This document shows, piece after piece, positions 1 to 64,000 of a stretch of DNA of 64,000 nucleotides (position 1 is the first letter of the stretch; each line of letters starts with the position of its first letter). A program made the position numbers and the translations under genes. Source of the stretch: a virus. The stretch lies in the IMG/VR virus record IMGVR_UViG_3300031539_004800; one strand, given 5' to 3'. The notes beneath the pieces are model-generated. The model made no database searches. It worked only from the letters and a program-made list of their open reading frames with translations, and was not told where the DNA came from.

Positions 1-2
1 TC

Positions 3-443
3 GGTTTCGCGTCTCACGTCTGGTATCTTGAGAACGTTCATGCCAAGGATTCCGGCGAGACAATTCCGTTGGCCAGCGTGGTCAATTCGCCGGAGTCTTT
101 TATTGCAAAAACAATGCGAGTGACTGCTTACTGTCCCTGTTCTAAATGCTGCAATAGCTGGGCCACAAAAGGCGTTAATAGCAAGGGGCAAAGAATCACG
201 GCATCAGGTCATGTTATCCGTCCGGGCGACAGGTTCTGTGCGGCGCCCAAGTCGATACCTTTCGGCACGATGATTGACATACCCGGCTACGGCAGAGTTC
301 CGGTACTGGATCGCGGTGGCGCTATCAAAGACGGCAAAATTGATGTTTTCTTTGGCGATTCTGGGGGCAAAACAGGACATCAACTCGCTCTTGAATGGGG
401 CGTTCGAAATGTTGTTGTTACCATAATAGGGAGTAAGCCATGA
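3..443 (+). CDS. 3D-domain (MltA-like) peptidoglycan hydrolase family protein, 5'-partial
   Basis: VTAYC...TASG...AAP..IPFGT.....GYG...VLDRGGAI...KIDVFF motifs; the 61944 copy shows the N-terminal TM segment lies upstream of the window. Confidence 0.85.
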   Translation, partial: GFASHVWYLENVHAKDSGETIPLASVVNSPESFIAKTMRVTAYCPCSKCCNSWATKGVNSKGQRITASGHVIRPGDRFCAAPKSIPFGTMIDIPGYGRVPVLDRGGAIKDGKIDVFFGDSGGKTGHQLALEWGVRNVVVTIIGSKP

Positions 444-547
444 AACGAATAATCGTTGCAGTGATTTGGATGATAATTGCGTATTTTATGCCCCGCAAAG
501 GCATGGCGGAAATCGAACGAAACGGAGTAAAGCATGAAGTGTTCTGA
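440..547 (+). CDS. Small hydrophobic peptide (35 aa)
   Basis: MKRIIVAVIWMIIAYFMPRKG; conserved in the second copy at 62397. Confidence 0.4.
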   Translation: MKRIIVAVIWMIIAYFMPRKGMAEIERNGVKHEVF

Positions 548-953
548 ATGTAAATATTGTTACAAAGAAGACGAGGACTGGTTTCAATGTCATAGAAATA
601 GCCCAAGGATCATTGAGAGTATGTGTGCCATAAAAGATACACAAAGATATGCTGATATGCTCGTAAATGATTGGCCTGATTTTGCTGTATGGCCACAGAT
701 AATGGAGAGCGATTGGTGTGGGGAATTTCAATCTAAAGATGACCCGCCCGAAGAAATGCTTTCACGCCCCGTGTCCTCTTTTTGTTTTTCTGTACGAGTA
801 AGTAATGTTCTTGAGAGGGAACATATAAATACTATTGGGCAATTGATCCAACTACGTTCACGGAAGTTGGGCGGCTATCGTGGCATTGGCGGGGTGGGAC
901 TTAGAGAAATAAAAAGAAAACTTGCTGATTCGGGATTATATTTGAAGAATTAA
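534..953 (+). CDS. Cys-rich N-terminus fused to RNA polymerase alpha-CTD-like domain
   Basis: C-terminal FSVRVSNVLEREHINTIGQLIQL...IGGVGLREIKRKL fits the alpha-CTD helix-hairpin-helix pattern. Confidence 0.65.
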   Translation: MKCSECKYCYKEDEDWFQCHRNSPRIIESMCAIKDTQRYADMLVNDWPDFAVWPQIMESDWCGEFQSKDDPPEEMLSRPVSSFCFSVRVSNVLEREHINTIGQLIQLRSRKLGGYRGIGGVGLREIKRKLADSGLYLKN

Positions 954-965
954 AAGGAGAGAGTC

Positions 966-1277
966 GTGTCGGTTAATTTAGATCGTTTTGCATGCGGATA
1001 TAATCCAACAACTCCTGATGAGGTTGGTGATTGCAATGCTTGTGGTTCGATGATTTACGATTACGAGCTTGATAAATGCGAGTCTTGCGATTTGCGGATT
1101 CATCATGGCTGCGCTGAAGTTTGTGACATCTGCGGATGCGTAGGCTGCAAGGGTTGTGTAAAGGAAGATCCGGAGGATGGGCTGCTGTATTGCGAAGCTT
1201 GCAGGCCCGAGCCGGAGAGTGATCGCCCAGCGACGTTGGTTGAGGTTGTGAGGGCGGCGACAGAGAAACTGTCATAG
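966..1277 (+). CDS. Cys-rich zinc-binding protein
   Basis: Multiple CxxC pairs; conserved homolog at 62490-62801. Confidence 0.7.
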   Translation: MSVNLDRFACGYNPTTPDEVGDCNACGSMIYDYELDKCESCDLRIHHGCAEVCDICGCVGCKGCVKEDPEDGLLYCEACRPEPESDRPATLVEVVRAATEKLS

Positions 1278-1286
1278 GAGTAGATC

Positions 1287-2222
1287 ATGCCAATTACAGA
1301 AGAAGAACGATTGAAGCGTAAGGGCTATATCGGTTCTTCTGATATGGCCGCAATTCTTGGATTTGACAAATACAAGAACGCCCACGACATTTGGTTAGAC
1401 AAGACAAATCGAACGAGCGATTTCGAGCCTAACGAAGCTATGCTGGCCGGGACGCTTTTTGAGCCGGGAGTGATTGACTGGGCGGAAAAGCAGCTCGGCC
1501 CATTGCGAAGAAACGTCGAACTGTTTTTGGAAGAGTTCCACTTGATAGATCATCTTGACGCCCAGATTATCAGTACGGACGATCCGGTCGAAGCTAAAAC
1601 GTCGGGACTGTTCGGGCCGCTTACTGACGGATGGGGTGAGGCCGGCTCGGACCATTTGCCTGACGGGATACTAATTCAATGCCACGTCCACATGATATGC
1701 ACCGACCGTAGCGTCTGTTACGTGCCCGCCTTCCTCGGAGGAAAGGGCTTCAATATGTACGAGGTCAAACGGGATCCGGTTATCAACGATGCGGTTCTGG
1801 AGGCGGCTTTGGATTTTTGGGATTGTGTTGAAAACGATACACCGCCAGAAAACATCACGCCAAGCCCCGAGTTTATTAAACGAATCAAACGTGTCCCCAA
1901 TAAGACCGTTGAGCTTGACGCCAAGCTGGTCAAGGAATATGAGGATGCAAAGGGCAAAGTTAAATGGGCAGAGGCCGTTCTTGAGGATGCCAGGTCTGCG
2001 ATGCTCACAGCGTTGGGTGACGCCGAGGCCGGCACGTTTGCTTTGGATGGCAAGCCTATGATGCTCACCTATTTCGAGCAATGCTCGCGTCTCATTGATG
2101 TAGAGAGACTTCGAAAGGAACTGCCGGAAATTGCAGCCAAGTACACGAAGATATCGAAGTGCCGTGATACGAGGCTGAAAAAAGTTAAAAGAGAATACAA
2201 CCTATCATCAATTAAATTGTAA
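1287..2222 (+). CDS. YqaJ-like viral recombinase / lambda-type exonuclease
   Basis: R.GYIGSSDMAAILG...G..FEP...LDAQ...VEAKT...QC..HM motifs; immediately upstream of Bet. Confidence 0.9.
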   Translation: MPITEEERLKRKGYIGSSDMAAILGFDKYKNAHDIWLDKTNRTSDFEPNEAMLAGTLFEPGVIDWAEKQLGPLRRNVELFLEEFHLIDHLDAQIISTDDPVEAKTSGLFGPLTDGWGEAGSDHLPDGILIQCHVHMICTDRSVCYVPAFLGGKGFNMYEVKRDPVINDAVLEAALDFWDCVENDTPPENITPSPEFIKRIKRVPNKTVELDAKLVKEYEDAKGKVKWAEAVLEDARSAMLTALGDAEAGTFALDGKPMMLTYFEQCSRLIDVERLRKELPEIAAKYTKISKCRDTRLKKVKREYNLSSIKL

Positions 2223-2232
2223 GGAGAAAATC

Positions 2233-4143
2233 ATGTCTAAAAAACAGCAAACAAACAATGTTCCTGATAAAGAGCAGGATAATTTGCCTATTATCGCGGG
2301 GCCTCGTTTGCCCTATCATCCGGCGATAGAGGAAAGGTTCGGAATTGACCGCTCTGGATGGAAAGCATTGGTCGAGGCAATCTTTCCAAACGCGCAGTCC
2401 ACTGAGTCGGTGGTTCTGGCATTGAGTTACTGCAAGGCTCGTAAACTGGACCCCTTCAAACGTTGCATCCATATCGTTCCTATTTGGGACAAACAAAGAC
2501 GATGCTATATTGATACCATTTGGCCGGGCATCGGCGAGGTTCGGACCACCGCCCACCGGACAAAAGACTATGCAGGTCGGGACAAAACAGAATTTGGCCC
2601 GATGCAGACGCAAACATGGGAGGGAGTGGACGAAAAGAAGGGCGCCTATAAGAAAACAGTGACATTCCCTGAATGGGCGCAAGTGACCCTCTATCGGATG
2701 CTCAAGGGCCACAGGGTGGCTTATGCCGGTCCGCAGGTTTTTTGGCTTGAAACTTATGGCGAGGACCGCAATGGCACTCCGAATAGTATGTGGCAGAAAC
2801 GGCCTCGCGGCCAGATTGACAAGTGTTTTGATTCCGAAACCCAAGTGTTGACGGACCAGGGCTTTCAGCCATTCGGTTTTGTTACGGGCCGGATCATGCA
2901 GGTTGTCGAAGGTCGATTGACGCCGACGGACGTCGTCCCATTTTCTCGGAAGTATGACGGCGAAATGATCGTCTGTGACGGCAATGCGCTGAATTTCTGC
3001 GTGACGCCGAATCACGACATGATTACGACCATCGGAAAGATCTCGGCGCGGGACGTGTTCGAGCGCAGCACATCATCCGGCGGCCACGTGATTCCACTGT
3101 CGATCACCGGTTCCACTGAGGATGCAGAATTCAGCGACCAGCAGATTATTTTGGCAGCAGCGATCGTTTGTGATGGGTATCGACATGCAAACGAAATCCA
3201 GATCGGCGTCAGTCGTCAACGGAAGGTGTCCGAGATTGAATCTCTGGGAATGCACCACGGAAAACAAATCCGGCGGTGCGCAGGAGATTCGGTTGAAGCG
3301 TCCGGTCGGGTCATTGTCACCCGATTCGATAAGACGATTTTCCGGTTTTCGTTCGGTGCGACCGGCGGGTTGACGACTGAAAGTGGTGACCTGAGCCGAG
3401 ATGCCGTTCTGACAATGAGCCGTCGCCAGGCGCGGTTGCTTGTCGATTCAATGATTGGATTTGATGGCTGCACATCAAAAACGGCGCGCCGTTTTTATTC
3501 GTCAAGTCCGCAGACGCTGGGGGTATTCGAGCTTGCAGCCTGCATTGCGGGCTATTCAGTGAGCAGCCGAAAGGAACGCACGTCGGATATTGGCGGTCCA
3601 AATTGGTGCATCACCGTGAGTAGCAAGGAGCAAATCAAGATGCTCCGTACCAGCCAAAGCCAGGGCCGACTGAAGGGCGGTCTTTTGATCCGCGACAATA
3701 CAGACGGATATGTGTGGTGTTGTCGTGTCCCGAGTGGAGTATTGGTCGTCAGACGTCGCGGACTGTCCATGCTCTGCGGCAACTGTGCGGAGGCGGCTGC
3801 GCTAAGGGCTGCTTTCCCGGAAGAGGTCGGTAATGATTATATCGATGCTGAGGCTCATTTAAGCAGAAATGTTGAGTCCAGGGAAGTCGAGACAGACACA
3901 AAATCCGGCGTCAACGCACTTAAAGAGCGTCTGCAGGAACGACAGCAAGCACAGAATGGCGGTAACGGTGATTCTAAGCCTGAGACTGAGCCAACGGAAC
4001 CGGAAACTGCCGAAGATGATAACGAAGGCCAGGGCGATCCCGAGCCGGTCGATCCCGAGCTGCGAGACGAAGAGACAAACAAGAAAGTCGCCGAGCAAAA
4101 GGAAAGGCTCCAAACCGCCGGCGCGAAGAGCAACCTATTTTGA
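2233..4143 (+). CDS. bet: Bet/RecT single-strand annealing protein containing an intein
   Basis: LSYCKARKLDPFKRCIHIVP...GIGEVRTTAHRT...MWQKRPRGQIDK|C..AEAAALRAAFPEE, interrupted by an intein; acidic tail. Confidence 0.85.
   Translation: MSKKQQTNNVPDKEQDNLPIIAGPRLPYHPAIEERFGIDRSGWKALVEAIFPNAQSTESVVLALSYCKARKLDPFKRCIHIVPIWDKQRRCYIDTIWPGIGEVRTTAHRTKDYAGRDKTEFGPMQTQTWEGVDEKKGAYKKTVTFPEWAQVTLYRMLKGHRVAYAGPQVFWLETYGEDRNGTPNSMWQKRPRGQIDKCFDSETQVLTDQGFQPFGFVTGRIMQVVEGRLTPTDVVPFSRKYDGEMIVCDGNALNFCVTPNHDMITTIGKISARDVFERSTSSGGHVIPLSITGSTEDAEFSDQQIILAAAIVCDGYRHANEIQIGVSRQRKVSEIESLGMHHGKQIRRCAGDSVEASGRVIVTRFDKTIFRFSFGATGGLTTESGDLSRDAVLTMSRRQARLLVDSMIGFDGCTSKTARRFYSSSPQTLGVFELAACIAGYSVSSRKERTSDIGGPNWCITVSSKEQIKMLRTSQSQGRLKGGLLIRDNTDGYVWCCRVPSGVLVVRRRGLSMLCGNCAEAAALRAAFPEEVGNDYIDAEAHLSRNVESREVETDTKSGVNALKERLQERQQAQNGGNGDSKPETEPTEPETAEDDNEGQGDPEPVDPELRDEETNKKVAEQKERLQTAGAKSNLF
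2824..3783 (+). mobile_element. Intein (320 aa) with probable degenerate LAGLIDADG endonuclease
   Basis: Starts CFDSETQVLT, ends VWCCRVPSGVLVVRRRGLSMLCGN followed by Cys+1; internal AAAIVCDG and DSMIGFDG blocks. Confidence 0.9.
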
Positions 4144-4379
4144 ATGAATTGCATGGACAAAGAATAAAAGGGAGCAGGTATTTTAGGGCCTATTGTCGGA
4201 GTTGTGGTGAACCTATGAGAGTGACTAATCCTTTTGATGAAAATAATAAGCCAAGACGGTTTTACTGTGAAGAATGTGGGGATAGAAAGCATATTGGCGT
4301 ATCAAGTCCACCTTCACCATTAGACAATCCCGATGAGTATTCAAGTTCGTGGAAAATAGCAAGTGGCATTGAAAATTAA
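4140..4379 (+). CDS. Hypothetical zinc-ribbon protein
   Basis: CxxC...CxxC; overlaps the bet stop codon. Confidence 0.55.
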   Translation: MNELHGQRIKGSRYFRAYCRSCGEPMRVTNPFDENNKPRRFYCEECGDRKHIGVSSPPSPLDNPDEYSSSWKIASGIEN

Positions 4380-4638
4380 AGAAAAGAAAGTGAGGAACAA
4401 AATGTTCGAAGATACAACAATTAAGTTTTCAAAAGAAACGGCAATGCTCATGATGTCGCGGAATCTGAGTGACATGTTTAAGATACCCCTTGAAGTCACT
4501 GCTATGGATATGAGCTACAGTGGACTGGAAGTCAAGTTTGGCCCACCGAAAGAAAAGGCTCCAGAAAAGCCGCAACCGGCGTCGCCAGAAGTTCAGCCCA
4601 AGCCGGAATCAGAGCAAGAGGAGCCGGACGAGGACTAA
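4363..4638 (+). CDS. Hypothetical protein
   Basis: ORF in operon order; likely start at 4402 after GAGGA. Confidence 0.5.
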   Translation: MALKIKEKKVRNKMFEDTTIKFSKETAMLMMSRNLSDMFKIPLEVTAMDMSYSGLEVKFGPPKEKAPEKPQPASPEVQPKPESEQEEPDED

Positions 4639-4746
4639 TGCCTGCAATCGAACCTGTTTTAAGACATCTAATTTTGCCCAGGGGCCGCCAGCGATAGTCA
4701 CGGACGACAGGTGGCAGCCCCGCTTTTTGGATAAGAAGGTATCGGA

Positions 4747-5673
4747 ATGATTGAAATCGAATCCCTAAAAGAAAGTGACGTCGGACGGTGGGTTGAATAC
4801 TGCCCGGCTTTCGGAAAACGTCAAAAGGGCCGCATAAAATCTTGGAATAACAAGTTTGTTTTTGTTGTGTATCACTGTGACGACAATTGGAACGATTATC
4901 AAAATTACACAGCAGCGGCAACCCTTCCAGACGCACTAAGTTTTCAACAGAAAGGAAATCAGAAAATGAATGATACGCAAGCAAAAATTATTGAATTGCT
5001 GAGAAGCACGCACCGTGACGGTATCGAATCGCTGATTGATTATCTGAAAGACGAGGGCTTTTTTGAAGCCCCTGCATCGACAAGATTTCACGGCAGCTAT
5101 GCGGGAGGGCTGGCATTTCACAGCTTACGGGTTTGTGAGTTGGTTTGTGAATTTGTCGCAAAGTTTAGTCCAAGCAAAAAAGTAGGTTATGGACAAATGC
5201 CAATCAAGATAAAGCTGGAGAATATCATCATTGCCTGCTTGTTGCACGACATCTGCAAGATTGGGGCCTATGTAAGAACCAAGGCCGACGATGGATGGGC
5301 AAACAACCGCGATAAAGAAAAAGGGCACGCAAAACTAACGATTGCCCGGATCAAAAAGTTCATCGAGCTTGAGAAGCTTGAGGAAATGATGATTAAGTTC
5401 CACATGGGGATCTATGGTCTCAAGGAGTTCCAAGACAAAAAGGACGATCCAAATGGCGAATACCCGCTTCGAGGAGACCATTCGAAAGATCCAAAGGATA
5501 TGACAAAAGGTCAAAAGGCCGCCAGCCAGAAATCGCGCTACGGTAAGTCCTTGGCTAATGCTTACTATCATAATCCTGTATGTAAATTGATGTCTATCGC
5601 CGACGAATTGGCTACGTTTGAGGAAAAAGCAGAAATGTTGAAAGGAGAAAATCATGAGCACGCAAAACTTTGA
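4747..5673 (+). CDS. HD-domain phosphohydrolase (internal start with RBS at 4966)
   Basis: FFEAPASTRFHGSYAGGLAFHSLRV...LLHDICKIG...FHMG...ADELA. Confidence 0.85.
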   Translation: MIEIESLKESDVGRWVEYCPAFGKRQKGRIKSWNNKFVFVVYHCDDNWNDYQNYTAAATLPDALSFQQKGNQKMNDTQAKIIELLRSTHRDGIESLIDYLKDEGFFEAPASTRFHGSYAGGLAFHSLRVCELVCEFVAKFSPSKKVGYGQMPIKIKLENIIIACLLHDICKIGAYVRTKADDGWANNRDKEKGHAKLTIARIKKFIELEKLEEMMIKFHMGIYGLKEFQDKKDDPNGEYPLRGDHSKDPKDMTKGQKAASQKSRYGKSLANAYYHNPVCKLMSIADELATFEEKAEMLKGENHEHAKL

Positions 5674-5789
5674 AAAATTAGCAGACAAACTGCTCTCAGC
5701 TTATGCCCGGCACCGAGAAGAAACAGGGGGGACGGTTGGTGTTCGCGACGTTTTTGTGGAAGTGCTTAAAAATGAATTAGGAGAAAATC

Positions 5790-7469
5790 ATGCAGTTGAA
5801 AAATCTTAAAATCAAAAACTTTGTCGGTCTGCCGGCAGCCGACATTGAGTTTGACAGGCCGGTGTCCCTGTTTGTGGGAAAGAACAACCAGGGCAAATCG
5901 TCTATCCGTGACGCTATACAGTTTGCTTTGACAGGCAAGTGCCGCGCTATGAGTAAATTCAACGAGGCGCGCAACCTGTCTCGTGGCGACAACGGCATGC
6001 TGGTTGAGCTTGATATGGTCGATAAGGAAACGGGGGAAATCAATTCGATCAGGCGAACAATCAGCACGCCGGGCGGATCTGATGCAAAGTCATTGCTTCG
6101 ATACTGCCTGAATCCCCACGAATTCATTGCGTTGCCCGCCAAAGAGCGGGGCAAGGTCCTCGCCGAGGTTCTTGGCGGCGGACTGAAAGATGTTATCAGG
6201 ACGGCCATCGCTTTGCAGATCGGCGATATCAATGAATCGCTGCTTGCAGAGATAAAGGCGAGCGGTGTTGATGTTCTCGACGTGGACGCATTCAGGAACG
6301 AGGTTGTCGAGAGCAGGCGTGCGATCAAAAGGACAAAGAAGGAGCTGCCCGACAAGCAACCGCTTCTCGGCGACTATGGGCTTGAGAATGGTTACGCCGT
6401 TGCCGAGGACGAAAAAGCCATCAAAATTCTCGGAGACAGGATCGCCAAAGGCGGCGAGATCATCGCAGAGGCCAAAAAGCAGCTCGAAATCAAAGCCGAC
6501 TTAATGGTTACGGAAAAGAAAATCGATGAACTCAAAGGCCAAATCAAGAAGGTGCCGAATTTGCCACCGGGCATTTCCGCCGACGAGATCACGATGGCGA
6601 GCGTGTATTGCAACCTTATCGAATCGCTTCTACTAAAGGAAAACGGGCGAGCTAACATCAAGTGCCCGTTATGTGAAGGGGCAAGGAAACGGGATTCGTT
6701 CACAATTCGCCACAAACAGCTCGAAGAATGGCTCGAAAAATATCACGGCAGGCTGATTGACCGCGATGAGATCGTAAGACAGAACGCGGCCTGCGAATCG
6801 GCGATGGCCACACTCGAAGAACGCCGCAAGGAATTGAATCAGAAGTTCAAGGGGGTTGAATACAAAGAAGGTTCGGAAGATCTGCTCAAAAATCTCACAG
6901 AGCAGCGGGGCGTCCTGCAAGCCAATATCGCAAACTACCGAAGGTTCAAGACGGCCGAAGCTGAGTTTGAGCAGGCCGGGAAGAATGCGGTGAAGCTTGA
7001 TGAGCTGATTGAAGAATGCGACCGCATCGATGAGGCGTTGAAAAACGGCGGGCCTGTCAAGTCGGCGATAGCCGCGGGCGGACGCAAGCTGCCGATCAAC
7101 GAAAACCTGCTGAGGCTATGGAATATGCCGACACTGACATGGAGTGACAATGGAGAGATATCACTGGTACCGGAGGGCGTCTCAAAACATGTCTCCATCG
7201 AATACGCAAGTGCATCCGAGCAGTACAGGGCAGGTTGCGTTATGGCTATGGCTCTGGCAGAGATTTCCGGCGTTGGCATCGCGGCCCTGGACGGCTTCGA
7301 GATTCTTGTTTCAGACAATGCAAATGCTTTCTTCGAGGCGGTGAATGAGTGCAACATCAAGAACGTGCTGGTTTTCGCCAGTAATGACAAAGATTATTCA
7401 GAGGCAAATACGCCAGACTGGCTGCGGGTGTTCCAGGTGGTTAAGGGGAAAGTCACGAGGACGTCATGA
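5790..7469 (+). CDS. SMC/SbcC/Rad50-like ATPase
   Basis: Walker A GKNNQGKSS, long coiled coil, CPLC hook, C-terminal S.SE signature and ALDGFE Walker B. Confidence 0.8.
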   Translation: MQLKNLKIKNFVGLPAADIEFDRPVSLFVGKNNQGKSSIRDAIQFALTGKCRAMSKFNEARNLSRGDNGMLVELDMVDKETGEINSIRRTISTPGGSDAKSLLRYCLNPHEFIALPAKERGKVLAEVLGGGLKDVIRTAIALQIGDINESLLAEIKASGVDVLDVDAFRNEVVESRRAIKRTKKELPDKQPLLGDYGLENGYAVAEDEKAIKILGDRIAKGGEIIAEAKKQLEIKADLMVTEKKIDELKGQIKKVPNLPPGISADEITMASVYCNLIESLLLKENGRANIKCPLCEGARKRDSFTIRHKQLEEWLEKYHGRLIDRDEIVRQNAACESAMATLEERRKELNQKFKGVEYKEGSEDLLKNLTEQRGVLQANIANYRRFKTAEAEFEQAGKNAVKLDELIEECDRIDEALKNGGPVKSAIAAGGRKLPINENLLRLWNMPTLTWSDNGEISLVPEGVSKHVSIEYASASEQYRAGCVMAMALAEISGVGIAALDGFEILVSDNANAFFEAVNECNIKNVLVFASNDKDYSEANTPDWLRVFQVVKGKVTRTS

Positions 7470-7582
7470 TTTTCTCCATAGGCGGGCGGTCTTTTGTGTC
7501 AGCTTATGGCCGCCCTGCCTTATTTTTGAAAAGTAATAAGGATTATGGGTTTTGAACAACTCAAAAAGGCTGCCAAAGAATC

Positions 7583-7786
7583 GTGTGTGACGAAATTGAA
7601 AAGAAACGAGCAATATTACGGTTACAAAACTCAGAAATATATCCTCATAGAATTCTGGTGAAAGTGACCTGTGCATCGTGTGACAGAAAGATAAGTATTA
7701 TGCACGCTTATAAATGTTATTTTTGTAGGCTTTGGTTTTGCTGGACTTGTTCTGGTCCACATTTTAAGAAACCTGAAATTCGTTGA
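7583..7786 (+). CDS. Small zinc-finger protein
   Basis: CASC...CYFCRLWFCWTC. Confidence 0.5.
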   Translation: MCDEIEKKRAILRLQNSEIYPHRILVKVTCASCDRKISIMHAYKCYFCRLWFCWTCSGPHFKKPEIR

Positions 7787-7937
7787 CAAGTGAATAACCG
7801 GCAAGGGGCGGCAGATTGCGAAGAGCGGAATACCGTATTGACTGTACGGTGGGTGCATGCAATCCCAGTGAGCTGATTTCGTCACAGTAAAGCTAAATCC
7901 TCACCGCCCCAAGCTGGTTTTTAAGGATAATCACATA

Positions 7938-8159
7938 TTGAAAGGAGTTGCATACATGGGCATGATTAGTATCAAAATGATGGGTTCGTTCCCCGAAAAG
8001 AATTTCAATACTTCCGCAGTAAACGGAGGCCACGTTTGTGCCATAAAACGAAGCATTGAGTTTCTTGCAGAACAACTCGGCAAAGCAGTAGTAAAAGACG
8101 CAAAGTGTACAGTGGGCGGTGTTTCTCCACCAAATTCTCCATTAGGTTTTGATGAATAG
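7938..8159 (+). CDS. Hypothetical protein
   Basis: ORF with AAGGAG RBS before the Met at ~7956. Confidence 0.45.
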   Translation: MKGVAYMGMISIKMMGSFPEKNFNTSAVNGGHVCAIKRSIEFLAEQLGKAVVKDAKCTVGGVSPPNSPLGFDE

Positions 8160-8214
8160 TTCCGGCTTTGCTCATGGATGGGCTTAACCGAGCTTTGAAG
8201 CAGGCGGCGAATGA

Positions 8215-8736
8215 GTGGAGTCAAATATGAATCAGCTTAATCTTTTTGATACAGAGCAAACAAGTCACTGCTCGCGGTGCGGGGCCCGGTGCAAGGTCGA
8301 TCCTGTTGCCGGGTCGAAGGCTGAAATGCTCAAGCGCGGCAAGTCGCCGAAGGGGCTGTGTATAAATTGTGCCGTGCACGATTTCCTTCGCAATACGTAT
8401 CCTGTGAATCTTCTTCTGGCCCAATCGGGGCCGAAGAGTTTGGCCTTTCCTCATATCCAGGAGCAATTCGCCGGGATTATGAAATCGAGATGCAGCGATG
8501 CCGTGCCAGACGAGATCGGCTGGCAGGCTATAATCGATAACTGGAATTTGCCTTTCCCGAACAAACTAAAATCATCGGCAGTCAATCCGGTCGATCAGGC
8601 GGAGCTGGACCGGGCAGCTAAAAATGGCGTACCTGTTTACGGGCTTAGTATAAATGAGCAAATCGAAGAGCAAAGATGTAGAGCAAAAGAAGGGCTAAAG
8701 AAGATATTCCCCAATGAAGAGTTTGAAATTTTATGA
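8215..8736 (+). CDS. Hypothetical zinc-binding protein
   Basis: CSRC...CINC; operon context. Confidence 0.55.
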   Translation: MESNMNQLNLFDTEQTSHCSRCGARCKVDPVAGSKAEMLKRGKSPKGLCINCAVHDFLRNTYPVNLLLAQSGPKSLAFPHIQEQFAGIMKSRCSDAVPDEIGWQAIIDNWNLPFPNKLKSSAVNPVDQAELDRAAKNGVPVYGLSINEQIEEQRCRAKEGLKKIFPNEEFEIL

Positions 8737-9050
8737 AAATATTTAAGCAAATCATAGCGACAGGGCACGAATGGCAGCCGTGTATCTATTGTGATAAGCG
8801 GTTTGTGTTCGGCGAGATCATAACGGCCATATCGAACGATTCCGGCCATGATTGTCGCTGTTGGTACTGTGCCGAATGTTTCGAGCGGTTCTGGTTTGCC
8901 CCGTTTCCGGTTCCTGTCGAACGCGATGATAATTTTTGCATGGTTGTTATTGAGGATGGCAAGATGCGGGTTTGTCCGAAACCAATGAGCCCCGCAGAAT
9001 ACTTGGTAAGAAAAACAGTTTCAGGATTCTCTGAAATAATAAGACGTTAA
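8733..9050 (+). CDS. Hypothetical protein
   Basis: ATGA overlap coupling; CIYC and CAEC motifs. Confidence 0.55.
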   Translation: MKIFKQIIATGHEWQPCIYCDKRFVFGEIITAISNDSGHDCRCWYCAECFERFWFAPFPVPVERDDNFCMVVIEDGKMRVCPKPMSPAEYLVRKTVSGFSEIIRR

Positions 9051-9065
9051 AAGAGCAAGGAAGCA

Positions 9066-9953
9066 ATGGGAGCGTATAGAGGAAACGCAGACGTGGTCAT
9101 GGCGGACGCCGAAAGGATCGTCGAACGGCTTGAAACTACCAATGTTACCTTAATCGCACTCACGCAAGAATATCATTGCGCGTACTCTACGATTATGAGG
9201 GCTATCTATACGCGGATGTCGAAGGGGCAATACAGGCAAATCGCTGTAAGAAAATTAGTTAAGGGCAGCGAGTCAACGCAATTCAAAAAGGGACGCGAGA
9301 CGTGGAATAAGAACATGAAGGGGATGCACCTTTCGCGGGCAACCGAGTTCCACAAAGGCCACTTGCCGACAAATCATAAACACACAGGAGCAATCTCTAT
9401 CCGCAACGATAAGTGCGGCAAGCAATCCAGATGGATAAAGGTCTCAGGGGTCATACAGGGAAAGCATAAATGGATACCTTGTGCCCGATATCTTTGGGAA
9501 AAGGAAAACGGCCCCATCCCCGACGGCAAAATTGTAGCCCACACAAACGGCGACACGATGGATGATCGTCCAAAGAACCTGATATTGATTGACCGCCACG
9601 GCCTTATTAACCTGATGCGAAAGAACAATCCGGAGCACAGAAAGAAAGCAATCCGCAATCTCAAAAAGACCTGCAGGCGCCATCGGTTAGAGCGGGCAAA
9701 AAAGCAGCGCTTTCAGCTTAAACTTAAAAAGAGAAACGAAAAACAGGAGGCCGAGGACCGCAGGCACCGGGGGATTGCAGAGGCAGAGATAATCAAGCTG
9801 AGAGGTCCGGTTATTTCATGGTACGAGTGTAGGGGTTGCGGCTATGAAATGTCTCCGCCCAGGCCGCCCTGTCCGAAGTGCGGGCACCTGGTTTTCGAGG
9901 AAATAGAACAACCAGTCGAGTACGCGAGACGTTATGCAGCAATGAACGAATAA
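9066..9953 (+). CDS. HNH endonuclease with NUMOD-like N-terminal repeats
   Basis: TQFKKG, TEFHKGHLP, RYLWEKENGPIPDGKIVAHTNGDTMDDRPKNL. Confidence 0.8.
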   Translation: MGAYRGNADVVMADAERIVERLETTNVTLIALTQEYHCAYSTIMRAIYTRMSKGQYRQIAVRKLVKGSESTQFKKGRETWNKNMKGMHLSRATEFHKGHLPTNHKHTGAISIRNDKCGKQSRWIKVSGVIQGKHKWIPCARYLWEKENGPIPDGKIVAHTNGDTMDDRPKNLILIDRHGLINLMRKNNPEHRKKAIRNLKKTCRRHRLERAKKQRFQLKLKKRNEKQEAEDRRHRGIAEAEIIKLRGPVISWYECRGCGYEMSPPRPPCPKCGHLVFEEIEQPVEYARRYAAMNE

Positions 9954-9964
9954 GCAGGGAAGCT

Positions 9965-10915
9965 ATGTATATCATAACTGAATGGATTGAGCGCTACGAA
10001 GTCAATGATAAGGGGCAGCCGGCAAGGGTGGGCGACAAGCTCCGTGTCAGGCCGCTTGAGTATATCCGGTCAAAGCGGCACGGCCGGTCTCGCAGTGCCG
10101 GATTTGCTGCCATGCAGCGGCGGGCAGGTGATAGGGCGTTTGAGGTTTTTGGGCTTTTCCATAAATTCCTGGAAATTGCGGGCGACGAGGTTGGTGGTAA
10201 CAGGGGATCACTGCTTAATGCCCGAGGGAAACCGGCCACGATAAAAGATCTAGCCTTGATTCTATCTGTCCCCGAAGAAAGCATTGAATTTGCATTAAAT
10301 GTTCTTGTCGATGAAGGGGTTGGGTGGATACAAAAGGTGTCTCCCGAAAATTCCAGAAACTCCGTGAAATTCCTGGAAAATCAGGAAATTCCTGGAAAAT
10401 CAGGAAACGAAAATGAGGCAAAAGCCGTAAGCACTGATAATACAAGCACTTGTGAAAATGCCCCTGAAAACTCCGTGAAATTCCTGGAAAATCAGGAAAA
10501 AAGCGGCGGCTTATATAACGAAACGAAACGAAACGAAACCGAACAGAACGAAACAGAACGAAACGAAACACTCCCGGAATCTCAAGGCTCACAGCAAAAC
10601 TCACAGGCAGGCAATAATGGTGATGAGACGAATTTCGGAGATTTTCAATCTAATTCGTTTTCGCTTCGGTTCGTCTCGGTACTGGAGGGTATCTTAAAAA
10701 CACGCTCGAAGTCTGACAGGTCGGCAATCAGGAATCTCAACAACTGGCTCAACCTGCAGGTGCTGGCGAAAAGGTTCGATGATGGTGTGTTTAGGCGGGT
10801 GGCGGATATTGCGAATGAATCAAAAAGCGGTCGAAATCCGTTGGCCGTTTTCTTTTCAAGGATGGATGAGGAAATCGGGTACAGGGCAAGAGTATTTAAG
10901 GAGAAACAAAAATGA
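9965..10915 (+). CDS. Probable replication initiator (lambda O-like)
   Basis: N-terminal wHTH-like region, central low-complexity linker carrying iterons, position before RusA; ATG with GGA at 9965. Confidence 0.65.
   Translation: MYIITEWIERYEVNDKGQPARVGDKLRVRPLEYIRSKRHGRSRSAGFAAMQRRAGDRAFEVFGLFHKFLEIAGDEVGGNRGSLLNARGKPATIKDLALILSVPEESIEFALNVLVDEGVGWIQKVSPENSRNSVKFLENQEIPGKSGNENEAKAVSTDNTSTCENAPENSVKFLENQEKSGGLYNETKRNETEQNETERNETLPESQGSQQNSQAGNNGDETNFGDFQSNSFSLRFVSVLEGILKTRSKSDRSAIRNLNNWLNLQVLAKRFDDGVFRRVADIANESKSGRNPLAVFFSRMDEEIGYRARVFKEKQK
10370..10498. repeat. Probable origin iterons: three copies of TTCCTGGAAAATCAGGAA
   Basis: Exact copies at 10370, 10389 and 10481, each with TTCCTG/CAGGAA dyad symmetry, inside the initiator gene. 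Confidence 0.7.
10517..10569 (+). repeat. AAC-NN pentamer repeat (11 AAC triplets)
   Basis: AAC-GA x4, then AAC-CG, AG, GA, AG, GA, GA, AAC; encodes NETKRNETEQNETERNET. Confidence 0.85.
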
Positions 10916-11649
10916 TCACGGAAGAAATGATTAAGCAGACCAAGTTTTTCATGGGAAAGGATGGTAAGTGTTATCTGGTCAGGGACGTGCGGACTGTCAA
11001 GCTGGTCTCTTTGATCTGCACCAGGGACGGATCGGAGTCGGACCTTTTGCTCGGCGACGATATCTGCTCACAGTTCGAGCCGACAGAAGCTTCGTTTGAG
11101 CCGTTCATACAAAACCAGGAGACGGCAAAAGAGTTGGTTGATAAGCCGATCGCAAAGAAGGCCCGCGGCCCGTATAAAAAGCGGGTGGCTGAAAAGACAA
11201 AGCCCAAACATATCGCCGGACTCCGCGGGCGTCGGAACCAGTTTTCGCAGCACAAGGGCGTCACGCGGGGCAAACCAAAGAAAGACGGCACGATAACATA
11301 CAGAGCGAACGTCTGGGACGGCAAACAGAAAAAGAATCTCAAGTTTGGCACATTTAATAACGAGCTTCTGGCGGCCGCCGCCGTCCAGGATTACAAAGGC
11401 AACAAAGAGGAGGCCCGGAAGTTGCGAGATATGGCCGCGCAGCAAGAGGATGGCAAATATGTAGACGCGGCGAATATGAAAGAGCAGGCCGAGAACAACC
11501 CGAACCGGCCGACGCACCAAGCCAAGAAGAAAAAGGGTGTTACTGTCTACGTCTGCAAGCGTTGCGGTAGTAAGTGGGAGACCAAGCCAACACACTGCAT
11601 CCACTGTCAATGCGATGATTTTCGAGAGGTTGAGAAAGAAGGTGACTGA
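10912..11649 (+). CDS. AP2-domain DNA-binding protein
   Basis: SQHKGVT...YRANVW...KFGTFNNELLAAAA; C-terminal CxxC...CxxC. Confidence 0.7.
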   Translation: MITEEMIKQTKFFMGKDGKCYLVRDVRTVKLVSLICTRDGSESDLLLGDDICSQFEPTEASFEPFIQNQETAKELVDKPIAKKARGPYKKRVAEKTKPKHIAGLRGRRNQFSQHKGVTRGKPKKDGTITYRANVWDGKQKKNLKFGTFNNELLAAAAVQDYKGNKEEARKLRDMAAQQEDGKYVDAANMKEQAENNPNRPTHQAKKKKGVTVYVCKRCGSKWETKPTHCIHCQCDDFREVEKEGD

Positions 11650-12047
11650 TGCCTGAAATAATAAACACTCTTACTTTTGAGAGAACCTCCAATCCTGATG
11701 GATGGTGCCATGACAAAATTGTAATTAGAAGACATTCAGGAAGCGAAAAAAATGAGTATCTAAGGGATTTTGGAGAGATGTTAGCTGAGATGGCTTTCAA
11801 ATGTCACTTTCCAGGAAATCTTGAACAATTCGACATAATGGATTCGTTTATGGATTTCTTAGATAGCTTATGGGACAAAAGCAATGACACCATCTTAATT
11901 CATACAGAATTAAAAAGGGCCATAGACCGTTGTTATAAAAATGAAACGCCAGAAGAAGATTGCGAGCACAAGATCGAGCGATTGTTCTCATTTATAAAAG
12001 AGTATGAAATAAAAGAAGATACAATAGTCCTGAAAGAAGGGAATTGA
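11649..12047 (+). CDS. Hypothetical protein
   Basis: Coupled ORF, AT-rich. Confidence 0.55.
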   Translation: MPEIINTLTFERTSNPDGWCHDKIVIRRHSGSEKNEYLRDFGEMLAEMAFKCHFPGNLEQFDIMDSFMDFLDSLWDKSNDTILIHTELKRAIDRCYKNETPEEDCEHKIERLFSFIKEYEIKEDTIVLKEGN

Positions 12048-12598
12048 TGGCTCTACCGATTTCATTTTTCGTCCCGGGAATAGCAAGGCCGGCCGGCAGT
12101 AAGAATGCTTTTCATAATCCAAAAACCGGCGAGATTATTATCACCCACGCTTGCAAAAAAACCAAAAACTGGATGGACAGCGTCAAGTGGTTTGCAATGA
12201 AGGCGGCAAATCGGATGATACTGCTGGACGAAGCGGTCAGGCTTGAGCTTGTGTTTCTATACAGCAGGCCGAAAAACCACTACGGATCCGGACGAAACGC
12301 CGGATGCCTCAAATCGTCGGCACCAAGGTTCTATGAGAAAACAACAATACCGGATCTGACTAAAATTTTACGCGGCGTCGAAGATGCCCTGACCGGCATA
12401 ATCTGGAAAGACGACTCGATTGTGGTTCAGCAGTTAAACATGAAACGTTACTGCCGGGGCGATGAAAAGCCCGGTGTTTTTATAACAGTTACTACTATGT
12501 CCGAGGTTGCAGATGAACTACATATTCAGGCCGATAGACAATTGGCCGAGACAAAAAAACAAGAGACCCCAACGTTCGCCTTTTCGGAAGCGCTATAG
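12047..12598 (+). CDS. rusA: RusA Holliday junction resolvase
   Basis: PDLTKILRGVEDALTGIIWKDDSIVV motif. Confidence 0.88.
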   Translation: MALPISFFVPGIARPAGSKNAFHNPKTGEIIITHACKKTKNWMDSVKWFAMKAANRMILLDEAVRLELVFLYSRPKNHYGSGRNAGCLKSSAPRFYEKTTIPDLTKILRGVEDALTGIIWKDDSIVVQQLNMKRYCRGDEKPGVFITVTTMSEVADELHIQADRQLAETKKQETPTFAFSEAL

Positions 12599-12638
12599 CT
12601 AATTAACCAATTACCAAATTAAAGAAAGGAAGTGTCAC

Positions 12639-13070
12639 ATGGCAAGGAAGAAGAATCAAGAACAAGCGTTACCGTTCGCGGGCAAGTCGATTGCCACGAC
12701 GGCCATAATCAACCAGCTCACAATAGGGTGTCACCAGGACAAAATCTCTTTGACGAGCCTGTCGCTGTCGGGGCAGGAGAATGAGATCATCACCGACATG
12801 GTCAAGAAGGAACGGGACGTCCTGCTCACTATCAACCTGGAAGTGCTGGACAATAACTTCCCGCCTATTCAGGTCAGGGGCAAGCTTAAGGGCTACAAGA
12901 TCAGTAAGACCTGCGATGCGCCCGACATTATCAACATCCAGTTTTCGTCCGGCCAGGTCCAGCAGTTGACGAACTACATCAGGGGCGAGCAGCAGATCGC
13001 ACTAACGTTCCTTGAGGCCGAGCCGGAGTTGGATTTTGACGGCAAGGAAAAAGTTGAAGATGCAGAATAG
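12639..13070 (+). CDS. Hypothetical protein
   Basis: AAAGGAAG RBS; codon usage like core genes. Confidence 0.7.
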   Translation: MARKKNQEQALPFAGKSIATTAIINQLTIGCHQDKISLTSLSLSGQENEIITDMVKKERDVLLTINLEVLDNNFPPIQVRGKLKGYKISKTCDAPDIINIQFSSGQVQQLTNYIRGEQQIALTFLEAEPELDFDGKEKVEDAE

Positions 13071-13232
13071 ACAGCTTTGTAACGAAAGGAGGTGAACCAA
13101 TGGACTAAGGGCCTCGGCGGTGGGGACACTGCTATAAAAAGTTTTACTTGGTAAAGTTAATCCCTATGCCGGCTTGTCGCTGGATTGTTCCTGCCGCCAT
13201 TTTTTTTAACGAAACGTTTAAGGAGAAACGAA

Positions 13233-13562
13233 ATGACAATAGAGAAAAAAACGGAATTAGAAAAAGGGATAGCGAAGTTAATCAATGGCGAAAGCCGAGA
13301 GAATGATTCTAATACTCCAGATTTTCTCCTTGCTGAGTTCATGATGGCTTGTCTCGACGCTTTTGAGCTTGCCAACAACAAACGGGAGGTTTGGTATGGT
13401 GTGACCTTAGACATACAAAACGACTGGGAAGAACTGATAATGACAGCCATAGGTGAAGCTTCTATGTGTTGGAGCGAAACTCCGAAAGGTGTTTTCGACA
13501 ACACGAGAGCTTCACGGATTGGCAAAAAACTATTGGAAGACATAAAGTCTGGAAAAAAGTAG
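13233..13562 (+). CDS. Hypothetical phage protein
   Basis: AAGGAG RBS; SRENDSNTPDFLLAEFM motif. Confidence 0.65.
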   Translation: MTIEKKTELEKGIAKLINGESRENDSNTPDFLLAEFMMACLDAFELANNKREVWYGVTLDIQNDWEELIMTAIGEASMCWSETPKGVFDNTRASRIGKKLLEDIKSGKK

Positions 13563-13601
13563 GGAGAAAAACCTAACCAAACTTTTTTAAGGAGAATCAA
13601 A

Positions 13602-14237
13602 ATGCTTGCGGAAATGAATCAGAGTTTTGGTGGAATGGATATTACTGTTACGCCGTTGATGATGGCAATGGCCGTGCCGATCGCCCTGGCCGTCGAGTTC
13701 ATCAAGGCGATTATCGGGAATTGGAAGATTATCACGCCGGAAGTAAGGAAGCCCCTTTTCCCGCTGCTCGGGATAGGGCTGGCTGTTATGAGCTTCTGGT
13801 TGGCGGGTATCGAGAGCTGGCTTATGGCTGGTGTGTTGATCGGACTGTCTGCCGGCGGCGGCTATGATCTGTTCAAAGGCATGGCAAACGTGAGAAACGG
13901 AAAGCAGGTGACTAATAATTCTATGGTCCTGCTGTTGTGTTTACTCCTGCTGGCTTCCGGCTGTATTTGGGCGGAGAATCCGAAAGCCGATCTGCTGGCT
14001 TCACAGAAAACGTTTTCAGCAACAGTGGACACGCTGACGGCATTGCAGATATCGGGAAAATTCAGCCCGGAAGAAACAGAGCAGTTGACAATACTGATAC
14101 ACCAGGGCCAACAGTGTTTACTTGAATGGGAAACGGCGATAAAGGCCGGCAGGGATAGTCCGAGCGTGATCGGTTTGTTTCAAACGGTCCTTGAAAAGTT
14201 AATCGATTACAACATTCAGAAAGGAAGTGGATTATGA
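13602..14237 (+). CDS. Membrane protein: holin-like N-terminus plus lipoprotein-like C-terminus
   Basis: Three TM segments ending GLSAGGGYDLFK, then LLLCLLLLASGC lipobox. Confidence 0.55.
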   Translation: MLAEMNQSFGGMDITVTPLMMAMAVPIALAVEFIKAIIGNWKIITPEVRKPLFPLLGIGLAVMSFWLAGIESWLMAGVLIGLSAGGGYDLFKGMANVRNGKQVTNNSMVLLLCLLLLASGCIWAENPKADLLASQKTFSATVDTLTALQISGKFSPEETEQLTILIHQGQQCLLEWETAIKAGRDSPSVIGLFQTVLEKLIDYNIQKGSGL

Positions 14238-14449
14238 GCACGATATCAATCTTACTCATTTTGAAATTAGTGGCCGAAGGCGTTGGTGTCGCAAAAGAAA
14301 TAGCCGACATTGCGAAACGGGTGCTTGCCGGTGAGGAAATCACCGATGCTGAAATCGAACAGGCACGCCTGCAGGTGGCTGAATCTGTAGCTAATTGGGA
14401 CAAAGCTGCTGGCGCAAAAGAGAGCGATACAGCAGAACAGCCTGAGTAG
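14234..14449 (+). CDS. Small protein, possibly lysis accessory
   Basis: ATGA coupling to the previous gene. Confidence 0.55.
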   Translation: MSTISILLILKLVAEGVGVAKEIADIAKRVLAGEEITDAEIEQARLQVAESVANWDKAAGAKESDTAEQPE

Positions 14450-14482
14450 CCGAGCAGTAATGAATGATCTTAAGCGTTGGCC

Positions 14483-14518
14483 CGCTCGTTTCTCACCCTC
14501 CTTCGCGGGCGGGCCATT
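14483..14518 (+). terminator. GC-rich hairpin, probable terminator
   Basis: TGGCCCGCTCG...CGGGCGGGCCA. Confidence 0.4.
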
Positions 14519-14535
14519 CTAAAAGGAATTGAAAA

Positions 14536-14730
14536 ATGAAAAAATATACACCGCGTAAACATGACAGATTCAGTGCGTTCTTATCAGTCGATAAGCCGGG
14601 CAAAGAGCATGTTGGATATCCGTTTGTTTGCATCGAGTCCAATAGCAGAATAGTTATGGTTGAGGATAAAAACGGCATGGCGTGCTCGCTGAATTGCTGC
14701 AATTTTTCGTTTGAAACGCTGGAAACATAA
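14536..14730 (+). CDS. Hypothetical protein
   Basis: AAAGGA RBS. Confidence 0.45.
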   Translation: MKKYTPRKHDRFSAFLSVDKPGKEHVGYPFVCIESNSRIVMVEDKNGMACSLNCCNFSFETLET

Positions 14731-14770
14731 AAATTCCCATAAAAAATTATGAAAAAATTATATTTTATTC

Positions 14771-14799
14771 TTGACGTAAGTGGTTGCAAATGCTATACT
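14771..14799 (+). promoter_or_regulatory. Sigma70-type promoter
   Basis: TTGACG-17-TATACT with AT-rich upstream element. Confidence 0.75.
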
Positions 14800-14841
14800 T
14801 ACAATAGAAATAAATATAATTATTTATAAGGAGCTTAAATT

Positions 14842-15405
14842 ATGGGTTACAGAATGTTCACAAAAAGAGGTTATAGTCTTTTCGATGTTGCGTCGGCTTT
14901 GCAGAAATCAATCCGCAGGGGCGATGCTGAGCTGGCTGGTTATTTTGCTTTAGAGCTGGAGGCGAGCGGATACGTCAGATACTGCTGGAAACGACTGCTG
15001 GTAATATCGGCAGAAGATATAGCGGGCTGTGTCACGCAGGAAGTCATGGCACTTCATAAGGCGTTTATGCACGTCAACCAGGGAGCAAAAAAACTGGACA
15101 AGCCGGAGGGTAGATTGTTTTTGGCTAAGGCTGCGATCCTGTTGGCACAGGCAAAGAAGTGCAGGGACTCGGATCATCTTATAATCTTCGTTTACGACAG
15201 GAACAAAATAAATAATGCGAAGGTTGAAAAGATGATAAAGTCGCTGACGGAAGCCGAAAAAAAGGAAATACCGGGATATGCTTTTGATTGCCATACTATC
15301 AAGGGCAAGGCGATGGGTAAGACAAAAGAAGATTTTCTGAAGGAAGAGTTCGAGGCTTTGAGCCCGAGAGAGAAAGGTCTGTTCGATGGATATGTCGGAA
15401 CTTAA
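14842..15405 (+). CDS. Standalone MgsA/RarA C-terminal-domain-like protein
   Basis: DVASALQKSIRRGD...WKRLLVISAEDI...IPGYAFDCHT..GK. Confidence 0.75.
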   Translation: MGYRMFTKRGYSLFDVASALQKSIRRGDAELAGYFALELEASGYVRYCWKRLLVISAEDIAGCVTQEVMALHKAFMHVNQGAKKLDKPEGRLFLAKAAILLAQAKKCRDSDHLIIFVYDRNKINNAKVEKMIKSLTEAEKKEIPGYAFDCHTIKGKAMGKTKEDFLKEEFEALSPREKGLFDGYVGT

Positions 15406-16105
15406 AATAAAATGCTCTTACAGCAAAATTGTATTGACGGAGTCACTTGTCCCACACCCGGACAATCCTAACAAGCATAGCGAAACTCAAGTCAGTATGC
15501 TGGCAGACCTCATACGATCGGTCGGGTGGAGATATCCTATAACATCCAGCAACAGGTCGGGGTTTATCGTTTCCGGCCATGCAAGGTGGCTGGCGGCAAA
15601 ACGTCTCGGTCTTGAATCAGTGCCGGTTGATTTTCAGGATTACGACAACGAGGAAGATGAATTGCTGCAATTGTTAGGTGACAACAAAATACCAGAGCTG
15701 TCGCACATGGACAAAAACAAGGAAGCAGCGATACTGGAAAGGCTGAGAGCAAAAAATGTAAATACAATTCTGGCAGGCTACAATCCGAAAGACCTTCATG
15801 ATATATTGAATAGTGCTAATCTGCCCAAAGTGACAAAAGAGGATGAAATCCCTGAAATGGAGATATATCCTCATGAACATTACGACTATATCGTTCTTGT
15901 TTTCAAGAATGATTATGACTGGGTTAAGGCCTTGCAGAAATTCGGAATAACGGACGTGAAGTATGGCAATGTCGTTGGAAAAAAGAAGATCGGTCTTGGG
16001 AGAGTAATCGATGGAGCACGCTTTTTACAAGAATTTTTCAATGAGAAAAGTGATTCTGAGCCGGGGAAGGTGGGACACGATCACAACGCCAAATCTGATA
16101 CCTAA
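15386..16105 (+). CDS. ParB N-terminal-domain protein
   Basis: LVPHPDNPNKH...GWRYPIT...IVSGHARWLAAKRLGLESVPV...DNKIPE. Confidence 0.8.
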   Translation: MDMSELKIKCSYSKIVLTESLVPHPDNPNKHSETQVSMLADLIRSVGWRYPITSSNRSGFIVSGHARWLAAKRLGLESVPVDFQDYDNEEDELLQLLGDNKIPELSHMDKNKEAAILERLRAKNVNTILAGYNPKDLHDILNSANLPKVTKEDEIPEMEIYPHEHYDYIVLVFKNDYDWVKALQKFGITDVKYGNVVGKKKIGLGRVIDGARFLQEFFNEKSDSEPGKVGHDHNAKSDT

Positions 16106-16784
16106 CGCAACGCTTGTGGTTACAGATGAGGAAAGAGAAAAATACGACCACCTGAAAGGCTTGGTGTCTGAAATAGTTGAAATACCCGCATCGCTTCTCG
16201 GTATGCCAAAGATAAGAAACTGGATACTTGACAGGTTCGACGAGGAAGCGTTGTTCATGGCGGATGATGATCTTGAATCTGTCCACGTTATGACTCACGA
16301 GAAGGGCATGTTTATTTTCGATCCGGTCCTGGTGGAGCAGATAATTGATAATCTTTATATCTGCGCAAGAGACGCCGGGGCTAAATTGTTTGGATTCGGA
16401 ATGAATCACAAGCCGGTCGGATTCAATGAAAACAATCCATTCAGGATGGTGACGTGGATTGACCAGGGTTGGGGGATAATTGGCCGCGACCTTCGCTTCG
16501 ATGAGCATCAGTTCGTCAAAGAGGATTTGGATTTGTGCTTGTCAAGCATAATGAGGCACAGAATTATCTGGTCAGATCAGCGTTATGTATGGGTCGGGGA
16601 AAAAAGGGGCAACAAGGGCGGGCTGACTCAGTTTAGAACAGCGAGAAACGATAAAGATGACCTTGATTATTTGCAGCGTAAGTGGGGAAGGTATCTGGGC
16701 GTAAAACGCAAACAATCGGTTATTGGTCTTAGTGTTAATGTTCGCAGAAAGCAGCCTTTGATTCCGAGTTCGAGGGTTCACTGA
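16041..16784 (+). CDS. GT-A fold glycosyltransferase-like protein (GREB1/TAGT-like)
   Basis: ILSRGR, RNWILD, FMADDDL, KEDLDLCL, NKGGL..R, L..KWG motifs. Confidence 0.65.
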   Translation: MRKVILSRGRWDTITTPNLIPNATLVVTDEEREKYDHLKGLVSEIVEIPASLLGMPKIRNWILDRFDEEALFMADDDLESVHVMTHEKGMFIFDPVLVEQIIDNLYICARDAGAKLFGFGMNHKPVGFNENNPFRMVTWIDQGWGIIGRDLRFDEHQFVKEDLDLCLSSIMRHRIIWSDQRYVWVGEKRGNKGGLTQFRTARNDKDDLDYLQRKWGRYLGVKRKQSVIGLSVNVRRKQPLIPSSRVH

Positions 16785-16797
16785 AAGGACGTGACAA

Positions 16798-17187
16798 ATG
16801 AGCAGAGTACATGAAGTGATTGAATTGCTGCATGATATGAGAAAAACACACCGGATGCAGCCGCTCGGTTACGGCAGGATGATTGAAGAATCGTTTACAA
16901 AAGTCTTTGGGCTTCTTGAGACCGAAATGGAACGATCAAAGGAAAAACTCCAAGCCGAGATTTCCACGCTGAGAGAGGCATTAGAACATATTGACACTTG
17001 GGCCCAAGCCTATCCTCTTGATATTTTCCCGAAGCCTGATCTAAAGAAGGCTGCTGAGGTTTTGAAAGCTTCAGGCATGACTCTTGACGCAATCTCTGCT
17101 GATAACATGCGGCATGTTTTAGACGGTATTAAGGGTATAGTGAGTGAAGCCCTGAAAGGAGAAAAAAATCATGCAAGTGAAAGTTGA
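16798..17187 (+). CDS. Hypothetical protein
   Basis: AAAGGA RBS; AYPLDIFP motif. Confidence 0.55.
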   Translation: MSRVHEVIELLHDMRKTHRMQPLGYGRMIEESFTKVFGLLETEMERSKEKLQAEISTLREALEHIDTWAQAYPLDIFPKPDLKKAAEVLKASGMTLDAISADNMRHVLDGIKGIVSEALKGEKNHASES

Positions 17188-17533
17188 CAACGAACATGAG
17201 CTTGAGCTTATTTCGTTTTGCGGGTTCAGCTTCGGCCAGTTTATGCAGTTCGCAGAGTTCATCAGCCTTGCCAGGTTGCGAGGCAAAGGTGCGGTTGAAG
17301 AAATTGCAACAGAGCTGCGACTGTCATGTCATTGGGCAATTGACTGGAAAGGCAAAACCATATCGTTGCTGGACCTGACCTGGGAGCAGATATTTATGCT
17401 CAATTCGATTTTGGTGCTCGACGGCAACAGGAATTCTTTCATCTGGATTCACAAAGCGATCGAGAAGGCCGTCGATATGGCAATGAGTGCGAAGGGCGGC
17501 GTTAACAGGGAAGTGCTTCTTGGCAAATGCTAA
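17171..17533 (+). CDS. Hypothetical protein
   Basis: AAAGGAG RBS. Confidence 0.55.
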   Translation: MQVKVDNEHELELISFCGFSFGQFMQFAEFISLARLRGKGAVEEIATELRLSCHWAIDWKGKTISLLDLTWEQIFMLNSILVLDGNRNSFIWIHKAIEKAVDMAMSAKGGVNREVLLGKC

Positions 17534-17870
17534 TGTTAAAAAGACGTACACGGCGGAGGACGTTCTTGCTGCCCGGCTCCAGGGCAGGAAAGAGGCGGAG
17601 GATTTTTTGCAGTTACGGATCAATAATCTGTGCAAAACTCACCACCAGCTTCTGGTTGAAATATTCAGGCTCGACTTAAACGAGCCCGTCGTGGCCGTGT
17701 CCATGCCTCATAAGTTCGCTCAAATGGTCGTAGACAAGCTGAGAAAAAGAAACAAAAAGGACTGGCACGCGAGGATGATTAAATATTACATGAACAGGAG
17801 TGATCGGCAGGTTTTCGGCGACGTTGATATGAGCGATATTCTCACAAGACTTGAACGTGAAGCGATTTAA
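17487..17870 (+). CDS. Hypothetical protein
   Basis: ORF in operon order; start uncertain. Confidence 0.5.
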   Translation: MRRAALTGKCFLANANVKKTYTAEDVLAARLQGRKEAEDFLQLRINNLCKTHHQLLVEIFRLDLNEPVVAVSMPHKFAQMVVDKLRKRNKKDWHARMIKYYMNRSDRQVFGDVDMSDILTRLEREAI

Positions 17871-17893
17871 TAAATTTAAGAAAGGAATCAGTT

Positions 17894-18415
17894 ATGGAAA
17901 CAAGACGAATTACAATCGCTGAAATGCACACGGACACAAGAATTCTTTACAATGTCTTGGAAAGTAAATTTATAAAGAACAAGAAAACCGAAATCAGCTA
18001 CGAGGAATTATCGGCAAGCATCGGGCGGAATGTTCAAATGGATGCTCGCGGATTATTAAGCACGGCCCGCAAAAGAATTGAGAAGGATTTTCAGATTGTG
18101 ATTGAGGCCGTAATGAACGAAGGGCTTCGAGTGACTACTGATTACGCCGGCATTGGCGGAAAAACAAATGCTCACTTGCATCGTCACTCTCAAAAACACA
18201 GAAAGAGACTTCTCAATGCGATTGCAGGAAAGGAACTGACGCCGGAACAAACACTTCCTTTGGCCGTGGAACTCAGTAAGCTGGGAGCGACGGCCCTGTT
18301 CACAAGACGCCAAACACCAAAACAATTAACCGCGTATATCCAGGAGCATAATATACTGGAATTGCCAACTCAGCAGACACTTAAATTGTTTCAAAACGGA
18401 CATAAGACAACTTGA
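17894..18415 (+). CDS. Putative wHTH protein, candidate partner of the RAMP system
   Basis: ISYEELSASIGRNV...LLSTARKRIE resembles HTH; its stop codon is the first unit of array 1. Confidence 0.6.
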   Translation: METRRITIAEMHTDTRILYNVLESKFIKNKKTEISYEELSASIGRNVQMDARGLLSTARKRIEKDFQIVIEAVMNEGLRVTTDYAGIGGKTNAHLHRHSQKHRKRLLNAIAGKELTPEQTLPLAVELSKLGATALFTRRQTPKQLTAYIQEHNILELPTQQTLKLFQNGHKTT

Positions 18416-18501
18416 CAGGACGTGACTCGACCCGACTCGACTGGACGGGATTTGACAGGACTTGACATAACCCGACAAGACGCGACCCGACAAGACAAGA
18501 C
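18412..18501 (+). repeat. NN-GAC pentamer array 1 (18 units), candidate guide RNA
   Basis: 16 of 18 triplets are GAC; NN = TT AG GT TC CC TC TG GG TT AG TT AT CC AA GC CC AA AA. Confidence 0.9.
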
Positions 18502-18528
18502 GAGTTTAGGAGGTGAAACGAAATAAAC

Positions 18529-18613
18529 GAGACAAGACCGAACCAGACTAGACCTGAATAGACAGGATGGGACCAGACGGGACTTGACGAGACGCGACCC
18601 GACAAGACAAGAC
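18529..18613 (+). repeat. NN-GAC pentamer array 2 (17 units), candidate guide RNA
   Basis: NN = GA AA CG CA TA CT TA AG GG CA GG TT GA GC CC AA AA; T-tract follows. Confidence 0.9.
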
Positions 18614-18663
18614 AGGAATTTTTATTCAAGACAACACATTTTTATTTAAGAAAGGAAAGAATA

Positions 18664-19227
18664 ATGATTACAGTAAAAGCAAAACTCAAATCAGCAAGCC
18701 CGTATGGGCAGAGCAGGTATCATAACACGGAAAAGCTCGAAAAGGAAAGCGCGGCGGATTACGAAAAACGCACATGGAAGAACCGCTGCCATACCGATGA
18801 CAAAGGGATGGTCTTTATCCCACCGTCGGCTTTCAAGAACTGCTTATCGGAGGCGGCTAAATATCTCTCAATTCAAATACCAGGCAAAGGTAAGGCCACA
18901 TACACAAAGCATTTTGAGGCCGGAGTTATGGTCTCTGAGATAGTGCCTCTTGGAATTCACATAGACAAAATGCAACCACTATGGCTGTTTGTTCCTGCCG
19001 ACGGCAAGCGTGGCGGGTCTAAGCGAGTAGAAAAGTGCTTTCCTATCACGCAGCAATGGGAAGCCACTGTGACATTCTACGTTTTTGACGAAACTATCAC
19101 AAAAGATGTTTTTAGGTATGTACTGGAACAGGCGGGGAAATTCATCGGTATAGGATTTTCCAGACCTCGGAATAATGGATTTTTTGGCCGATTCGAAGTG
19201 GTCGAAATGTCATGGAATAAATCTTGA
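18664..19227 (+). CDS. Standalone RAMP/Cas7-like protein (Vipr-like)
   Basis: N-terminal strand plus SP, FIPPSAFKNCL (cf. RAMP IPgSslKG.lR), C-terminal Gly-rich loop GKFIGIGFSRPRNNGFFGRFEV; flanked by pentamer arrays. Confidence 0.75.
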   Translation: MITVKAKLKSASPYGQSRYHNTEKLEKESAADYEKRTWKNRCHTDDKGMVFIPPSAFKNCLSEAAKYLSIQIPGKGKATYTKHFEAGVMVSEIVPLGIHIDKMQPLWLFVPADGKRGGSKRVEKCFPITQQWEATVTFYVFDETITKDVFRYVLEQAGKFIGIGFSRPRNNGFFGRFEVVEMSWNKS

Positions 19228-19308
19228 CGGGACCCGACATGACGAGACAGGACAGGACTGGACCTGACTGGACGCGACTCGATACGACAAGACCCGACAT
19301 GACAAGAC
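19224..19308 (+). repeat. NN-GAC pentamer array 3 (17 units), candidate guide RNA
   Basis: NN = TT GG CC AT GA AG AG TG CT TG GC TC AC AA CC AT AA; followed by AAGC and T9. Confidence 0.9.
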
Positions 19309-19347
19309 AAGCTTTTTTTTATTGAGGGCGTAGAAAACGAAATAAAC

Positions 19348-19412
19348 GAGACAAGACCTGACTGGACAGGACATGATGAGATTCGATGAGACGCGACGCT
19401 ACGAGACGAGAC
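19348..19412 (+). repeat. NN-GAC/GAT pentamer array 4 (13 units), candidate guide RNA
   Basis: NN = GA AA CT TG AG AT GA TC GA GC GC GA GA; T-tract follows. Confidence 0.85.
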
Positions 19413-19900
19413 AGAATAGTTTTTTCAATTTGGGGAGTCGGTCAATCCGGCTCTCCATTTTTAGGATTCTCGATATGCACGAACTATTGGAAATGCTCGG
19501 CGGAGTTTACGGATGGTGTTGGTTTGAACATACGGGGCAATATTGGTATTGTTTGCTGTATTGGCCGGCAGAAGAAAAAAAGCCTTGCCGCTGGATTTTG
19601 TCTCGACGGCCTCTTATAATACTTGCCGGGTATATGGGTAGAAATCGGGGGCTGCATTGGGATAGAAAGAGAAGGTGAAAAATGGAAAAGATAAAAAAGT
19701 GGGGCGAATTAAAAAAATATGTAGAAAAACAAGGCATCTCGGATGATACAATAATTAACTCTATAGACATAGATACTGAATCAAATAAAGAAATGAAAAC
19801 TTGGTTCGATTCAGATGGAGAGGCAAATATTTCAAATGAGTACTATAATCGCTAAGATGGTATATTCGACAGGTCTTAATTAAGAAAGAGACGGTGAGTT

Positions 19901-20113
19901 ATGGCCGGAGAACAACAAATATTTGAGTGTGCTAATTGTGGACGAAAAATAAAAAGCGATAGAATTGAAAAAGCTTTTGGTTTTGTCCATATCGATGTTC
20001 TCTGCACAGATTGTCATATCACACTTTCTAAAGAGTCTTGGGACCAACTATGCAAAGAATTGGAGGAAAACCACGAAAACGAAGATTATGACGACAGGGT
20101 CATGGAAGGCTAA
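19901..20113 (+). CDS. Small zinc-binding protein
   Basis: CANC...CTDC. Confidence 0.5.
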   Translation: MAGEQQIFECANCGRKIKSDRIEKAFGFVHIDVLCTDCHITLSKESWDQLCKELEENHENEDYDDRVMEG

Positions 20114-20166
20114 ACGCCAGCGCCAATTAAAGTAAAATCACTTCTTTTGCCGTTATTCTGTGCTGT

Positions 20167-20370
20167 ATGGCAGAAAACGGCAACAATCCGAATATCAACA
20201 TGTTCCCGCTGGAGTCGGTGGAGAACGAAATCAACCAGGCTATATACAGGCTCCTGGAGATCGAACCGACGAATGACCAGCAGCTTGAGCTTAGGGATAT
20301 GTGCCTCGAGGACCTCAAGGAGCTGCAGGACTGCAATCTGCTGGCACTGCGGAGGGCGATTGAGGAATGA
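20167..20370 (+). CDS. Hypothetical protein
   Basis: ATGA coupling to terS. Confidence 0.55.
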   Translation: MAENGNNPNINMFPLESVENEINQAIYRLLEIEPTNDQQLELRDMCLEDLKELQDCNLLALRRAIEE

Positions 20371-20912
20371 GTGGCAGGAAGTCAAAATATCATACCCACG
20401 TCGAGCCCAGGTTTGAGTTCATTCAGGGAAAGCTGCGGAGCGGATATACGGAGGAGAGTATTGCAAAAAGTTTGGGCATTGGTGCCTCTACGTGGAAAAA
20501 ATACAAAGCTCTATTTGTAGACTTTCGAGACCTTATAAAAAAGGCGGCATTTGACAGCACGGCTTTAGTCGTAAATGCCCTGCACAAAAGGGCTACCGGC
20601 TACGAATACGACGAGATTCATACGGAGATAACGGATACCGGGGCACAAAAAAAGCAGGCAGGACAGCCTCTCGCCCAAAGAAGGGTGATAAAGAAAATTA
20701 CTAAGCATGTGCCGCCGGACACGGCGGCGGGCATATACTGGACCACAAACCGCGACCCCGCAAACTGGAAGAACACTCAGAATATCAAGCACAGCGGCGA
20801 GATAAAGAACACCGGTGTATTAGTGGTGGCGCCGCCTTTGAGCAAGGAAGAATGGTTAAAACAAAACGCAAAAAGCGAAGAGCCGGACGGGACCGAAAAG
20901 AAAAAGAAGTAA
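20367..20912 (+). CDS. terS: Terminase small subunit
   Basis: HTH N-terminus, ALHKRATGYEYDE...VPPDTAAGIYWTTNRDPANWK; precedes terL. Confidence 0.85.
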   Translation: MSGRKSKYHTHVEPRFEFIQGKLRSGYTEESIAKSLGIGASTWKKYKALFVDFRDLIKKAAFDSTALVVNALHKRATGYEYDEIHTEITDTGAQKKQAGQPLAQRRVIKKITKHVPPDTAAGIYWTTNRDPANWKNTQNIKHSGEIKNTGVLVVAPPLSKEEWLKQNAKSEEPDGTEKKKK

Positions 20913-22276
20913 ATGTTGTCTGGTCGCCGCTTCCGGGCAGCCAGCAACGCTTTCTTTCGTGCCCAATCTTCGAATGTCTGTACGAAGGGACGAGAGGTCC
21001 CGGCAAGACAGATTCGCTATTGATAGACTTTGCTCAGTTTGTGGGCAGAGGTTACGGTCCTGCCTGGCGTGGTGTTTTGTTTCGCTTGCAGTATCCGGAC
21101 CTGGAAGAAATCGAGATCAAATCCAAGCGGTTTTTTTATCAAATCTTTCCGGGGGCCGTATATAACGGGTCAAGTCACAGGTGGATATTCCAGGACGGCG
21201 AGCAGCTCCTGTTTCGCTATGCCAGGAACATAGACGACTACTGGAATTATCACGGCCACGAATACCCCTGGATCGGATGGGATGAATTGACTTTGTGGCC
21301 GAACGATGAACTTTATATTACCATGAAAACCGTCTGCAGGTCAAGCGACCCCAACGTTCCACGTCACTATCGATGCACGGCCAACCCTTACGGAGTCGGT
21401 CACAACTGGGTAAAGGGCAGGTTTATCGATCCGGCACCGAGAGGGATTGTCATACCGGACGAAGATGGCATGGAAAGGGTTACGATACACGGCACAATAT
21501 GGGAGAATTTGATTGTCCTGCAAAACGATCCGGCTTACGTGAACATGCTGAGATCCCAGACGGGGGCAAGGCGTGCCGCCTGGCTCGAAGGTGACTGGGA
21601 CATCGTCGCGGGCGGAATGTTCGACGATGTTTGGGACAGTAAGGTTCATATTGTTGCGCCCTTCGAGATACCGGCGACGTGGAAGCTTGACAGGTCTTTC
21701 GACTGGGGCAGCAGTAAGCCTTACTCGGTCGGGTTTTGGGCGGAGTCCGACGGCTGCGATGTCAAGTTGCCGGACGGATCCCTTAGAGCTACGCAGCGAG
21801 GCGATTTGTTTCGGTTTGCGGAATTGTACGGATGGACGGGAAAGCCTAACCAAGGGACCAGGGAGCTTGCGGTTGAAGTTGCACGCAAGGTCCTTAATTA
21901 TCAGAAGGAGCTCGGCAGGGCAATCAATCCCGGCCCAGCCGATTCTTCGATATACACAATAGAGAACGGTAATTGTATCGCAAGTGATATGGAAAGAATG
22001 GGTATCAGATGGACACGGGCAAACAAGTCGCCCGGTAGCCGTATCAATGGCTGGGAGATTCTCAGGGAGCGTTTGAAAAACTCCATCAGCAGGGAAGGTC
22101 CGGGGATTTACGCACTCGATACGTGCCGGCAGTTCATACGCACATTCCCTGTTCTTCCGAGAGACAAACACAAGGCCGATGATGTCGATACTGAGGCCGA
22201 GGACCATATTGCAGATGATGTCAGATATAGATGTTTGGCAAAAACTTACAGCCTTAGCGTTAGACAAGCGAGTTGA
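20852..22276 (+). CDS. terL: Terminase large subunit
   Basis: EGTRGPGKT Walker A, WIGWDELT Walker B, CTANP, RSFDWG nuclease, DHIADDVRY. Confidence 0.95.
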   Translation: MVKTKRKKRRAGRDRKEKEVNVVWSPLPGSQQRFLSCPIFECLYEGTRGPGKTDSLLIDFAQFVGRGYGPAWRGVLFRLQYPDLEEIEIKSKRFFYQIFPGAVYNGSSHRWIFQDGEQLLFRYARNIDDYWNYHGHEYPWIGWDELTLWPNDELYITMKTVCRSSDPNVPRHYRCTANPYGVGHNWVKGRFIDPAPRGIVIPDEDGMERVTIHGTIWENLIVLQNDPAYVNMLRSQTGARRAAWLEGDWDIVAGGMFDDVWDSKVHIVAPFEIPATWKLDRSFDWGSSKPYSVGFWAESDGCDVKLPDGSLRATQRGDLFRFAELYGWTGKPNQGTRELAVEVARKVLNYQKELGRAINPGPADSSIYTIENGNCIASDMERMGIRWTRANKSPGSRINGWEILRERLKNSISREGPGIYALDTCRQFIRTFPVLPRDKHKADDVDTEAEDHIADDVRYRCLAKTYSLSVRQAS

Positions 22277-22587
22277 AATCGGAAGGGAAAAATAAAATGG
22301 ACAAAACAAAGAACGGGACTTTTTTGAAAGTTACTATAGGCACATTGGTGGCTTTGCTTCTTGCCTCATTGGTTTGGATATGGAACGCGGCGGGGATCTG
22401 CAAAAGCGTCGAAATGAATACAGAGACAATATCAAAGTCCGTGCCGAAAATTGACTCAAACACCATAGCGGTAACGAGCATCGGCAAGGACATTGAAAGA
22501 CTTGATGAGAAGATAGACCGAATTGATGTTGCACAACAGCAGATGATTACGATGCAGCGCGAAATTCTCAGGGAGGTTAAAAACTAA
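22273..22587 (+). CDS. TM plus coiled-coil protein (holin-like)
   Basis: One TM helix, then a heptad coil. Confidence 0.5.
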   Translation: MKSEGKNKMDKTKNGTFLKVTIGTLVALLLASLVWIWNAAGICKSVEMNTETISKSVPKIDSNTIAVTSIGKDIERLDEKIDRIDVAQQQMITMQREILREVKN

Positions 22588-22589
22588 AT

Positions 22590-22784
22590 ATGGGACAGGC
22601 AAAGAAAAACAGGGCAAGGGATTTGCAATTACAAATCGGCAGCAGGCTATTGACTCAAAACATCAAAGCAGACCTTGAGTCACAACTGGCCCGGAGGCAG
22701 GACGGCAAGCTGCTGGATTTGTTAAAAGAAGGCGTGATTGCCGAAGTTAGAAGCAAAATAGATGCAGAGAAACTTTTGGTGTGA
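22590..22784 (+). CDS. Hypothetical protein
   Basis: ORF between terL and portal. Confidence 0.45.
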   Translation: MGQAKKNRARDLQLQIGSRLLTQNIKADLESQLARRQDGKLLDLLKEGVIAEVRSKIDAEKLLV

Positions 22785-24211
22785 GAAATATTATTATGGC
22801 TAAGACGAATGAAGCGAAGGCAAATACCCCGTGCAGTGCTTATAACGCGATGGCTTCGGAGTGGACTTTGATTGACGATCTGATTGCCGGCACTGCCGCT
22901 ATGCAGGCGGGATCGACTAACTACCTGCCGAAGTTCGACAAGGAAGAACAGAAACATTACAACTCGCGGGTTACCAACTCGATCCTGTTCAGTGCTTACG
23001 GCGATACGGTCAAGAGTATTTGCGGCAAGCCTTTCAGCAAGCCGGTGAAGCTATACGGAGATCTGCCTGTGCCGCTGGATGAAATAGAGAACGATGTTGA
23101 CGGCCAGGGCAATTCTCTTGCTCAACTGGCAAAGGATATATTCTTTCAGTTCGTCAATCGCGGAATCGGTCATATTCTCGTGGATTATCCGAGTACGGTT
23201 GCCGAGGACGGGACTACGCCGAATCGAGCACAGGAAAGGTCCGCAAGGATAATGCCAAGGTTTATAAACATTAAGCCCGAGCAGCTTATAGGATGGCGCA
23301 TGGAGAAAGATGCAAGCGGCAATAACGTATTGACACAAATCAGGATTGCGGAAACACAGACCGAGCCAGTTGGTGAATGGGGCGAAAAGCAGGTCAAATA
23401 TATCAGGGTTTACGAGCGCGATAATTGGCGTCTATATGTCGAAGGAGAAAAGGACGAATATGCACTCTTAACTGAAGGCCCCAACAGTCTCGGCAAGGTT
23501 CCGCTTGTGACCGGATACGCTAATCAGACGGGTTTTTTGACTGCCGATCCGCCGCTGAGGGAGCTGGCCGAGACGAACCTGGCACATTTCCGCAGCGACA
23601 GCGACCAGAGAAACATCCTTCACATGGCACGGACGATAACACTATTCGCAAAGGGCTTCAGTACGGAAGAGACTGATAAGATTGCATTAGGTCCGAATCA
23701 AATAATCTCAACTTCAAATCCCGAGGGCGATGTAAAATTTCTGGAGCATTCCGGTACCGCTATTGACGCGGGCGCAAAGGACATAGACAAGCTTGAGGAC
23801 AGGATGATGATTCTCGGCTTGCAGCCGTTCCTGCGAAGGATAGCGAGCCAGACGGCAACGGGCCAGTCGATAGACGAGTCCAGGGCCAACTGCGATATCC
23901 AGGCGTGGGTAATGTCTCTTGAGAGATTACTGAGGCAGGCTTACGAGACAGCCGCCGAATGGATCGGTGCCAAGCTGCCGGAAGATTTCAAGGTCGATAT
24001 TTTCAATACCTTCGATATCTGGGTAAGGGCGATGAAGGATGTACCAGAGCTGATTAAAATGCGACAAGCCCGCGAGCTTTCAAGACAGACGTTCCTGAGA
24101 GAAGTCAAGAGACGTGCCCTGCTTTCCGAGACGCTGGATATAGACGAGGAAATTGCCGCTATCGAGGCGGAAGGGCCGGCTTTGGGGATGATTGGGTTAG
24201 GAGCAGAATAA
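22781..24211 (+). CDS. Portal protein (DUF4055 type)
   Basis: YLPKF..E...Y.SR, GHILVDYP, PPLRELAETNLAHFR; follows terL. Confidence 0.9.
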   Translation: MRNIIMAKTNEAKANTPCSAYNAMASEWTLIDDLIAGTAAMQAGSTNYLPKFDKEEQKHYNSRVTNSILFSAYGDTVKSICGKPFSKPVKLYGDLPVPLDEIENDVDGQGNSLAQLAKDIFFQFVNRGIGHILVDYPSTVAEDGTTPNRAQERSARIMPRFINIKPEQLIGWRMEKDASGNNVLTQIRIAETQTEPVGEWGEKQVKYIRVYERDNWRLYVEGEKDEYALLTEGPNSLGKVPLVTGYANQTGFLTADPPLRELAETNLAHFRSDSDQRNILHMARTITLFAKGFSTEETDKIALGPNQIISTSNPEGDVKFLEHSGTAIDAGAKDIDKLEDRMMILGLQPFLRRIASQTATGQSIDESRANCDIQAWVMSLERLLRQAYETAAEWIGAKLPEDFKVDIFNTFDIWVRAMKDVPELIKMRQARELSRQTFLREVKRRALLSETLDIDEEIAAIEAEGPALGMIGLGAE

Positions 24212-24495
24212 TGATTCTTTTCAAGAACAAGAATGAAGTTATCGAGGCATACAAAGATGTTGACAGCCCTTTGTCGGATGAGATGGTTGATGACTTGAAT
24301 GTGGTCACACAAGAATTGAGAGATTTGGGGATAAGTGAGGAATGGATTGTTATTGATTTACAGTGTCGTATTTGCAGTCACGAACAAACAGCCATTGTGC
24401 CGGCCGTGACCGACGATCTTGATAATCTCGAATGTGGCAATTGCGGCAATATGACCGCCCAGGAAGCTGATGCAAAGGAATGGTGGGAAGAATAA
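24211..24495 (+). CDS. Hypothetical zinc-ribbon protein
   Basis: CRIC...CGNC. Confidence 0.55.
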   Translation: MILFKNKNEVIEAYKDVDSPLSDEMVDDLNVVTQELRDLGISEEWIVIDLQCRICSHEQTAIVPAVTDDLDNLECGNCGNMTAQEADAKEWWEE

Positions 24496-25569
24496 ATGCC
24501 TAAGAATCTGCCGAAACTTCCCGATCTGCCAACAACCGTCAACGAGCTAATCGCAGACAGGGCAATCCGTCACGCCCTGTATCTGGAGCGGTACAAGACG
24601 CAGGTTGCAAACGATATTCTTGCCGAATTCAACAAAACGCTTGAGCCTGAGCTTTTGGCAAAGATCGAAAAGAGCCTGCGAACGGTGACAATGAGCAGCA
24701 AGAAACTCCAGTCGCTTTTCAAAGACAACGGCGATCTGGTGAGGGCGGAATATCTTGTGATGGAGAGCAAGATGTATGGTCAGCTAAGGGATTTCGCCAA
24801 GGTGGAATCGTCCTGGCTGATAAAGACAATGCAGAATTTTATGCCGATCGCTTATGATTTTGTTTCTCCGAACGCCAATATGCTCAAAGCGCTTGTGACT
24901 CAGCAGCCGATGGAGGGGGCTTTGGTTAAGGAGTGGTTCGGCAAGCTGGCAAGGGATACGGCTTTCAATGTAAACAGGACAATTCAAAACGGCATGATTG
25001 AAGGTCAGGGTATTGCTGATATCGTCCGGAGGATCAAGGGGACGCGGGCAGCTCAATACACGGACGGCATACTGAATACCAGCAGGCACAATCTTAATTC
25101 CGTTGTCAGGACGGCCACAAGCAACGTTTCTCACGCGGCAAGGGATGAGGTTTATGCCGCCAATACGGACGTCGTTAAGGGCGTTGAGATCCTTGCTACG
25201 CTCGATACGAGGACTTGCCTTGAGTGCATGAATCTTGATGGCAAGGTTTACCAGGTCGATGAGGGCCGGAGGCCCCCGTTTCATTACAGTTGCAGATGCA
25301 CTACCGCCCCGGTGTTGAAGTCCTGGAAGGAGCTTGGCATTGATGCGAAAGAACTGCCTGCTGGCACGAGGGCTTCGATGAACGGTCAGGTACCGGCAAC
25401 GCAGACTTATCCAGCCTGGCTGAAAAAACAGACAGCAGACGTGCAGAACGAAGCGCTTGGAGTTGGGCGTGCGAAAATGTTCAGGTCCGGCCAATTAAAG
25501 CTAAACGACTTCATCGACCGAAGGAATAAGCCGTTGACGTTAAAGGAACTTGAAAAGTTAGCAGTTTAG
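24496..25569 (+). CDS. Minor head morphogenesis protein (SPP1 gp7/Mu gpF)
   Basis: VRTATSNV, ATLDTRTCLECMNLDGKVY, PPFHYSCRCT. Confidence 0.92.
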   Translation: MPKNLPKLPDLPTTVNELIADRAIRHALYLERYKTQVANDILAEFNKTLEPELLAKIEKSLRTVTMSSKKLQSLFKDNGDLVRAEYLVMESKMYGQLRDFAKVESSWLIKTMQNFMPIAYDFVSPNANMLKALVTQQPMEGALVKEWFGKLARDTAFNVNRTIQNGMIEGQGIADIVRRIKGTRAAQYTDGILNTSRHNLNSVVRTATSNVSHAARDEVYAANTDVVKGVEILATLDTRTCLECMNLDGKVYQVDEGRRPPFHYSCRCTTAPVLKSWKELGIDAKELPAGTRASMNGQVPATQTYPAWLKKQTADVQNEALGVGRAKMFRSGQLKLNDFIDRRNKPLTLKELEKLAV

Positions 25570-25637
25570 ACAATTGAATAAAATGTGCGGGCTTTCGCTG
25601 TGACCGGCCAGTCGCAGTGAGACGCAAGAATATAACG

Positions 25638-25680
25638 ACGGCAAGTAAGGAGCCTTACTCTCTTTGCTTGCCGTTTTTTT
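25638..25680 (+). terminator. Intrinsic terminator nested inside an outer helix
   Basis: ACGGCAAGTAAGGAG...CTCTTTGCTTGCCGT plus T-tract; flanked by GTGCGGGC/GCCCGCAC. Confidence 0.7.
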
Positions 25681-25800
25681 ATTGCCCGCACGAAGCTAAT
25701 CAAGCGGGTGTGTAGCCCGCAGCGAATACGAAAAGTCAGGGCGGGATGCCCGGCGGCCGGGAAGGCTGCTTAAAGGCGGGAAGCCGAAGGAGTAACAATT

Positions 25801-26586
25801 ATGGCACTGGCAGCGATTATCAAAGAAGAGGTTTTCACAGGTTTGTCGGACGATCTCAAGAAGGAGTACAAAAAGCAGAGTGACGGGACGTTTCTGCTCG
25901 ATGTGACGGCGGTGGAAGGTTTTGCATTGGAGGACGTCAAGGGTCTCAAGTCGGCATTAAGCTCAGAGCGTACCACGCGGGAGGCGGCGGAAAATAAGCT
26001 CAAATCATTCGAGGGTCTGGATGTGGACAAAGCGCGGGATGCGCTCAGTAAGGTCGAGGAAATGGCGAACTGGAAGCCCGAGGACAAGGTCAAAGAGCAG
26101 ATAGCGGTCTTGAAGCAACAGATCGAGGACAAGCATCGCGGGGAACTCACAAAGAAGGAAGATGAAGTTTCCATGCTCACGAAACAGCTCCAAAAAAAGA
26201 TGATTGATTCCGATGCCATCAAGGCAATAGCGGAACATGGAGGCAGCCCCAAATCGGCAAGCGTATTGCTGTATCCAATTCGTGAATTGACCCGAATGAG
26301 AAAAACCGACAGCGGCGATTTCATCGTTGAGGTTATAGGCAACGATGGAAATCCGAGAATCAGTCCGGCTTCAGGCTCTACTTCACCAATGTCAATATCA
26401 GAACTCGTTGTCGAAATGAAAAGCAACGATGCCTATGCTCCTTTGTTCGATGGTACAGGCGCCTCGGGAAGCGGCGCTGTCCAATCGAGTACAACGAAAA
26501 CCGGCAAGATCACTAACGAAGAACTCGGAAAGCTGCCGCCCGCCGAAAGGCTTAAAAAAGCACATGAGTTGGGAATTACAAAGTAA
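25801..26586 (+). CDS. Capsid scaffolding protein
   Basis: YKKQSDGTFLLDV, LKSALSSER, coiled coil, GASGSGA; precedes the capsid gene. Confidence 0.85.
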   Translation: MALAAIIKEEVFTGLSDDLKKEYKKQSDGTFLLDVTAVEGFALEDVKGLKSALSSERTTREAAENKLKSFEGLDVDKARDALSKVEEMANWKPEDKVKEQIAVLKQQIEDKHRGELTKKEDEVSMLTKQLQKKMIDSDAIKAIAEHGGSPKSASVLLYPIRELTRMRKTDSGDFIVEVIGNDGNPRISPASGSTSPMSISELVVEMKSNDAYAPLFDGTGASGSGAVQSSTTKTGKITNEELGKLPPAERLKKAHELGITK

Positions 26587-26609
26587 AAGAATTTTGAAAG
26601 GTAACTGTT

Positions 26610-27548
26610 ATGAGTTTGACACTTATTGAAGCTTCAAAGCTTATGGTCAATCGAGGAGAGGTGCTGCGTTCGGCGGTTGTTGAGACGTATGCCATGTCCT
26701 CAGACATCTTGAGGGTGTTGCCGTTCAGGGACATCGCCGGCAACGCCTATGCATATAACCAAGAGCAAACATTGCCCGGCATCGGATTTCGCGGAGTCAA
26801 TGCGGGATATACCGCCAGCACCGGGATTATCAATCCCCAGGTGGAGCCGCTTGTAATTGCCGGTGGCGATCTGTCGATTGATCCGTTCATAATCAAGACG
26901 GGCGGCGAGGGAGTCCGCGAACGCCACCAGATTATGAAGATCAAGGCGCTTGCCCACGCATGGACGTTGGCTTTCATTAAGGGCAGCTCGGTCACAACGC
27001 CGGCTTCTCTTGACGGCTTGCAGGTCAGATTGACGGGCGCTCAGTTGACTGCCAACGGCACTACAAATGGCGGCGATCCTTTATCGCTGTTGAACCTGGA
27101 TACATTGATTGACTCGGTCGATAATCCCACGCATTTGATTATGAACAAGAAAATGCGCAGGCGTCTTAGTGTTGCAGCGCGCACGGCGGCTGTAGGCGGG
27201 AATATTACCTGGACCAAAGATGAATTTGGCAAAGCGGTCATGTTGTACGATGAGCTTCCGATTATTATCGCAGACAGAGATCATACCGGCGCCGATATTC
27301 TGAACTTCCTTGAAGTATCCAACAATGTTGGAGCCGCAGCCACCGCCACTTCGATCTATTGCATATCGGTCGGCGATGGGATGATTGAGGGACTTCAGAA
27401 CGGAAGTATTGACGTTCGCATGGTTGGCGAGCAGACGGCCACAGTGACCGAACTGACCCGCGTCGAATGGTACAACGGAATCTGCATCGAGCACCCGAGG
27501 GCCGCTGCAAGGCTGTGGTCTATCAGCGACGCCGTAGCTGTTGCGTAA
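26610..27548 (+). CDS. Major capsid protein (HK97 fold)
   Basis: SDILRVLPF, AYNQEQTLPGIGFRGVN, TRVEWYNGI..HPRAAARL. Confidence 0.9.
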   Translation: MSLTLIEASKLMVNRGEVLRSAVVETYAMSSDILRVLPFRDIAGNAYAYNQEQTLPGIGFRGVNAGYTASTGIINPQVEPLVIAGGDLSIDPFIIKTGGEGVRERHQIMKIKALAHAWTLAFIKGSSVTTPASLDGLQVRLTGAQLTANGTTNGGDPLSLLNLDTLIDSVDNPTHLIMNKKMRRRLSVAARTAAVGGNITWTKDEFGKAVMLYDELPIIIADRDHTGADILNFLEVSNNVGAAATATSIYCISVGDGMIEGLQNGSIDVRMVGEQTATVTELTRVEWYNGICIEHPRAAARLWSISDAVAVA

Positions 27549-27628
27549 TCGGCAGTGAAGTTTCGGCAATGAATTTGTTTTTGAAAATACAACTAATACA
27601 AAACGTAAACTCTTGAAAGGAGTTTAAT

Positions 27629-28054
27629 ATGTTAAGAAATCGCACAGTTGACGATGCCACGCTAAACCTGAAGGCGTCGGGGGCAATAGCCGCTTCTGCT
27701 GCCGCCACAGTTATTCCGTTGATCGGTGAAGGACTGGTCCAGGGCGATATAATCATCGACGTCACCGCTATGGACATTGTCGGCAATGATGAGATGTATG
27801 ACATCATTGCTCAGCTTTCGCCGGATCTCGCCTGCACGCCGGCAACCCTTGTTGACAGATGCGCCATAAGCTTAGGTGCTATGGAGACAAAGCGGTCGGA
27901 TTGCAACAGGGATGATACTATCGGTCGATATATCCTGCCGTTCGATAATGAATACTGCGGAACGATATATCCGTATGTCCGACTTTATACCGTTACGGTC
28001 GGGGCCACGAACAGCATTACTTACTCCGCAAGACTGGCAAAAAGAGCGGGCTAA
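27629..28054 (+). CDS. Head decoration/cement protein
   Basis: Follows the capsid gene; GRYILPFDNE...YVRLYTV. Confidence 0.65.
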   Translation: MLRNRTVDDATLNLKASGAIAASAAATVIPLIGEGLVQGDIIIDVTAMDIVGNDEMYDIIAQLSPDLACTPATLVDRCAISLGAMETKRSDCNRDDTIGRYILPFDNEYCGTIYPYVRLYTVTVGATNSITYSARLAKRAG

Positions 28055-28074
28055 TCACGTAAAAAATAAGGTCG

Positions 28075-28103
28075 GCTTGCCGGTTTATTGCCGGCAAGCT
28101 TTT
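28075..28103 (+). terminator. Intrinsic terminator
   Basis: GCTTGCCGG-TTTATTG-CCGGCAAGC-TTTT. Confidence 0.8.
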
Positions 28104-28142
28104 GTTCTTTAATCTCAATATCCAGGCATAAGGGTAAAAATT

Positions 28143-29345
28143 ATGAGACACAACTTTACTTACGAATCGGCTTTAGTTTTGAAGGATGCAGGCGCCATTG
28201 CTGCATCGGCGGCCGCCCTTGTGGGCGGTGTAGCCAAGATTCTCGATGTCGGTGAGGGCGTTATTGACTGTGAGCTTTTGATTGATATTGCCAGCATTGA
28301 AGTCGATGGATCGGCTGCCCAAGGCGCTCTGACTCTCGATACGAACTGCACGGGCGGCAATTCATCGCAGGGCCTGCTGACATTGGATGTAAATCCCGTC
28401 GATGTAAATGTCGATACCATGACAATCGGCACGACTACGTACAGGTTCCAGGACGTGCCGAGCCTGGTCAATGATATTCTAATTGGTGCTACTGCTGCCG
28501 CAACACAGCTAAACATTTTGGCCACAATCAACGGGACGGGTACGGCAGGGACGGAATATTTCGCAGGGTCTACATCGCCGCACCCCCTGGTCAGAATGGG
28601 GGCGTTTGCTGCTGACGATTCTATCGTTACCGCAATAGCAACGGGCGTAGCGGGCGATACGATAGCAACAACTGAAACGTTTAACGCCGGAACGAATATT
28701 TTCGACGCTGGCACGCTCGGAACGACGGCGGCCGGCGCCGATGGCGATACGATGACAATCGACACGAAGGTTTACTACTTCGATATGAATGGTGCATTGG
28801 ATAATATCGACGGCCATATCGAGGTCGGGGCGGCAACGGCGAACACCCAGGCCAGCATAGTGGAAGCCTTTGTTCTGGGCGGGACGCCCGGGACCGGATA
28901 TGCCGCCCTTATGACGGCGCACCCGACAGTCGATATTGCCGCATTTAGTGTCGCCGACATTGCAATCCTAACTGCCAAGACTAAAGGGGTTGCAAGCGAT
29001 GCGATAGCGACAACCGAGACATTCGACGCGGTCACAAACGTCTTTGATGGGTTAACGCTTGGGGCTACAAGGGCCGGTGCCGATGGCGACGAGCGGTACG
29101 ACATTCTCCTGCAGGGCTCAAACTCCGAGACCTTTGCCAGCGTATATACCGACATTGCGGCTGTAGCGGTTGGGGCGGCTGCGGCCATTAACGGAGATAT
29201 AGTCACGTCTATCGGCAGAATCATCATGCCGTTTAGAAACGAGTTTATGGGAACGGTGTATCGTTATCTCAGGCTCTATACCGTGGTTGCCGGAACGCAT
29301 GTCGGCACAGGTATCAATTACCAGGGCCGAATCTGCAAGGGGTAA
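28143..29345 (+). CDS. Paralogous decoration protein with ~250-aa inserted module
   Basis: N- and C-termini align with the 27629 gene; insert shared with the tail tube gene. Confidence 0.7.
   Translation: MRHNFTYESALVLKDAGAIAASAAALVGGVAKILDVGEGVIDCELLIDIASIEVDGSAAQGALTLDTNCTGGNSSQGLLTLDVNPVDVNVDTMTIGTTTYRFQDVPSLVNDILIGATAAATQLNILATINGTGTAGTEYFAGSTSPHPLVRMGAFAADDSIVTAIATGVAGDTIATTETFNAGTNIFDAGTLGTTAAGADGDTMTIDTKVYYFDMNGALDNIDGHIEVGAATANTQASIVEAFVLGGTPGTGYAALMTAHPTVDIAAFSVADIAILTAKTKGVASDAIATTETFDAVTNVFDGLTLGATRAGADGDERYDILLQGSNSETFASVYTDIAAVAVGAAAAINGDIVTSIGRIIMPFRNEFMGTVYRYLRLYTVVAGTHVGTGINYQGRICKG
28743..28924 (+). repeat. 182-bp exact repeat, copy 1 (within a ~760-bp homologous cassette)
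   Basis: Identical to 40191-40372. Confidence 0.9.
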
Positions 29346-29373
29346 ATCAGGTAAATCATAAAGGGGAATTATT

Positions 29374-29838
29374 ATGGTCGATATCAATGTCGATGTCATG
29401 TTGGCACAAAAGGATGAGGCAATGAAAGCGGCGAGAAAAAGTGCAAGGCCGATTACTGAGGCTATTGACGAGCGGGGCAAGGTCAGTCTTTGGCTCATAG
29501 CTCAAAAGAGATGGATAAAAGTCTGGCCGGTCGATGCTATGGATATTTTGAGATCCGGGACTGCGAATCTGGATGGTCCCGAGCCTGAGCCGGAGATTGT
29601 GCCGGAGCCGGAGCCTGAGCCCGAGATTATGCCTGAGCCGGAGCCTGAATTGCTGGTCAATATGACCATTCCTAAACTCAGGGACTACGCCAAACTGAAC
29701 AATATCGACGTATCCAAAGTGACAAAAAGGGGTGATATTCTCGAAGCAATTCAAGAAGCCGAGAAAGCGAGCGGAGCTACCGACAGCGAAGAAACCGGCT
29801 CGGACGAAGAAACAAACGCTTCCGAAGATCAGGAGTAA
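29374..29838 (+). CDS. Head-associated protein with PE repeats and a HeH/Rho-N-like domain
   Basis: PEPEPE linker; MTIPKLRDYAKLNNIDVSKVTKRGDILEAI. Confidence 0.65.
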   Translation: MVDINVDVMLAQKDEAMKAARKSARPITEAIDERGKVSLWLIAQKRWIKVWPVDAMDILRSGTANLDGPEPEPEIVPEPEPEPEIMPEPEPELLVNMTIPKLRDYAKLNNIDVSKVTKRGDILEAIQEAEKASGATDSEETGSDEETNASEDQE

Positions 29839-29844
29839 CAACAA

Positions 29845-30366
29845 ATGGCTCTTGTAGTTGAGGACGGAACCGGCAAGACGGATGCTGACAGCTATTTGTC
29901 GTTGACCGATGCCGATTCTTACAATTTAGCACATAGCGCCTCTGCGCTGTGGATAGCAGCTACAGAGGCCGTCAAGGAAAAGGCCCTTCGGCTTGCTACT
30001 CAATATCTTGACGTTCGGTATGCAGGACTTTGGAAGGGGGCCAAATGTTCCGATGCTCAGTCGCTTGCATGGCCCCGTATATGGGCGGAAAAGAGCGACA
30101 CTTACGATTCTGCGTATTATGACAGTGACGCAATCCCACAAAAGCTAAAAGATGCAACTGCGGAGCTTGCGTTGCGAGTTGTTGAAGGAGATACACTTTT
30201 TGATGACATAACGAAGCCCGGCGTTATCAGCAGCACAAGCGTCACGGTCGGGCCAATATCAAAGAGCGTGTCATACTCCGGCGGATATAACCAAGTCAAG
30301 AAATATCCACTCATAGACGGCTTAATTAAACAGTTGATAGGCGTGGGAACACTCGAAAGAGGCTAA
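29845..30366 (+). CDS. Head-tail connector (DnaT-like family)
   Basis: MALVVEDGTGKTDADSYLS, QSLAWPR, IPQKLKDATAELA. Confidence 0.85.
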   Translation: MALVVEDGTGKTDADSYLSLTDADSYNLAHSASALWIAATEAVKEKALRLATQYLDVRYAGLWKGAKCSDAQSLAWPRIWAEKSDTYDSAYYDSDAIPQKLKDATAELALRVVEGDTLFDDITKPGVISSTSVTVGPISKSVSYSGGYNQVKKYPLIDGLIKQLIGVGTLERG

Positions 30367-30419
30367 GAAGTTCTTTTTTTTGTTATCTATATAAAATCAC
30401 TTTCCAAAGGGAGGAAAGT

Positions 30420-32081
30420 ATGAACCTGTCATTGGACTATTTTATAAATGAAATAAATACTCATGCCGATTACAAGAAATTGAATCAGGCGGCATGGGAG
30501 CAGAAGATCGAGTATCGAGATATAACGCATCGCTCTCAAAAGGATTTTGATTGTCTTATTCCGATGTACGTTCGCAAAATAAATACTCTACGCGAGCGTC
30601 TTGTCGGAGAATGGAACTTCGATGTGAAAGTTTCTGACGATGGTAAGGCGCTGAAATCCGATGCTGAAATACTGGACGCAGTTAAGGCCAAGATGGATGA
30701 ATGGTATTATGCCAACCAGAAGGAGCAGAGGCTTTTCGACAAGCTGGCTGTCTGTCTCAAAGAAGTTGAACTGCGTGAAAAAGATCTTGTTGTGAGGACT
30801 AATCTGCACGACCAGGCTGATTACTATATCGACTACGACAACGGCAACGATGGAAACGATGGCTTGTCAACCGGCAATGCCTGGAAAACCATAACCAAGT
30901 ACACGACCGATACGGTTAGAACGGCAGGAGACAGGGCTTTTCTCAGGGCAAATATCACTTGGGACCAGGGTACGGAAGCGAAGGACATTACTTTCGATGA
31001 AGATGGAACTGTTGATGATTATATTAGTATTATAGGTTGTGACTCGGTTACTAATGACCCTTGGAGCGACGGCTCTGATGTCAAGCCTATTGTGGATTTT
31101 GAAGATGCTCAGTATCAAGCTCTCGGATTAACAGATGACTTTTGGTGGATTGAAAGGCTCGATATTAGACAATGGGCGGATACTGCTGGAGGATGGCAGG
31201 TTGACAGGTCTTTAGGATGGTATTTCAAAGATTGCTCTTTTTCTGATTCAGCGACATATTCTGCTTTATGGGTGAAAACAGGAGGCCATGCTACTATTGA
31301 TAATTGTTCTTTTAGTGACATCAATCATATAAATGGTCAATTATATATTTCCTCCGGATTGATATTAGTTAAAAATTGTACATTTGACGCCGGTTCTGGA
31401 CTTGGTTCTCAAATCGGCATCTATTGTTATGCTGGTACGTGCTATCTATTAGATTGTATTTTTGAACCCTCTAATAATTTTAGCACTTCATGCATTCAAA
31501 GCCAATACGGCGGGGTGATTTGGGCAAGAAATTGTTCCTATAATGGGACATGGGATAGTTTTTTTGGCTCTTACGATTATACTGGCGGAACTTTTACAGA
31601 AGATTTGGATGCTGTATTTGAATCGCATAGAACGCTTCTTCCTTCTGGGATTATTACGAGAGAGACATCCTCGCCAAGAAGCGGCGGAGCGGACTCTTAT
31701 GCGAAGATGCTTTCAAGTGACCAATGTGGGCCTAACTTTCCTTTGATTCTTGGAGATACTCTACGAGGATTCTCTCGCATCTGGGCATCGGCATCTGTCG
31801 AGATAACGATAACCGTCTATGCGAGAACAGGCTCTGCGTGGGACAGTGCCTTGACAGCATCCGAAGCATTTCTCCGTGCATCATACTTATCCAACGGGGC
31901 ATCCGCCGCTCGAACGGAGATTGATTCCACTCAAACCATAACAAACGATGCTGAATGGACAGCGTTCTCAGTAACAATTACACCCTTACGAACAGGTTGG
32001 GTTTATCTCTGGTTTTATCTGGCCGAGTATGAGGATGCCAGTGAATACATAGACGTTGACATTAAGCCTGTGGTGAGTTAA
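30420..32081 (+). CDS. Virion protein with pectin-lyase-like beta-helix
   Basis: YYIDYDNGNDGNDGLSTGNAWKTI followed by repeated short beta motifs (DCSFS, NCSFS, NCTFD, DCIFE). Confidence 0.6.
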   Translation: MNLSLDYFINEINTHADYKKLNQAAWEQKIEYRDITHRSQKDFDCLIPMYVRKINTLRERLVGEWNFDVKVSDDGKALKSDAEILDAVKAKMDEWYYANQKEQRLFDKLAVCLKEVELREKDLVVRTNLHDQADYYIDYDNGNDGNDGLSTGNAWKTITKYTTDTVRTAGDRAFLRANITWDQGTEAKDITFDEDGTVDDYISIIGCDSVTNDPWSDGSDVKPIVDFEDAQYQALGLTDDFWWIERLDIRQWADTAGGWQVDRSLGWYFKDCSFSDSATYSALWVKTGGHATIDNCSFSDINHINGQLYISSGLILVKNCTFDAGSGLGSQIGIYCYAGTCYLLDCIFEPSNNFSTSCIQSQYGGVIWARNCSYNGTWDSFFGSYDYTGGTFTEDLDAVFESHRTLLPSGIITRETSSPRSGGADSYAKMLSSDQCGPNFPLILGDTLRGFSRIWASASVEITITVYARTGSAWDSALTASEAFLRASYLSNGASAARTEIDSTQTITNDAEWTAFSVTITPLRTGWVYLWFYLAEYEDASEYIDVDIKPVVS

Positions 32082-32242
32082 TGGCACAGAATGAATGGAT
32101 TCTTGGCGAACCGGCAGCTACTCAGTCTGTATATGAATGGATTTTGGGCGAGCCGCATGTCCTGATAGATAATACTGAAGAAGGCCCTGAACCTTCGCCG
32201 ATTATTTACGATTACAGCGTTGCCATAGGAGGAGCGGCGTAA
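32081..32242 (+). CDS. Small protein with a duplicated EWILGEP motif
   Basis: 53-aa ORF coupled to the previous stop. Confidence 0.4.
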   Translation: MAQNEWILGEPAATQSVYEWILGEPHVLIDNTEEGPEPSPIIYDYSVAIGGAA

Positions 32243-32332
32243 GCTATGGCAAATACAGGGGCGAAATATCCGATGACTTCAAAATGCCAGAACAAAGAAC
32301 TTGGCCCGATTACAGGGGAATGGTGGCTGTAA

Positions 32333-35300
32333 ATGGCATTCATATTCCATGATGGTTTTGAAACTGGTGGGGCAGACGCTTGGGCGAGCGTTGTCGGTTC
32401 GCCTACGTTTGTTGTTGGAGCGGCTCATTCTGGTAACTATGGGATGCGGTGTAATCCATCATCGGATGAGGCTCATGTTATGTTCTTAGCGGCGTCAGGT
32501 TATGTACGTGCAGGAACATTTTATATATATATCAACGCCTTGCCCAATGCAGACACTCTTATATGCGGCAGTGCCGGCACGTTAATGACAAATATTAGAT
32601 TAACTACAAACGGCGAGCTTGACTTATATGTAGCAAACACAAAAAAGTTTGATGGCACAACCCAGTTAAGTACCGGCCAGTGGCATCGAATATCGTTTGC
32701 ATCTTTAAGCTTAACACAAAGCTATGTTTGGATCGATGGTAGTCTTGAGCATGACGAGGTAGATTTAAGTTCGGCGTATTGGGGATCATCCGGTTATGGA
32801 TTTGAATTAGGTATTGGTTCGTCAGTAAGTGCAGATATATATTTTGACGATCTTGCTATCAGTGACACTTTAAGCAGTTCTGACCTCGGTGACATCCGAG
32901 TTTTAGCCGCTCGCCCGGTAGGAGAGGGAACTGACCAAGATACTATTTCGGGATACCCTGATGAGGACGCTTGGGGAAATTTAGGAAAAATCACTGATGC
33001 ATTATATACATATCTCGACAGCGATCCGCCAGTTATAACTGACGGTTGTCAATCGGATGGTGATGCTAATATATATCGTTATTCTGTTGTGATGGATGAA
33101 TGTGGCAGCGGCAACCTTGCCGGTATTGGCGGTAGCGATACTATCGTAGCCGTCAATTTCATGTGGTATTACGAAACGGATGGCGGCGGTGCTGATGACT
33201 ACGGCAACAAGGTCATTGTTTCTGATGGTGACTACGTAAATGACAACATAGACGACCCAACTGCCCCTACATGGCTTAAACTTTATGCCGCCGATACTCC
33301 GCAGGGCGCATCTGCATGGTCTCAGGCTTTGGTCAATTCGCTTGAAATGGGCATGGCAAATGTCTCATCAGGCGCTAAAGACGCTTATTGGTACGAAGCC
33401 TATGCGATGGTGGCGTTCAAGGTTGTTGCACCGGCAGGTGACGATTACATACGAACGTTCAATGATGGCGTTGGTATAACAGATGCTCAGACAAAGCTTT
33501 TCGCTTTGATTCGCATTCTCGCAGCGACTCTCGGCGTAACAGATGCGAATACGCATACAAAAACAATGTTTCGCGGATTCGACGAGTCTATGGGTGTTGC
33601 AGACGACAAGAGCAGGAACATCGTGGCATTGCGAACATTGGCTGAGTCTCTTGGAATTACAGATGCAAATATTTCAACGAAAGGTATCTTGCGAACATTG
33701 GCGGATTCACTCGATATTGCCGATTCTCAATTCAAGGGCGAAGGAAAGGTGCTTGCCGACTCAATCGGCGTAACAGATGCCAGGACGTTTGGACAGAGTG
33801 CGATTAGGGTCCTCGCCGAATCTCTGGGATTGACGGATGAGCAAGTCGCTTCGGCGGGATTTATTAAGACGTTGGCTGAGTCGCTTGGATTGACCGATGC
33901 TCAGATTGCTTCGGTGGTATTCAACAAAACGTTGGCCGAGACTTTGGGCTTGACCGATTCAATGGCCGGGACCAAGGGCCAGTTTCGTACTATCGCCGAC
34001 AATCTCGGCTTAACGGACGATGCGGTTCGCAGTTCCGTCATTTTGAGGGTCATATCCGAGTCGCTTGGCATAACCGATTTGCCGTCGAGCATCAGCGTTC
34101 TCGACAGGATAGTCGCCGATACGATCGGGCTGACAGACGCCGGCATGATTAACGGTATTGCCGCAAGAATACTCGAGTCGTTAGGCATTGCAGATTCTAC
34201 TGCGAAAGGTGAAGCTAAGATTATTTCTGATTCGCTTGGTTTGACCGATGAAGCGACAAGAATTATTATTGTTGTCAGGGTCCTCGCCGAGTCGCTTGGC
34301 CTGACCGACAACATATCCAGCTTATTGGCGGAGATCCGGACCGTCTCTGATGATATGGGAATCACCGATCTTATGGCCGCAACCAAGGGGCAATATCGCA
34401 CGGTTGCCGATAGCCTTGGCCTTGTTGACAGCAGTTCTAAGCTTCATATCGCCCTGCGAACATTGTCGGACGATCTGGGACTGACGGACTCGGTTGTAAA
34501 GCTCCTGGCTATCAACAGGATCATAAGCGACAGCGAGGGCCTGACCGACGGGACGGTATTGGCCAGAATGTTGGTAGAGACGGATTCTCTTGGCCTGACC
34601 GATGATTTTACAAAACTGCTGGCACTCGTAAGAACACAAAGCGATGAAGTAGGCTTGACTGATTCCCTGACATCGTTGTTTGCAATTATGAGGACGGTTG
34701 CAGACAGCATAGGATTGACCGATGAAGCAAATAGAATTTGCAGCACCCTTAAGGTTATAGCTGAATCCCTGGGCCTGACCGACAGCGTTTCAAGTGTCTG
34801 GGCGGCTCTGAGAACTGTTGCCGATGATCTTGGCATGACGGACTTAATGTCCGAGGATTTCGTGCCCGGCGGCGAGGCGTTTGTGCGAACAATGAACGAT
34901 GCCCTGGGCCTGACCGACAGCAGTTCCAGGATCCATGTTGCGTTGCGGACCTTGTCTGAAAATCTCGGCTTGACGGACTCTGTTGTAAAGCTGTTCATCG
35001 TCAGCCGGCTTGTAAGTGACAGCGAAGGCATAACGGACGGCGTTGTTTTAAGCAGAGTATTGTTGGTGACGGACGGCCTGGGCATGACAGATAGCCTTAC
35101 GAGGCTGCTGACTATTCTTAGAACTCAGGACGATCCTGTTGGCGTGACCGATTCATTGACTTCCCTATTGTCTATCCTGCGGACGGTCCTCGATGCGATG
35201 GGTATATCCGATTCCCGAACCAAAGATGAGGGTAAGGTGATTGCGGATTCTATCGGCGTTACCGATTCAGTGACCCACGTTTACGCGATCTTAAAAACGA

Positions 35301-36355
35301 TAGCCGATTCTCTCGGAATGGCTGACGATATCGGCCGCGTGTGGACGGTTGTCAGGACTCTTGCCAGCAGTTTAGGCATTACGGACGAGATGGATGCCGA
35401 GGGTATCGGCAATATTCTTAAGACAATAAACAATTCCATCGGCTTAACCGACAGCACATCCAAAACTTTCATCGCCCTGCGTGTTATATCTGAAAGCCTT
35501 GCTATAAGCGATTCAGTAGTAAGCCTGTTTGCCATCAGCAAGCTCGTAAGCGACAGTGAGGGTATTACGGACGGCCTTACATTGAAAAGGGTTTTGGCTG
35601 TCACGGACGCTTTGGGCCTGACGGATGATTTCACAAAGCAATTATCTATCGTGAAAACAGAGAGCGATGAGGTTGGCTTGACCGATGCCCTGGGTTCATT
35701 GCTTGTGATGCTTCGGATGGTGCAAGAGAACATTGGTATCACGGATTCACAATCGAAGGGTGAAGGCAAATCTCTTGCCGACTCAATAGGGCTTACCGAT
35801 TCGGCGTCCCGCGTCTATGTTGCCGTCAAGACGATAGCGGACTCAATGGGCATTGCCGATGACATGGGCCGGATCTGGACCGTGCTAAGAACGGTTGCGG
35901 ATTCGCTTGGCATCACGGATGCAATAGATACCGACGGTGTCGGGAATTATTTCAGGACAATCAATAACGCCCTGGGCATAAGCGACAGTACGGAGAGGGT
36001 GTTTGTAACGCTCCGGGTTCTTTCAGATAATCTCGGCTTGACGGACGCCATGGCGAGCCTCTTTGCGGTCAGCCGGATCATCAGCGATTCGGAGGGGATC
36101 ACAGACGGCATTGCTTTAGGCAGGCTCATAGCATTAACAGACACGCTCGGCATATCCGATTCGGTCACAAAGCTCATCGATTATCTGCGGACACAGGGCG
36201 ATGCCATAGGAACTCTCGACGCCATGATTAGAGTATCTGTGGCAATTCGGTCGATAAACGACAGCATGAATATTACGGATGAAGAAATACATCAGCTTAG
36301 CGGTCTAATGAAGGCCGCCTGGGCATTTATGGTAATGAGGCAAACTCATAACTGA
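32333..36355 (+). CDS. Large virion protein: lectin/LamG-like head plus ~50 tandem ~19-aa repeats
   Basis: R..(A/S)(D/E)SLG(L/I)TD repeats from about aa 370 to the end. Confidence 0.8.
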   Translation: MAFIFHDGFETGGADAWASVVGSPTFVVGAAHSGNYGMRCNPSSDEAHVMFLAASGYVRAGTFYIYINALPNADTLICGSAGTLMTNIRLTTNGELDLYVANTKKFDGTTQLSTGQWHRISFASLSLTQSYVWIDGSLEHDEVDLSSAYWGSSGYGFELGIGSSVSADIYFDDLAISDTLSSSDLGDIRVLAARPVGEGTDQDTISGYPDEDAWGNLGKITDALYTYLDSDPPVITDGCQSDGDANIYRYSVVMDECGSGNLAGIGGSDTIVAVNFMWYYETDGGGADDYGNKVIVSDGDYVNDNIDDPTAPTWLKLYAADTPQGASAWSQALVNSLEMGMANVSSGAKDAYWYEAYAMVAFKVVAPAGDDYIRTFNDGVGITDAQTKLFALIRILAATLGVTDANTHTKTMFRGFDESMGVADDKSRNIVALRTLAESLGITDANISTKGILRTLADSLDIADSQFKGEGKVLADSIGVTDARTFGQSAIRVLAESLGLTDEQVASAGFIKTLAESLGLTDAQIASVVFNKTLAETLGLTDSMAGTKGQFRTIADNLGLTDDAVRSSVILRVISESLGITDLPSSISVLDRIVADTIGLTDAGMINGIAARILESLGIADSTAKGEAKIISDSLGLTDEATRIIIVVRVLAESLGLTDNISSLLAEIRTVSDDMGITDLMAATKGQYRTVADSLGLVDSSSKLHIALRTLSDDLGLTDSVVKLLAINRIISDSEGLTDGTVLARMLVETDSLGLTDDFTKLLALVRTQSDEVGLTDSLTSLFAIMRTVADSIGLTDEANRICSTLKVIAESLGLTDSVSSVWAALRTVADDLGMTDLMSEDFVPGGEAFVRTMNDALGLTDSSSRIHVALRTLSENLGLTDSVVKLFIVSRLVSDSEGITDGVVLSRVLLVTDGLGMTDSLTRLLTILRTQDDPVGVTDSLTSLLSILRTVLDAMGISDSRTKDEGKVIADSIGVTDSVTHVYAILKTIADSLGMADDIGRVWTVVRTLASSLGITDEMDAEGIGNILKTINNSIGLTDSTSKTFIALRVISESLAISDSVVSLFAISKLVSDSEGITDGLTLKRVLAVTDALGLTDDFTKQLSIVKTESDEVGLTDALGSLLVMLRMVQENIGITDSQSKGEGKSLADSIGLTDSASRVYVAVKTIADSMGIADDMGRIWTVLRTVADSLGITDAIDTDGVGNYFRTINNALGISDSTERVFVTLRVLSDNLGLTDAMASLFAVSRIISDSEGITDGIALGRLIALTDTLGISDSVTKLIDYLRTQGDAIGTLDAMIRVSVAIRSINDSMNITDEEIHQLSGLMKAAWAFMVMRQTHN

Positions 36356-36356
36356 A

Positions 36357-36806
36357 ATGAACAAGACCAAGAAAACAAAACTTTCAACAGGTTATCATTA
36401 TACCAGCGAGGAATGTTGGAAGAAGATTCAAGTTGAAGGATTGCAACCTTATAAAATCCGCAGGCAGGAATTCGTACCTATTTTTAAAAGAGATTATATT
36501 GTCGGTATCTGGATTTGGGATATGGTGATTACGGGACTGGCCCACAGGGGCTGCATACTGTATCAAATGGCCTACAAGAATACTGTCAAAGCAGTTCTTT
36601 TACGTGCAAAATTCAATAGAGATAAGATTTTACATGCCCCGAACGATCCTGATGCTAATATCACCCTCCATCATAGCGGTCATATTGAAAATCTTAAATA
36701 TCATACGGGACAGGAGGAAGCTGTAATTGTATGCGAACCTATACCGCCATCGCAAATTGAGCTAATTGAAAAATATTGTTTAATGGATATTTGGAAGGAT
36801 AGATAG
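36357..36806 (+). CDS. Moron protein, possible ADP-ribosyltransferase-like fold
   Basis: YHYTS...IQVEGLQP motif; AT-rich. Confidence 0.4.
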   Translation: MNKTKKTKLSTGYHYTSEECWKKIQVEGLQPYKIRRQEFVPIFKRDYIVGIWIWDMVITGLAHRGCILYQMAYKNTVKAVLLRAKFNRDKILHAPNDPDANITLHHSGHIENLKYHTGQEEAVIVCEPIPPSQIELIEKYCLMDIWKDR

Positions 36807-37084
36807 AAAGGAAGCGAAGCATGAAAAAATTCAAATTCACAGCCGACATAGAGTTTGAGGCCGAGAACATCGACGGTGCCTTTGATTTACTGGAAAAGCA
36901 TTTTCTCAATCTTGTCCACGATACGGATGATGAAGAATCTGGTAATTGGGATGACAATTGGTTTGTCGGCGAAATGAATATAGAGCCAAAGGAGTAAATC
37001 AATAAATAGCTAACTAAGCCAGAAGAAAATCAGGCATAGGCGGGGTAGCTTCCGCTGAGATGCCGTAAACATCGCAGCCTTTTA

Positions 37085-37128
37085 CGGGGGCTTCGAGGTC
37101 GAAAGACTTTGAGGCCCCCTTTTCTTTT
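37085..37128 (+). terminator. Intrinsic terminator
   Basis: 14-bp stem GGGGCTTCGAGGTC-GAAA-GACTTTGAGGCCCC then TTTTCTTTT. Confidence 0.75.
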
Positions 37129-37160
37129 GGCGAAAAAAACTCATTGAAAGGGAATTTGTA

Positions 37161-37673
37161 ATGCAAGCAGAACAAATGAAAAAAGATGGTTTGAGGCTTA
37201 GAGGTGAGGTCATTGCCGTGCTTAGAGGTCCGGACGGCAAAATCAAGCAAAGGCAGGTCACGCATAATCTCGTCACGGAACAGGGCGACTTCTTCGCTGC
37301 GCAGGCAATATTTACAGCCGCTTACGCAACCTGGGGCATGAAGCTCGGAACGGCCTCGACGGCAGCATCAAAAGATGGGGCTGGCAGCTTTATCGCCGTC
37401 GGCGATTATGTGGCTGGTTCGGCCAAGGCCCTCGATGACAGCACGCCAAAGGCAGGGGCAACCGACGATATAGTACAGTTCCGCAGGCTGTGGGCTGCCG
37501 GTGAAGGTACGGACGCCACAATCAATCGCGTTGCTATTGTCGATAACACAACCGCCGCGGGCGAAGCCGATGAGACTCACACCTACGCAATCGCCGTATT
37601 TGCCGCCCAGATCGCCAAGGGTGCGGACGATACTTTGACCGTGACATGGAATGTAACCTATTTGGGTGCATAG
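37161..37673 (+). CDS. Virion structural protein
   Basis: HNLVTEQG, MKLGT, KGADDTLTVTW pattern. Confidence 0.65.
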   Translation: MQAEQMKKDGLRLRGEVIAVLRGPDGKIKQRQVTHNLVTEQGDFFAAQAIFTAAYATWGMKLGTASTAASKDGAGSFIAVGDYVAGSAKALDDSTPKAGATDDIVQFRRLWAAGEGTDATINRVAIVDNTTAAGEADETHTYAIAVFAAQIAKGADDTLTVTWNVTYLGA

Positions 37674-37709
37674 GCTTATGAATCCGATTGGTTGAAGGGA
37701 GCATAAGCA

Positions 37710-38195
37710 ATGCAGATTGTTTACACGGGACAGGCTAATGTTATTGCTTTGCCGCTCGTTGCCAAGGCAAGCGGTAATCCGATCGTCGCCGGCACGGTCA
37801 ATTTTTATTTGCAGGCGGTGAACGGCGATAACGCCGGCAAGTGGTATCGCGGAGCGGATCAGACATGGCAGGCGGCCGAGTCTATCGCCGGGGCTTCGAC
37901 GCTCACAGGGGACGGGCATTGGGGGCTGTCTTTAGCAACCGCCGTCTGGACTAAGGACGTTCAATATTTTGCATACGCTAAAGAATCGGGCGATCTTCAT
38001 ATCCCGGTAGGCAAGGACATTCTGTGCAAGAGCGCAATGACAAAAGTGCTTGCCGCGTGGGCGCTTGGTTTGGCGCGTGATAAAGTTGGCTCTCCAGGCG
38101 TTCAGGAAATTCTCGATCCCGACGATGGCGTTACTGTTATCGCCGAGGTGACAATGAGCACAACAACTCCTTATAGGCAGGTGACGGTGTTATGA
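37710..38195 (+). CDS. Virion structural protein
   Basis: Morphogenesis operon context. Confidence 0.55.
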   Translation: MQIVYTGQANVIALPLVAKASGNPIVAGTVNFYLQAVNGDNAGKWYRGADQTWQAAESIAGASTLTGDGHWGLSLATAVWTKDVQYFAYAKESGDLHIPVGKDILCKSAMTKVLAAWALGLARDKVGSPGVQEILDPDDGVTVIAEVTMSTTTPYRQVTVL

Positions 38196-38653
38196 GTATT
38201 CAGGGTGCGGATTTAGTTGCCGTGTTCTCAGGCGGTTTTCTGGAGGCGATAGATTCTCCGGTCGCTCCAACTGTATCCGGCACGGCTACGGAGCTGGATA
38301 CCGAGCTGCTTGAGGACGTGTTCGAAATCATCGCCGAGGTTGGCAAGACTGTCACTTTTTGGGTTTACCCCGGCGAGACTTACAGCCCGGCAACCGGAAC
38401 AAGCACGCCCGGCGACGCTACGCAATACCCTCTCAAAGTCATTCCGCCTTACTCGATTGATTTGAAGTACGTTGACGGGGATTTGATTAAGGCGGGTGAC
38501 ATGCTTTCCGGTGTCCCGGCAAAGGACATCGAATTTACCCCGGCCAAAGGAATGAGCGTTACGGTTGGAAGTGATATTTGGACAATAATACAGGTCTCTC
38601 CGATATACAGCGGTGAATGGATATGCCTGTATTTGTTCCAGTTAAGGCGTTGA
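38192..38653 (+). CDS. Head-tail adaptor/stopper
   Basis: YSPATG, DGDLIKAGD, LYLFQLRR. Confidence 0.7.
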   Translation: MSIQGADLVAVFSGGFLEAIDSPVAPTVSGTATELDTELLEDVFEIIAEVGKTVTFWVYPGETYSPATGTSTPGDATQYPLKVIPPYSIDLKYVDGDLIKAGDMLSGVPAKDIEFTPAKGMSVTVGSDIWTIIQVSPIYSGEWICLYLFQLRR

Positions 38654-39057
38654 GAAAAGTGGTAACGAATAACCTGGCACAATTTAATTCGGAGATAACA
38701 CAGTTTGCCAAAAGCATTCCGGGCAAGGTCACTTTATTGCAAAAAAAGATTGTGCTTGAAGCCCTTCGAAGGCTCGTACAAAAGACCCCTGTTGATACCG
38801 GACGCGCTCGAGGGAACTGGCAGGTTACGATAGGCGAGCCTGCAGAAGGAAAGTTTGATCAGACAGACAAAAAGGGCGACGCTACGATTGCGAAGGGATT
38901 GGCTGCGTTGGCCGGACTCCCTGATATGCAAGTGGTCTGGATTTCGAACAATATCGATTACATCGAGGAACTTGAGCACGGTCATAGTGGGCAGGCCCCG
39001 GAAGGTATGCTGGCTATAACAATCGAAGAACTCAGGAATATGTTTAAGGCAGCGTAA
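38650..39057 (+). CDS. HK97 gp10-like tail completion protein
   Basis: TPVDTGRARGNW, NNIDYIEELEHGHSGQAPEGM. Confidence 0.88.
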   Translation: MRKVVTNNLAQFNSEITQFAKSIPGKVTLLQKKIVLEALRRLVQKTPVDTGRARGNWQVTIGEPAEGKFDQTDKKGDATIAKGLAALAGLPDMQVVWISNNIDYIEELEHGHSGQAPEGMLAITIEELRNMFKAA

Positions 39058-39464
39058 TGACAAAGACGGAAATTGCCAACGCGATACGCAGCCGCTTCAA
39101 GGCGCAGGTGGCGGACGTCCTGTCTTTGGCTACTCAATACGACAATCATAAGCTGGACAATCCTGACAATGCTGAATGGTGCAGGCTGACTGTCAAGTTC
39201 GGCGAAACTATTCAAAAGTCGGTAGGCAGCCCGACGGGAAACAGGGACCGGACGCCGGGGGTTATGATAGCGCAGTTGTTTGGCCCGGCGGGCAAAGGGG
39301 ATGGCGATTTGTTGGTGATAGCCGATGCGGTCATAACAGCTTTTAAGCGCGTCACGGACACCGGGGTCACGTTTGGGACCCCATCAACAGACGTTCGCGG
39401 CAGGAATGGCGCAGAGTGGCAGATTAACGTCAATTGCCCGTTCTATGCCGATGATATTGGGTAA
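39057..39464 (+). CDS. Tail terminator (DUF4128-like)
   Basis: G..IAQLFGPAGKG, WQINVNCPF. Confidence 0.8.
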   Translation: MTKTEIANAIRSRFKAQVADVLSLATQYDNHKLDNPDNAEWCRLTVKFGETIQKSVGSPTGNRDRTPGVMIAQLFGPAGKGDGDLLVIADAVITAFKRVTDTGVTFGTPSTDVRGRNGAEWQINVNCPFYADDIG

Positions 39465-39485
39465 AACAAAATCCTTTGAAAGGGA

Positions 39486-41414
39486 ATGATTATGACTGTA
39501 AGTGACATTTCACAAGTATTGCTGGCATACGCTCAGGAATCCACGTTCGGCCAGCAGGTGACTGGCTGCAATTTGCAGAAGGTGAGACTGACCGGGGAAA
39601 GCCTCAAGCAGGACACGGACATCGCCAACAGTAACGAGATCCGCCCGGACAGGCAGATTGTCGGCGTGTCGAGAACAAGGGTGGCAGTATCGGGCGGCCT
39701 GGATTTCGAATTAAGCTACGGGAGCTTCGACGATTTTCTGGCGTGCGTTTTAATGTCTGCGAACGTCAAGGCCCAGGGCCTGCTGACTCTCGATACGAAC
39801 TGTACGGGCGGTAATTCATCGCAGGGTTTGCTCTCATTGGATGTGAATCCCATCGATGGCGATACTATGACAATCGGCACGACTGTGTATCGATTCAAAA
39901 CCATTATGACCCAGGCCAATGATATTCAAATCGGTACAACTGCAGTGATTACGCAAGCGAGCGTGGTCGCCACGATCAATGGTACCGGGACCGCGGGAAT
40001 GGAATATTACACGGCAACTGTGACTCCGCATCCACTGGTTAGAATGGGGGCATTTGCTGCGAACGATTCTATCGTTACCGCAATAGCAACGGGCGTAGCG
40101 GGCGATGCGATACCGACAACAGAGACCTTCGATTCTGACTTGAATATTTTCGATGCTGTCACGCTTGGAACCGAGGCGGCCGGCGCAGACGGCGATACGA
40201 TGACAATCGACACGAAGGTTTACTACTTCGATATGAATGGTGCATTGGATAATATCGACGGCCATATCGAGGTCGGGGCGGCAACGGCGAACACCCAGGC
40301 CAGCATAGTGGAAGCCTTTGTTCTGGGCGGGACGCCCGGGACCGGATATGCCGCCCTTATGACGGCGCACCCAACGGTTACAATTGCCGCATTCGCCACA
40401 GACATTGCTGTTTTGACGGCGATGTTGCCCGGACTGGTCGGTAATGCCATTGCAACTACCGAAACATTTGCAGCGGGCACAAACGAATTTGACGCAGCGA
40501 CTCTCGGGACGACGACGGCAGGGGCGGGCTGGACGGCCCCGGTCACTGTCACTGCATCTACGATCAGCGTGGCAAGCGGTGACAGTTCTTTCAATGACTC
40601 GGGAAACGGATTCGGGAGCATAGTTGCAAACCAATGGATCAGAGCTTCAGGTTTTACGGCAGCGGCAGATAACGGCTACTTTAAGGTCGCATCGGCGACG
40701 GCTGCGAAGGTTATAGTTTACGCTACTCTTGTTACCGAAGCGGAAGGAGCCTCACGCACAATCAAGCAGGGCAGCTCTATCGTCAACGGTGTGGCAAAGA
40801 ACTCATTCAACTTCGAGCGTACATATACGGACCTGACACAAGAGCTTGCATTATTCAAGGGCTGTATGCTGAATCAGATGACCCTCACCGTCGGGACGAA
40901 CGGTATTATCACCGGCAGCTTCGGCGTGATGGGACAGATAGAGACGTCCGAGACGGCAAGCGGCGGGGACGGGTACGAGGATCCGAACGATAACGACGTT
41001 CTGAACTCCATCGACCATGTTCAGGGAGTTTACGAAAACGCAGCAGCTATCGACGTGCTCGATTGCTCCTTGACGATCAATAACAACCTGAGAGAACGCC
41101 TGAAGGTCGGGACACTTGGACCGTTTGGCTTCGGAGCGAACAGTATCAACGTCTCGGGTTCATTCACGGCCTATTACGAGAGCAAGACACTTTACGACAA
41201 ATACCTGGATTTTGACAACACTTCTCTTGCCAAGGTGTTTCAGGATGCCGACGGCAACGGTTACGTGTTCGATATGCCTGGCTTGAAGATAACGGACGGC
41301 CAGAGACATTCCGGGGCCGGCATTGGCGACGATTTCAAGGTGCCTTGCACGTTCCAGGCGTTCATGGAAGGAACGGAAGAAATTACGATTAGGATCGTTC
41401 GGTTCGCAGCATAG
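39486..41414 (+). CDS. Major tail tube protein with inserted module
   Basis: LAYAQESTFG, SNEIRPDRQ, GGLDFELSYG, VSGSFTAYYE; insert at ~39771-40527. Confidence 0.88.
   Translation: MIMTVSDISQVLLAYAQESTFGQQVTGCNLQKVRLTGESLKQDTDIANSNEIRPDRQIVGVSRTRVAVSGGLDFELSYGSFDDFLACVLMSANVKAQGLLTLDTNCTGGNSSQGLLSLDVNPIDGDTMTIGTTVYRFKTIMTQANDIQIGTTAVITQASVVATINGTGTAGMEYYTATVTPHPLVRMGAFAANDSIVTAIATGVAGDAIPTTETFDSDLNIFDAVTLGTEAAGADGDTMTIDTKVYYFDMNGALDNIDGHIEVGAATANTQASIVEAFVLGGTPGTGYAALMTAHPTVTIAAFATDIAVLTAMLPGLVGNAIATTETFAAGTNEFDAATLGTTTAGAGWTAPVTVTASTISVASGDSSFNDSGNGFGSIVANQWIRASGFTAAADNGYFKVASATAAKVIVYATLVTEAEGASRTIKQGSSIVNGVAKNSFNFERTYTDLTQELALFKGCMLNQMTLTVGTNGIITGSFGVMGQIETSETASGGDGYEDPNDNDVLNSIDHVQGVYENAAAIDVLDCSLTINNNLRERLKVGTLGPFGFGANSINVSGSFTAYYESKTLYDKYLDFDNTSLAKVFQDADGNGYVFDMPGLKITDGQRHSGAGIGDDFKVPCTFQAFMEGTEEITIRIVRFAA
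40191..40372 (+). repeat. 182-bp exact repeat, copy 2
   Basis: Identical to 28743-28924. Confidence 0.9.
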
Positions 41415-41489
41415 TCAATTTGTGAAACGACTTAACAGTGTGCGCAATTATCAGCGTTTCGTTAACAGTGGAAAGGAAAGGATTTTTGT

Positions 41490-41909
41490 ATGGCTGATAT
41501 TCAGCAACTAATGCTCGATCCCGATAAGCAGGATAAGGGCGTATGGGTTAAATATGATCTCGATACCGAACTCTTAATAGGCAATACAAATTCTCAGGAA
41601 TTTCGCAAGGCATGTTCCGATTTATTAGAGCCCTATCGCCAGAAAATTAGGACGAAAGGGATAGAGTTTACAGAGCGTGTCGAAATCATCAAGCCTGCCA
41701 TAGCAAAGCATTTGCTTAAGGGGTGGAAGAACTTGACAGAGAACGGTAAGCAGCTAAGTTTCAGCCCCAAAGAAGCTTTAAGGATATTCGAACTTCTTCC
41801 GGATATGCCTATTTTCGTTTTGGGCAGTGCAGATGAAAAAGAATGGTTCCGCAAGGAGTTTCAGAAGGCGTCGGGAAAAAACTCTGCGATTGTCTCAGGT
41901 GGCAGTTAG
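41490..41909 (+). CDS. Tail assembly chaperone (gpG-like)
   Basis: Between tube and tape measure genes; ends with a slippery site. Confidence 0.85.
   Translation: MADIQQLMLDPDKQDKGVWVKYDLDTELLIGNTNSQEFRKACSDLLEPYRQKIRTKGIEFTERVEIIKPAIAKHLLKGWKNLTENGKQLSFSPKEALRIFELLPDMPIFVLGSADEKEWFRKEFQKASGKNSAIVSGGS
41873..41879 (+). other. Programmed -1 frameshift site G GGA AAA giving a gpGT-like extension to 42208
   Basis: In-frame X XXY YYZ heptamer; the -1 frame stays open (KKLCDCLRWQ...) to 42208. Confidence 0.85.
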
Positions 41910-42212
41910 CCTGGGGCAATGATATTGAATTCCTGAAAGCTCGAAGCGAGGCGGGCAAATCGACCCCGGCCCTCGACAATATGCCGGAGCTTTACGAGGA
42001 CCTTGAGTATGTGTGGGAATCGTTTTGGCAAATCAATGAATGCAGGCAATACGGTTTCGGCCCATGTCCACTTTTGGCCGGAGAGATTATCAAAATATCA
42101 GGGCTTTATGGTATCGCTGTTGCGGACCGCCTTGAATACCTCAAGCTGATAAAGAGTATGGATAAGGTATGGTTGAATTGGGCAAGCGAGCAAAACGAGA
42201 AGGGATAATGAT

Positions 42213-44738
42213 TTGGCAGATGTAGCATCATTACGATTGAAGGTTGATTCAAGCGGCGCTCATGCCGGCGTTATGGATTTTGATAGGGCAATGTCTAAAG
42301 TATCGCGAAGCGCCAAGCGAGCCATGCTTGCCATAACGGCTTATATGGGCCTTTCGATTAAGGCATTTTCCAGCTTCGAAGAGCAAATGGCACAAGTCAG
42401 TACCATGCTAAACGAACAGACCATGAGATACATGCCGGCTTATTCGAAGGCGATAAAGGGCATGGCTATAGAATTCGGAGAAGGGACAAAAACCCTATCC
42501 GAAGGTCTGTATAACATTCTTTCGGCCTCAATTTCAGCAGATAAGGCTATCGAGGTTCTCGATGTAGCAGTCCGTTCAGCGAAGGCCGGCATAACAGATA
42601 CGGGGACAGCGACCTATGCAATAACCGGAATCTTAAATGCTTATGGTCTTGCTGCCGACAAGGCAAGTCGTGTTTCTGATATTTTGTTCAGCACTGTTTA
42701 CAAAGGACAAACAACTTTTGCTCAATTGGCTCCAGCTATAGGCCGGGTGACTGCAATATCATCAGGTGCGGGTGTGGCTCTTGAGGAAGTATCTGCCGCC
42801 TTAGCCACAATAACACGCGGCGGCATAAGCACAGATGAAGCCATAACGGGATTAAGGCAGGGCATTATTGCGCTACAGGGAAAACAGGAGCAAGCTGTTG
42901 AATTAGCAGCTAAACACGGCATTGTATTATCAACAGAAGCCCTGGCGGCCAAGGGCCTTTCTGGCGTACTGAAAGAGCTCAGCGTACTTTCCGTATCGAC
43001 TATAAATGATATGTTTACTGAGGTTGAAGCGAGAACATCAATAAGTAAACTTATTCAAGACCAGAAAGGATATCTCGATGATTATGAGCAAGCTATGAGA
43101 TCCGCAGGTATGACGCAGGAGGCGTTTGGAAAAAATACGAACATTCTCGCACAAAGATTTCGACGTCTCTGGCAACTCGTAAAGATTGTATCAGTTGAGG
43201 TTGGCGAGGAATTCGCCGGTCAAATGACTGAATTGACCGAACTCATTCTTAAGCATAAAGAAAAAATTATTGAATATGCTGAGAAGGCGGCGGATAAGCT
43301 GAGCGGATTCATTGAATTTATGCGGAATGACTGGAAGGCTGGAATAAAGCTTGGCCTCGATGTGTCGCTTGAATTGTTCAGGGGCTTTGGCAAGTCATTG
43401 ATGGTTGTGTTAGAAGATATCTTTTTGCCTCTGGGCAGCAATATCAGTATATGGGTAAAGCGAGGAATAGCACAGGGCTTAGAGCATAGACGCCTCATAA
43501 ATGAATTTCTCGCACAGATGGAATATTCAGGAGGCATAACCAAAGAAGCTGAGGCGGCTATACGTCAAAGAGCATCCCAGAAGGCTTCCGAAAAATTATC
43601 TACCGGGTACTTTCAGCCTGTTTTGGAAGAGGCTTATCCGCTTATAGAATACAAGCCTGATACTTCGAGGCTCAAGCAAATTACGCAACAGACGAAAGAT
43701 GAAATTGACCGCATATTTCAGGAGTCCGGATCAAGGGACTATACAAACCTTTCGCCTTTTCAGCAATTTGCGATGGATGCCGACAATTGGCTCGAAAAGC
43801 TTCCGGGGATTACGAGAGAAACTTTACGATATAGCGAAGCCTTAAAAGCAGTTGGTAATATTACAAAAGAAGATATACAGATAAATGACGAGGCCACAAA
43901 AGCCGCAAACGATCTGGCATATCAACGGACACGAATAACGGCGGATATGTACCGTGACATGGGAGAGTTTGGGGATGATTATTACAATGCGCAGAAGGCA
44001 CTTATCGATCTGCAATATGACGAATATTCTAAATTCATAGACGACAAAGCCCTGCTTAATAGTTGGTACTACGATCAGCTTGAAAAATTGAGTGAAGACT
44101 CTTACCAGAATGAAAAAAATTCATTGGATGACTATTTTGACGATCTTGAAAAAAGAGTGGGTGACATGCCGAAAAAGTGGGCGGATGCGGCGGCGTCCAT
44201 TGAATATTCTATGGCCAACTCTTTTGATTCAATGATTTCCGAAGGTGCAAGCTTCAAGGATGCGATGACAGGCTTTGCTCAGGATATTGGCAGAGCTTTT
44301 TCGAGGATGGCGTCACAGATGCTTGCTGAGTCAATAATGTATGGTACTCTGAGTGGGCTTGGCTTTTATGGTCCTGGCGGCGGTAGTATGATAACCGCAG
44401 GCGGATCGGCGGCGGGCGGAGGCAATCCGTATTTTCTGCACGGCGGCGGTATAGCCGGTATTGACGGTGTCAGAAAGCCGGTTCCGTTCGGGACGTTCGC
44501 GAACGCGCCGAGATTTCATTTAGGGTCCGATGAAGTGCCGGCGATCCTGCAGAGAGGAGAAAGGGTGATTCCGAAAGGGGCCGGGGGCACACAAAAAACA
44601 GATCGGCCGATTGAGGTTCACGTCAGAAGTATTATCGTGGATGACCGACGGCAAGCAATAATTGAGGAAATGAAAAGCAAAGAGGGCGAGAAAGTTTTCA
44701 TCCAACACGCAATCCGTAACCGGAATTTGTTAAGGTGA
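42213..44738 (+). CDS. Tape measure protein
   Basis: FSSFEEQMAQVST, LSEGLYNILSA, C-terminal FHLGSDEVPAILQRGERVIP. Confidence 0.93.
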   Translation: MADVASLRLKVDSSGAHAGVMDFDRAMSKVSRSAKRAMLAITAYMGLSIKAFSSFEEQMAQVSTMLNEQTMRYMPAYSKAIKGMAIEFGEGTKTLSEGLYNILSASISADKAIEVLDVAVRSAKAGITDTGTATYAITGILNAYGLAADKASRVSDILFSTVYKGQTTFAQLAPAIGRVTAISSGAGVALEEVSAALATITRGGISTDEAITGLRQGIIALQGKQEQAVELAAKHGIVLSTEALAAKGLSGVLKELSVLSVSTINDMFTEVEARTSISKLIQDQKGYLDDYEQAMRSAGMTQEAFGKNTNILAQRFRRLWQLVKIVSVEVGEEFAGQMTELTELILKHKEKIIEYAEKAADKLSGFIEFMRNDWKAGIKLGLDVSLELFRGFGKSLMVVLEDIFLPLGSNISIWVKRGIAQGLEHRRLINEFLAQMEYSGGITKEAEAAIRQRASQKASEKLSTGYFQPVLEEAYPLIEYKPDTSRLKQITQQTKDEIDRIFQESGSRDYTNLSPFQQFAMDADNWLEKLPGITRETLRYSEALKAVGNITKEDIQINDEATKAANDLAYQRTRITADMYRDMGEFGDDYYNAQKALIDLQYDEYSKFIDDKALLNSWYYDQLEKLSEDSYQNEKNSLDDYFDDLEKRVGDMPKKWADAAASIEYSMANSFDSMISEGASFKDAMTGFAQDIGRAFSRMASQMLAESIMYGTLSGLGFYGPGGGSMITAGGSAAGGGNPYFLHGGGIAGIDGVRKPVPFGTFANAPRFHLGSDEVPAILQRGERVIPKGAGGTQKTDRPIEVHVRSIIVDDRRQAIIEEMKSKEGEKVFIQHAIRNRNLLR

Positions 44739-44745
44739 AATTGAT

Positions 44746-45993
44746 ATGGCTTTCAAAATCGGATATGCAGACGGTCATAAGAATTTACTGATAGCGGTCA
44801 AGGGCTTCCTGTGCGACGCCAAGATGGCCTATGATATCGCAGCGGGTGCCAATACGGGTGATGGCTACGTCTCGGCAGAGCGGGCCAGTACGAGCCCTGT
44901 GGATGAGACCTGGACGCTTACGGCGACATCGGCTACTAACTTTACTGTCACCGGATCTGTTTCGGGGGCCCAGGCGGCGGCTACGGTCGGGACGCCTTAC
45001 GATAACGGGATAGTTGCGTTTACAATAATCGCGGGCGATACGGCGTTTGTCGCTACCGATTCGTTCACGTTCGACGTTGCCGATGGTTTGGGTGCGACCG
45101 AGTTATATACGGCCATGCGGTACGATACCGATTACGATGGCGCCGGCGGCTACGAATTGATCCTGATGGGCCCGGGCACGGCGGGGACCGATGAGATTTA
45201 CTCGGCCATTCAGACGGTCGAATCGGCTGGTGACGATTATTACAACTGGCGGATAGCCGGAATGACGAGCTATTCGGATGTTGAATTACAGTACATGCCG
45301 GGACTGACTCAGGGCAGGATGGCCCGATTGCTTTTGTGGCAGGGCAAGATTCAATACTGGCTCGTCGCCAACGGCAGGCGATTCGTTGTTGTGCCGAAAG
45401 TCTCGACGGTTTATCCTGCCGGTTATCTCGGCTTCGCTTTGCCTTACGGCCTGCCGACTCAGTTTCCGTACCCGATGGTTGTTGGCGGTGCGGCGTGTCC
45501 GGATGCAACGGTTGCTTATAATCGTTATAGTTCAGTTCATGCCAGTCATCGCGGATTTGCTAATCCTTACGCTAACGCAGCGACTGTATGTACGGCGTCA
45601 ATATTTGATACGACTCAGGATTACGCAACACTGAAGGTTTTACAGGGGACAAGCTGGATAAAAATATTTGGTAAAACAGGTTCCACATTACAGAATACAA
45701 ATATTGTATGGCCTTACAATTGTTCAGATCAATTTGAATCATATTATCAGGATGTATTCAGCACTAAATTACGAGAAAACATCGACGGAAGTTATCCAGT
45801 GTTTAATGCGGTACCGATGATAGGCAATCCGAGTAAACATATTTTCGGTCCACTTCAAGGCGTGTTTGCAGTACCGGCCTTTGGCGGGATTGCGGCCGAG
45901 GATACATTTATAATCGACGGTGACACCTATGTGGCGTTTCCTATAGTGCCAAACGCCGACAGAAGCGATTTCTGGGCATTATTACTGGAGTAA
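44746..45993 (+). CDS. Tail structural protein
   Basis: YWLVANGRRFVVV, GFALPYGLPTQFPYPMVVGG, GPLQGVF. Confidence 0.75.
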   Translation: MAFKIGYADGHKNLLIAVKGFLCDAKMAYDIAAGANTGDGYVSAERASTSPVDETWTLTATSATNFTVTGSVSGAQAAATVGTPYDNGIVAFTIIAGDTAFVATDSFTFDVADGLGATELYTAMRYDTDYDGAGGYELILMGPGTAGTDEIYSAIQTVESAGDDYYNWRIAGMTSYSDVELQYMPGLTQGRMARLLLWQGKIQYWLVANGRRFVVVPKVSTVYPAGYLGFALPYGLPTQFPYPMVVGGAACPDATVAYNRYSSVHASHRGFANPYANAATVCTASIFDTTQDYATLKVLQGTSWIKIFGKTGSTLQNTNIVWPYNCSDQFESYYQDVFSTKLRENIDGSYPVFNAVPMIGNPSKHIFGPLQGVFAVPAFGGIAAEDTFIIDGDTYVAFPIVPNADRSDFWALLLE

Positions 45994-45999
45994 TAAAAT

Positions 46000-47022
46000 A
46001 TGGGATATTACGCAGGAACATCGACGGGCCCGAATGACCTGTTGGATAAATTGCGGGTTGCATTGCTGGCCGAGGGCTGGACAGTTGATGATCATTCAGC
46101 GGTTGGTGCCGGGTATAGATTGCATGTTCATAAGACAGCGGGTGACGCAACTGTTATGTATTTCAACTTTCGTTCGGCCATTGCCGAAACCGGAGTGACT
46201 TTAATCACAGAAGATAATTACTCAGGAGCGGATGGTACGGTAACAGGTCTTATTGTCAATGGATCGACCGGGTATGATGGTGGTGAACTTTGGCATGTTC
46301 AACCGGGATATCCTGAAAATGCAGATTTAAGTGATAAATCTTTTGGCAATGTAATGTCGCCAATGTCAACAACGGCGATTCCGGCTTATTATTTCTTTTT
46401 CAACGGCGAGTCGGTCCATATCGTGGTCGAGATAACAGCGGGAAAATTCCAGTTTATGAGTTTTGGTTTGCTTGTTAAACAGGGAGCTTATACCGGCGGT
46501 CAATACTTCACGGCTTCGATGGGCAGCAGAAGACCTTGGTATGATTATCAGGGCACTTTTAATTACGATGATTCAAGGTACTTTGTTAGCGTGCCTTCAC
46601 AGACAGGAGAACTTAATGGAGCGGTATATGTAAACGTTGATAGCGTGGCAAGTTGGAGAATATCGGGCCGTGGCGGAGTAGCTCCTGCGAATGATCAAAT
46701 AATATTTCCATGTCCAAGCGCTGGTGATTATTCACCAACAAAGCATAGAGGAGGATTAGCTTCATTCTTTTATTCGCTTTCCCCGGATGCTTATAACGCG
46801 ATGTCTGCAATGTGTCCTCTTTATACGCTTCTCAGAAGAAGTGACGACAATTACTCACTGTTAGGCTGGCCGGAAGGTGTGCGATATTTGAATGTCACTA
46901 TCTATGACTCTGGCGAGGAAATAACGTACGGAGCCGAAACGTGGGTCGCATTCCATGATGATAGCTTGGAAGCGGACCCTGTAAATGTGGGTTCTGGTTT
47001 TGCGTTTTTGAAAGATGAATAA
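46000..47022 (+). CDS. Tail structural protein
   Basis: DLLDKLRVALLAEGWT, VHIVVEITAGKFQFMSFG. Confidence 0.75.
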   Translation: MGYYAGTSTGPNDLLDKLRVALLAEGWTVDDHSAVGAGYRLHVHKTAGDATVMYFNFRSAIAETGVTLITEDNYSGADGTVTGLIVNGSTGYDGGELWHVQPGYPENADLSDKSFGNVMSPMSTTAIPAYYFFFNGESVHIVVEITAGKFQFMSFGLLVKQGAYTGGQYFTASMGSRRPWYDYQGTFNYDDSRYFVSVPSQTGELNGAVYVNVDSVASWRISGRGGVAPANDQIIFPCPSAGDYSPTKHRGGLASFFYSLSPDAYNAMSAMCPLYTLLRRSDDNYSLLGWPEGVRYLNVTIYDSGEEITYGAETWVAFHDDSLEADPVNVGSGFAFLKDE

Positions 47023-48704
47023 TGGCCACATGGACAGGAATATTGACACCGCCCATTTTTGTCGAGGACACTTTGCGCTGCTCGGCAACCATTATCGACA
47101 ATACCGTAGTCAGCCCTGTGGATGTGTGTATGCTGGAGTCGGTCATTCCACTTGGATCAGTTTCGTGGCATAACTACCTGCCCGTCGAGCAGATCGAGCG
47201 GGCCCGGACGGGCACGAAGGTCGATTCCTTCCTTGACGATTACTATTACCGAATCCATGTCATGCCGGCTACGCTGCATTTCGGAGCAATAGTCACCCTG
47301 ATAACCGATGAGATTATTGTTTGGAACGCTTACTTCGTTCAAAAAACGTGCTCGGATATCGTTGAGGTAAACGGCGATGAATGGGACTTGACGGGACTGG
47401 CGACGCCTTTCAATCTTGATGCGCTCGAATACACTACGTTCACAATAGAGGTTCCGTTCGAGGGGGGCAGCCCTACGTTCGAAGGCTCGATCACGTTCGA
47501 GTTTACGGATGCGAACGATTGTATTGTTTTGCTGTCCGGGACCAGGGTGATATTGTTTCCGTGGCGTCCTCAGCGGCCGTTAAAAGAAACCCTGGCTTTC
47601 CTGACCGACGTGCTTGTCGGCAGGGACGGCTCGGAGCAGCGCATGTCTATACGGCCGATACCGCGGCAGGGCTTCCGATTTTCCGTTATGATGGAGAGCG
47701 AAAAGCAGCAGGCAAGACTCGATGCCATGCTGTTCTCGTGGCAGAAACGTTCTTTCGGGCTTCCGGTGTGGCCTGAGCTGGTTGTGCATACCGGGGCGAT
47801 CAATGCTACCGATATGGCTATCACGGTCGATACGACAAATGCCGACTTCAGAGACGACAGCCTGGCCGCCATCTGGCAGTCCGAGGATAGTTGCGAAGTG
47901 GTCCAGGTCGATACGGTTGCCGAGGGAAGCCTTACGCTGTCGAACCCGGTACAGAATACGTTTACAGGCACTAAGCTCATAATGCCTGTACGGACCGCAC
48001 AGATGGACGCTTCGAGCAAACGCAAGGGACATTCGACGGGGCTGGCCGTCTCTGATTTTTCGTTTGCGGTCAAGGACAATATTCTGCTGACGGGCTTCAC
48101 GCCGGCGACTACCTACAAGGGCCTGCCGGTTCTTACCGAGGCAACGGCCGTCGATCCGACTCAAAGCAAATCATCCGATGCCGATGCTTATCTGCAGGAC
48201 TATAAGGCGGGCGATTTCGACTTCTTTTCGGACAGCGATTTCAATATCTACATTCAGTCCCATTTGTTTCACAAGGACACGAAGGCCGCTTGCTGGGATT
48301 TCCGGAAATTCATTCATTCGCTGCTCGGGCAGCAGGGAACGTTTTACGTGGCGACACACAAGGAAGATATGGTCCTTGCGGAAGGGTTCGGGGCGGCCGA
48401 TACGAGCTTTAACATCGAGAACATCGGGCTTGCCGACAATATGGGCGTCAATGATTTGCGGACCGATATCGCCTTCATATTTCCGGACGGCACGCAGCTT
48501 TACAGGGAGGTCACGGGGATAGTCAAATCGGGGGCCGTGGAGATCATATCAATCGACAGCGATCTGGATATGGCGGTGGAGCCGGGCGATTGCGTGATAT
48601 CCTGGCTGGACAAGCTGAGGCGGGCGGGCGATGAGGTAGAGTTTGTTTGGAATGGGGCTCATGAGCTTGTCTGCGATACGCAGCTACATGCGGTGAAGGC
48701 ATGA
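47022..48704 (+). CDS. Distal tail-type protein
   Basis: DYYYRIHV, ETLAFLTDV..G.DGSEQR, GQQGTFYV. Confidence 0.75.
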   Translation: MATWTGILTPPIFVEDTLRCSATIIDNTVVSPVDVCMLESVIPLGSVSWHNYLPVEQIERARTGTKVDSFLDDYYYRIHVMPATLHFGAIVTLITDEIIVWNAYFVQKTCSDIVEVNGDEWDLTGLATPFNLDALEYTTFTIEVPFEGGSPTFEGSITFEFTDANDCIVLLSGTRVILFPWRPQRPLKETLAFLTDVLVGRDGSEQRMSIRPIPRQGFRFSVMMESEKQQARLDAMLFSWQKRSFGLPVWPELVVHTGAINATDMAITVDTTNADFRDDSLAAIWQSEDSCEVVQVDTVAEGSLTLSNPVQNTFTGTKLIMPVRTAQMDASSKRKGHSTGLAVSDFSFAVKDNILLTGFTPATTYKGLPVLTEATAVDPTQSKSSDADAYLQDYKAGDFDFFSDSDFNIYIQSHLFHKDTKAACWDFRKFIHSLLGQQGTFYVATHKEDMVLAEGFGAADTSFNIENIGLADNMGVNDLRTDIAFIFPDGTQLYREVTGIVKSGAVEIISIDSDLDMAVEPGDCVISWLDKLRRAGDEVEFVWNGAHELVCDTQLHAVKA

Positions 48705-49495
48705 CATACGAAGATTACGAACAATCCGCAGCGGAAGGCAGGCCGGTAGAGCTGTTCGATATCGCTATGGGGCTTACGCATTGGCGAATCACCAGCGGTC
48801 CCGAGGACAAAGAATTTCTCGGCCATACCTACGAATTTGTGACATGCAAGCAAAGCGAAATAGAGCAGACGGGCGAAATACCGAAGGACGGCGTCGAGTT
48901 AAAATTGCCGAAAGGTCACGCGCTCGGGGCTATATGCGTCGCCGGCGTTCCGGAAGAGGAAGTTACACTGACAAGCTACAGGGGACACAGCACATTTTTT
49001 ACAACTTGTTTCAGGGGGTTTTTGACTAACGTGAAATTCGACGGCAACGCCGTGCCCACGTGTTATTTCGAGCCGAGAAGTTCGGACCTGCCTTTCGTCG
49101 GCGGCCGCAGGCGGTGCATGAGGCTCTGCGGTCATAAGCTGTTCGGCTATCGCTGCGGACTCAACAAAGAAGCGTACAAGATCATCGATACGATCGATAC
49201 GATAGATGGGATTACTATTACGGCGACGGAGTTCGGGGCAAGCGCGTATGATTTCGGTCACGGCGGCGAAATCGTGGTCGGCTCGGCCAGGCGGACAATC
49301 ATTTCGCATACGGGGGTTACCATAACGATTAACCGGCCGTTCGGCTCGGCCGTTGCGGCGGGCGATGAGTTTTCGGCGTACCCCGGCTGCGAGCATACGC
49401 CGACAGCTTGTGAAGCTTATTCAAACAAACCAAATTACGGCGGCCAGGAATTTCTGCCGGCGAAGAATCTTTACGCCGGCAATCTGATTTACTGA
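48701..49495 (+). CDS. Baseplate hub protein (DUF2163/BR0599-like)
   Basis: RRCMRLCGHKLFGYRCGL, YPGCEHT..AC..YSN..NYGG. Confidence 0.85.
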   Translation: MTYEDYEQSAAEGRPVELFDIAMGLTHWRITSGPEDKEFLGHTYEFVTCKQSEIEQTGEIPKDGVELKLPKGHALGAICVAGVPEEEVTLTSYRGHSTFFTTCFRGFLTNVKFDGNAVPTCYFEPRSSDLPFVGGRRRCMRLCGHKLFGYRCGLNKEAYKIIDTIDTIDGITITATEFGASAYDFGHGGEIVVGSARRTIISHTGVTITINRPFGSAVAAGDEFSAYPGCEHTPTACEAYSNKPNYGGQEFLPAKNLYAGNLIY

Positions 49496-49502
49496 GAATT
49501 TT

Positions 49503-51074
49503 ATGTTTATAGCAATTTTTTGGTATTTTGTTAAAGTAGCAATATTGGTGGGCGCATCATACGGCATCGCCCAGCTCACCAAAAAAGACCCCAAAGACAT
49601 AAGGTACGACCCGGACACTTTTGATTTTCCGGAAATAAAAGAAGGTGTTAAGTTCCCTATTATAGCCGGCACATGCTGGCAGGAGGCGCCGGTTGTCGCC
49701 TGGTCCGGCGATATACATAACAAATCAATTGGAATCCGGCTTTCCGATACGGACGGTCAATATGTTTATATAAACAGGTATTATTACGGCGCCCATCATA
49801 TTTTGGCACAGGGTTTCTGTGACGGTGTCGTGCAGATCAAGGTCGGCGATCTGGTGGTCTGGCCGGACAGTACGGACAAGACGGTTCTTAACGCCGACGC
49901 CGCGACCTCTGCCCCGATCGACTTGCCGGAATTGTACGGCGGCATAAAAGAGCACAATGCGATGATCATCGGCCAGGGCGGGATTACGGGGACGGTCGAT
50001 TTTCAGTACGGCCTGCCGGCCCAGACGCTCAATAGTTATCTCGAAACCATGCAGGGTGCGAATGTGTCATACAATCGCGGCCTGACCGCGGCGATATTGA
50101 GGCGGGTATATGTAGGCATGTCGACACAGCCCAAGCAGTGGAAGTACCTTGTCAAGAGGACGGCGCACCTGACGAGCGGCGAGGAGCAGTGGTACCCGGC
50201 GAAGGCGACTATTCGCAGTTACGAGATAAATCCCATCCACTGGCTCAGAGAGTGTTATACCGATACCGAGTGGGGGCTTGGATATTCAACGAACGTTTTC
50301 GACGATGATACGCTCAAGGCGGCTGCCGACGCGCTTTACGATGAAGGATTCGGGCTGTGTACGAAATGGGAAGGCGATCAGTCGCTTGAGGACCACGTCA
50401 AGGATATCCTGCGGTATATCAACGCCGTGATTCGCGAGGACCATTCGACCGGTCAGCTCGAAATAAAGCTTATTCGGGACGATTTCGTTATAGATGACCT
50501 TGAAATATTCGACAAAACGGACATTAACACCGTCGAGGATTTTTCGCGAGGCACGATCCACAAAGTTCCCGATGTAACTTATGCGAAATTCTGGAACATG
50601 ATCGACAATTTGCCGGTTTCGATACCGAGCCATGACACGGCCCTGGTCAGTGCGCAGAACGAAATGCTGATTCCGAACAACGTCAGCTACACGGGCGTCG
50701 TCAACGATGATCTGGCCGGGCAATTAGCGGCCCGGGACCAGCACCAGATATCGGCCTTCCCTGCGACTATGAAAATCAAGGGCAAGCGGACAATGTCGCA
50801 CCTGATGAAGGGCGATGTGTTCAAGCTGGCATGGCCGCCGCTGGGCATAGTCTCGGTGGTTGTTCGCGTGATCGCGCCTCATTACGGTACCCTGGCTGAC
50901 GGTGAGGTTTCGTTCGACTGCGCAGAAGACATATTCGGCATGAAGGATTCTCTGTACGGTGTGCCGCCGGCGACAGGGTGGGACGATACGGTGGACGATC
51001 CCGAATATGACGATGAGTATCTTGTTGCGAAGGTGGCTTTGAGCGGGGTCGATCCGACAGTGGTTATAACTTGA
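49503..51074 (+). CDS. Tail tip/central tail protein
   Basis: FPIIAGT, INPIHWLRECYTDTEWGLG, G.LEIKLIRDD, L..GDVFKL. Confidence 0.82.
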   Translation: MFIAIFWYFVKVAILVGASYGIAQLTKKDPKDIRYDPDTFDFPEIKEGVKFPIIAGTCWQEAPVVAWSGDIHNKSIGIRLSDTDGQYVYINRYYYGAHHILAQGFCDGVVQIKVGDLVVWPDSTDKTVLNADAATSAPIDLPELYGGIKEHNAMIIGQGGITGTVDFQYGLPAQTLNSYLETMQGANVSYNRGLTAAILRRVYVGMSTQPKQWKYLVKRTAHLTSGEEQWYPAKATIRSYEINPIHWLRECYTDTEWGLGYSTNVFDDDTLKAAADALYDEGFGLCTKWEGDQSLEDHVKDILRYINAVIREDHSTGQLEIKLIRDDFVIDDLEIFDKTDINTVEDFSRGTIHKVPDVTYAKFWNMIDNLPVSIPSHDTALVSAQNEMLIPNNVSYTGVVNDDLAGQLAARDQHQISAFPATMKIKGKRTMSHLMKGDVFKLAWPPLGIVSVVVRVIAPHYGTLADGEVSFDCAEDIFGMKDSLYGVPPATGWDDTVDDPEYDDEYLVAKVALSGVDPTVVIT

Positions 51075-51088
51075 CAGGGAGGTTTATT

Positions 51089-51544
51089 ATGATTTGGACA
51101 AACAGAGGTAAGTTTTTGCTGCTGGCTTGGGCGTTTCCCAGAGTTGCAATGCCTACTAATCTTTATGTGGCTTTGGTAACTGCCGCGGTTGCTCCAACGG
51201 TTAAAACAAATACACTAGGCGAGCTTACGGAAATCGCCGTCGGCAACGGATACACAACGGGCGGATACCAATTAACGCCGAATGATACCGACTTCGACAC
51301 AATGACTGAGGATGATACCGGCGATAAGGCTTTGTGCCAGCTAAAAGACCTTGCCTGGACGGCATCGGGTGGGCCGATACCGGATTCCGGCGATGGAGCG
51401 AGGTACGCAATATTGACCGATGACAACGGAACGATTGCGAACCGGCAGGTAATAGCCGTGTGGGATCTTGTAACGGACAGATCGTGTACTGATACCCATT
51501 CGATTACCCTTGAAGATTGCGAGCTGCAGGCTGTTGAACCATAA
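51089..51544 (+). CDS. Virion structural protein
   Basis: LYVALVT, EIAVGNGYTTGG; GGAGG RBS. Confidence 0.65.
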   Translation: MIWTNRGKFLLLAWAFPRVAMPTNLYVALVTAAVAPTVKTNTLGELTEIAVGNGYTTGGYQLTPNDTDFDTMTEDDTGDKALCQLKDLAWTASGGPIPDSGDGARYAILTDDNGTIANRQVIAVWDLVTDRSCTDTHSITLEDCELQAVEP

Positions 51545-51591
51545 TTTTCAGCAGGCAATCCTGGCTTCTCAAACCTTAAAATTCCTTTCTA

Positions 51592-51635
51592 TCCGGTGGG
51601 GGCGGGCAGTTTGAGGCGCTGTCCGCCCTCCACAC
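51592..51635. terminator. Hairpin between convergent genes
   Basis: GGGGGCGGGCAG...CTGTCCGCCCTCC. Confidence 0.55.
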
Positions 51636-51707
51636 CTACCTTCGGCCGAGATCGCCCAGCCAGGAGGCTGCTGCGTGCTTAGGATTTGATTCTGGCGCGT
51701 GGTTCAG

Positions 51708-52163
51708 CTACTTTTGTTCACCTTCGATTATAGGTATGCGAACGAAGTTGCCTGCTGCGTCCCTGCGGCTCGTGTCCACGCGGTACCCGACGATTTTCTT
51801 TCCCCGCTCGGATGGATCCAAAGCATAGCAGTTGCGCTCGGCAGCAAGCACTTTGAGGCGATCAAGCCGGCGCTGGTAAGCATCGTATTCGATCTTCTCG
51901 GCATCCTTGAAGTCCATAAAGAAAAATGGGAATAGCACCAAGACCCCGCCGATTGCCCACAATGTGTTGGTGCCGAACTTGTTGGTCTGGGGCTTGAGCG
52001 CCGCCATCTCTTTTTCGCAGTTGGCAATTTCGGCCATGAGGGCCTGGCAATTCCTGTTTTCATCGCCCGGCATGTAGGTAGATATCGGATTCGGCTCTCT
52101 GCCGGCACAGCCTGCAAAGAGAATTGTAAAGCACAATAGTAAATTCAGGGCTCTCACTTTCAT
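51708..52163 (-). CDS. Lipoprotein (moron)
   Basis: LLLCFTILFAGC lipobox, GGAGG RBS, internal TM. Confidence 0.75.
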   Translation of the reverse strand: MKVRALNLLLCFTILFAGCAGREPNPISTYMPGDENRNCQALMAEIANCEKEMAALKPQTNKFGTNTLWAIGGVLVLFPFFFMDFKDAEKIEYDAYQRRLDRLKVLAAERNCYALDPSERGKKIVGYRVDTSRRDAAGNFVRIPIIEGEQK

Positions 52164-52178
52164 TCTAACCTCCTTTGA

Positions 52179-52403
52179 TTATTGGGTTTGACCCGTTCTG
52201 ATTTTATCCTTTAACTTTTCAAGCTCTTCGGCGGGGCCGGTTATCTTGCGAATCTCTTTTTGTAAGCTCACTATTGCATCCACGATCGCGGCGCCCGAGA
52301 AAAGTATCGCAAATATAACAAAGCCGTTCGGTCCTGAAATCAAATAAGTGGCGGCGCCTCCAAGAAAAGCCAGGGCTGCCAAGAGAAACAGTATCCATCG
52401 CAT
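52179..52403 (-). CDS. Small two-TM membrane protein (moron)
   Basis: Two hydrophobic helices; GGAGG RBS. Confidence 0.65.
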   Translation of the reverse strand: MRWILFLLAALAFLGGAATYLISGPNGFVIFAILFSGAAIVDAIVSLQKEIRKITGPAEELEKLKDKIRTGQTQ

Positions 52404-52662
52404 TTTTAAATCCTCCGAAGATATTAACTGTCAGCCTAACAAGGCTCAACATTACACGCAGGTTGAAATTATCTATTCATGGAACAAAAGCCGTCATTAA
52501 ATGTCAATGGAAATCCGTCCAAAAAATCACAAATCGGCCCTGGGAGCTTGGAAACGCAGATAATTCTTTGTTTCAGGTCAATATTTTTTCGTTCATAACT
52601 ATCTATAATCAAAAGTCTTAGGGCGTAGAGATAAATATTTATGAATAATTCATATTATTTTA

Positions 52663-52691
52663 TTGACATATCATAATCTCATGCGTATAAT
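52663..52691 (+). promoter_or_regulatory. Perfect consensus sigma70 promoter
   Basis: TTGACA-17-TATAAT. Confidence 0.85.
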
Positions 52692-52729
52692 ATAATAATA
52701 AAAGTTAATCATTTTTTCAGGGTAGCTAA

Positions 52730-52864
52730 AATGGAAACTTTAATCTTCGTAACTTTGGTAAGCGTCTATGTGTTAGCGATTTACACACGCAAGCCAAAGA
52801 CCAATCGTCAAATCGAATGGCTGAAAAAACCAATAACAGCCGAAGGCCGGCTGATTCTCAATTA
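52730..52864 (+). CDS. Small membrane peptide
   Basis: 44 aa with N-terminal TM; first ORF after the promoter. Confidence 0.4.
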
Positions 52865-53116
52865 AAAGTTTTACCTTTGACAAGTTCATAATATGCAGGG
52901 CAGCAAAGTTGGCAATGTCCTGAGAGTTTGAGGTCGGCGGTCAGCAGTCGCCGGGAGCGGGGTAGCCGCTCAGCCGAAGTGATTCTTAAAAAAATCACAG
53001 CCACGAAATCTGGTTGATACGAATTAGGGACTCTCGATGCGGGCAGGCCACGCTTGAGCCTGTGGACGATAGAGGGTCGGTCAGTGACGGTCAAGCGGTA
53101 ATCGAATAGACGTTTT

Positions 53117-53175
53117 GCTCTGGTGATTTGGACGTCACGTTGTTTGTGAAGGCCGGTTCGAGTCCGGTACGGAGC
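53117..53175 (+). ncRNA. Anticodon-less tRNA-like RNA 1
   Basis: GCTCTG/CGGAGC acceptor stem, GTGA/TCAC D-like arm with GG, T-arm GCCGG-TTCGAGT-CCGGT. Confidence 0.55.
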
Positions 53176-53373
53176 TTTATAGTGGCAAGTAAATAAAACC
53201 TAATTTTGAAAGGAGAATTGAAATGAAAAAACTCATTCTCAAAATTAAATTGTGGAGATTGCGGCGTTATATGACCCGCACACAAAGTGACCTCAAGGTT
53301 GACACCTATGATTTGGTGCAACAGGCCAACAAAATCCGTTCTCAAATTATCCGTCTTTCCCAATAAGACTGGC

Positions 53374-53423
53374 TGCTCTGTTGAATTTGGGTGTCACGCG
53401 GGGTTCGATTCCCTGCCGGAGCA
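53374..53423 (+). ncRNA. Anticodon-less tRNA-like RNA 2
   Basis: TGCTCTG/CGGAGCA acceptor stem, TGA/TCA D-like arm with GG, T-arm CGGGG-TTCGATT-CCCTG. Confidence 0.55.
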
Positions 53424-53425
53424 TT

Positions 53426-53500
53426 TCCCTGATAGCTTAACGGATAGAGCGCTCTGTTTAGAAGCAGAGAGGATGGCGGGTTCGACTCCCGTTCGGGGCA
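53426..53500 (+). tRNA. tRNA or pseudo-tRNA with Arg-like body and abnormal 8-nt anticodon loop (TTTAGAAG)
   Basis: Full cloverleaf: GCTT-AACGGATA-GAGC D arm, CTCTG/CAGAG anticodon stem, GCGGG-TTCGACT-CCCGT T arm; 1:72 mismatch; no CCA. Confidence 0.65.
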
Positions 53501-53533
53501 TTGAGCAATTGTGCTCATTGAAAGGGTAGCAAG

Positions 53534-53968
53534 ATGTTAGATATGTATGATTGGCCGAGCAAAGAGGAAGTGCGGAAAATTGTCTCGCAGATGACGTGGA
53601 CAAAACAGGATAAGCAAAAAAAAGACGATCTTGATGATGACGGACAAGGCGTTTTTGTTGAAAGCTGTTATAGCCCGATTCAAACTTGGGGCGCTACCGA
53701 TTATGAGGATCATCGAAAAGACAGTCTCGCCGTTCTGCGAAAACTTATCAAGGCCAAACTTCTTGGCGAGAATGGTAAGGGTCAAAACGTTTATGGCCTT
53801 TCGCAGCGGGGTCACTTCTACGATTCGGAAGGCAATCCGGTAAGGACGATTGTTGTTCGCGGGTACTACGGCGGATATACAGGCAGGTTCGTTTATCCAT
53901 CAGGGACAACGGCTTTTAACCGAAAGGCAAACAATCCAGAATCTCAAATCAAGAAAGGGGTAGCATAA
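53534..53968 (+). CDS. Hypothetical protein
   Basis: AAAGGG RBS. Confidence 0.6.
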   Translation: MLDMYDWPSKEEVRKIVSQMTWTKQDKQKKDDLDDDGQGVFVESCYSPIQTWGATDYEDHRKDSLAVLRKLIKAKLLGENGKGQNVYGLSQRGHFYDSEGNPVRTIVVRGYYGGYTGRFVYPSGTTAFNRKANNPESQIKKGVA

Positions 53969-54345
53969 TGGCAAAGTGGAGTTACGAAGCAATCAGAACA
54001 AAAGAAGGCGTAAAGGCTTTTGTGGTCGTGCAGAACGGCAGTGATGTCACGAATAGACACCCTCTGCCTCATATCGCAAAGCACTCGGTTAGCGGCTTTA
54101 GTTTTGGTCGCGGCTGTGCCGGTTCCGGAGATCTGGCTTTCTCAATTCTCGTTCACTGGTTTATGAGCTATAAGTATTCGCACGAAGAGGCCAGGGCCGA
54201 GGCAGAAAAGCATTACAGGCGTTTCATGTCAACGTTCATTGTAGTGGAGAGCAAGCATATCAGCATATCCGATCAGGTTATCGAAGAATGGTGGGTTGAG
54301 CAGGAAGAAGCAAGAGAGAAGGCTTTGGAAGGAGCAAGGCCATGA
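53968..54345 (+). CDS. Hypothetical protein (DUF6166-like)
   Basis: HS.SGFSFG.G..GSGDLAFSIL motif. Confidence 0.6.
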   Translation: MAKWSYEAIRTKEGVKAFVVVQNGSDVTNRHPLPHIAKHSVSGFSFGRGCAGSGDLAFSILVHWFMSYKYSHEEARAEAEKHYRRFMSTFIVVESKHISISDQVIEEWWVEQEEAREKALEGARP

Positions 54346-54536
54346 AAGATGATAAAATATTGTGCGATAACTGCGAAAACTACGAGGTTCATCCGTCCGG
54401 CGTTTCTCAAATATGTCACGCCCAAAAACAAGGCAGTGTGGTTATTGCGTGGTTAACTGATTATTACAGAGATCGGCGTTTCGATGGTATAGCCGAATCA
54501 TGCAAAGGGTTTTACCCAATAAGGAGAAAACTATGA
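54342..54536 (+). CDS. Hypothetical Cys-containing protein
   Basis: ATGA coupling at both ends. Confidence 0.5.
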   Translation: MKDDKILCDNCENYEVHPSGVSQICHAQKQGSVVIAWLTDYYRDRRFDGIAESCKGFYPIRRKL

Positions 54537-55201
54537 AACTCTTAACGCAGGAAATCAAAAAGACGTTGCCGCCCATACGCGGTCAGGAGCATCTTGGCGA
54601 GGATGCTGTAATTTACGTCAAGTTCTTCACGCCGGATTCGAGCTGGACATGGTACGTCACGGAAGGCCAGCCATGTATCGACGAAGATGGCAAGGAAATC
54701 GACTTTGAATTCTTCGGTCTGGTCGATGGTCACTGTCAGGAGCTCGGCTACTTTGTCTTGTCCGAGCTTGAGAGTGCAACGGGACCGATGGGGCTGCATA
54801 TCGAACGGGATATGTGGTGGAAGCCTTTGACGGTCCGGGAAATCAAAAGGTCAATCGAAGGCTTGCCGCCCGAACCGGACAGTCTTGATCCTGGGTATCC
54901 TCTGGAGTACGAGCCGGCCGAACCTTCGGAAGCCGAGACGATTGAGGCTGTCAGGGATTTGGTTCGGACGCTCAATGGCCGGGAAGCCGAAGTTATTGCC
55001 GAGAACGGCGAGAAGGTCATGCTGAGGATCGGCGAGACGACAAAAGATACTGCCAAGTACGGTTCGTTCCTTGTGCCGGGCTGGTGTGATTGTGAAAAAA
55101 GCAAATTCCTCTGCTACCCTGAGGACGGCGCATGTCACTGTGGCATCCACAAGCACCATGTGCATTGCGCCAATTGCGGCGGTGTGAGTCAGGCCGGCTG
55201 A
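54533..55201 (+). CDS. DUF2958 family protein with Cys/His-rich C-terminus
   Basis: VKFFTPDSSWTWYVTE, FFGLVDG..QELGYFVLSELES..GP.GL.IERD.WW. Confidence 0.85.
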   Translation: MKLLTQEIKKTLPPIRGQEHLGEDAVIYVKFFTPDSSWTWYVTEGQPCIDEDGKEIDFEFFGLVDGHCQELGYFVLSELESATGPMGLHIERDMWWKPLTVREIKRSIEGLPPEPDSLDPGYPLEYEPAEPSEAETIEAVRDLVRTLNGREAEVIAENGEKVMLRIGETTKDTAKYGSFLVPGWCDCEKSKFLCYPEDGACHCGIHKHHVHCANCGGVSQAG

Positions 55202-55294
55202 TTGTCCGGCTTGAAAGGGCGGGCGCAAATCCCGCCCACCGCCTTAGCCTCCGCAGGTGAGGCCAAAGAGAACGCCTGTAAAAAGGAGAATATC

Positions 55295-55471
55295 ATGTCA
55301 GAACAAAAAGCAAAGCTCAAAGAAGTAAAGCAGTGCAAGCATTCGGTTCGCTATGACGATCCGTCAAAAGAGCCGAAGGTGGTCAGTTCGATTTATTTGC
55401 TCAGGCCGGCTTATGAGGCCCTGGGCAGTCCGAAGGAAATCGAGGTCGAGGTAAAGGGCGTCAAGGCGTAA
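55295..55471 (+). CDS. Hypothetical small protein
   Basis: AAGGAG RBS; MSEQKAK start. Confidence 0.55.
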   Translation: MSEQKAKLKEVKQCKHSVRYDDPSKEPKVVSSIYLLRPAYEALGSPKEIEVEVKGVKA

Positions 55472-55527
55472 AAGCTTGAGGAATCGGGGGCAATCGTAAA
55501 ATTATAGCTCAGAAAGGAGCAAGTCAA

Positions 55528-56556
55528 ATGGCACACGAATTAGAAATCAAAGAAAACGGCGAGGCCCGCATGTTCTATGCTGGCAAAGCGCCGTGGCATA
55601 AGCTCGGCATCATGGTCGATAAGGAAGTGACGGCGGCTGCCGCTATCAAGCTGGCGGGCCTTGATTGGATTGTCGAGAAAAGACCGCTGTTCGCCCAGAC
55701 AATCGAGAAGGATGCTATCGGATACAGCGAGATCGACACGCACAAGGCGGTCGTAAGAGCAGAGGATAATAAGGTGCTCGGGGTCGTAACAGATGCGTAT
55801 GAGCCTATACAAAATGAGGATATGTTTCAGTTTATGGAAGCGCTGGTCGGTGACAATGTTACGATGTTTCATTGCGCCGGCAGTCTGTTCGGCGGCAAGC
55901 GAGTTTTCATAACTTGCAAAATGCCAAAGGGTATCGATGTAGGCCCGGACAAGGTGGATATGTATCTTGTCGGCTGTTCTTCGCATGACAGCAGTATGCA
56001 GTTTCATATAAAGTGGACGCCGATCAGGGTGGTCTGCTGGAATACGGTTTCGGCCGCGTTCCAGATTTACGGCGGTCGCGTCAGGGCAACCGACACTATG
56101 AGCATACTGCATCGGGGCGGCTGGAAGAACAAGCTGCAGGAAGCAAAAAAAGTGCTTGAGCTTTCCGATGCTTATCATAAACAGGCAAGCGATACGTTCA
56201 ACGCACTGCTGAAAAAACCGATGATTACGAAAGAGTTCAAGTATTTTTCAAGGCAGATGTGGCCCGACGAAAAAAAGGACGATGGCACGCTTATCGACCG
56301 CAGCAAGGTCAGGGATGAAATAGCTGTGCTGTTTGGCCATGGAGTCGGAAACGACGTCAAGGGTGTCAGGGGTACAAGGTGGGCTGCCCTTAACAGCGTC
56401 ACTGAGTATATCGACCATCACCGGAATTATGGAAAAGGCAAGTACGGCGGCCCCGAGGATAACAGAATGAATAGCGTGGTCTGGGGCGGCGGGGCTCAGG
56501 TCAAAAAACAGGCGTTGGAATTACTAACGACAACGGCAAAGTTTACGGCAAAATAA
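55528..56556 (+). CDS. DUF932 family protein (phage/plasmid-like, TIGR03299)
   Basis: MAHELE, MFYAGKAPWHKLG, AGSLFGGKRVF, RVVCWNT, GTRWAALNSVTEYIDH. Confidence 0.9.
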   Translation: MAHELEIKENGEARMFYAGKAPWHKLGIMVDKEVTAAAAIKLAGLDWIVEKRPLFAQTIEKDAIGYSEIDTHKAVVRAEDNKVLGVVTDAYEPIQNEDMFQFMEALVGDNVTMFHCAGSLFGGKRVFITCKMPKGIDVGPDKVDMYLVGCSSHDSSMQFHIKWTPIRVVCWNTVSAAFQIYGGRVRATDTMSILHRGGWKNKLQEAKKVLELSDAYHKQASDTFNALLKKPMITKEFKYFSRQMWPDEKKDDGTLIDRSKVRDEIAVLFGHGVGNDVKGVRGTRWAALNSVTEYIDHHRNYGKGKYGGPEDNRMNSVVWGGGAQVKKQALELLTTTAKFTAK

Positions 56557-56578
56557 TCGTGGGCGTATAATGTTGTGA

Positions 56579-56607
56579 GGGCGGGGCAATAAAGCCCCGC
56601 TCTTTTA
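56579..56607 (+). terminator. Intrinsic terminator
   Basis: GGCGGGGC-AATAAA-GCCCCGCT-CTTTT. Confidence 0.75.
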
Positions 56608-56734
56608 TTCAAGCCGTAAAATGCCAAACGTGAAGCTACTATCCTATACCCGTCATAATTTTGAAGTCTTAAAAAGCTTCCTACGAGCGCAATTATATCA
56701 ATATTCAATTTAACTAATTGAAAGGGGTAGCAGA

Positions 56735-56938
56735 ATGGCAAACGGAAATATGTTATTGAACAAGGCACACGTGCGGCAATACATAATGCGAAGGCAGGCG
56801 GAGATCCGCCCTGGGTAGAGTTTCGATTATGTGGCGGCACAGGTTTACGATGATCTTAACGAGAGAGTTCGTCATTGCATAGACGGCGCTCTTCGCAAGC
56901 ATCCGAGTAAGGGCAAAACGTTCACGCAGGTAATGTGA
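56735..56938 (+). pseudogene. Small ORF broken by an in-frame TAG (possible histone-fold-like protein)
   Basis: AAAGGGG RBS; MANGNMLLNKAHVRQYIMRRQAEIRPG*SFDYVAAQVYDDLNERVRHCIDGALRKHPSKGKTFTQVM. Confidence 0.5.
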
Positions 56939-56947
56939 GGTAGAATC

Positions 56948-57100
56948 ATGGAAAAAGTAGATGTAATTTCAAGCGGCTACGAGTGGGTTTGTCCTTATTG
57001 CGAAACCCTTAACCTGGAAATCGAGTACAAAGATAAATACTTTTGCGGCGAATGCGGGCAGCAGGTCGAGGCTAATCTGCCGGAGCACGCGCTTGGATAA
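56948..57100 (+). CDS. Small zinc-ribbon protein
   Basis: CPYC...CGEC; GAGG RBS. Confidence 0.55.
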   Translation: MEKVDVISSGYEWVCPYCETLNLEIEYKDKYFCGECGQQVEANLPEHALG

Positions 57101-57115
57101 AGGAGAAATATCTCA

Positions 57116-57232
57116 ATGAAGCTCTTTGAAAAATACAGGCCCGAAACTCTTGAAGATGTTAAGGGCCAGGATTTGGCGGTCAGGCAGATCCGGCAGGTGC
57201 TCGAGCGCGGTTGGGGCGGCCGGGCCTGGTAA
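57116..57232 (+). pseudogene. Truncated clamp-loader/RarA-type AAA+ N-terminus
   Basis: MKLFEKYRPETLEDVKGQDLAV...GGRAW stops before Walker A. Confidence 0.7.
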
Positions 57233-57247
57233 GGAGGAACTCTAATT

Positions 57248-57733
57248 ATGGATAGAAAAAAAACAGCCCCACGCGAAACGAAGTTTTGCCTGATTTGCAG
57301 AACAAGATTTACCGAAAGAGTTAGTCGTAAACGTAAATACTGTTCACTCAGTTGTTTCTACCGAGCAAATCAATTACTGTATGCGTCGCGTCGAAAACAT
57401 TCAAAATGCGAATTTTGCGGCAAAATCTATGAACACTGTCCAAGTATAAAGCTGAGATTCTGTGGAATAAAATGTGCCAACACATTCAAGTCAAGAGCCT
57501 CTGCGAAGCTGAGAGGCAAACGTTTGCGAGGTATTCCGCGGGGGAAAGGCAACGGTTACATTAAAGAAAACGGACAGCATCAGCACCGCTTGGTTATGGA
57601 GAGACATTTAAAACGAAAATTGCGGCCAGGTGAGATTGTCCATCATATCGACGGTGACAATCATAACAACGATGTAAGCAATTTGAAGGTTATGACGCAG
57701 GGCGAACATGCGAAATTGCATCATACAAAATAA
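57248..57733 (+). CDS. HNH homing endonuclease with N-terminal Cys repeats
   Basis: HRLVMERHLKRKLRPGEIVHHIDGDNHNNDVSNL; YCSLSC and FCGIKC repeats. Confidence 0.88.
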   Translation: MDRKKTAPRETKFCLICRTRFTERVSRKRKYCSLSCFYRANQLLYASRRKHSKCEFCGKIYEHCPSIKLRFCGIKCANTFKSRASAKLRGKRLRGIPRGKGNGYIKENGQHQHRLVMERHLKRKLRPGEIVHHIDGDNHNNDVSNLKVMTQGEHAKLHHTK

Positions 57734-57765
57734 ATGTTAATGAAGATTGAAGCGGGAGAAATGTT

Positions 57766-58131
57766 ATGAAATACAAAGTTTGGATAAGCGTTGAGGAAAT
57801 CGACGAGGAAACAGACCATTACGGAGATGTTTGCGAGCCGGATTGGCTTGCGGAATTTGATACTGAGGCCGAAGCCGTAAGCTACCGTGACAAGGTACGC
57901 GACAATGCGGCATGGTTTTCGGTCGAGTCGAACAAGGACAAAACGATTGAGATGCTTATCGAGTTGCTTAGCGTGTCAACCGATGAGCTGGCAAAATTCT
58001 CAAGGCGGCTCAAGGCTATGTCGAGAAGCGCCGGCAGGCAGGTACTTGAAAACCTGACAAGAATAGCAACGTACCAGAAAGGCGAAAATGATGGAAAAGA
58101 ACAAAAAGACAGTGACGATCAAAGTGCGTAG
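57766..58131 (+). CDS. Hypothetical protein
   Basis: GGGAG RBS. Confidence 0.55.
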   Translation: MKYKVWISVEEIDEETDHYGDVCEPDWLAEFDTEAEAVSYRDKVRDNAAWFSVESNKDKTIEMLIELLSVSTDELAKFSRRLKAMSRSAGRQVLENLTRIATYQKGENDGKEQKDSDDQSA

Positions 58132-58264
58132 CTCTACGCATGAGAAGGCCCTGCTTGCCCAGGCACATTTGATCGGCAAGCGAAAAGAGCGTATCAGCCT
58201 GACGCAGGTTTATGAGGAATTGATTGACGCCGCGGTCAAGCTGTTGGGGCTTGACAAGAGTTAA
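58088..58264 (+). CDS. Small RHH-like DNA-binding protein
   Basis: KTVTIKVRSSTHEKA...SLTQVYEELI strand-helix-helix pattern. Confidence 0.45.
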   Translation: MMEKNKKTVTIKVRSSTHEKALLAQAHLIGKRKERISLTQVYEELIDAAVKLLGLDKS

Positions 58265-58305
58265 GGTGAAGGATATAATCATAACGCGTTGAAAGGGGCT
58301 TGAAA

Positions 58306-64000: not shown

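Follow-up and report, generated by a model that had tools for sequence, protein, structure and literature searches.

A probable VIPR system with GAC-type guide arrays in a tailed soil phage

The locus lies in a stretch of 64,000 nucleotides of viral DNA (IMG/VR record IMGVR_UViG_3300031539_004800), the whole of which is referred to here as the window. It comprises a vap1-like gene, two vrRNA genes, the vipr gene, two further vrRNA genes and a terminator, in this order and all on the plus strand (Table 1). The window was assigned to a tailed phage because genes for a RecT-like annealing protein, the terminase (small and large subunits), a portal and a major head protein are present; an HNH gene was also identified.

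Table 1. Features of the locus (positions are those of the window).
Feature	Position	Strand	Remarks
vap1-like gene	17894-18415	+	173 aa; predicted N-terminal winged-helix-like domain, then long helices
vrRNA array A1	18414-18503	+	18 GAC-NN units, the GAC of the first overlapping the vap stop codon (TGA)
Inter-array spacer/leader between A1 and A2	18504-18530	+	GTTTAGGAGGTGAAACGAAATAAACGA
vrRNA array A2	18531-18615	+	17 units, then GAATTTTTATT
vipr	18664-19227	+	187 aa, Cas7-like RAMP; putative thumb hairpin about 104-129; G-loop 162-176, GIGFSRPRNNGFFGRF
vrRNA array A3	19226-19310	+	17 units, the GAC of the first overlapping the vipr stop codon (TGA)
T-run and leader between A3 and A4	19311-19349	+	GCTTTTTTTTATTGAGGGCGTAGAAAACGAAATAAACGA
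vrRNA array A4	19350-19414	+	13 units, more degenerate (GAT x3, TAC x1)
Intrinsic terminator at locus end	19431-19462	+	11-bp stem, 7 G-C pairs, then TTTTT

Four arrays of 18, 17, 17 and 13 units with a strict 5-nt period had been described in an initial annotation made from the sequence, and were confirmed in position and on the plus strand. Over all 65 units, the first base was G in 62, the second A in every unit, and the third C in 58 or T in 6 (64/65 together). The triplet was GAC in 55 units, followed by GAT (6), AAC (2), GAA (1) and TAC (1), the same triplets as those given in that annotation, and the dinucleotide, reported there to vary without pattern, was close to random (positions 4 and 5, 1.95-1.96 bits of entropy; 16/16 dinucleotides present). 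A pattern of five GACNN units gave 19 matches in the window versus 0.00 in 100 dinucleotide-preserving shuffles. The canonical VIPR (Viral Interference Programmable Repeat) triplet, GGY, is not the fixed triplet here, its place being taken by GAC (GAY).

The leader GAAACGAAATAAAC is common to the A1-A2 spacer and the region before A4, and was found as well before the second and later arrays of L026, a relative of the locus. The closing units of A1 (GACCC GACAA GACAA GACGA) are kept between arrays and in relatives, and GAC-type relatives likewise have GACAAGACAAGC with a T-run behind it where their arrays end. The terminator, which gave a strong hairpin on folding, is likewise kept in L026; the array RNAs themselves were without significant secondary structure (z 0.49 to -1.75, the latter for A2). 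No Rfam family was matched, no hammerhead was found between the arrays, and a search for sigma-70 promoters within the locus gave no convincing one. T-runs are present 3′ of A2, A3 and A4 on the plus strand, as previously noted, and the suggestion drawn from them, that the GAC strand is the RNA, gains support from the plus-strand terminator, the conserved GACAAGACAAGC end and the degeneracy of the third base (GAY like GGY).

The product of vipr, which has two arrays on either side, contains both RAMP-like motifs named in the initial annotation (IPPSAFKNCL and GIGFSRPRNNGFFGRF) and was matched to PHROG family phrog_4652. It was matched by phmmer to PDB chain 36pp_D ('SUSP1 Vipr protein') with E 1.4e-5; BLASTP against SUSP1 Vipr gave 26% identity (pairwise E 1e-12), and 119 phage records, SUSP1 among them, were matched by tblastn with 95-97% coverage (97% for SUSP1). 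The fold check proposed for this gene was carried out with AlphaFold (pLDDT 97.4, pTM 0.90) and Foldseek, by which type VII Cas7, Csm3 and Cmr subunits were found as best matches (probability 1.0, E down to 1.7e-7 for 8z4j_J) and 118 PDB chains were matched at E <= 1e-3. The G-loop aligns to that of SUSP1, and the thumb would correspond to the hairpin formed by residues 104-111 and 121-129, whose tip reads ADGKRGGSK. The Vipr family comprises 2539 homologues in 1184 clusters at 50% identity; its invariant residues are retained in the window protein, and both genes of the locus are intact. By sequence homology and predicted structure, the 187-residue protein is a true Vipr homologue with a Cas7-type RAMP fold.

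An RRM core, a Gly-rich loop and a putative thumb hairpin are common to the window Vipr and to Cas7-family subunits (type VII Cas7, Csm3, Cmr4/6), and the window Vipr would, like those subunits, assemble into a polymer on its guide RNA in a fixed register. Sequence identity is 9-15%, however, and the register differs: 5 nt with three hidden bases in Vipr, 6 nt with one flipped base in the Cas7 family. Class 1 CRISPR-Cas systems have a CRISPR repeat handle and other cas genes, whereas the vipr gene of the window has neither and is carried by a phage. In agreement with the initial annotation, neither a cas gene nor a CRISPR-type repeat array was found in the 64 kb, and PADLOC and Pfam searches were without cas matches for the genes of the locus.

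The vipr gene had been regarded as standalone. This view had to be abandoned, for the vap1-like gene, which lies inside the annotated interval but was given no interpretation there, belongs to the locus: in 66 related loci a homologue stands beside vipr in the same orientation, downstream of it in 56 and upstream in 10. A profile-profile comparison matched its product to SUSP1 Vap1 and the LESphi2 homologue (probability 93%, E 3.4e-7, 97 columns), by which it is a distant Vap1 homologue and a conserved accessory of vipr. The AlphaFold model (pLDDT 91) starts with H-E-H-H-E-E; a comparison with the PDB gave no significant match, only a weak, non-significant likeness to winged-helix regulators, and no Pfam family was found for the product.

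The relatives of the locus are IMG/VR viral contigs. A period-5 array was present within 400 nt of vipr in 125 of 128 related loci and on both sides of it in 82, so that homologues and arrays do co-occur, a test put forward in the initial annotation. At the array ends of these relatives, 145 T-runs lie on the vipr strand and 65 in the opposite orientation. The closest comparison is offered by L026 (91% identical), in which the flanking genes are kept, as are leaders, 3′ ends and terminator, five arrays stand against four in the window, and the NN content differs. Because the architecture is thus retained with different guide content, turnover of the guides under selection is indicated. Co-existing variants were also seen in soil metagenomes, where contigs break at the arrays or differ inside them. 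The phage sequence was present in six sequencing runs only, all of soil DNA.

VIPR was first reported in two preprints of April 2026 (bioRxiv 10.64898/2026.04.26.720920 and 10.64898/2026.04.26.720927; PDB 36pp). The initial annotation described it as phage RAMPs with GGY/NN RNAs whose NN bases specify a gapped DNA target, which is correct (bioRxiv 10.64898/2026.04.26.720920). 'A related consensus' is also permitted by the discovery paper, in which NNNGG, YNNNG and NNNNG are listed (bioRxiv 10.64898/2026.04.26.720920). In a preprint of October 2026 (bioRxiv 10.64898/2026.10.21.760802), GAC/NN, CAC/NN, WGT/NN and TGH/NN arrays are described as non-canonical VIPR arrays detected via entropy periodicity, and GAC/NN arrays are placed beside Vipr-like folds. 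The window arrays thus depart from the canonical motif and still fall within the family as broadened. The same repeat type thus stands beside the same fold there and in the window, and the present locus is very probably a member of one of the GAC/NN clusters of that preprint. The suggestion of a possibly undescribed subtype therefore falls, GAC/NN arrays being already named there; VIPR and its GAC variant are both in print, and the window is a clean further example rather than a new kind. It extends VIPR to phages binned with Planctomycetota from soil.

Among the closest known systems is the type II VIPR of Escherichia phage SUSP1 (also found in a Pseudomonas fulva prophage clade), the Vipr of which is homologous and the Vap1 distantly homologous to the proteins of the window. 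Both loci have 5-nt units (three fixed and two variable bases) on both sides of vipr and on its strand, and both are phage-encoded, without cas genes, a CRISPR array or a self-target. [quoted passage not shown] The G-loop residue pair is F/S here, D177/W178 in SUSP1 and R/F in GGC-type relatives. For the window phage a soil planctomycete (Sedimentisphaerales) is the probable host, as opposed to an enterobacterium for SUSP1.

Taken with the Vipr homology (E 1.4e-5), the Cas7-type fold and the array layout shared by 125/128 relatives, these likenesses support the VIPR-type system proposed in the initial annotation, and a probability of about 0.85 was assigned to the locus being a VIPR system of a tailed soil phage. 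By homology with SUSP1, the plus strand of the locus would be transcribed, A1 and A3 probably being derived from 3′-UTRs because each starts at a stop codon, that of vap and that of vipr respectively. Each 5-nt unit would be bound by one Vipr protomer to form an RNP, with the fixed G-A-Y triplet sequestered between adjacent protomers and the two variable bases exposed. The filament would read double-stranded DNA by a gapped code, in which two bases are read, the next is passed over, two more are read and so forth, and a rival mobile element would be silenced at the DNA level, with the winged-helix-like Vap assisting. The gapped-code function is proposed by homology because neither a natural target nor RNA data were found.

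Targets were sought in several collections. The guides of A1-A4 were compared with the 64-kb window at skips of 0-3, by which best matches of about 60% and no self-target were obtained, as was reported for the discovery paper's own systems (bioRxiv 10.64898/2026.04.26.720920); the five guides of L026 gave nothing in the window. A comparison of 202 guides from all fetched loci with 743 kb of fetched DNA gave nothing at >=90%, and the skip rules were indistinguishable. The variable parts of A1-A4 had no match with <=3 mismatches in the two MAGs holding the closest relative, nor had that of A1 in 251 genomes of the same order, and under the 1-nt skip rule no target match of >=80% was obtained in any sequence searched. 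Exact 10-unit cores were searched for in IMG/VR and JGI metagenomes, with nothing found in four of six scans. Units 2-11 of A1 match the major-head gene of a phage (L134; same contig as L150) and a sequence encoding the SRPBCC motif [IM]KLNP[QH][DE]G[DE]T (L148, L149 and L151-L153), in which the NN bases fall on codon positions 1 and 2. These amount to two independent events versus roughly one or two expected by chance, an estimate based on how long the pattern is and on a guess at the size of the collection, and the remaining eight units match at random; the two matches were rejected as evidence and remain a lead. The sampling of this host's phages is poor, and the searches are accordingly low in power.

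An improbable reading, and the best-surviving of the alternatives, is a Vipr-family RNP with a different read-out (another skip length, an RNA target or regulation of the phage's own genes). The 1-nt skip rule was demonstrated for type II GGY systems only, no skip from 0 to 3 was better than the others for the window guides in any searched sequence, and the vrRNA 3′ tail is unlike that of SUSP1, with the Vipr proteins sharing just 26% identity. In SUSP1, however, the skipped base is set by the geometry of the thumb and the helical bundle, not by the identity of the scaffold, and the Cas7-type fold elements are retained in the window Vipr; the lack of a self-match in the 64-kb phage genome argues against self-regulation via perfect sites. 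A decaying or non-functional VIPR remnant was judged very unlikely: A4 is indeed shorter and more degenerate (4/13 units are not GAC) and the searches gave no target, but neither gene is disrupted, the AlphaFold model of Vipr is of very high confidence (pLDDT 97.4), the invariant family residues are kept, the A is invariant in 65/65 units, and L026 has the same architecture with different guides. That the arrays act as DNA, either as phased sites for the winged-helix-like protein or Vipr or as curved or structural DNA around the gene, is the least credible reading. In its favour, 5 bp corresponds to half a turn of the helix, the gene beside the arrays is predicted to encode a winged-helix-like protein, and the six runs holding the phage are all of soil DNA. 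Against it, the SUSP1 arrays are transcribed and co-purify with Vipr, the NN positions are close to random and vary among nearly identical phages, unlike those of binding-site arrays, the T-runs favour the vipr strand (145 versus 65), and the terminator at the locus end is unidirectional.

Within the VIPR reading, the fixed triplet varies among close relatives (GGC, GAC, CGC, GTC, CTC, GTT, AGY and CAC were found), and many switches have taken place inside one clade of Vipr proteins of 45-91% identity, with at least ten triplets in use among close relatives whose proteins are 45-68% identical. Judged by its text, the October 2026 preprint gives motif classes and the neighbouring fold only; triplet switching among relatives and the link between Vipr residues and the triplet come from the present analysis. 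Three alignment columns (15, 106 and 165 in window numbering) track the middle base, and one of them is a known scaffold contact in SUSP1. The column of D177 in the SUSP1 G-loop holds Phe165 in the window Vipr and Arg in GGC-type relatives, which also have Glu in place of Leu106 and Ser in place of Gly15. In related loci with Arg at the D177 column, the middle base was G in 70, T in 9 and A in 6, whereas with any other residue it was G in 0/28; Arg165 and Glu106 accompany a middle G, and Phe, Tyr or Ser together with Leu or Gln a middle A. The resulting residue-to-middle-base rule was tested prospectively and was correct in 11/11 cases. A finer prediction, CTC for proteins P0012 and P0017, was wrong, both loci being GAC. 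A phylogeny-aware covariation test, of low power, gave only two independent pairs on strongly supported branches.

Perturbation of the GGY motif abolished silencing in a SUSP1 mutant panel that included GGY>GAY (bioRxiv 10.64898/2026.04.26.720920), and a GAC scaffold would for this reason need a changed protein pocket. The covariation points to such a change, in which residues 15, 106 and 165 may take part. That the VIPR fixed triplet and the Vipr pocket residues 165, 106 and 15 form a co-evolving lock and key is put forward tentatively, from sequence covariation, at somewhat less than even odds. If true, triplet switching would render VIPR systems that reside together orthogonal to each other and could be an escape from the 'solo' vrRNAs that serve satellites and rival phages to hijack the Vipr of a phage. 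For comparative work the clade supplies numerous naturally occurring pairs of closely related Viprs with different fixed triplets, and a small mutagenesis could address how a Vipr recognises its own guide and whether VIPR pairs can be engineered to be orthogonal.

Two further features of the window were examined. Minus-strand ORFs over the arrays (for example 18381-18629 and 19077-19310) were rejected as genes by codon-pattern reasoning; they are open because NNGTC repeats rarely make stop codons. The sole further period-5 tract in the 64 kb, an AACGA run at 10517-10569, was considered as a fifth guide and rejected: it is coding (in frame in ORF 9878-10915, encoding NETKRNETEQNETERNET), adjoins 32-nt iterons and shares an identical stretch of about 65 nt with a relative. 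It more likely belongs to a replication origin than serves as a guide.

The locus is a VIPR system built on a GAC (GAY) scaffold and consists of a vap1-like gene, vipr and four vrRNA (guide) genes, as listed in the table. This assignment, made in the initial annotation, was supported by homology to Vipr, a RAMP fold and the presence of arrays beside vipr in relatives. VIPR systems, referred to there, are real and recent (10.64898/2026.04.26.720920): phage-encoded Vipr RAMPs are combined with an accessory vap gene and vrRNAs (∼100 nt, 9–16 GGY/NN units), and double-stranded DNA is read by the NN bases, with one base skipped per unit. Seven VIPR types and the alternative repeats NNNGG, YNNNG and NNNNG were described in that work; GGY>GAY was among the mutants, and silencing was, according to the text, abolished on perturbing GGY. 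In a third VIPR preprint, a satellite was opposed by the VIPR system of Escherichia phage SUSP1, and “solo” vrRNAs were found to hijack Vipr. The suggestion of a possibly undescribed subtype did not hold: non-canonical arrays, “e.g. GAC/NN or CAC/NN”, were reported to adjoin Vipr-like folds in October 2026 (10.64898/2026.10.21.760802), and the GAC scaffold is therefore already published as an observation.

Features of the VIPR locus (window coordinates)
Feature	Position	Strand	Description
vap (vap1-like ORF)	17894-18415	+	173 aa
Array A1	18414-18503	+	18 units, strict 5-nt period
Array A2	18531-18615	+	17 units, strict 5-nt period
vipr	18664-19227	+	187 aa
Array A3	19226-19310	+	17 units, strict 5-nt period
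Array A4	19350-19414	+	13 units, strict 5-nt period
Terminator	19431-19457	+	strong hairpin, + strand only, after A4

The vipr product was assigned to phrog_4652 (unknown function), and a Pfam search with it returned no family. Its sole real match among PDB sequences was chain 36pp_D, “SUSP1 Vipr protein” (E 1.4e-5); pairwise BLASTP against SUSP1 YP_009199429 gave 26% identity, end to end. By tblastn, Vipr matched 119 phage genomes, mostly Felixounavirus/Suspvirus, with a query coverage of 95–97%; the family comprises 2539 homologues in 90% clusters and 1184 clusters at 50% identity. A very confident AlphaFold model was built from 77 homologues (pLDDT 97.4, pTM 0.90), and the PDB structures that matched it best were Cas7-type RAMPs only (type VII Cas7, Csm3 and Cmr subunits; E down to 1.7e-7, 118 chains at E ≤ 1e-3). 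The RAMP/Cas7-like fold proposed for this ORF was thus borne out by the model and by the sequence match to SUSP1 Vipr, and the motifs IPPSAFKNCL and GIGFSRPRNNGFFGRF are present as described.

The RAMP gene had been called standalone; it is not, because 66 fetched loci have a vap homologue next to vipr in the same orientation (56 downstream, ten upstream, the latter being the arrangement in the window) and because the vap profile matches Vap1. BLASTP of the window vap product against SUSP1 Vap1 gave no match; a profile of 45 vap homologues matched the Vap1 pair (SUSP1 and LESphi2) with a probability of 93% (E 3.4e-7, 97 columns). In the vap model (pLDDT 91), an initial helix-strand-helix-helix-strand-strand unit, as is usual for winged helices, leads into long helices; its PDB structural matches, which include winged-helix regulators, were weak (best E 0.12).

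Positions, units and triplets of the arrays were rechecked, and their earlier description was accurate throughout. Over the units of A1–A4, position 1 is G in 62/65, position 2 is A in 65/65, and position 3 is C in 58/65 and T in 6/65; positions 4 and 5 have entropies of 1.95 and 1.96 bits, and 16/16 dinucleotides are present. Runs of five GACNN units occurred 19 times in the window and in none of 100 dinucleotide-preserving shuffles. No significant secondary structure (z 0.49 to −1.75) and no Rfam family match was found for the arrays.

Six lines of evidence point to the GAC strand as the RNA, the first being that all genes at the locus lie on the + strand. The first GAC of A1 overlaps the TGA stop codon of vap (18413-18416), and that of A3 the stop codon of vipr, also TGA (19225-19228; CTTGAC; TGA-C → GAC), an overlap that recurs in several GAC-type relatives and suggests that the first guide of each pair may be cut from the mRNA 3′ UTR. 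T-runs directly after A2, A3 and A4, already remarked on, were confirmed, and the hairpin terminator follows on the same strand. The degeneracy at the third base (GAY) parallels GGY. The RNA strand of SUSP1 is the vipr strand. Array-end T-runs in relatives numbered 145 when arrays were read on the vipr strand and 65 when read the other way. The guides of GAC-type relatives close with a short shared 3′ end, GACAA GACAA GC plus a U-run; the SUSP1 vrRNA has a long structured tail, whereas the window arrays are without one.

Loci with Vipr homologues (133; 35–91% identity) were fetched from IMG/VR and GTDB genomes. The co-occurrence of homologues with 5-nt arrays, proposed as a check, was found in 125/128 relatives (period-5 array ≤400 nt from vipr), on both sides in 82. 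At 91% identity, the nearest relatives amount to a single 62-kb contig that is present in two Sedimentisphaerales MAGs (DATKYR010000003.1 and DATLBB010000373.1, both 62,170 bp and without differences across the 3.8 kb compared); its size is close to that of the contig holding the window. This contig is probably a complete phage genome that was binned among cellular contigs, and the host assignment is therefore uncertain. The vap 3′ part, the leaders (GAAAACGAAATAAAC), the array ends (GACAAGACAAG plus T-run) and the terminator are retained in this relative, which has five arrays versus four in the window and a different NN content. The window sequence was found in six soil metagenomes; the four compared across the region contain the window variant plus divergent variants, the contigs of which stop at, or differ inside, the arrays. 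A constant scaffold and frame with free NN is the signature expected of programmable guides. At least two locus variants were present in the same soils (runs X3–X6, 17800-19600), with coding parts ∼8–9% different; contigs break or rearrange within arrays, with “goes back” joints of 51 and 43 nt and a skip of 139 nt in which units are replaced.

The fixed triplet varies among close relatives (fetched loci: GGC 68, GAC 18, CGC 17, GTC 7, CTC 5, AGC/AGT 5, GTT 3, CAC 2, ATT 1, CGA 1), and Vipr proteins 45–68% identical have different triplets (e.g. L003 3558-3657, L076 2253-2470, L028 3763-3891, L022 2035-2121). On a maximum-likelihood protein tree at least 34 triplet changes were counted, ten of them for GAC, at least three of these forced by well-supported branches. 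In the structural preprint on SUSP1 Vipr, G1 is contacted by H17 and D177, G2 by R138 and W178, and Y3 lies in a pocket of E71, M72, C173, T175 and R179. Mutual information with the middle base was highest for three alignment columns, F165 (= SUSP1 D177), L106 and G15 of the window protein. Predictions were written before 12 further contigs were fetched (11 non-Arg165 proteins and one Arg165 control): the middle base was A for 11/11 proteins without Arg165 (nine GAC/GAY, one mixed GAT/GAC, one CAC), and the control locus was GGC-dominated; a finer prediction of CTC for two of the new proteins was wrong. Pooled over 113 distinct proteins, the middle base was G 70, T 9 and A 6 with Arg at 165, and G 0, T 6 and A 22 with other residues (Fisher's exact test, p = 6e-16, which ignores relatedness); a phylogeny-controlled test was powerless because the strongly supported branches yielded only two independent pairs. 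These sequence patterns suggest that a middle guanine may be read by Arg165 and Glu106, with hydrophobic residues taking their place where the middle base is adenine. Five GAC loci retain Ser/Glu/Arg (positions 15/106/165), so a GAC scaffold does not strictly require the residue changes. In L004, one of these five, GAC and GGC units are mixed in one array (GRC; 3543-3680) beside a Vipr with these GGC-type residues, possibly an intermediate or a state of relaxed specificity. Tentatively, and with somewhat less than even odds, the scaffold triplet, together with a small number of pocket residues, could act as a lock and key whose rapid switching keeps VIPR systems insulated from each other.

Guides had no self-match in the window, in agreement with the discovery paper (10.64898/2026.04.26.720920), and no cross-targeting was found between the window and its 91% relative. 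No signal was obtained for 202 guides against 743 kb, no match (≤3 mismatches) for A1–A4 in the two candidate host MAGs or for A1 in 251 genomes of the same order, and none in exact 10-unit scans for A2, A3 and A4 in IMG/VR and JGI metagenomes. Units 2–11 of A1 matched the phage major-head gene phrog_267 (L134/L150, 1533-1561) and the conserved SRPBCC motif [IM]KLNP[QH][DE]G[DE]T (L148, 1070-1098; L149, 586-614), with NN always on codon positions 1–2 and the wobble bases free. These matches were rejected as evidence of targeting: the two independent events are about the estimated chance number, and the remaining eight units were at the random level; in-frame matches are favoured a priori because other frames would carry stop codons. 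As no convincing target was found, we infer the gapped NN code of the window guides from homology.

Apart from A1–A4, a period-5 scan of the window gave a single coding AACGA run near 10.5 kb. At 10348-10570, within ORF 9878-10915, a 32-nt iteron (AAACTCCGTGAAATTCCTGGAAAATCAGGAAA) present three times is followed by this (AACGA)n run encoding NETKRNETEQNETERNET; ∼65 nt around the run are nucleotide-identical in a relative whose protein shares only 66% identity. Iterons and run resemble a replication origin within an initiator-like gene, an arrangement known from lambdoid phages, rather than a VIPR guide. Coding repeats with a 60-nt period, unrelated to the VIPR locus, lie at 33449-33958 within ORF 32333-36355 (1340 aa), which matches only phrog_12240 (unknown function) and may encode a tape-measure or tail protein.

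What the first reader, a model, noticed from the sequence alone, without database searches (positions are those of the whole stretch)
18412..19412. Four different NN codes that can be decoded into predicted targets
Seen: the central NN strings differ between arrays. A1: TT AG GT TC CC TC TG GG TT AG TT AT CC. A2: CG CA TA CT TA AG GG CA GG TT GA. A3: GG CC AT GA AG AG TG CT TG GC TC AC. A4: CT TG AG AT GA TC GA GC GC. Each carries roughly 18-26 informative bases, similar to a CRISPR spacer. Inference: each array addresses a separate target. A one-base skip (NNxNNx) would also tolerate codon wobble changes. I did not find a target by eye, and my search was not exhaustive.
Basis: partly seen in the sequence, partly recalled or inferred. 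Interest (0 to 1): 0.8.

Follow-up and report, generated by a model that had tools for sequence, protein, structure and literature searches.

The report
Phage VIPR guide-RNA arrays, GAC type
The four repeat arrays are the guide-RNA genes of a VIPR system, a CRISPR-like phage weapon first described in 2026 preprints, so their variable two-letter codes very probably name DNA targets, but I found no credible target in the databases I could reach.

Summary
Four same-strand arrays of GAC/NN pentamers flank a 187-aa gene, and the four NN strings are exactly as listed. The gene encodes a Vipr protein: its family profile hits the PDB chain "SUSP1 Vipr protein" (E 1.2e-12), and its fold matches Cas7/Csm3. 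Relatives of the upstream 173-aa gene sit next to vipr in nine other loci, so it is a candidate vap accessory gene.

The locus is therefore a VIPR system (bioRxiv 10.64898/2026.04.26.720920). In the characterised systems, the NN of each unit pair with dsDNA and every third target base is skipped. The GAC/NN unit is already reported as a non-canonical VIPR unit (10.64898/2026.10.21.760802).

The best local support is that three relatives have vipr genes with 0 differences in 564 nt yet carry different NN strings on an unchanged scaffold.

Decoding did not yield a target. The window held nothing above shuffled controls at skips 0-3. Exact skip-1 scans of the viral, metagenome and genome collections gave nothing for arrays 1-3. 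Array 4 gave one 18-base hit that is probably chance.

This scan has noted VIPR loci about 98 times on other DNA. Verdict: a new member of a known kind, with the mechanism supported by homology and the targets unresolved.

The parts
17894..18415 (+). Candidate vap accessory gene (173 aa). Its TGA stop overlaps the first GAC of array 1.
   Evidence: It has no Pfam or PHROG hit. tblastn finds relatives next to vipr and its arrays in L026, L031, L034, L032, L017, L002, L013, L014 and L003, either upstream or downstream of vipr. The AF2 model (pLDDT 85.5) has an N-terminal helix-strand-helix-helix-hairpin layout like a winged helix. Foldseek matches to MarR, GntR and ORC winged helices are only weak, with E about 0.06.
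18414..18505 (+). vrRNA array 1: 18 GAC/NN units, of which 12-13 are variable, followed by conserved 3' units (AA GC CC AA AA GA).
18506..18530 (+). Linker and 5' leader of array 2. It ends in ATAAACGA, a motif also found before array 4 and before the downstream arrays of L026-L028 (with a C for the last A in a few copies).
18531..18625 (+). vrRNA array 2: 17 units, including degenerate AAC, GAA and GAT triplets, followed by a T-rich tail.
18664..19227 (+). vipr gene (187 aa), a minimal RAMP/Cas7-like protein with G-loop G-I-G-F-S-R-P-R-N-N-G-F-F-G-R. Its TGA stop overlaps the first GAC of array 3.
   Evidence: A profile of 84 homologues hits PDB 36pp_D 'SUSP1 Vipr protein' at E 1.2e-12 over residues 21-183. 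The AF2 model has pLDDT 97.6. The top Foldseek hits are type VII Cas7, Csm3 and Cmr4, with probability 1.0 and TM about 0.55. The family has 1184 clusters at 50% identity.
19226..19322 (+). vrRNA array 3: 17 units followed by a T8 tail.
19334..19349 (+). 5' leader of array 4 (AACGAAATAAACGA), identical to the leader of array 2.
19350..19414 (+). vrRNA array 4: 13 units, made up of 9 GAC, 3 GAT and 1 TAC.
19431..19467 (+). Intrinsic terminator-like hairpin (11 pairs) followed by a T run. It probably ends the locus transcript.

Best explanation
Window 17894-19467 is a VIPR (Viral Interference Programmable Repeat) locus of a soil siphovirus, laid out as vap candidate, two vrRNA genes, vipr, two vrRNA genes, terminator. 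By homology with the characterised SUSP1 and P. fulva systems, each array is transcribed into an RNA of about 90-110 nt. One Vipr protomer binds per pentamer and the protomers form a helical filament. Each constant triplet (here G-A-Y instead of G-G-Y) is buried between two protomers, and the two variable bases are presented for Watson-Crick pairing with double-stranded DNA in which every third base is skipped. The result is silencing of transcription of a competing phage, satellite or prophage. The four different NN strings are therefore four different addresses. Shown here: the arrays and their register, the homology and fold of the protein, the conserved accessory gene, and the rapid turnover of NN on a fixed scaffold. 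Inferred from the literature: transcription and processing of the arrays, filament assembly, the one-base skip, and silencing. Unknown: the targets.
For: (1) The protein is a Vipr. The family profile hits the solved SUSP1 Vipr at E 1.2e-12, and the invariant Gly and Arg residues of the G-loop align. The high-confidence model matches Cas7-family RAMPs. (2) Pentamer arrays on the gene's strand flank vipr homologues in most of the related loci fetched. (3) L026, L027 and L028 have vipr genes with 0 differences in 564 nt, yet they differ in the number of arrays and in NN content. In the first downstream array of L026 and L027 the scaffold is identical at 47 of 49 positions, against 14 of 32 NN positions. 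Neutral drift cannot produce that, but guide replacement can. (4) A conserved accessory gene is present. (5) The arrays fold no better than shuffled sequence (z between +0.5 and -1.4), as expected for RNA held extended by protein. (6) No self-target reaches 80% NN match in the window, which agrees with what the preprint reports for natural systems. (7) The NN composition of 29 GAY-type guides (405 units) fits codon positions 1-2 better than positions 2-3 (delta log-likelihood 9.7, bootstrap p 0.02), positions 3-1 (41.6) or a uniform model (17.3). (8) GAC/NN units next to Vipr-like folds are reported independently in 10.64898/2026.10.21.760802.
Against: No natural target was found. Full-length exact skip-1 patterns gave nothing for array 1 (viral and metagenome), array 2 (viral and genome) or array 3 (viral, genome and metagenome). 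The one hit, for the 18-base core of array 4, does not extend into the flanks (2 of 8 flanking NN bases match). Its skipped bases fall on codon position 1 of a portal gene in an unrelated phage. Twenty-four guides from GAC-type loci showed no excess at any skip length against 203 kb of related DNA. The codon 1-2 fit is only marginally better than plain genome dinucleotide frequencies (delta log-likelihood 5.9, p 0.09). No RNA data exist for this phage, so transcription, RNA ends and strand are inferred. Residues that contact G1 and G2 in SUSP1 Vipr (D177, W178, R138) are F165, S166 and F126 here, so the details of scaffold reading differ and the skip rule is untested for this clade.
Confidence: 0.85

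Rival explanations
1. The locus is a VIPR system, but GAC-type units are read by a different code than the published one-base skip, for instance another skip length or an RNA target. In that case the NNx decoding used here and by the first reader would be wrong for this clade.
For: The G-loop and thumb residues that hold G1 and G2 in SUSP1 Vipr are replaced here. No skip-1 target was found for six guides in any collection.
Against: Skips of 0, 2 and 3 also gave nothing above shuffles locally. The NN composition fits codon positions 1-2 best, which only makes sense for a three-base target period. In the published structure the skip is set by the thumb-bundle pocket, not by the scaffold-binding residues. 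The exact-match scans had low power, so their silence says little.
Confidence: 0.1
2. The arrays are only protein-binding scaffolds, comparable to the 11 (G/U)AG repeats that wrap around the TRAP ring. They would serve autoregulation or RNA packaging, and the NN would be meaningless spacers.
For: The repeats have a five-base period, a fixed triplet and a free two-base spacer. They lie on the mRNA-sense strand immediately around the binder's own gene, and they are unstructured. No target was found.
Against: Neutral spacers would not be replaced wholesale while 564 nt of adjacent coding sequence stay identical. The protein is a RAMP homologous to an experimentally shown guide-presenting protein, not a TRAP-like ring. 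Array number and length vary from 9 to 30 units, which does not fit a closed ring.
Confidence: 0.04
3. The arrays act as double-stranded DNA sites, such as iterons, a centromere or a pac site for the nearby ParB-like or small terminase proteins.
For: They lie about 950 bp upstream of terS, in a phage that also encodes a ParB-N protein. Short iterated sites flanking a gene are known from plasmid partition loci (own knowledge).
Against: Across relatives the arrays travel with vipr, not with terS or the ParB-like gene, and occur in quite different gene neighbourhoods. A five-base period puts successive sites on opposite faces of B-DNA. The orientation relative to vipr is always the same, and in the GAC-type loci a 3' T-rich tail follows on that strand.
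Confidence: 0.01

Closest known systems
Type II VIPR of Escherichia phage SUSP1 and the Pseudomonas fulva prophage (bioRxiv 10.64898/2026.04.26.720920, .720927 and 10.64898/2026.10.15.759431; PDB 36pp)
   Same: It has a minimal RAMP protein of about 190 aa with a G-loop and thumb. A small predicted DNA-binding accessory gene lies beside it. Several arrays of 9-18 pentamer units lie both upstream and downstream of the genes on the same strand. The triplet is constant, the NN are hypervariable, and each array ends in a conserved 3' part. The system is phage-borne and does not target its own genome.
   Different: The constant triplet is G-A-Y rather than G-G-Y. The SUSP1 residues D177, W178 and R138 that read G1 and G2 correspond to F165, S166 and F126 here. 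The 3' end is a few conserved AA-type units plus a T run, with no predicted pseudoknot. The proteins are related only at profile level (E 1e-12). Expression, code and targets have not been tested for this clade.
Non-canonical VIPR-like clusters with GAC/NN or CAC/NN units (bioRxiv 10.64898/2026.10.21.760802, section 2.3 and Fig. S10)
   Same: The unit is the same (GAC/NN), repeated about ten or more times next to a Vipr-like fold. I also saw CAC/NN (L037) and AGY/NN (L004, L018) next to members of this protein family.
   Different: That work is a computational catalogue without a mechanism. This particular phage locus, its vap candidate and its guide strings are not described there as far as the text I could read shows. 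I could not see the figures or tables.
Cas7 backbone of class 1 CRISPR effectors (type VII Cas7, Csm3, Cmr4)
   Same: It has the same RRM, G-loop and thumb fold (Foldseek probability 1.0, TM about 0.55). It presumably has the same principle of a protein filament that presents guide bases in short segments interrupted by thumb insertions.
   Different: There are no CRISPR repeat-spacer array and no other cas genes. The period is 5 nt with 2 paired bases, rather than 6 nt with 5 paired. The interrupting bases are sequence-specific. Guides are hard-wired tandem units, not acquired spacers.
TRAP (trp RNA-binding attenuation protein) and its 11 (G/U)AG-NN repeats
   Same: The RNA has a five-base rhythm of a fixed triplet and a two-base spacer that is read by an oligomeric protein.
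   Different: The protein fold is unrelated (a beta-sandwich ring rather than a RAMP). In TRAP the spacers carry no information and the ring has a fixed number of sites.

Membership tests
VIPR system | Vipr protein: a single-RRM RAMP with glycine-rich loop and thumb, homologous to described Vipr proteins | tested here: met
   The profile of 84 homologues hits PDB 36pp_D 'SUSP1 Vipr protein' at E 1.2e-12, residues 21-183 of 187. The AF2 model has pLDDT 97.6. The best folds are Cas7, Csm3 and Cmr4 at probability 1.0. Invariant residues are G162, R167 and G175 in the G-loop, plus W132.
VIPR system | Tandem 5-nt units with a constant trinucleotide and two variable bases, at least 4 units, in intergenic DNA flanking vipr | tested here: met
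   There are four arrays of 13-18 units. Entropy is 0.2-0.6 bits at positions 1-3 and about 1.96 bits at positions 4-5.
VIPR system | Canonical constant motif GGY | tested here: not met
   The motif is GAC or GAT (A at position 2 in 65 of 67 units). The founding preprint allows 'a related consensus', and a later preprint lists GAC/NN as a non-canonical VIPR unit. So this marks a variant, not an exclusion.
VIPR system | NN hypervariable between closely related loci while the scaffold and tail stay fixed | tested here: met
   L026, L027 and L028 have identical vipr genes (0 differences in 564 nt) but different guide sets. Scaffold identity is 47 of 49, against 14 of 32 for NN.
VIPR system | Conserved 3' tail after the repeat tract | tested here: inconclusive
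   The arrays end in conserved AA-type units plus a T run, both here and in L026-L028, L031 and L034. No stable fold or pseudoknot is predicted. Without RNA data the ends are unknown.
VIPR system | Adjacent vap accessory gene predicted to interact with DNA | tested here: met
   Homologues of the 173-aa ORF lie beside vipr in nine other loci. The model has a winged-helix-like N-terminal domain, though matches to known DNA binders are weak. I could not test identity with any of the published vap1-6 families.
VIPR system | Arrays expressed as RNAs of about 100 nt that co-purify with Vipr | not testable with these tools
   All seven sequencing runs listed as holding this DNA are DNA metagenomes (six soil, one sediment). 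None is on record as RNA.
VIPR system | Guides match natural dsDNA targets under the one-base-skip rule, at 80% NN match or better and above shuffled guides | tested here: inconclusive
   Nothing in the window exceeded shuffles at skips 0-3. Exact scans of the collections gave nothing for arrays 1-3, and one unconvincing 18-base hit for array 4 against 0 for a shuffled control. The tools allowed no mismatch-tolerant search of large collections.
VIPR system | Carried by a virus or provirus | tested here: met
   The locus sits between a DNA-modification cassette and terS, terL and the portal gene. terL is 53% identical to those of M6/PaMx74-like siphoviruses.
CRISPR-Cas class 1 | CRISPR repeat-spacer array and further cas genes next to the Cas7-like gene | tested here: not met
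   Between 12 and 26 kb the only direct-repeat families are the pentamer arrays and one 2-copy 24-nt pair. The tandem-repeat scan of the whole window shows no CRISPR-like array. None of the ten neighbouring ORFs scanned has a Cas family hit.

The most novel reading that the evidence does not exclude
The constant triplet is itself a lineage-specific lock, set by the two G-loop residues that precede the invariant Arg (window F165-S166). In 30 or so loci of this one protein family, Arg-Phe or Arg-Trp at these positions goes with GGC, GTC, GTT or AGY units. Phe-Ser, Phe-Phe, Val-Phe, Ala-Phe, Thr-Phe and Ser-Leu go with GAC/GAY, and Gln-Asn goes with CAC. If this is causal, scaffold switching creates orthogonal Vipr-vrRNA pairs. 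A phage whose Vipr reads GAY would then be immune to hijacking by the decoy or solo GGY vrRNAs of satellites and rival phages that the October 2026 preprint describes.
Probability: 0.3. Interest if true: 0.55.

Novelty: new member of a known kind. Interest (0 to 1): 0.3.

Why it matters
VIPR is a very recent addition to the RNA-guided systems, and only GGY-type type II systems have been characterised at the bench. This locus is a clean, compact example of the GAC-type branch: a vap candidate, vipr, four guides and a terminator in 1.6 kb. The branch is abundant, with at least 1184 protein clusters at 50% identity in the family. Relatives show guide replacement at zero protein divergence. That makes it a convenient test case for three questions: whether the one-base-skip code holds beyond GGY, which residues set scaffold specificity, and whether different scaffolds are orthogonal. 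The last would matter both for phage-versus-phage conflict and for multiplexed use of the system as a tool.

Tried and rejected
(1) Rfam at E up to 1 on 17000-21000 found no family.
(2) tblastn of Vipr against 50,697 deposited phage genomes found no match.
(3) My first idea was a TRAP-like ring binder or a pac/centromere site. I dropped it once the PDB profile hit and the VIPR papers turned up.
(4) The whole host genome is not held, so neither a host nor a prophage search was possible.
(5) Host identification failed. Cluster names gave no organism, and the terL relatives infect many proteobacterial genera at only 53% identity.
(6) No RNA holder is listed among the public runs, so expression could not be examined.
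(7) Target searches:
- Window, skips 0-3, 200 shuffles each: best matches were 67-78% at skip 1 (64-78% over skips 0-3), none above the null.
- 24 guides from GAC-type loci against 203 kb of related loci: nothing.
- Exact skip-1 patterns in viral, metagenome and genome collections: nothing for arrays 1-3.
- Array 4, 18-base core: one hit at L030:1287-1312, inside the portal gene of an unrelated phage. The skipped bases fall on codon position 1, and only 2 of 8 flanking NN bases match. A shuffled control pattern gave 0 hits. I judged the hit probably chance.
- Two complete guides of L027: nothing.
- Array 1 with up to 3 mismatches in five whole IMG/VR records: nothing.
- Degenerate-peptide reading of the guides against six-frame translations of the window and loci: nothing above shuffles except the same L030 site, and there not in the real reading frame.
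(8) The supplementary tables of the founding preprint are not held, so I could not assign the VIPR type (I-VII) or the vap family.
(9) RNA folding of the four arrays showed no structure beyond shuffles except the terminator after array 4.

Full report
WHAT IS THERE. Reading window 17800-20200 and scanning every phase for phased trinucleotides shows four arrays of five-base units with a fixed GAC. All are on the + strand, at 18414-18501, 18531-18613, 19226-19308 and 19350-19412. No comparable run exists elsewhere in the 64 kb, and there is no GTC run, which is what a minus-strand GAC array would look like. Positions 1-3 of the 67 units carry 0.2-0.6 bits of entropy and positions 4-5 about 1.96 bits, and all 16 dinucleotides are used. 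The arrays bracket a 187-aa ORF (18664-19227) whose TGA stop overlaps the first GAC of array 3. A 173-aa ORF (17894-18415) ends in the same way on array 1. Arrays 2 and 4 share a leader ending in ATAAACGA. Arrays 1-3 end in similar AA-type units, which in arrays 2 and 3 are followed by a T run. An intrinsic terminator-like hairpin follows array 4. The neighbourhood is phage: an MgsA-C-like gene, a ParB-N gene and a TET-associated glycosyltransferase upstream, and terS, terL and the portal gene downstream. terL is 53% identical to those of M6/PaMx74-like siphoviruses.

WHAT IT IS. The 187-aa protein has no Pfam hit and only a PHROG family of unknown function, but it belongs to a very large family. 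I found 2539 hits in the 90% clusters and 1184 clusters at 50% identity. A profile of 84 members hits one solved structure, PDB 36pp 'SUSP1 Vipr protein', at E 1.2e-12 over nearly the whole length. The AlphaFold model (pLDDT 97.6) matches the Cas7 backbone subunits of type VII and type III CRISPR effectors at probability 1.0.

That name led to three 2026 preprints on VIPR systems. A minimal RAMP, Vipr, polymerises along a vrRNA made of 9-16 GGY/NN pentamers plus a 3' tail. The GGY is buried between two protomers and the NN pair with double-stranded DNA in which every third base is skipped. Either strand can be targeted, no PAM is needed, and the outcome is transcriptional silencing of rival phages, satellites or prophages. 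A small vap gene usually accompanies vipr. A fourth preprint (10.64898/2026.10.21.760802) explicitly lists GAC/NN and CAC/NN as non-canonical VIPR units found next to Vipr-like folds.

LOCAL EVIDENCE BEYOND HOMOLOGY. Pentamer arrays on the gene's strand flank vipr homologues in most of the 21 IMG/VR loci and in the additional contigs I fetched. The constant triplet depends on lineage: GGC, GAC, GTC, GTT, CAC or AGY.

The most telling comparison involves three contigs (L026, L027, L028) that encode a Vipr 88% identical to this one. Their vipr genes show 0 differences in 564 nt. Yet they carry different numbers of arrays with different NN strings, while the GAC scaffold, the ATAAACGA-type leader and the (GACAA)3-T-run tail are kept. 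In the first downstream array of L026 and L027 the scaffold matches at 47 of 49 positions, against 14 of 32 NN positions. Some arrays share a prefix of 12 units and then diverge, which looks like recombination within arrays.

The 173-aa ORF has homologues adjacent to vipr in nine other loci, sometimes upstream and sometimes between downstream arrays. Its model has a winged-helix-like N-terminal domain. This fits the description of vap genes as predicted DNA binders, although I could not match it to a named vap family. The arrays fold no better than shuffled sequence, as expected for RNA that is held extended by protein.

THE DECODING. I applied the published rule (NN, one wildcard, NN, and so on, both strands) and also skips of 0, 2 and 3 bases.
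- In the window, the best matches at skip 1 are 67-78% of NN bases and none exceeds 200 order-shuffled controls. This agrees with the preprint's report that natural systems do not target their own contig.
- Twenty-four guides from GAC-type loci gave no excess at any skip against 203 kb of related DNA.
- The large collections can only be scanned for exact patterns. Full-length patterns gave nothing for array 1 (viral, metagenome), array 2 (viral, genome) or array 3 (viral, genome, metagenome).
- Two complete guides of L027 also gave nothing.
- The 18-base core of array 4 gave one hit, in the portal gene of an unrelated IMG/VR phage. The flanking units do not match (2 of 8 bases), the skipped bases fall on codon position 1 rather than on the wobble base, and the phage shares no recognisable portal homology with this one. 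A shuffled control pattern gave 0 hits. I treat the hit as probably chance.

The published searches accept 80% matches, whereas mine required 100%, so the negative result is weak.

One indirect signal supports coding-sequence targets. The NN composition of 29 GAY-type guides (405 units) fits strand-symmetrised codon positions 1-2 better than positions 2-3 (delta log-likelihood 9.7, bootstrap p 0.02), positions 3-1 (41.6) or a uniform model (17.3). It is only marginally better than plain dinucleotide frequencies (5.9, p 0.09).

HOW THIS COPY DIFFERS. The constant triplet is G-A-Y. In the SUSP1 structure, G1 is read by H17 and D177, G2 by R138 and W178, and Y3 by a pocket that includes R179. In the profile alignment, R179 corresponds to the invariant R167 here. 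D177 and W178 correspond to F165 and S166, and R138 corresponds to F126. Across the loci I could examine, the dipeptide at 165-166 tracks the scaffold:
- R-F or R-W goes with GGC, GTC, GTT or AGY. L002 (R-F) carries a mixed GAC/GGC array.
- F-S, F-F, V-F, A-F, T-F and S-L go with GAC/GAY.
- Q-N goes with CAC.

The sample is small and phylogenetically confounded, so this is a lead, not a result. If it is causal, scaffold switching would make Vipr-vrRNA pairs orthogonal. That could be a defence against the hijacking by foreign vrRNAs described in 10.64898/2026.10.15.759431.

VERDICT. It is not fulfilled as to actual targets. The kind is known, the GAC unit is in print, and this scan has already noted VIPR loci about 98 times in at least 89 other genomes. 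I therefore class it as a new member of a known kind, of modest interest. The scaffold-specificity correlation is the only part that might be new.

Noticed in passing
window 14842-16784: Three overlapping genes sit together: a protein with only the C-terminal domain of MgsA/RarA, a ParB-N protein, and a TET-associated glycosyltransferase (TAGT). This looks like a DNA base hypermodification cassette. One relative with the identical VIPR locus (L022) has a D12-class methyltransferase and two other ORFs here instead.
   Followed up: partly
window 53425-53501: ARAGORN calls a tRNA of undetermined identity with a four-base anticodon (taga), meaning an enlarged anticodon loop. It is the only tRNA call in the window.
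   Followed up: no
window 10517-10570: There is a second five-base-period repeat (AACGA, about 10.6 copies). It lies inside a 345-aa ORF (9878-10915), where it would encode a five-residue low-complexity repeat. Just upstream is a 19-nt repeat present about 3.2 times (10348-10407). It is probably coding and not a vrRNA, but I did not test this.
   Followed up: partly
L037:1386-1485, 2070-2164 and 2686-2755: A Vipr homologue with Gln-Asn in the G-loop is flanked by three arrays of CAC/NN units (18, 18 and 11 exact CAC units, in runs of 20, 19 and 14). Here even the first scaffold base is not G.
   Followed up: partly
L007:3620-4140 and L016:3800-3880: In the GTC-type relative L007 every array is followed by the same tail of roughly 80 nt with two strong hairpins. 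L016 carries a related two-hairpin tail after one array. This is quite unlike the short T-rich tail of the GAC-type loci. It could be a processing or capping structure.
   Followed up: no
L026:1219-1303 versus L028:1066-1175, and L026:1464 versus L028:1209: Arrays in contigs with identical vipr genes share their first 12 (or first 3) units and then diverge. This suggests guides are rebuilt by recombination inside the repeat tract.
   Followed up: partly
L002:3553-3662: A single array mixes GAC and GGC units freely next to a Vipr with the Arg-Phe G-loop. Some family members therefore seem to accept either purine at scaffold position 2.
   Followed up: no
L026:521-565 and the equivalent linkers in L026-L028: Most linkers between arrays contain TGATATAAA about 7 nt before the first unit, and the rest read TAATATAAA. 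The former resembles an extended -10 promoter element, so each vrRNA may have its own promoter in that lineage. The window's linkers (CGAAATAAAC) are a poorer match.
   Followed up: no

Follow-up and report, generated by a model that had tools for sequence, protein, structure and literature searches.

Four tandem arrays of five-base units surround two genes of a phage, and they raise two questions: what the arrays are, and what is to be made of the ends that several of them share. The window (the whole stretch of DNA that was analysed, 64 kb) is phage DNA, with genes including those for a major head protein and RecE/RecT. The best explanation of the locus as a whole, and a highly probable one, is that it is a phage cassette of VIPR, a CRISPR-related gene silencer reported in 2026 whose architecture is described in bioRxiv 10.64898/2026.04.26.720920. 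Judged by its sequence, the locus is a member of the VIPR family, and it is not of SUSP1 type II by scaffold or by tail.

Genes and arrays of the cassette

The cassette runs on the + strand in the order vap, two guides, vipr, two guides and terminator, with the following features:

17894-18415 (+): vap-like accessory gene, an ORF of 173 aa with homologs; its stop codon lies inside unit 1 of array 1
18412-18501 (+): array 1, putative vrRNA; 18 NN-GAY units, the last two NN being AA
18502-18528 (+): spacer between arrays 1 and 2, with a 13-nt A-rich leader at its 3′ end (18516-18528); no significant fold (z −1.0)
18529-18613 (+): array 2, putative vrRNA; 17 units, the last two NN being AA
18614-18663 (+): A/U-rich end of array 2 and vipr ribosome-binding region, near-identical in a 91%-identical relative
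18664-19227 (+): vipr, encoding a 187-aa stand-alone RAMP (Cas7-like) that matches PDB 36pp; F165 replaces the clade's usual G-loop Arg
19224-19313 (+): array 3, putative vrRNA; 17 units and one degenerate AA unit, with the vipr stop codon in unit 1
19313-19347 (+): T8 run and spacer, with the second copy of the 13-nt leader at its end (19335-19347); 19318-19347 is identical in a close relative
19348-19417 (+): array 4, putative vrRNA; 13 units and one degenerate unit, then a T6 run
19431-19462 (+): intrinsic-terminator-like hairpin (11 bp and a T run) that closes the cassette; z −3.0; kept in the relatives L105 and L144

The 187-aa product of vipr matches SUSP1 Vipr (PDB 36pp) with E-values of 1.4e-5 as a single sequence and 6e-13 as a profile, and a tblastn match to the SUSP1 genome spans 97% of its length. 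Its predicted model (pLDDT 97.6) finds Cas7/Csm3 RAMP folds with E-values down to 1.7e-7, and the RRM core, thumb and G-loop of a stand-alone RAMP are all present, with Gly162 of the G-loop invariant in 119 sequences. The protein is a Vipr homolog with a RAMP fold, and on this ground we regard the four NN-GAC arrays as putative VIPR guide RNAs. The 173-aa protein encoded upstream is predicted to have a winged-helix N-terminal half and long helices (pLDDT 86); it gives only weak wHTH fold matches (E ≥ 0.05), its similarity to SUSP1 Vap1 is not significant, and a homolog precedes vipr in the locus L146. No repeat-spacer (CRISPR) family was found at 16-22 kb, and the locus is a minimal pairing of vipr and vap in viral DNA without a CRISPR array, the vap being assigned from its position and the weak wHTH matches. 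Upstream, at 14842-16784, lie MgsA C-terminal-domain, ParB-N and TAGT glycosyltransferase genes, a possible DNA-modification cassette.

Each array is an intergenic run of 13-18 tandem pentamers that combine a fixed GAY triplet (the scaffold) with a variable dinucleotide (NN), as in VIPR. A occupies the second scaffold position in 97% of units, and runs of at least four NN-GAY units are confined to the four arrays on both strands of the 64 kb. Reading the arrays on the minus strand, with a GTC scaffold (GTC systems exist in the clade), was rejected because, in every scaffold class tested, the AA units described below are at the 3′ end when the vipr strand is read. The initial annotation had supposed that guides are cut from the mRNA, and this is plausible from the DNA, in which there is no promoter above chance and one terminator, after array 4. 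The 13-nt leader was rejected as a sigma-70 promoter, there being no site in it and no excess of sites over shuffles. Within the spacer between arrays 1 and 2, a perfect Shine-Dalgarno-like AGGAGGTG is present at 18507-18514 with no start codon after it, and the other spacers and L105 likewise contain GGAGG or GAGG.

The ends of the arrays

Several identities among the array ends had been pointed out in the initial annotation, and these are borne out. CTTGAC occurs at 18411 and 19223, and its TGA (18413-15 and 19225-27) terminates ORFs 17894-18415 and 18664-19227, so that arrays 1 and 3 do begin at stop codons; their common TTGAC start arises because the stop codon borrows the GA of the scaffold, and L144 likewise overlaps stop and scaffold, but with TAA. 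A 23-nt string present in exactly two copies (18479 and 18591) ends arrays 1 and 2, and array 3 ends similarly (cc-at-aa-aa), whereas array 4 ends differently (ga-ga-ag) and without terminal AA. The 23-nt identity consists mostly of fixed scaffold and of AA units that are found clade-wide; the only additional shared NN are GC and CC, for which the chance is about 0.006 per pair.

The clade-wide occurrence of these AA units was established from 145 loci, reduced to 108 non-redundant ones (Vipr proteins less than 90% identical), with array limits defined from the scaffold alone. In 103 of the 108, arrays lie no more than 1.5 kb from vipr and on the same strand, giving 317 arrays. By scaffold class the loci comprise GG (46), GA (19), CG (18), GT (9), CT (6) and others. 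The scaffolds GTC, GTT, CTC, CAC and CGC are found in L001, L007, L020, L124, L128 and L054, whose Vipr proteins are 47-65% identical to that of the window; the scaffold therefore changes quickly. AA is the NN in 58% of last units, 47% of penultimate and 26% of third-last units against 8.4% of central ones (317 arrays, 103 loci), and the values are 60% (last), 48% (penultimate) and 8% (centre) when one array is taken per locus. This bias is seen in all five main scaffold classes (GG, GA, GT, CG and CT), and NN entropy drops from 3.94 to 2.42 bits at the 3′ end. At the 5′ end it is 3.8-3.9 of 4 bits, with TT at 9% (317 arrays). The earlier proposal of conserved terminal units around a variable core thus holds for the 3′ end but fails for the 5′ end. 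When the arrays of one locus are compared, the NN agree in 44% and 31% of cases at the last two units, in about 9% at central units and in 15% at the first.

The sequences that follow the arrays appear to be unstructured. Spacers (27-34 nt, A/U-rich) and tails are no more stably folded than shuffled sequences (z −1.0 to +1.2, with a program that does not model pseudoknots), Rfam gave no match, and the sole significant hairpin is the terminator, at 19431-19457. Inter-array hairpins were rejected as a candidate because no fold rose above shuffles, and a structured tail of about 40 nt after each array, like the SUSP1 pseudoknot, is not seen, the spacers being short and without a significant fold. 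We infer that the AA units and the short A/U-rich end are probably the clade's minimal non-targeting 3′ end. In the three guide-target pairs found among relatives (see below), the last two units mismatch every time, an anecdotal number of cases.

Close relatives show how the arrays change. A 91%-identical relative is present on 62-kb contigs (L102 and L105) binned with Sedimentisphaerales, a host assignment only as good as the binning. In L105 genes, scaffold and terminator are retained, as is the spacer that precedes array 4, but nearly all NN are changed, and the differences among close relatives lie mostly at NN and at the third base of the scaffold. Alignment of homologous loci, which the initial annotation had proposed, shows NN cores being replaced while the scaffold stays. 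The layout of L105 is 3+2, vap being followed by three arrays and vipr by two. A third locus, L144:2049-2700 (Logan ERR9465629), has a vap 92% identical to that of the window and one GAC array joined to the same terminator, with no vipr there; the array combines the beginning of array 1 with the end of array 4, and the locus is possibly an orphan guide, or one that lost vipr through recombination between arrays 1 and 4. At L105:3063-3200 there is a 27-unit array with a fourfold GC-TC duplication, and long arrays, or arrays with internal duplications, are present in L146 and L014 too.

The shared ends could on this evidence be a footprint of array multiplication or exchange, by recombination or gene conversion anchored on the constant ends, with AA having no role between RNA and protein. 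The internal duplications (GC-TC in L105, and those in L146) fit such a history, as do the different array counts of 91%-identical phages, the GC-CC-AA common to window arrays 1 and 2 and to array 5 of L105, and the fusion in L144 without vipr. However, the same AA bias is found across proteins about 45-70% identical and across five scaffolds, and for this reason homogenisation within loci would be insufficient without selection; we consider the footprint explanation unlikely.

The full model of the initial annotation, in which two fixed gene-plus-two-guide modules carry 5′ and 3′ units and a 24-nt leader that act as processing or loading handles, is improbable. It can draw on the exact identities in the window, on a stop codon within unit 1 in the window, L105 and L144, and on the 13-nt leader, which precedes all three internal arrays of L102/L105 with 0-2 changes; at least 10 of 13 upstream bases are common to about 10% of within-locus array pairs, against 0.1% between loci. 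Nevertheless, the 5′ units of the 317 arrays are near random, and the leader is shorter than had been described. The 24-nt string before arrays 2 and 4 does occur identically, in exactly two copies (18516 and 19335), but its last 11 nt are array units 1-2 and one base, so that the true leader is the 13 nt of 18516-18528 and 19335-19347, and the NN inside the string differ in the 91% relative. Likewise, a relative from soil runs (X4-X6) is identical over 19318-19347 and diverges from 19348-49, where array 4 has its first NN, again at 19357-59 and then at NN further on; 13 of the 24 bases are therefore constant, and the remainder is variable array. The leader was not found before the arrays of distant loci. 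The modular layout itself is not supported: the close relative is 3+2, 2+2 occurs in 3 of 95 loci (1+1 is commonest, with 24), and the first array mostly begins 1-13 nt past the vipr stop, an overlap of 4 nt between stop and array being seen in only 4 of 82 loci. In the VIPR reading that we prefer, the 13-nt leader would be a lineage-specific inter-array spacer, spread via duplication of array units and with a putative function only.

That the arrays are a slippage-made microsatellite, or repeats bound by protein at the DNA level, and not guides can hardly be right: a similar NN-AAC run of period 5 lies inside an unrelated ORF (10510-10569) and no target was found for the window's guides, but all 16 NN are used, adjacent pairs are identical in 2 of 51 cases against 2.5 expected from shuffling, arrays accompany Vipr homologs in nearly all loci of the survey, and homologous arrays have been shown to be guides (bioRxiv 10.64898/2026.04.26.720920). 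The initial annotation had argued against slippage, rightly as far as the range of NN and the unlikeness of neighbours go, but not for the local unit duplications of L105 and L146, because of which slippage or unequal exchange probably has a part in how arrays change. The run at 10510-10569 belongs to ORF 9878-10915 (a weak replisome-organiser match), where it encodes an N-E-T repeat; it is probably an initiator linker or iteron, and resembles the A-rich leader in composition only.

Targets and the reading of the scaffold

Searches of the window, MAGs, class genomes, IMG/VR and metagenomes found no target for the four guides. Within the 64 kb no self-target rose above shuffles at a skip of 0, 1 or 2, no target for guide 3 was seen in either of the close relative's two MAGs, and guides 1-3 had no target with up to 3 mismatches in 301 genomes of the MAGs' class. 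Exact-seed matches in IMG/VR and metagenomes (L148-L158) were treated as chance, since none extends beyond the seed; several of those of guide 3 fall on a common amidohydrolase-like DAHSH motif.

Comparison of 254 guides with all fetched loci gave three matches with E < 0.01 at skip 1 and none at skip 0 or 2, with 0-1 in shuffles; these three pairs come from relatives with CGC and GGC scaffolds. Two CGC guides (L118:3082 and L090:608) decode the vipr G-loop and IPGKGK motif of other phages with a 1-nt skip in codon frame, spelling the first two codon bases of these conserved motifs, and match other phages' vipr at 25/26 versus 21/26 in their own, and at 22/26 versus 18/26. They would represent VIPR directed against VIPR in the clade, in agreement with the vipr-targeting guides reported in bioRxiv 10.64898/2026.10.15.759431. 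The GGC guide L031:1848 matches 19/20 NN bases upstream of another phage's vipr (L052:2121). A 1-nt skip rule is thus supported for the clade by sequence matches of CGC and GGC relatives rather than of GAC guides. NN usage correlates weakly with codon positions 1-2 (rho up to about 0.4), and this was left unused.

How the protein might accommodate a GAC scaffold is suggested by the residues that vary with it. The residues D177, W178 and R138, which read guanine in SUSP1, align with F165, S166 and F126 and are not kept, and R179 of the pyrimidine pocket is kept, as R167. The G-loop position 165, which aligns with SUSP1 D177, is the column most informative on the middle base of the scaffold. Arg165 is present in 63 of 65 G-scaffold loci, and a residue other than Arg is found in 16 of 20 A-scaffold loci versus 6 of 81 others (Fisher P 2e-10, a statistic that ignores kinship). 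The replacements are of six kinds (F, as in the window, and Y, V, S, T and Q), and Glu106 is mostly lost along with Arg165. On a quick tree, which is poorly resolved, the GA loci are scattered, their 19 rows requiring 13 changes, and the nearest non-A relative carries Arg165 in 19 of 20 A-scaffold cases; together these suggest repeated origins. SUSP1 R138 makes contact with G2, but almost the whole clade has Phe or Tyr at this position, and for this reason Arg165 may take over the role of R138. The loss of Arg165 thus appears to track the GAC scaffold, a new lead in the form of a correlation on a poorly resolved tree, and the GAC scaffold probably became usable via loss of Arg165 and of the co-varying Glu106. 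Position 110 and its neighbours co-vary with G versus C at the first scaffold base.

Proposed mechanism and relation to known systems

If the locus works as SUSP1 VIPR does, one Vipr protomer would bind each five-base unit with the fixed triplet flipped out, and the NN pairs would read DNA with one skipped base, so that transcription of competing elements is silenced. The whole cassette is probably transcribed into a single RNA, of which the arrays coated by Vipr would survive as guides. Array number is fluid. Target information would start at the 5′ end, from the first unit onward, and the clade would lack a folded 3′ tail, its constant 3′ end being the terminal AA units and the A/U-rich end. 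The AA units, probably unpaired with the target, may start or cap the filament or set a limit to nuclease trimming. The guides of SUSP1 carry a terminal pseudoknot tail, and it is near this tail that the filament is resolved first, further protomers appearing in the 3′-to-5′ direction (bioRxiv 10.64898/2026.04.26.720927). We tentatively propose, as a possibility that falls somewhat short of an even chance, that in a large Vipr clade with tail-less guides 2-3 AA units start or cap the filament, and that the middle base of the scaffold (G/U versus A) is set mainly by Arg165 with Glu106.

VIPR and the GAC/NN scaffold are already known, and the locus itself is no surprise. What is added is that guides in this clade seem to have a few AA units, and not a folded tail, as their constant part, so that the last 2-3 units should be omitted when guides are reprogrammed or targets predicted. 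Through the link between residue 165 and scaffold, the way in which protein and repeat code change with each other can be tested directly, and the link could lead to RNA-guided repressors that are orthogonal and very small. If the reading of AA caps and Arg165 is true, GAC systems would be orthogonal to GGY systems and protected from hijacking by the solo guides of rivals, and scaffold preference would be switchable by one or two substitutions.

The locus resembles SUSP1 VIPR type II in its stand-alone RAMP of about 190 aa (about 26% identity, with the G-loop aligned), in its single accessory gene (vap1 in SUSP1, here with a probable winged helix), in being phage-borne, and in having the genes surrounded by four pentamer arrays, some 70-90 nt long, with a variable core and a constant 3′ part. 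It differs in several respects. First, the scaffold is GAC rather than GGY; the constructs made for SUSP1 include a GGY>GAY mutant, and perturbing GGY is reported to have abolished silencing (bioRxiv 10.64898/2026.04.26.720920 and.720927). Second, the order is vap-arrays-vipr-arrays. Third, 2-3 AA units stand as the constant 3′ part in place of a 40-nt pseudoknot tail. Fourth, D177, W178 and R138 are replaced, and the vap is not significantly similar to Vap1. The same GAC/NN motif adjoining a Vipr-like fold is found in the non-canonical VIPR clusters of bioRxiv 10.64898/2026.10.21.760802, a computational account whose accessible part describes GAC/NN or CAC/NN clusters beside Vipr-like folds and mentions no terminal AA, 5′/3′ asymmetry or scaffold-tied residue. 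Finally, unlike Class 1 CRISPR, the locus has no nearby repeat-spacer array, a gapped code replaces contiguous pairing and there is a single RAMP gene, yet with the crRNA and Cas7/Csm3 backbone of those systems it shares the RAMP fold, periodic base flipping and a constant handle that caps the variable part.
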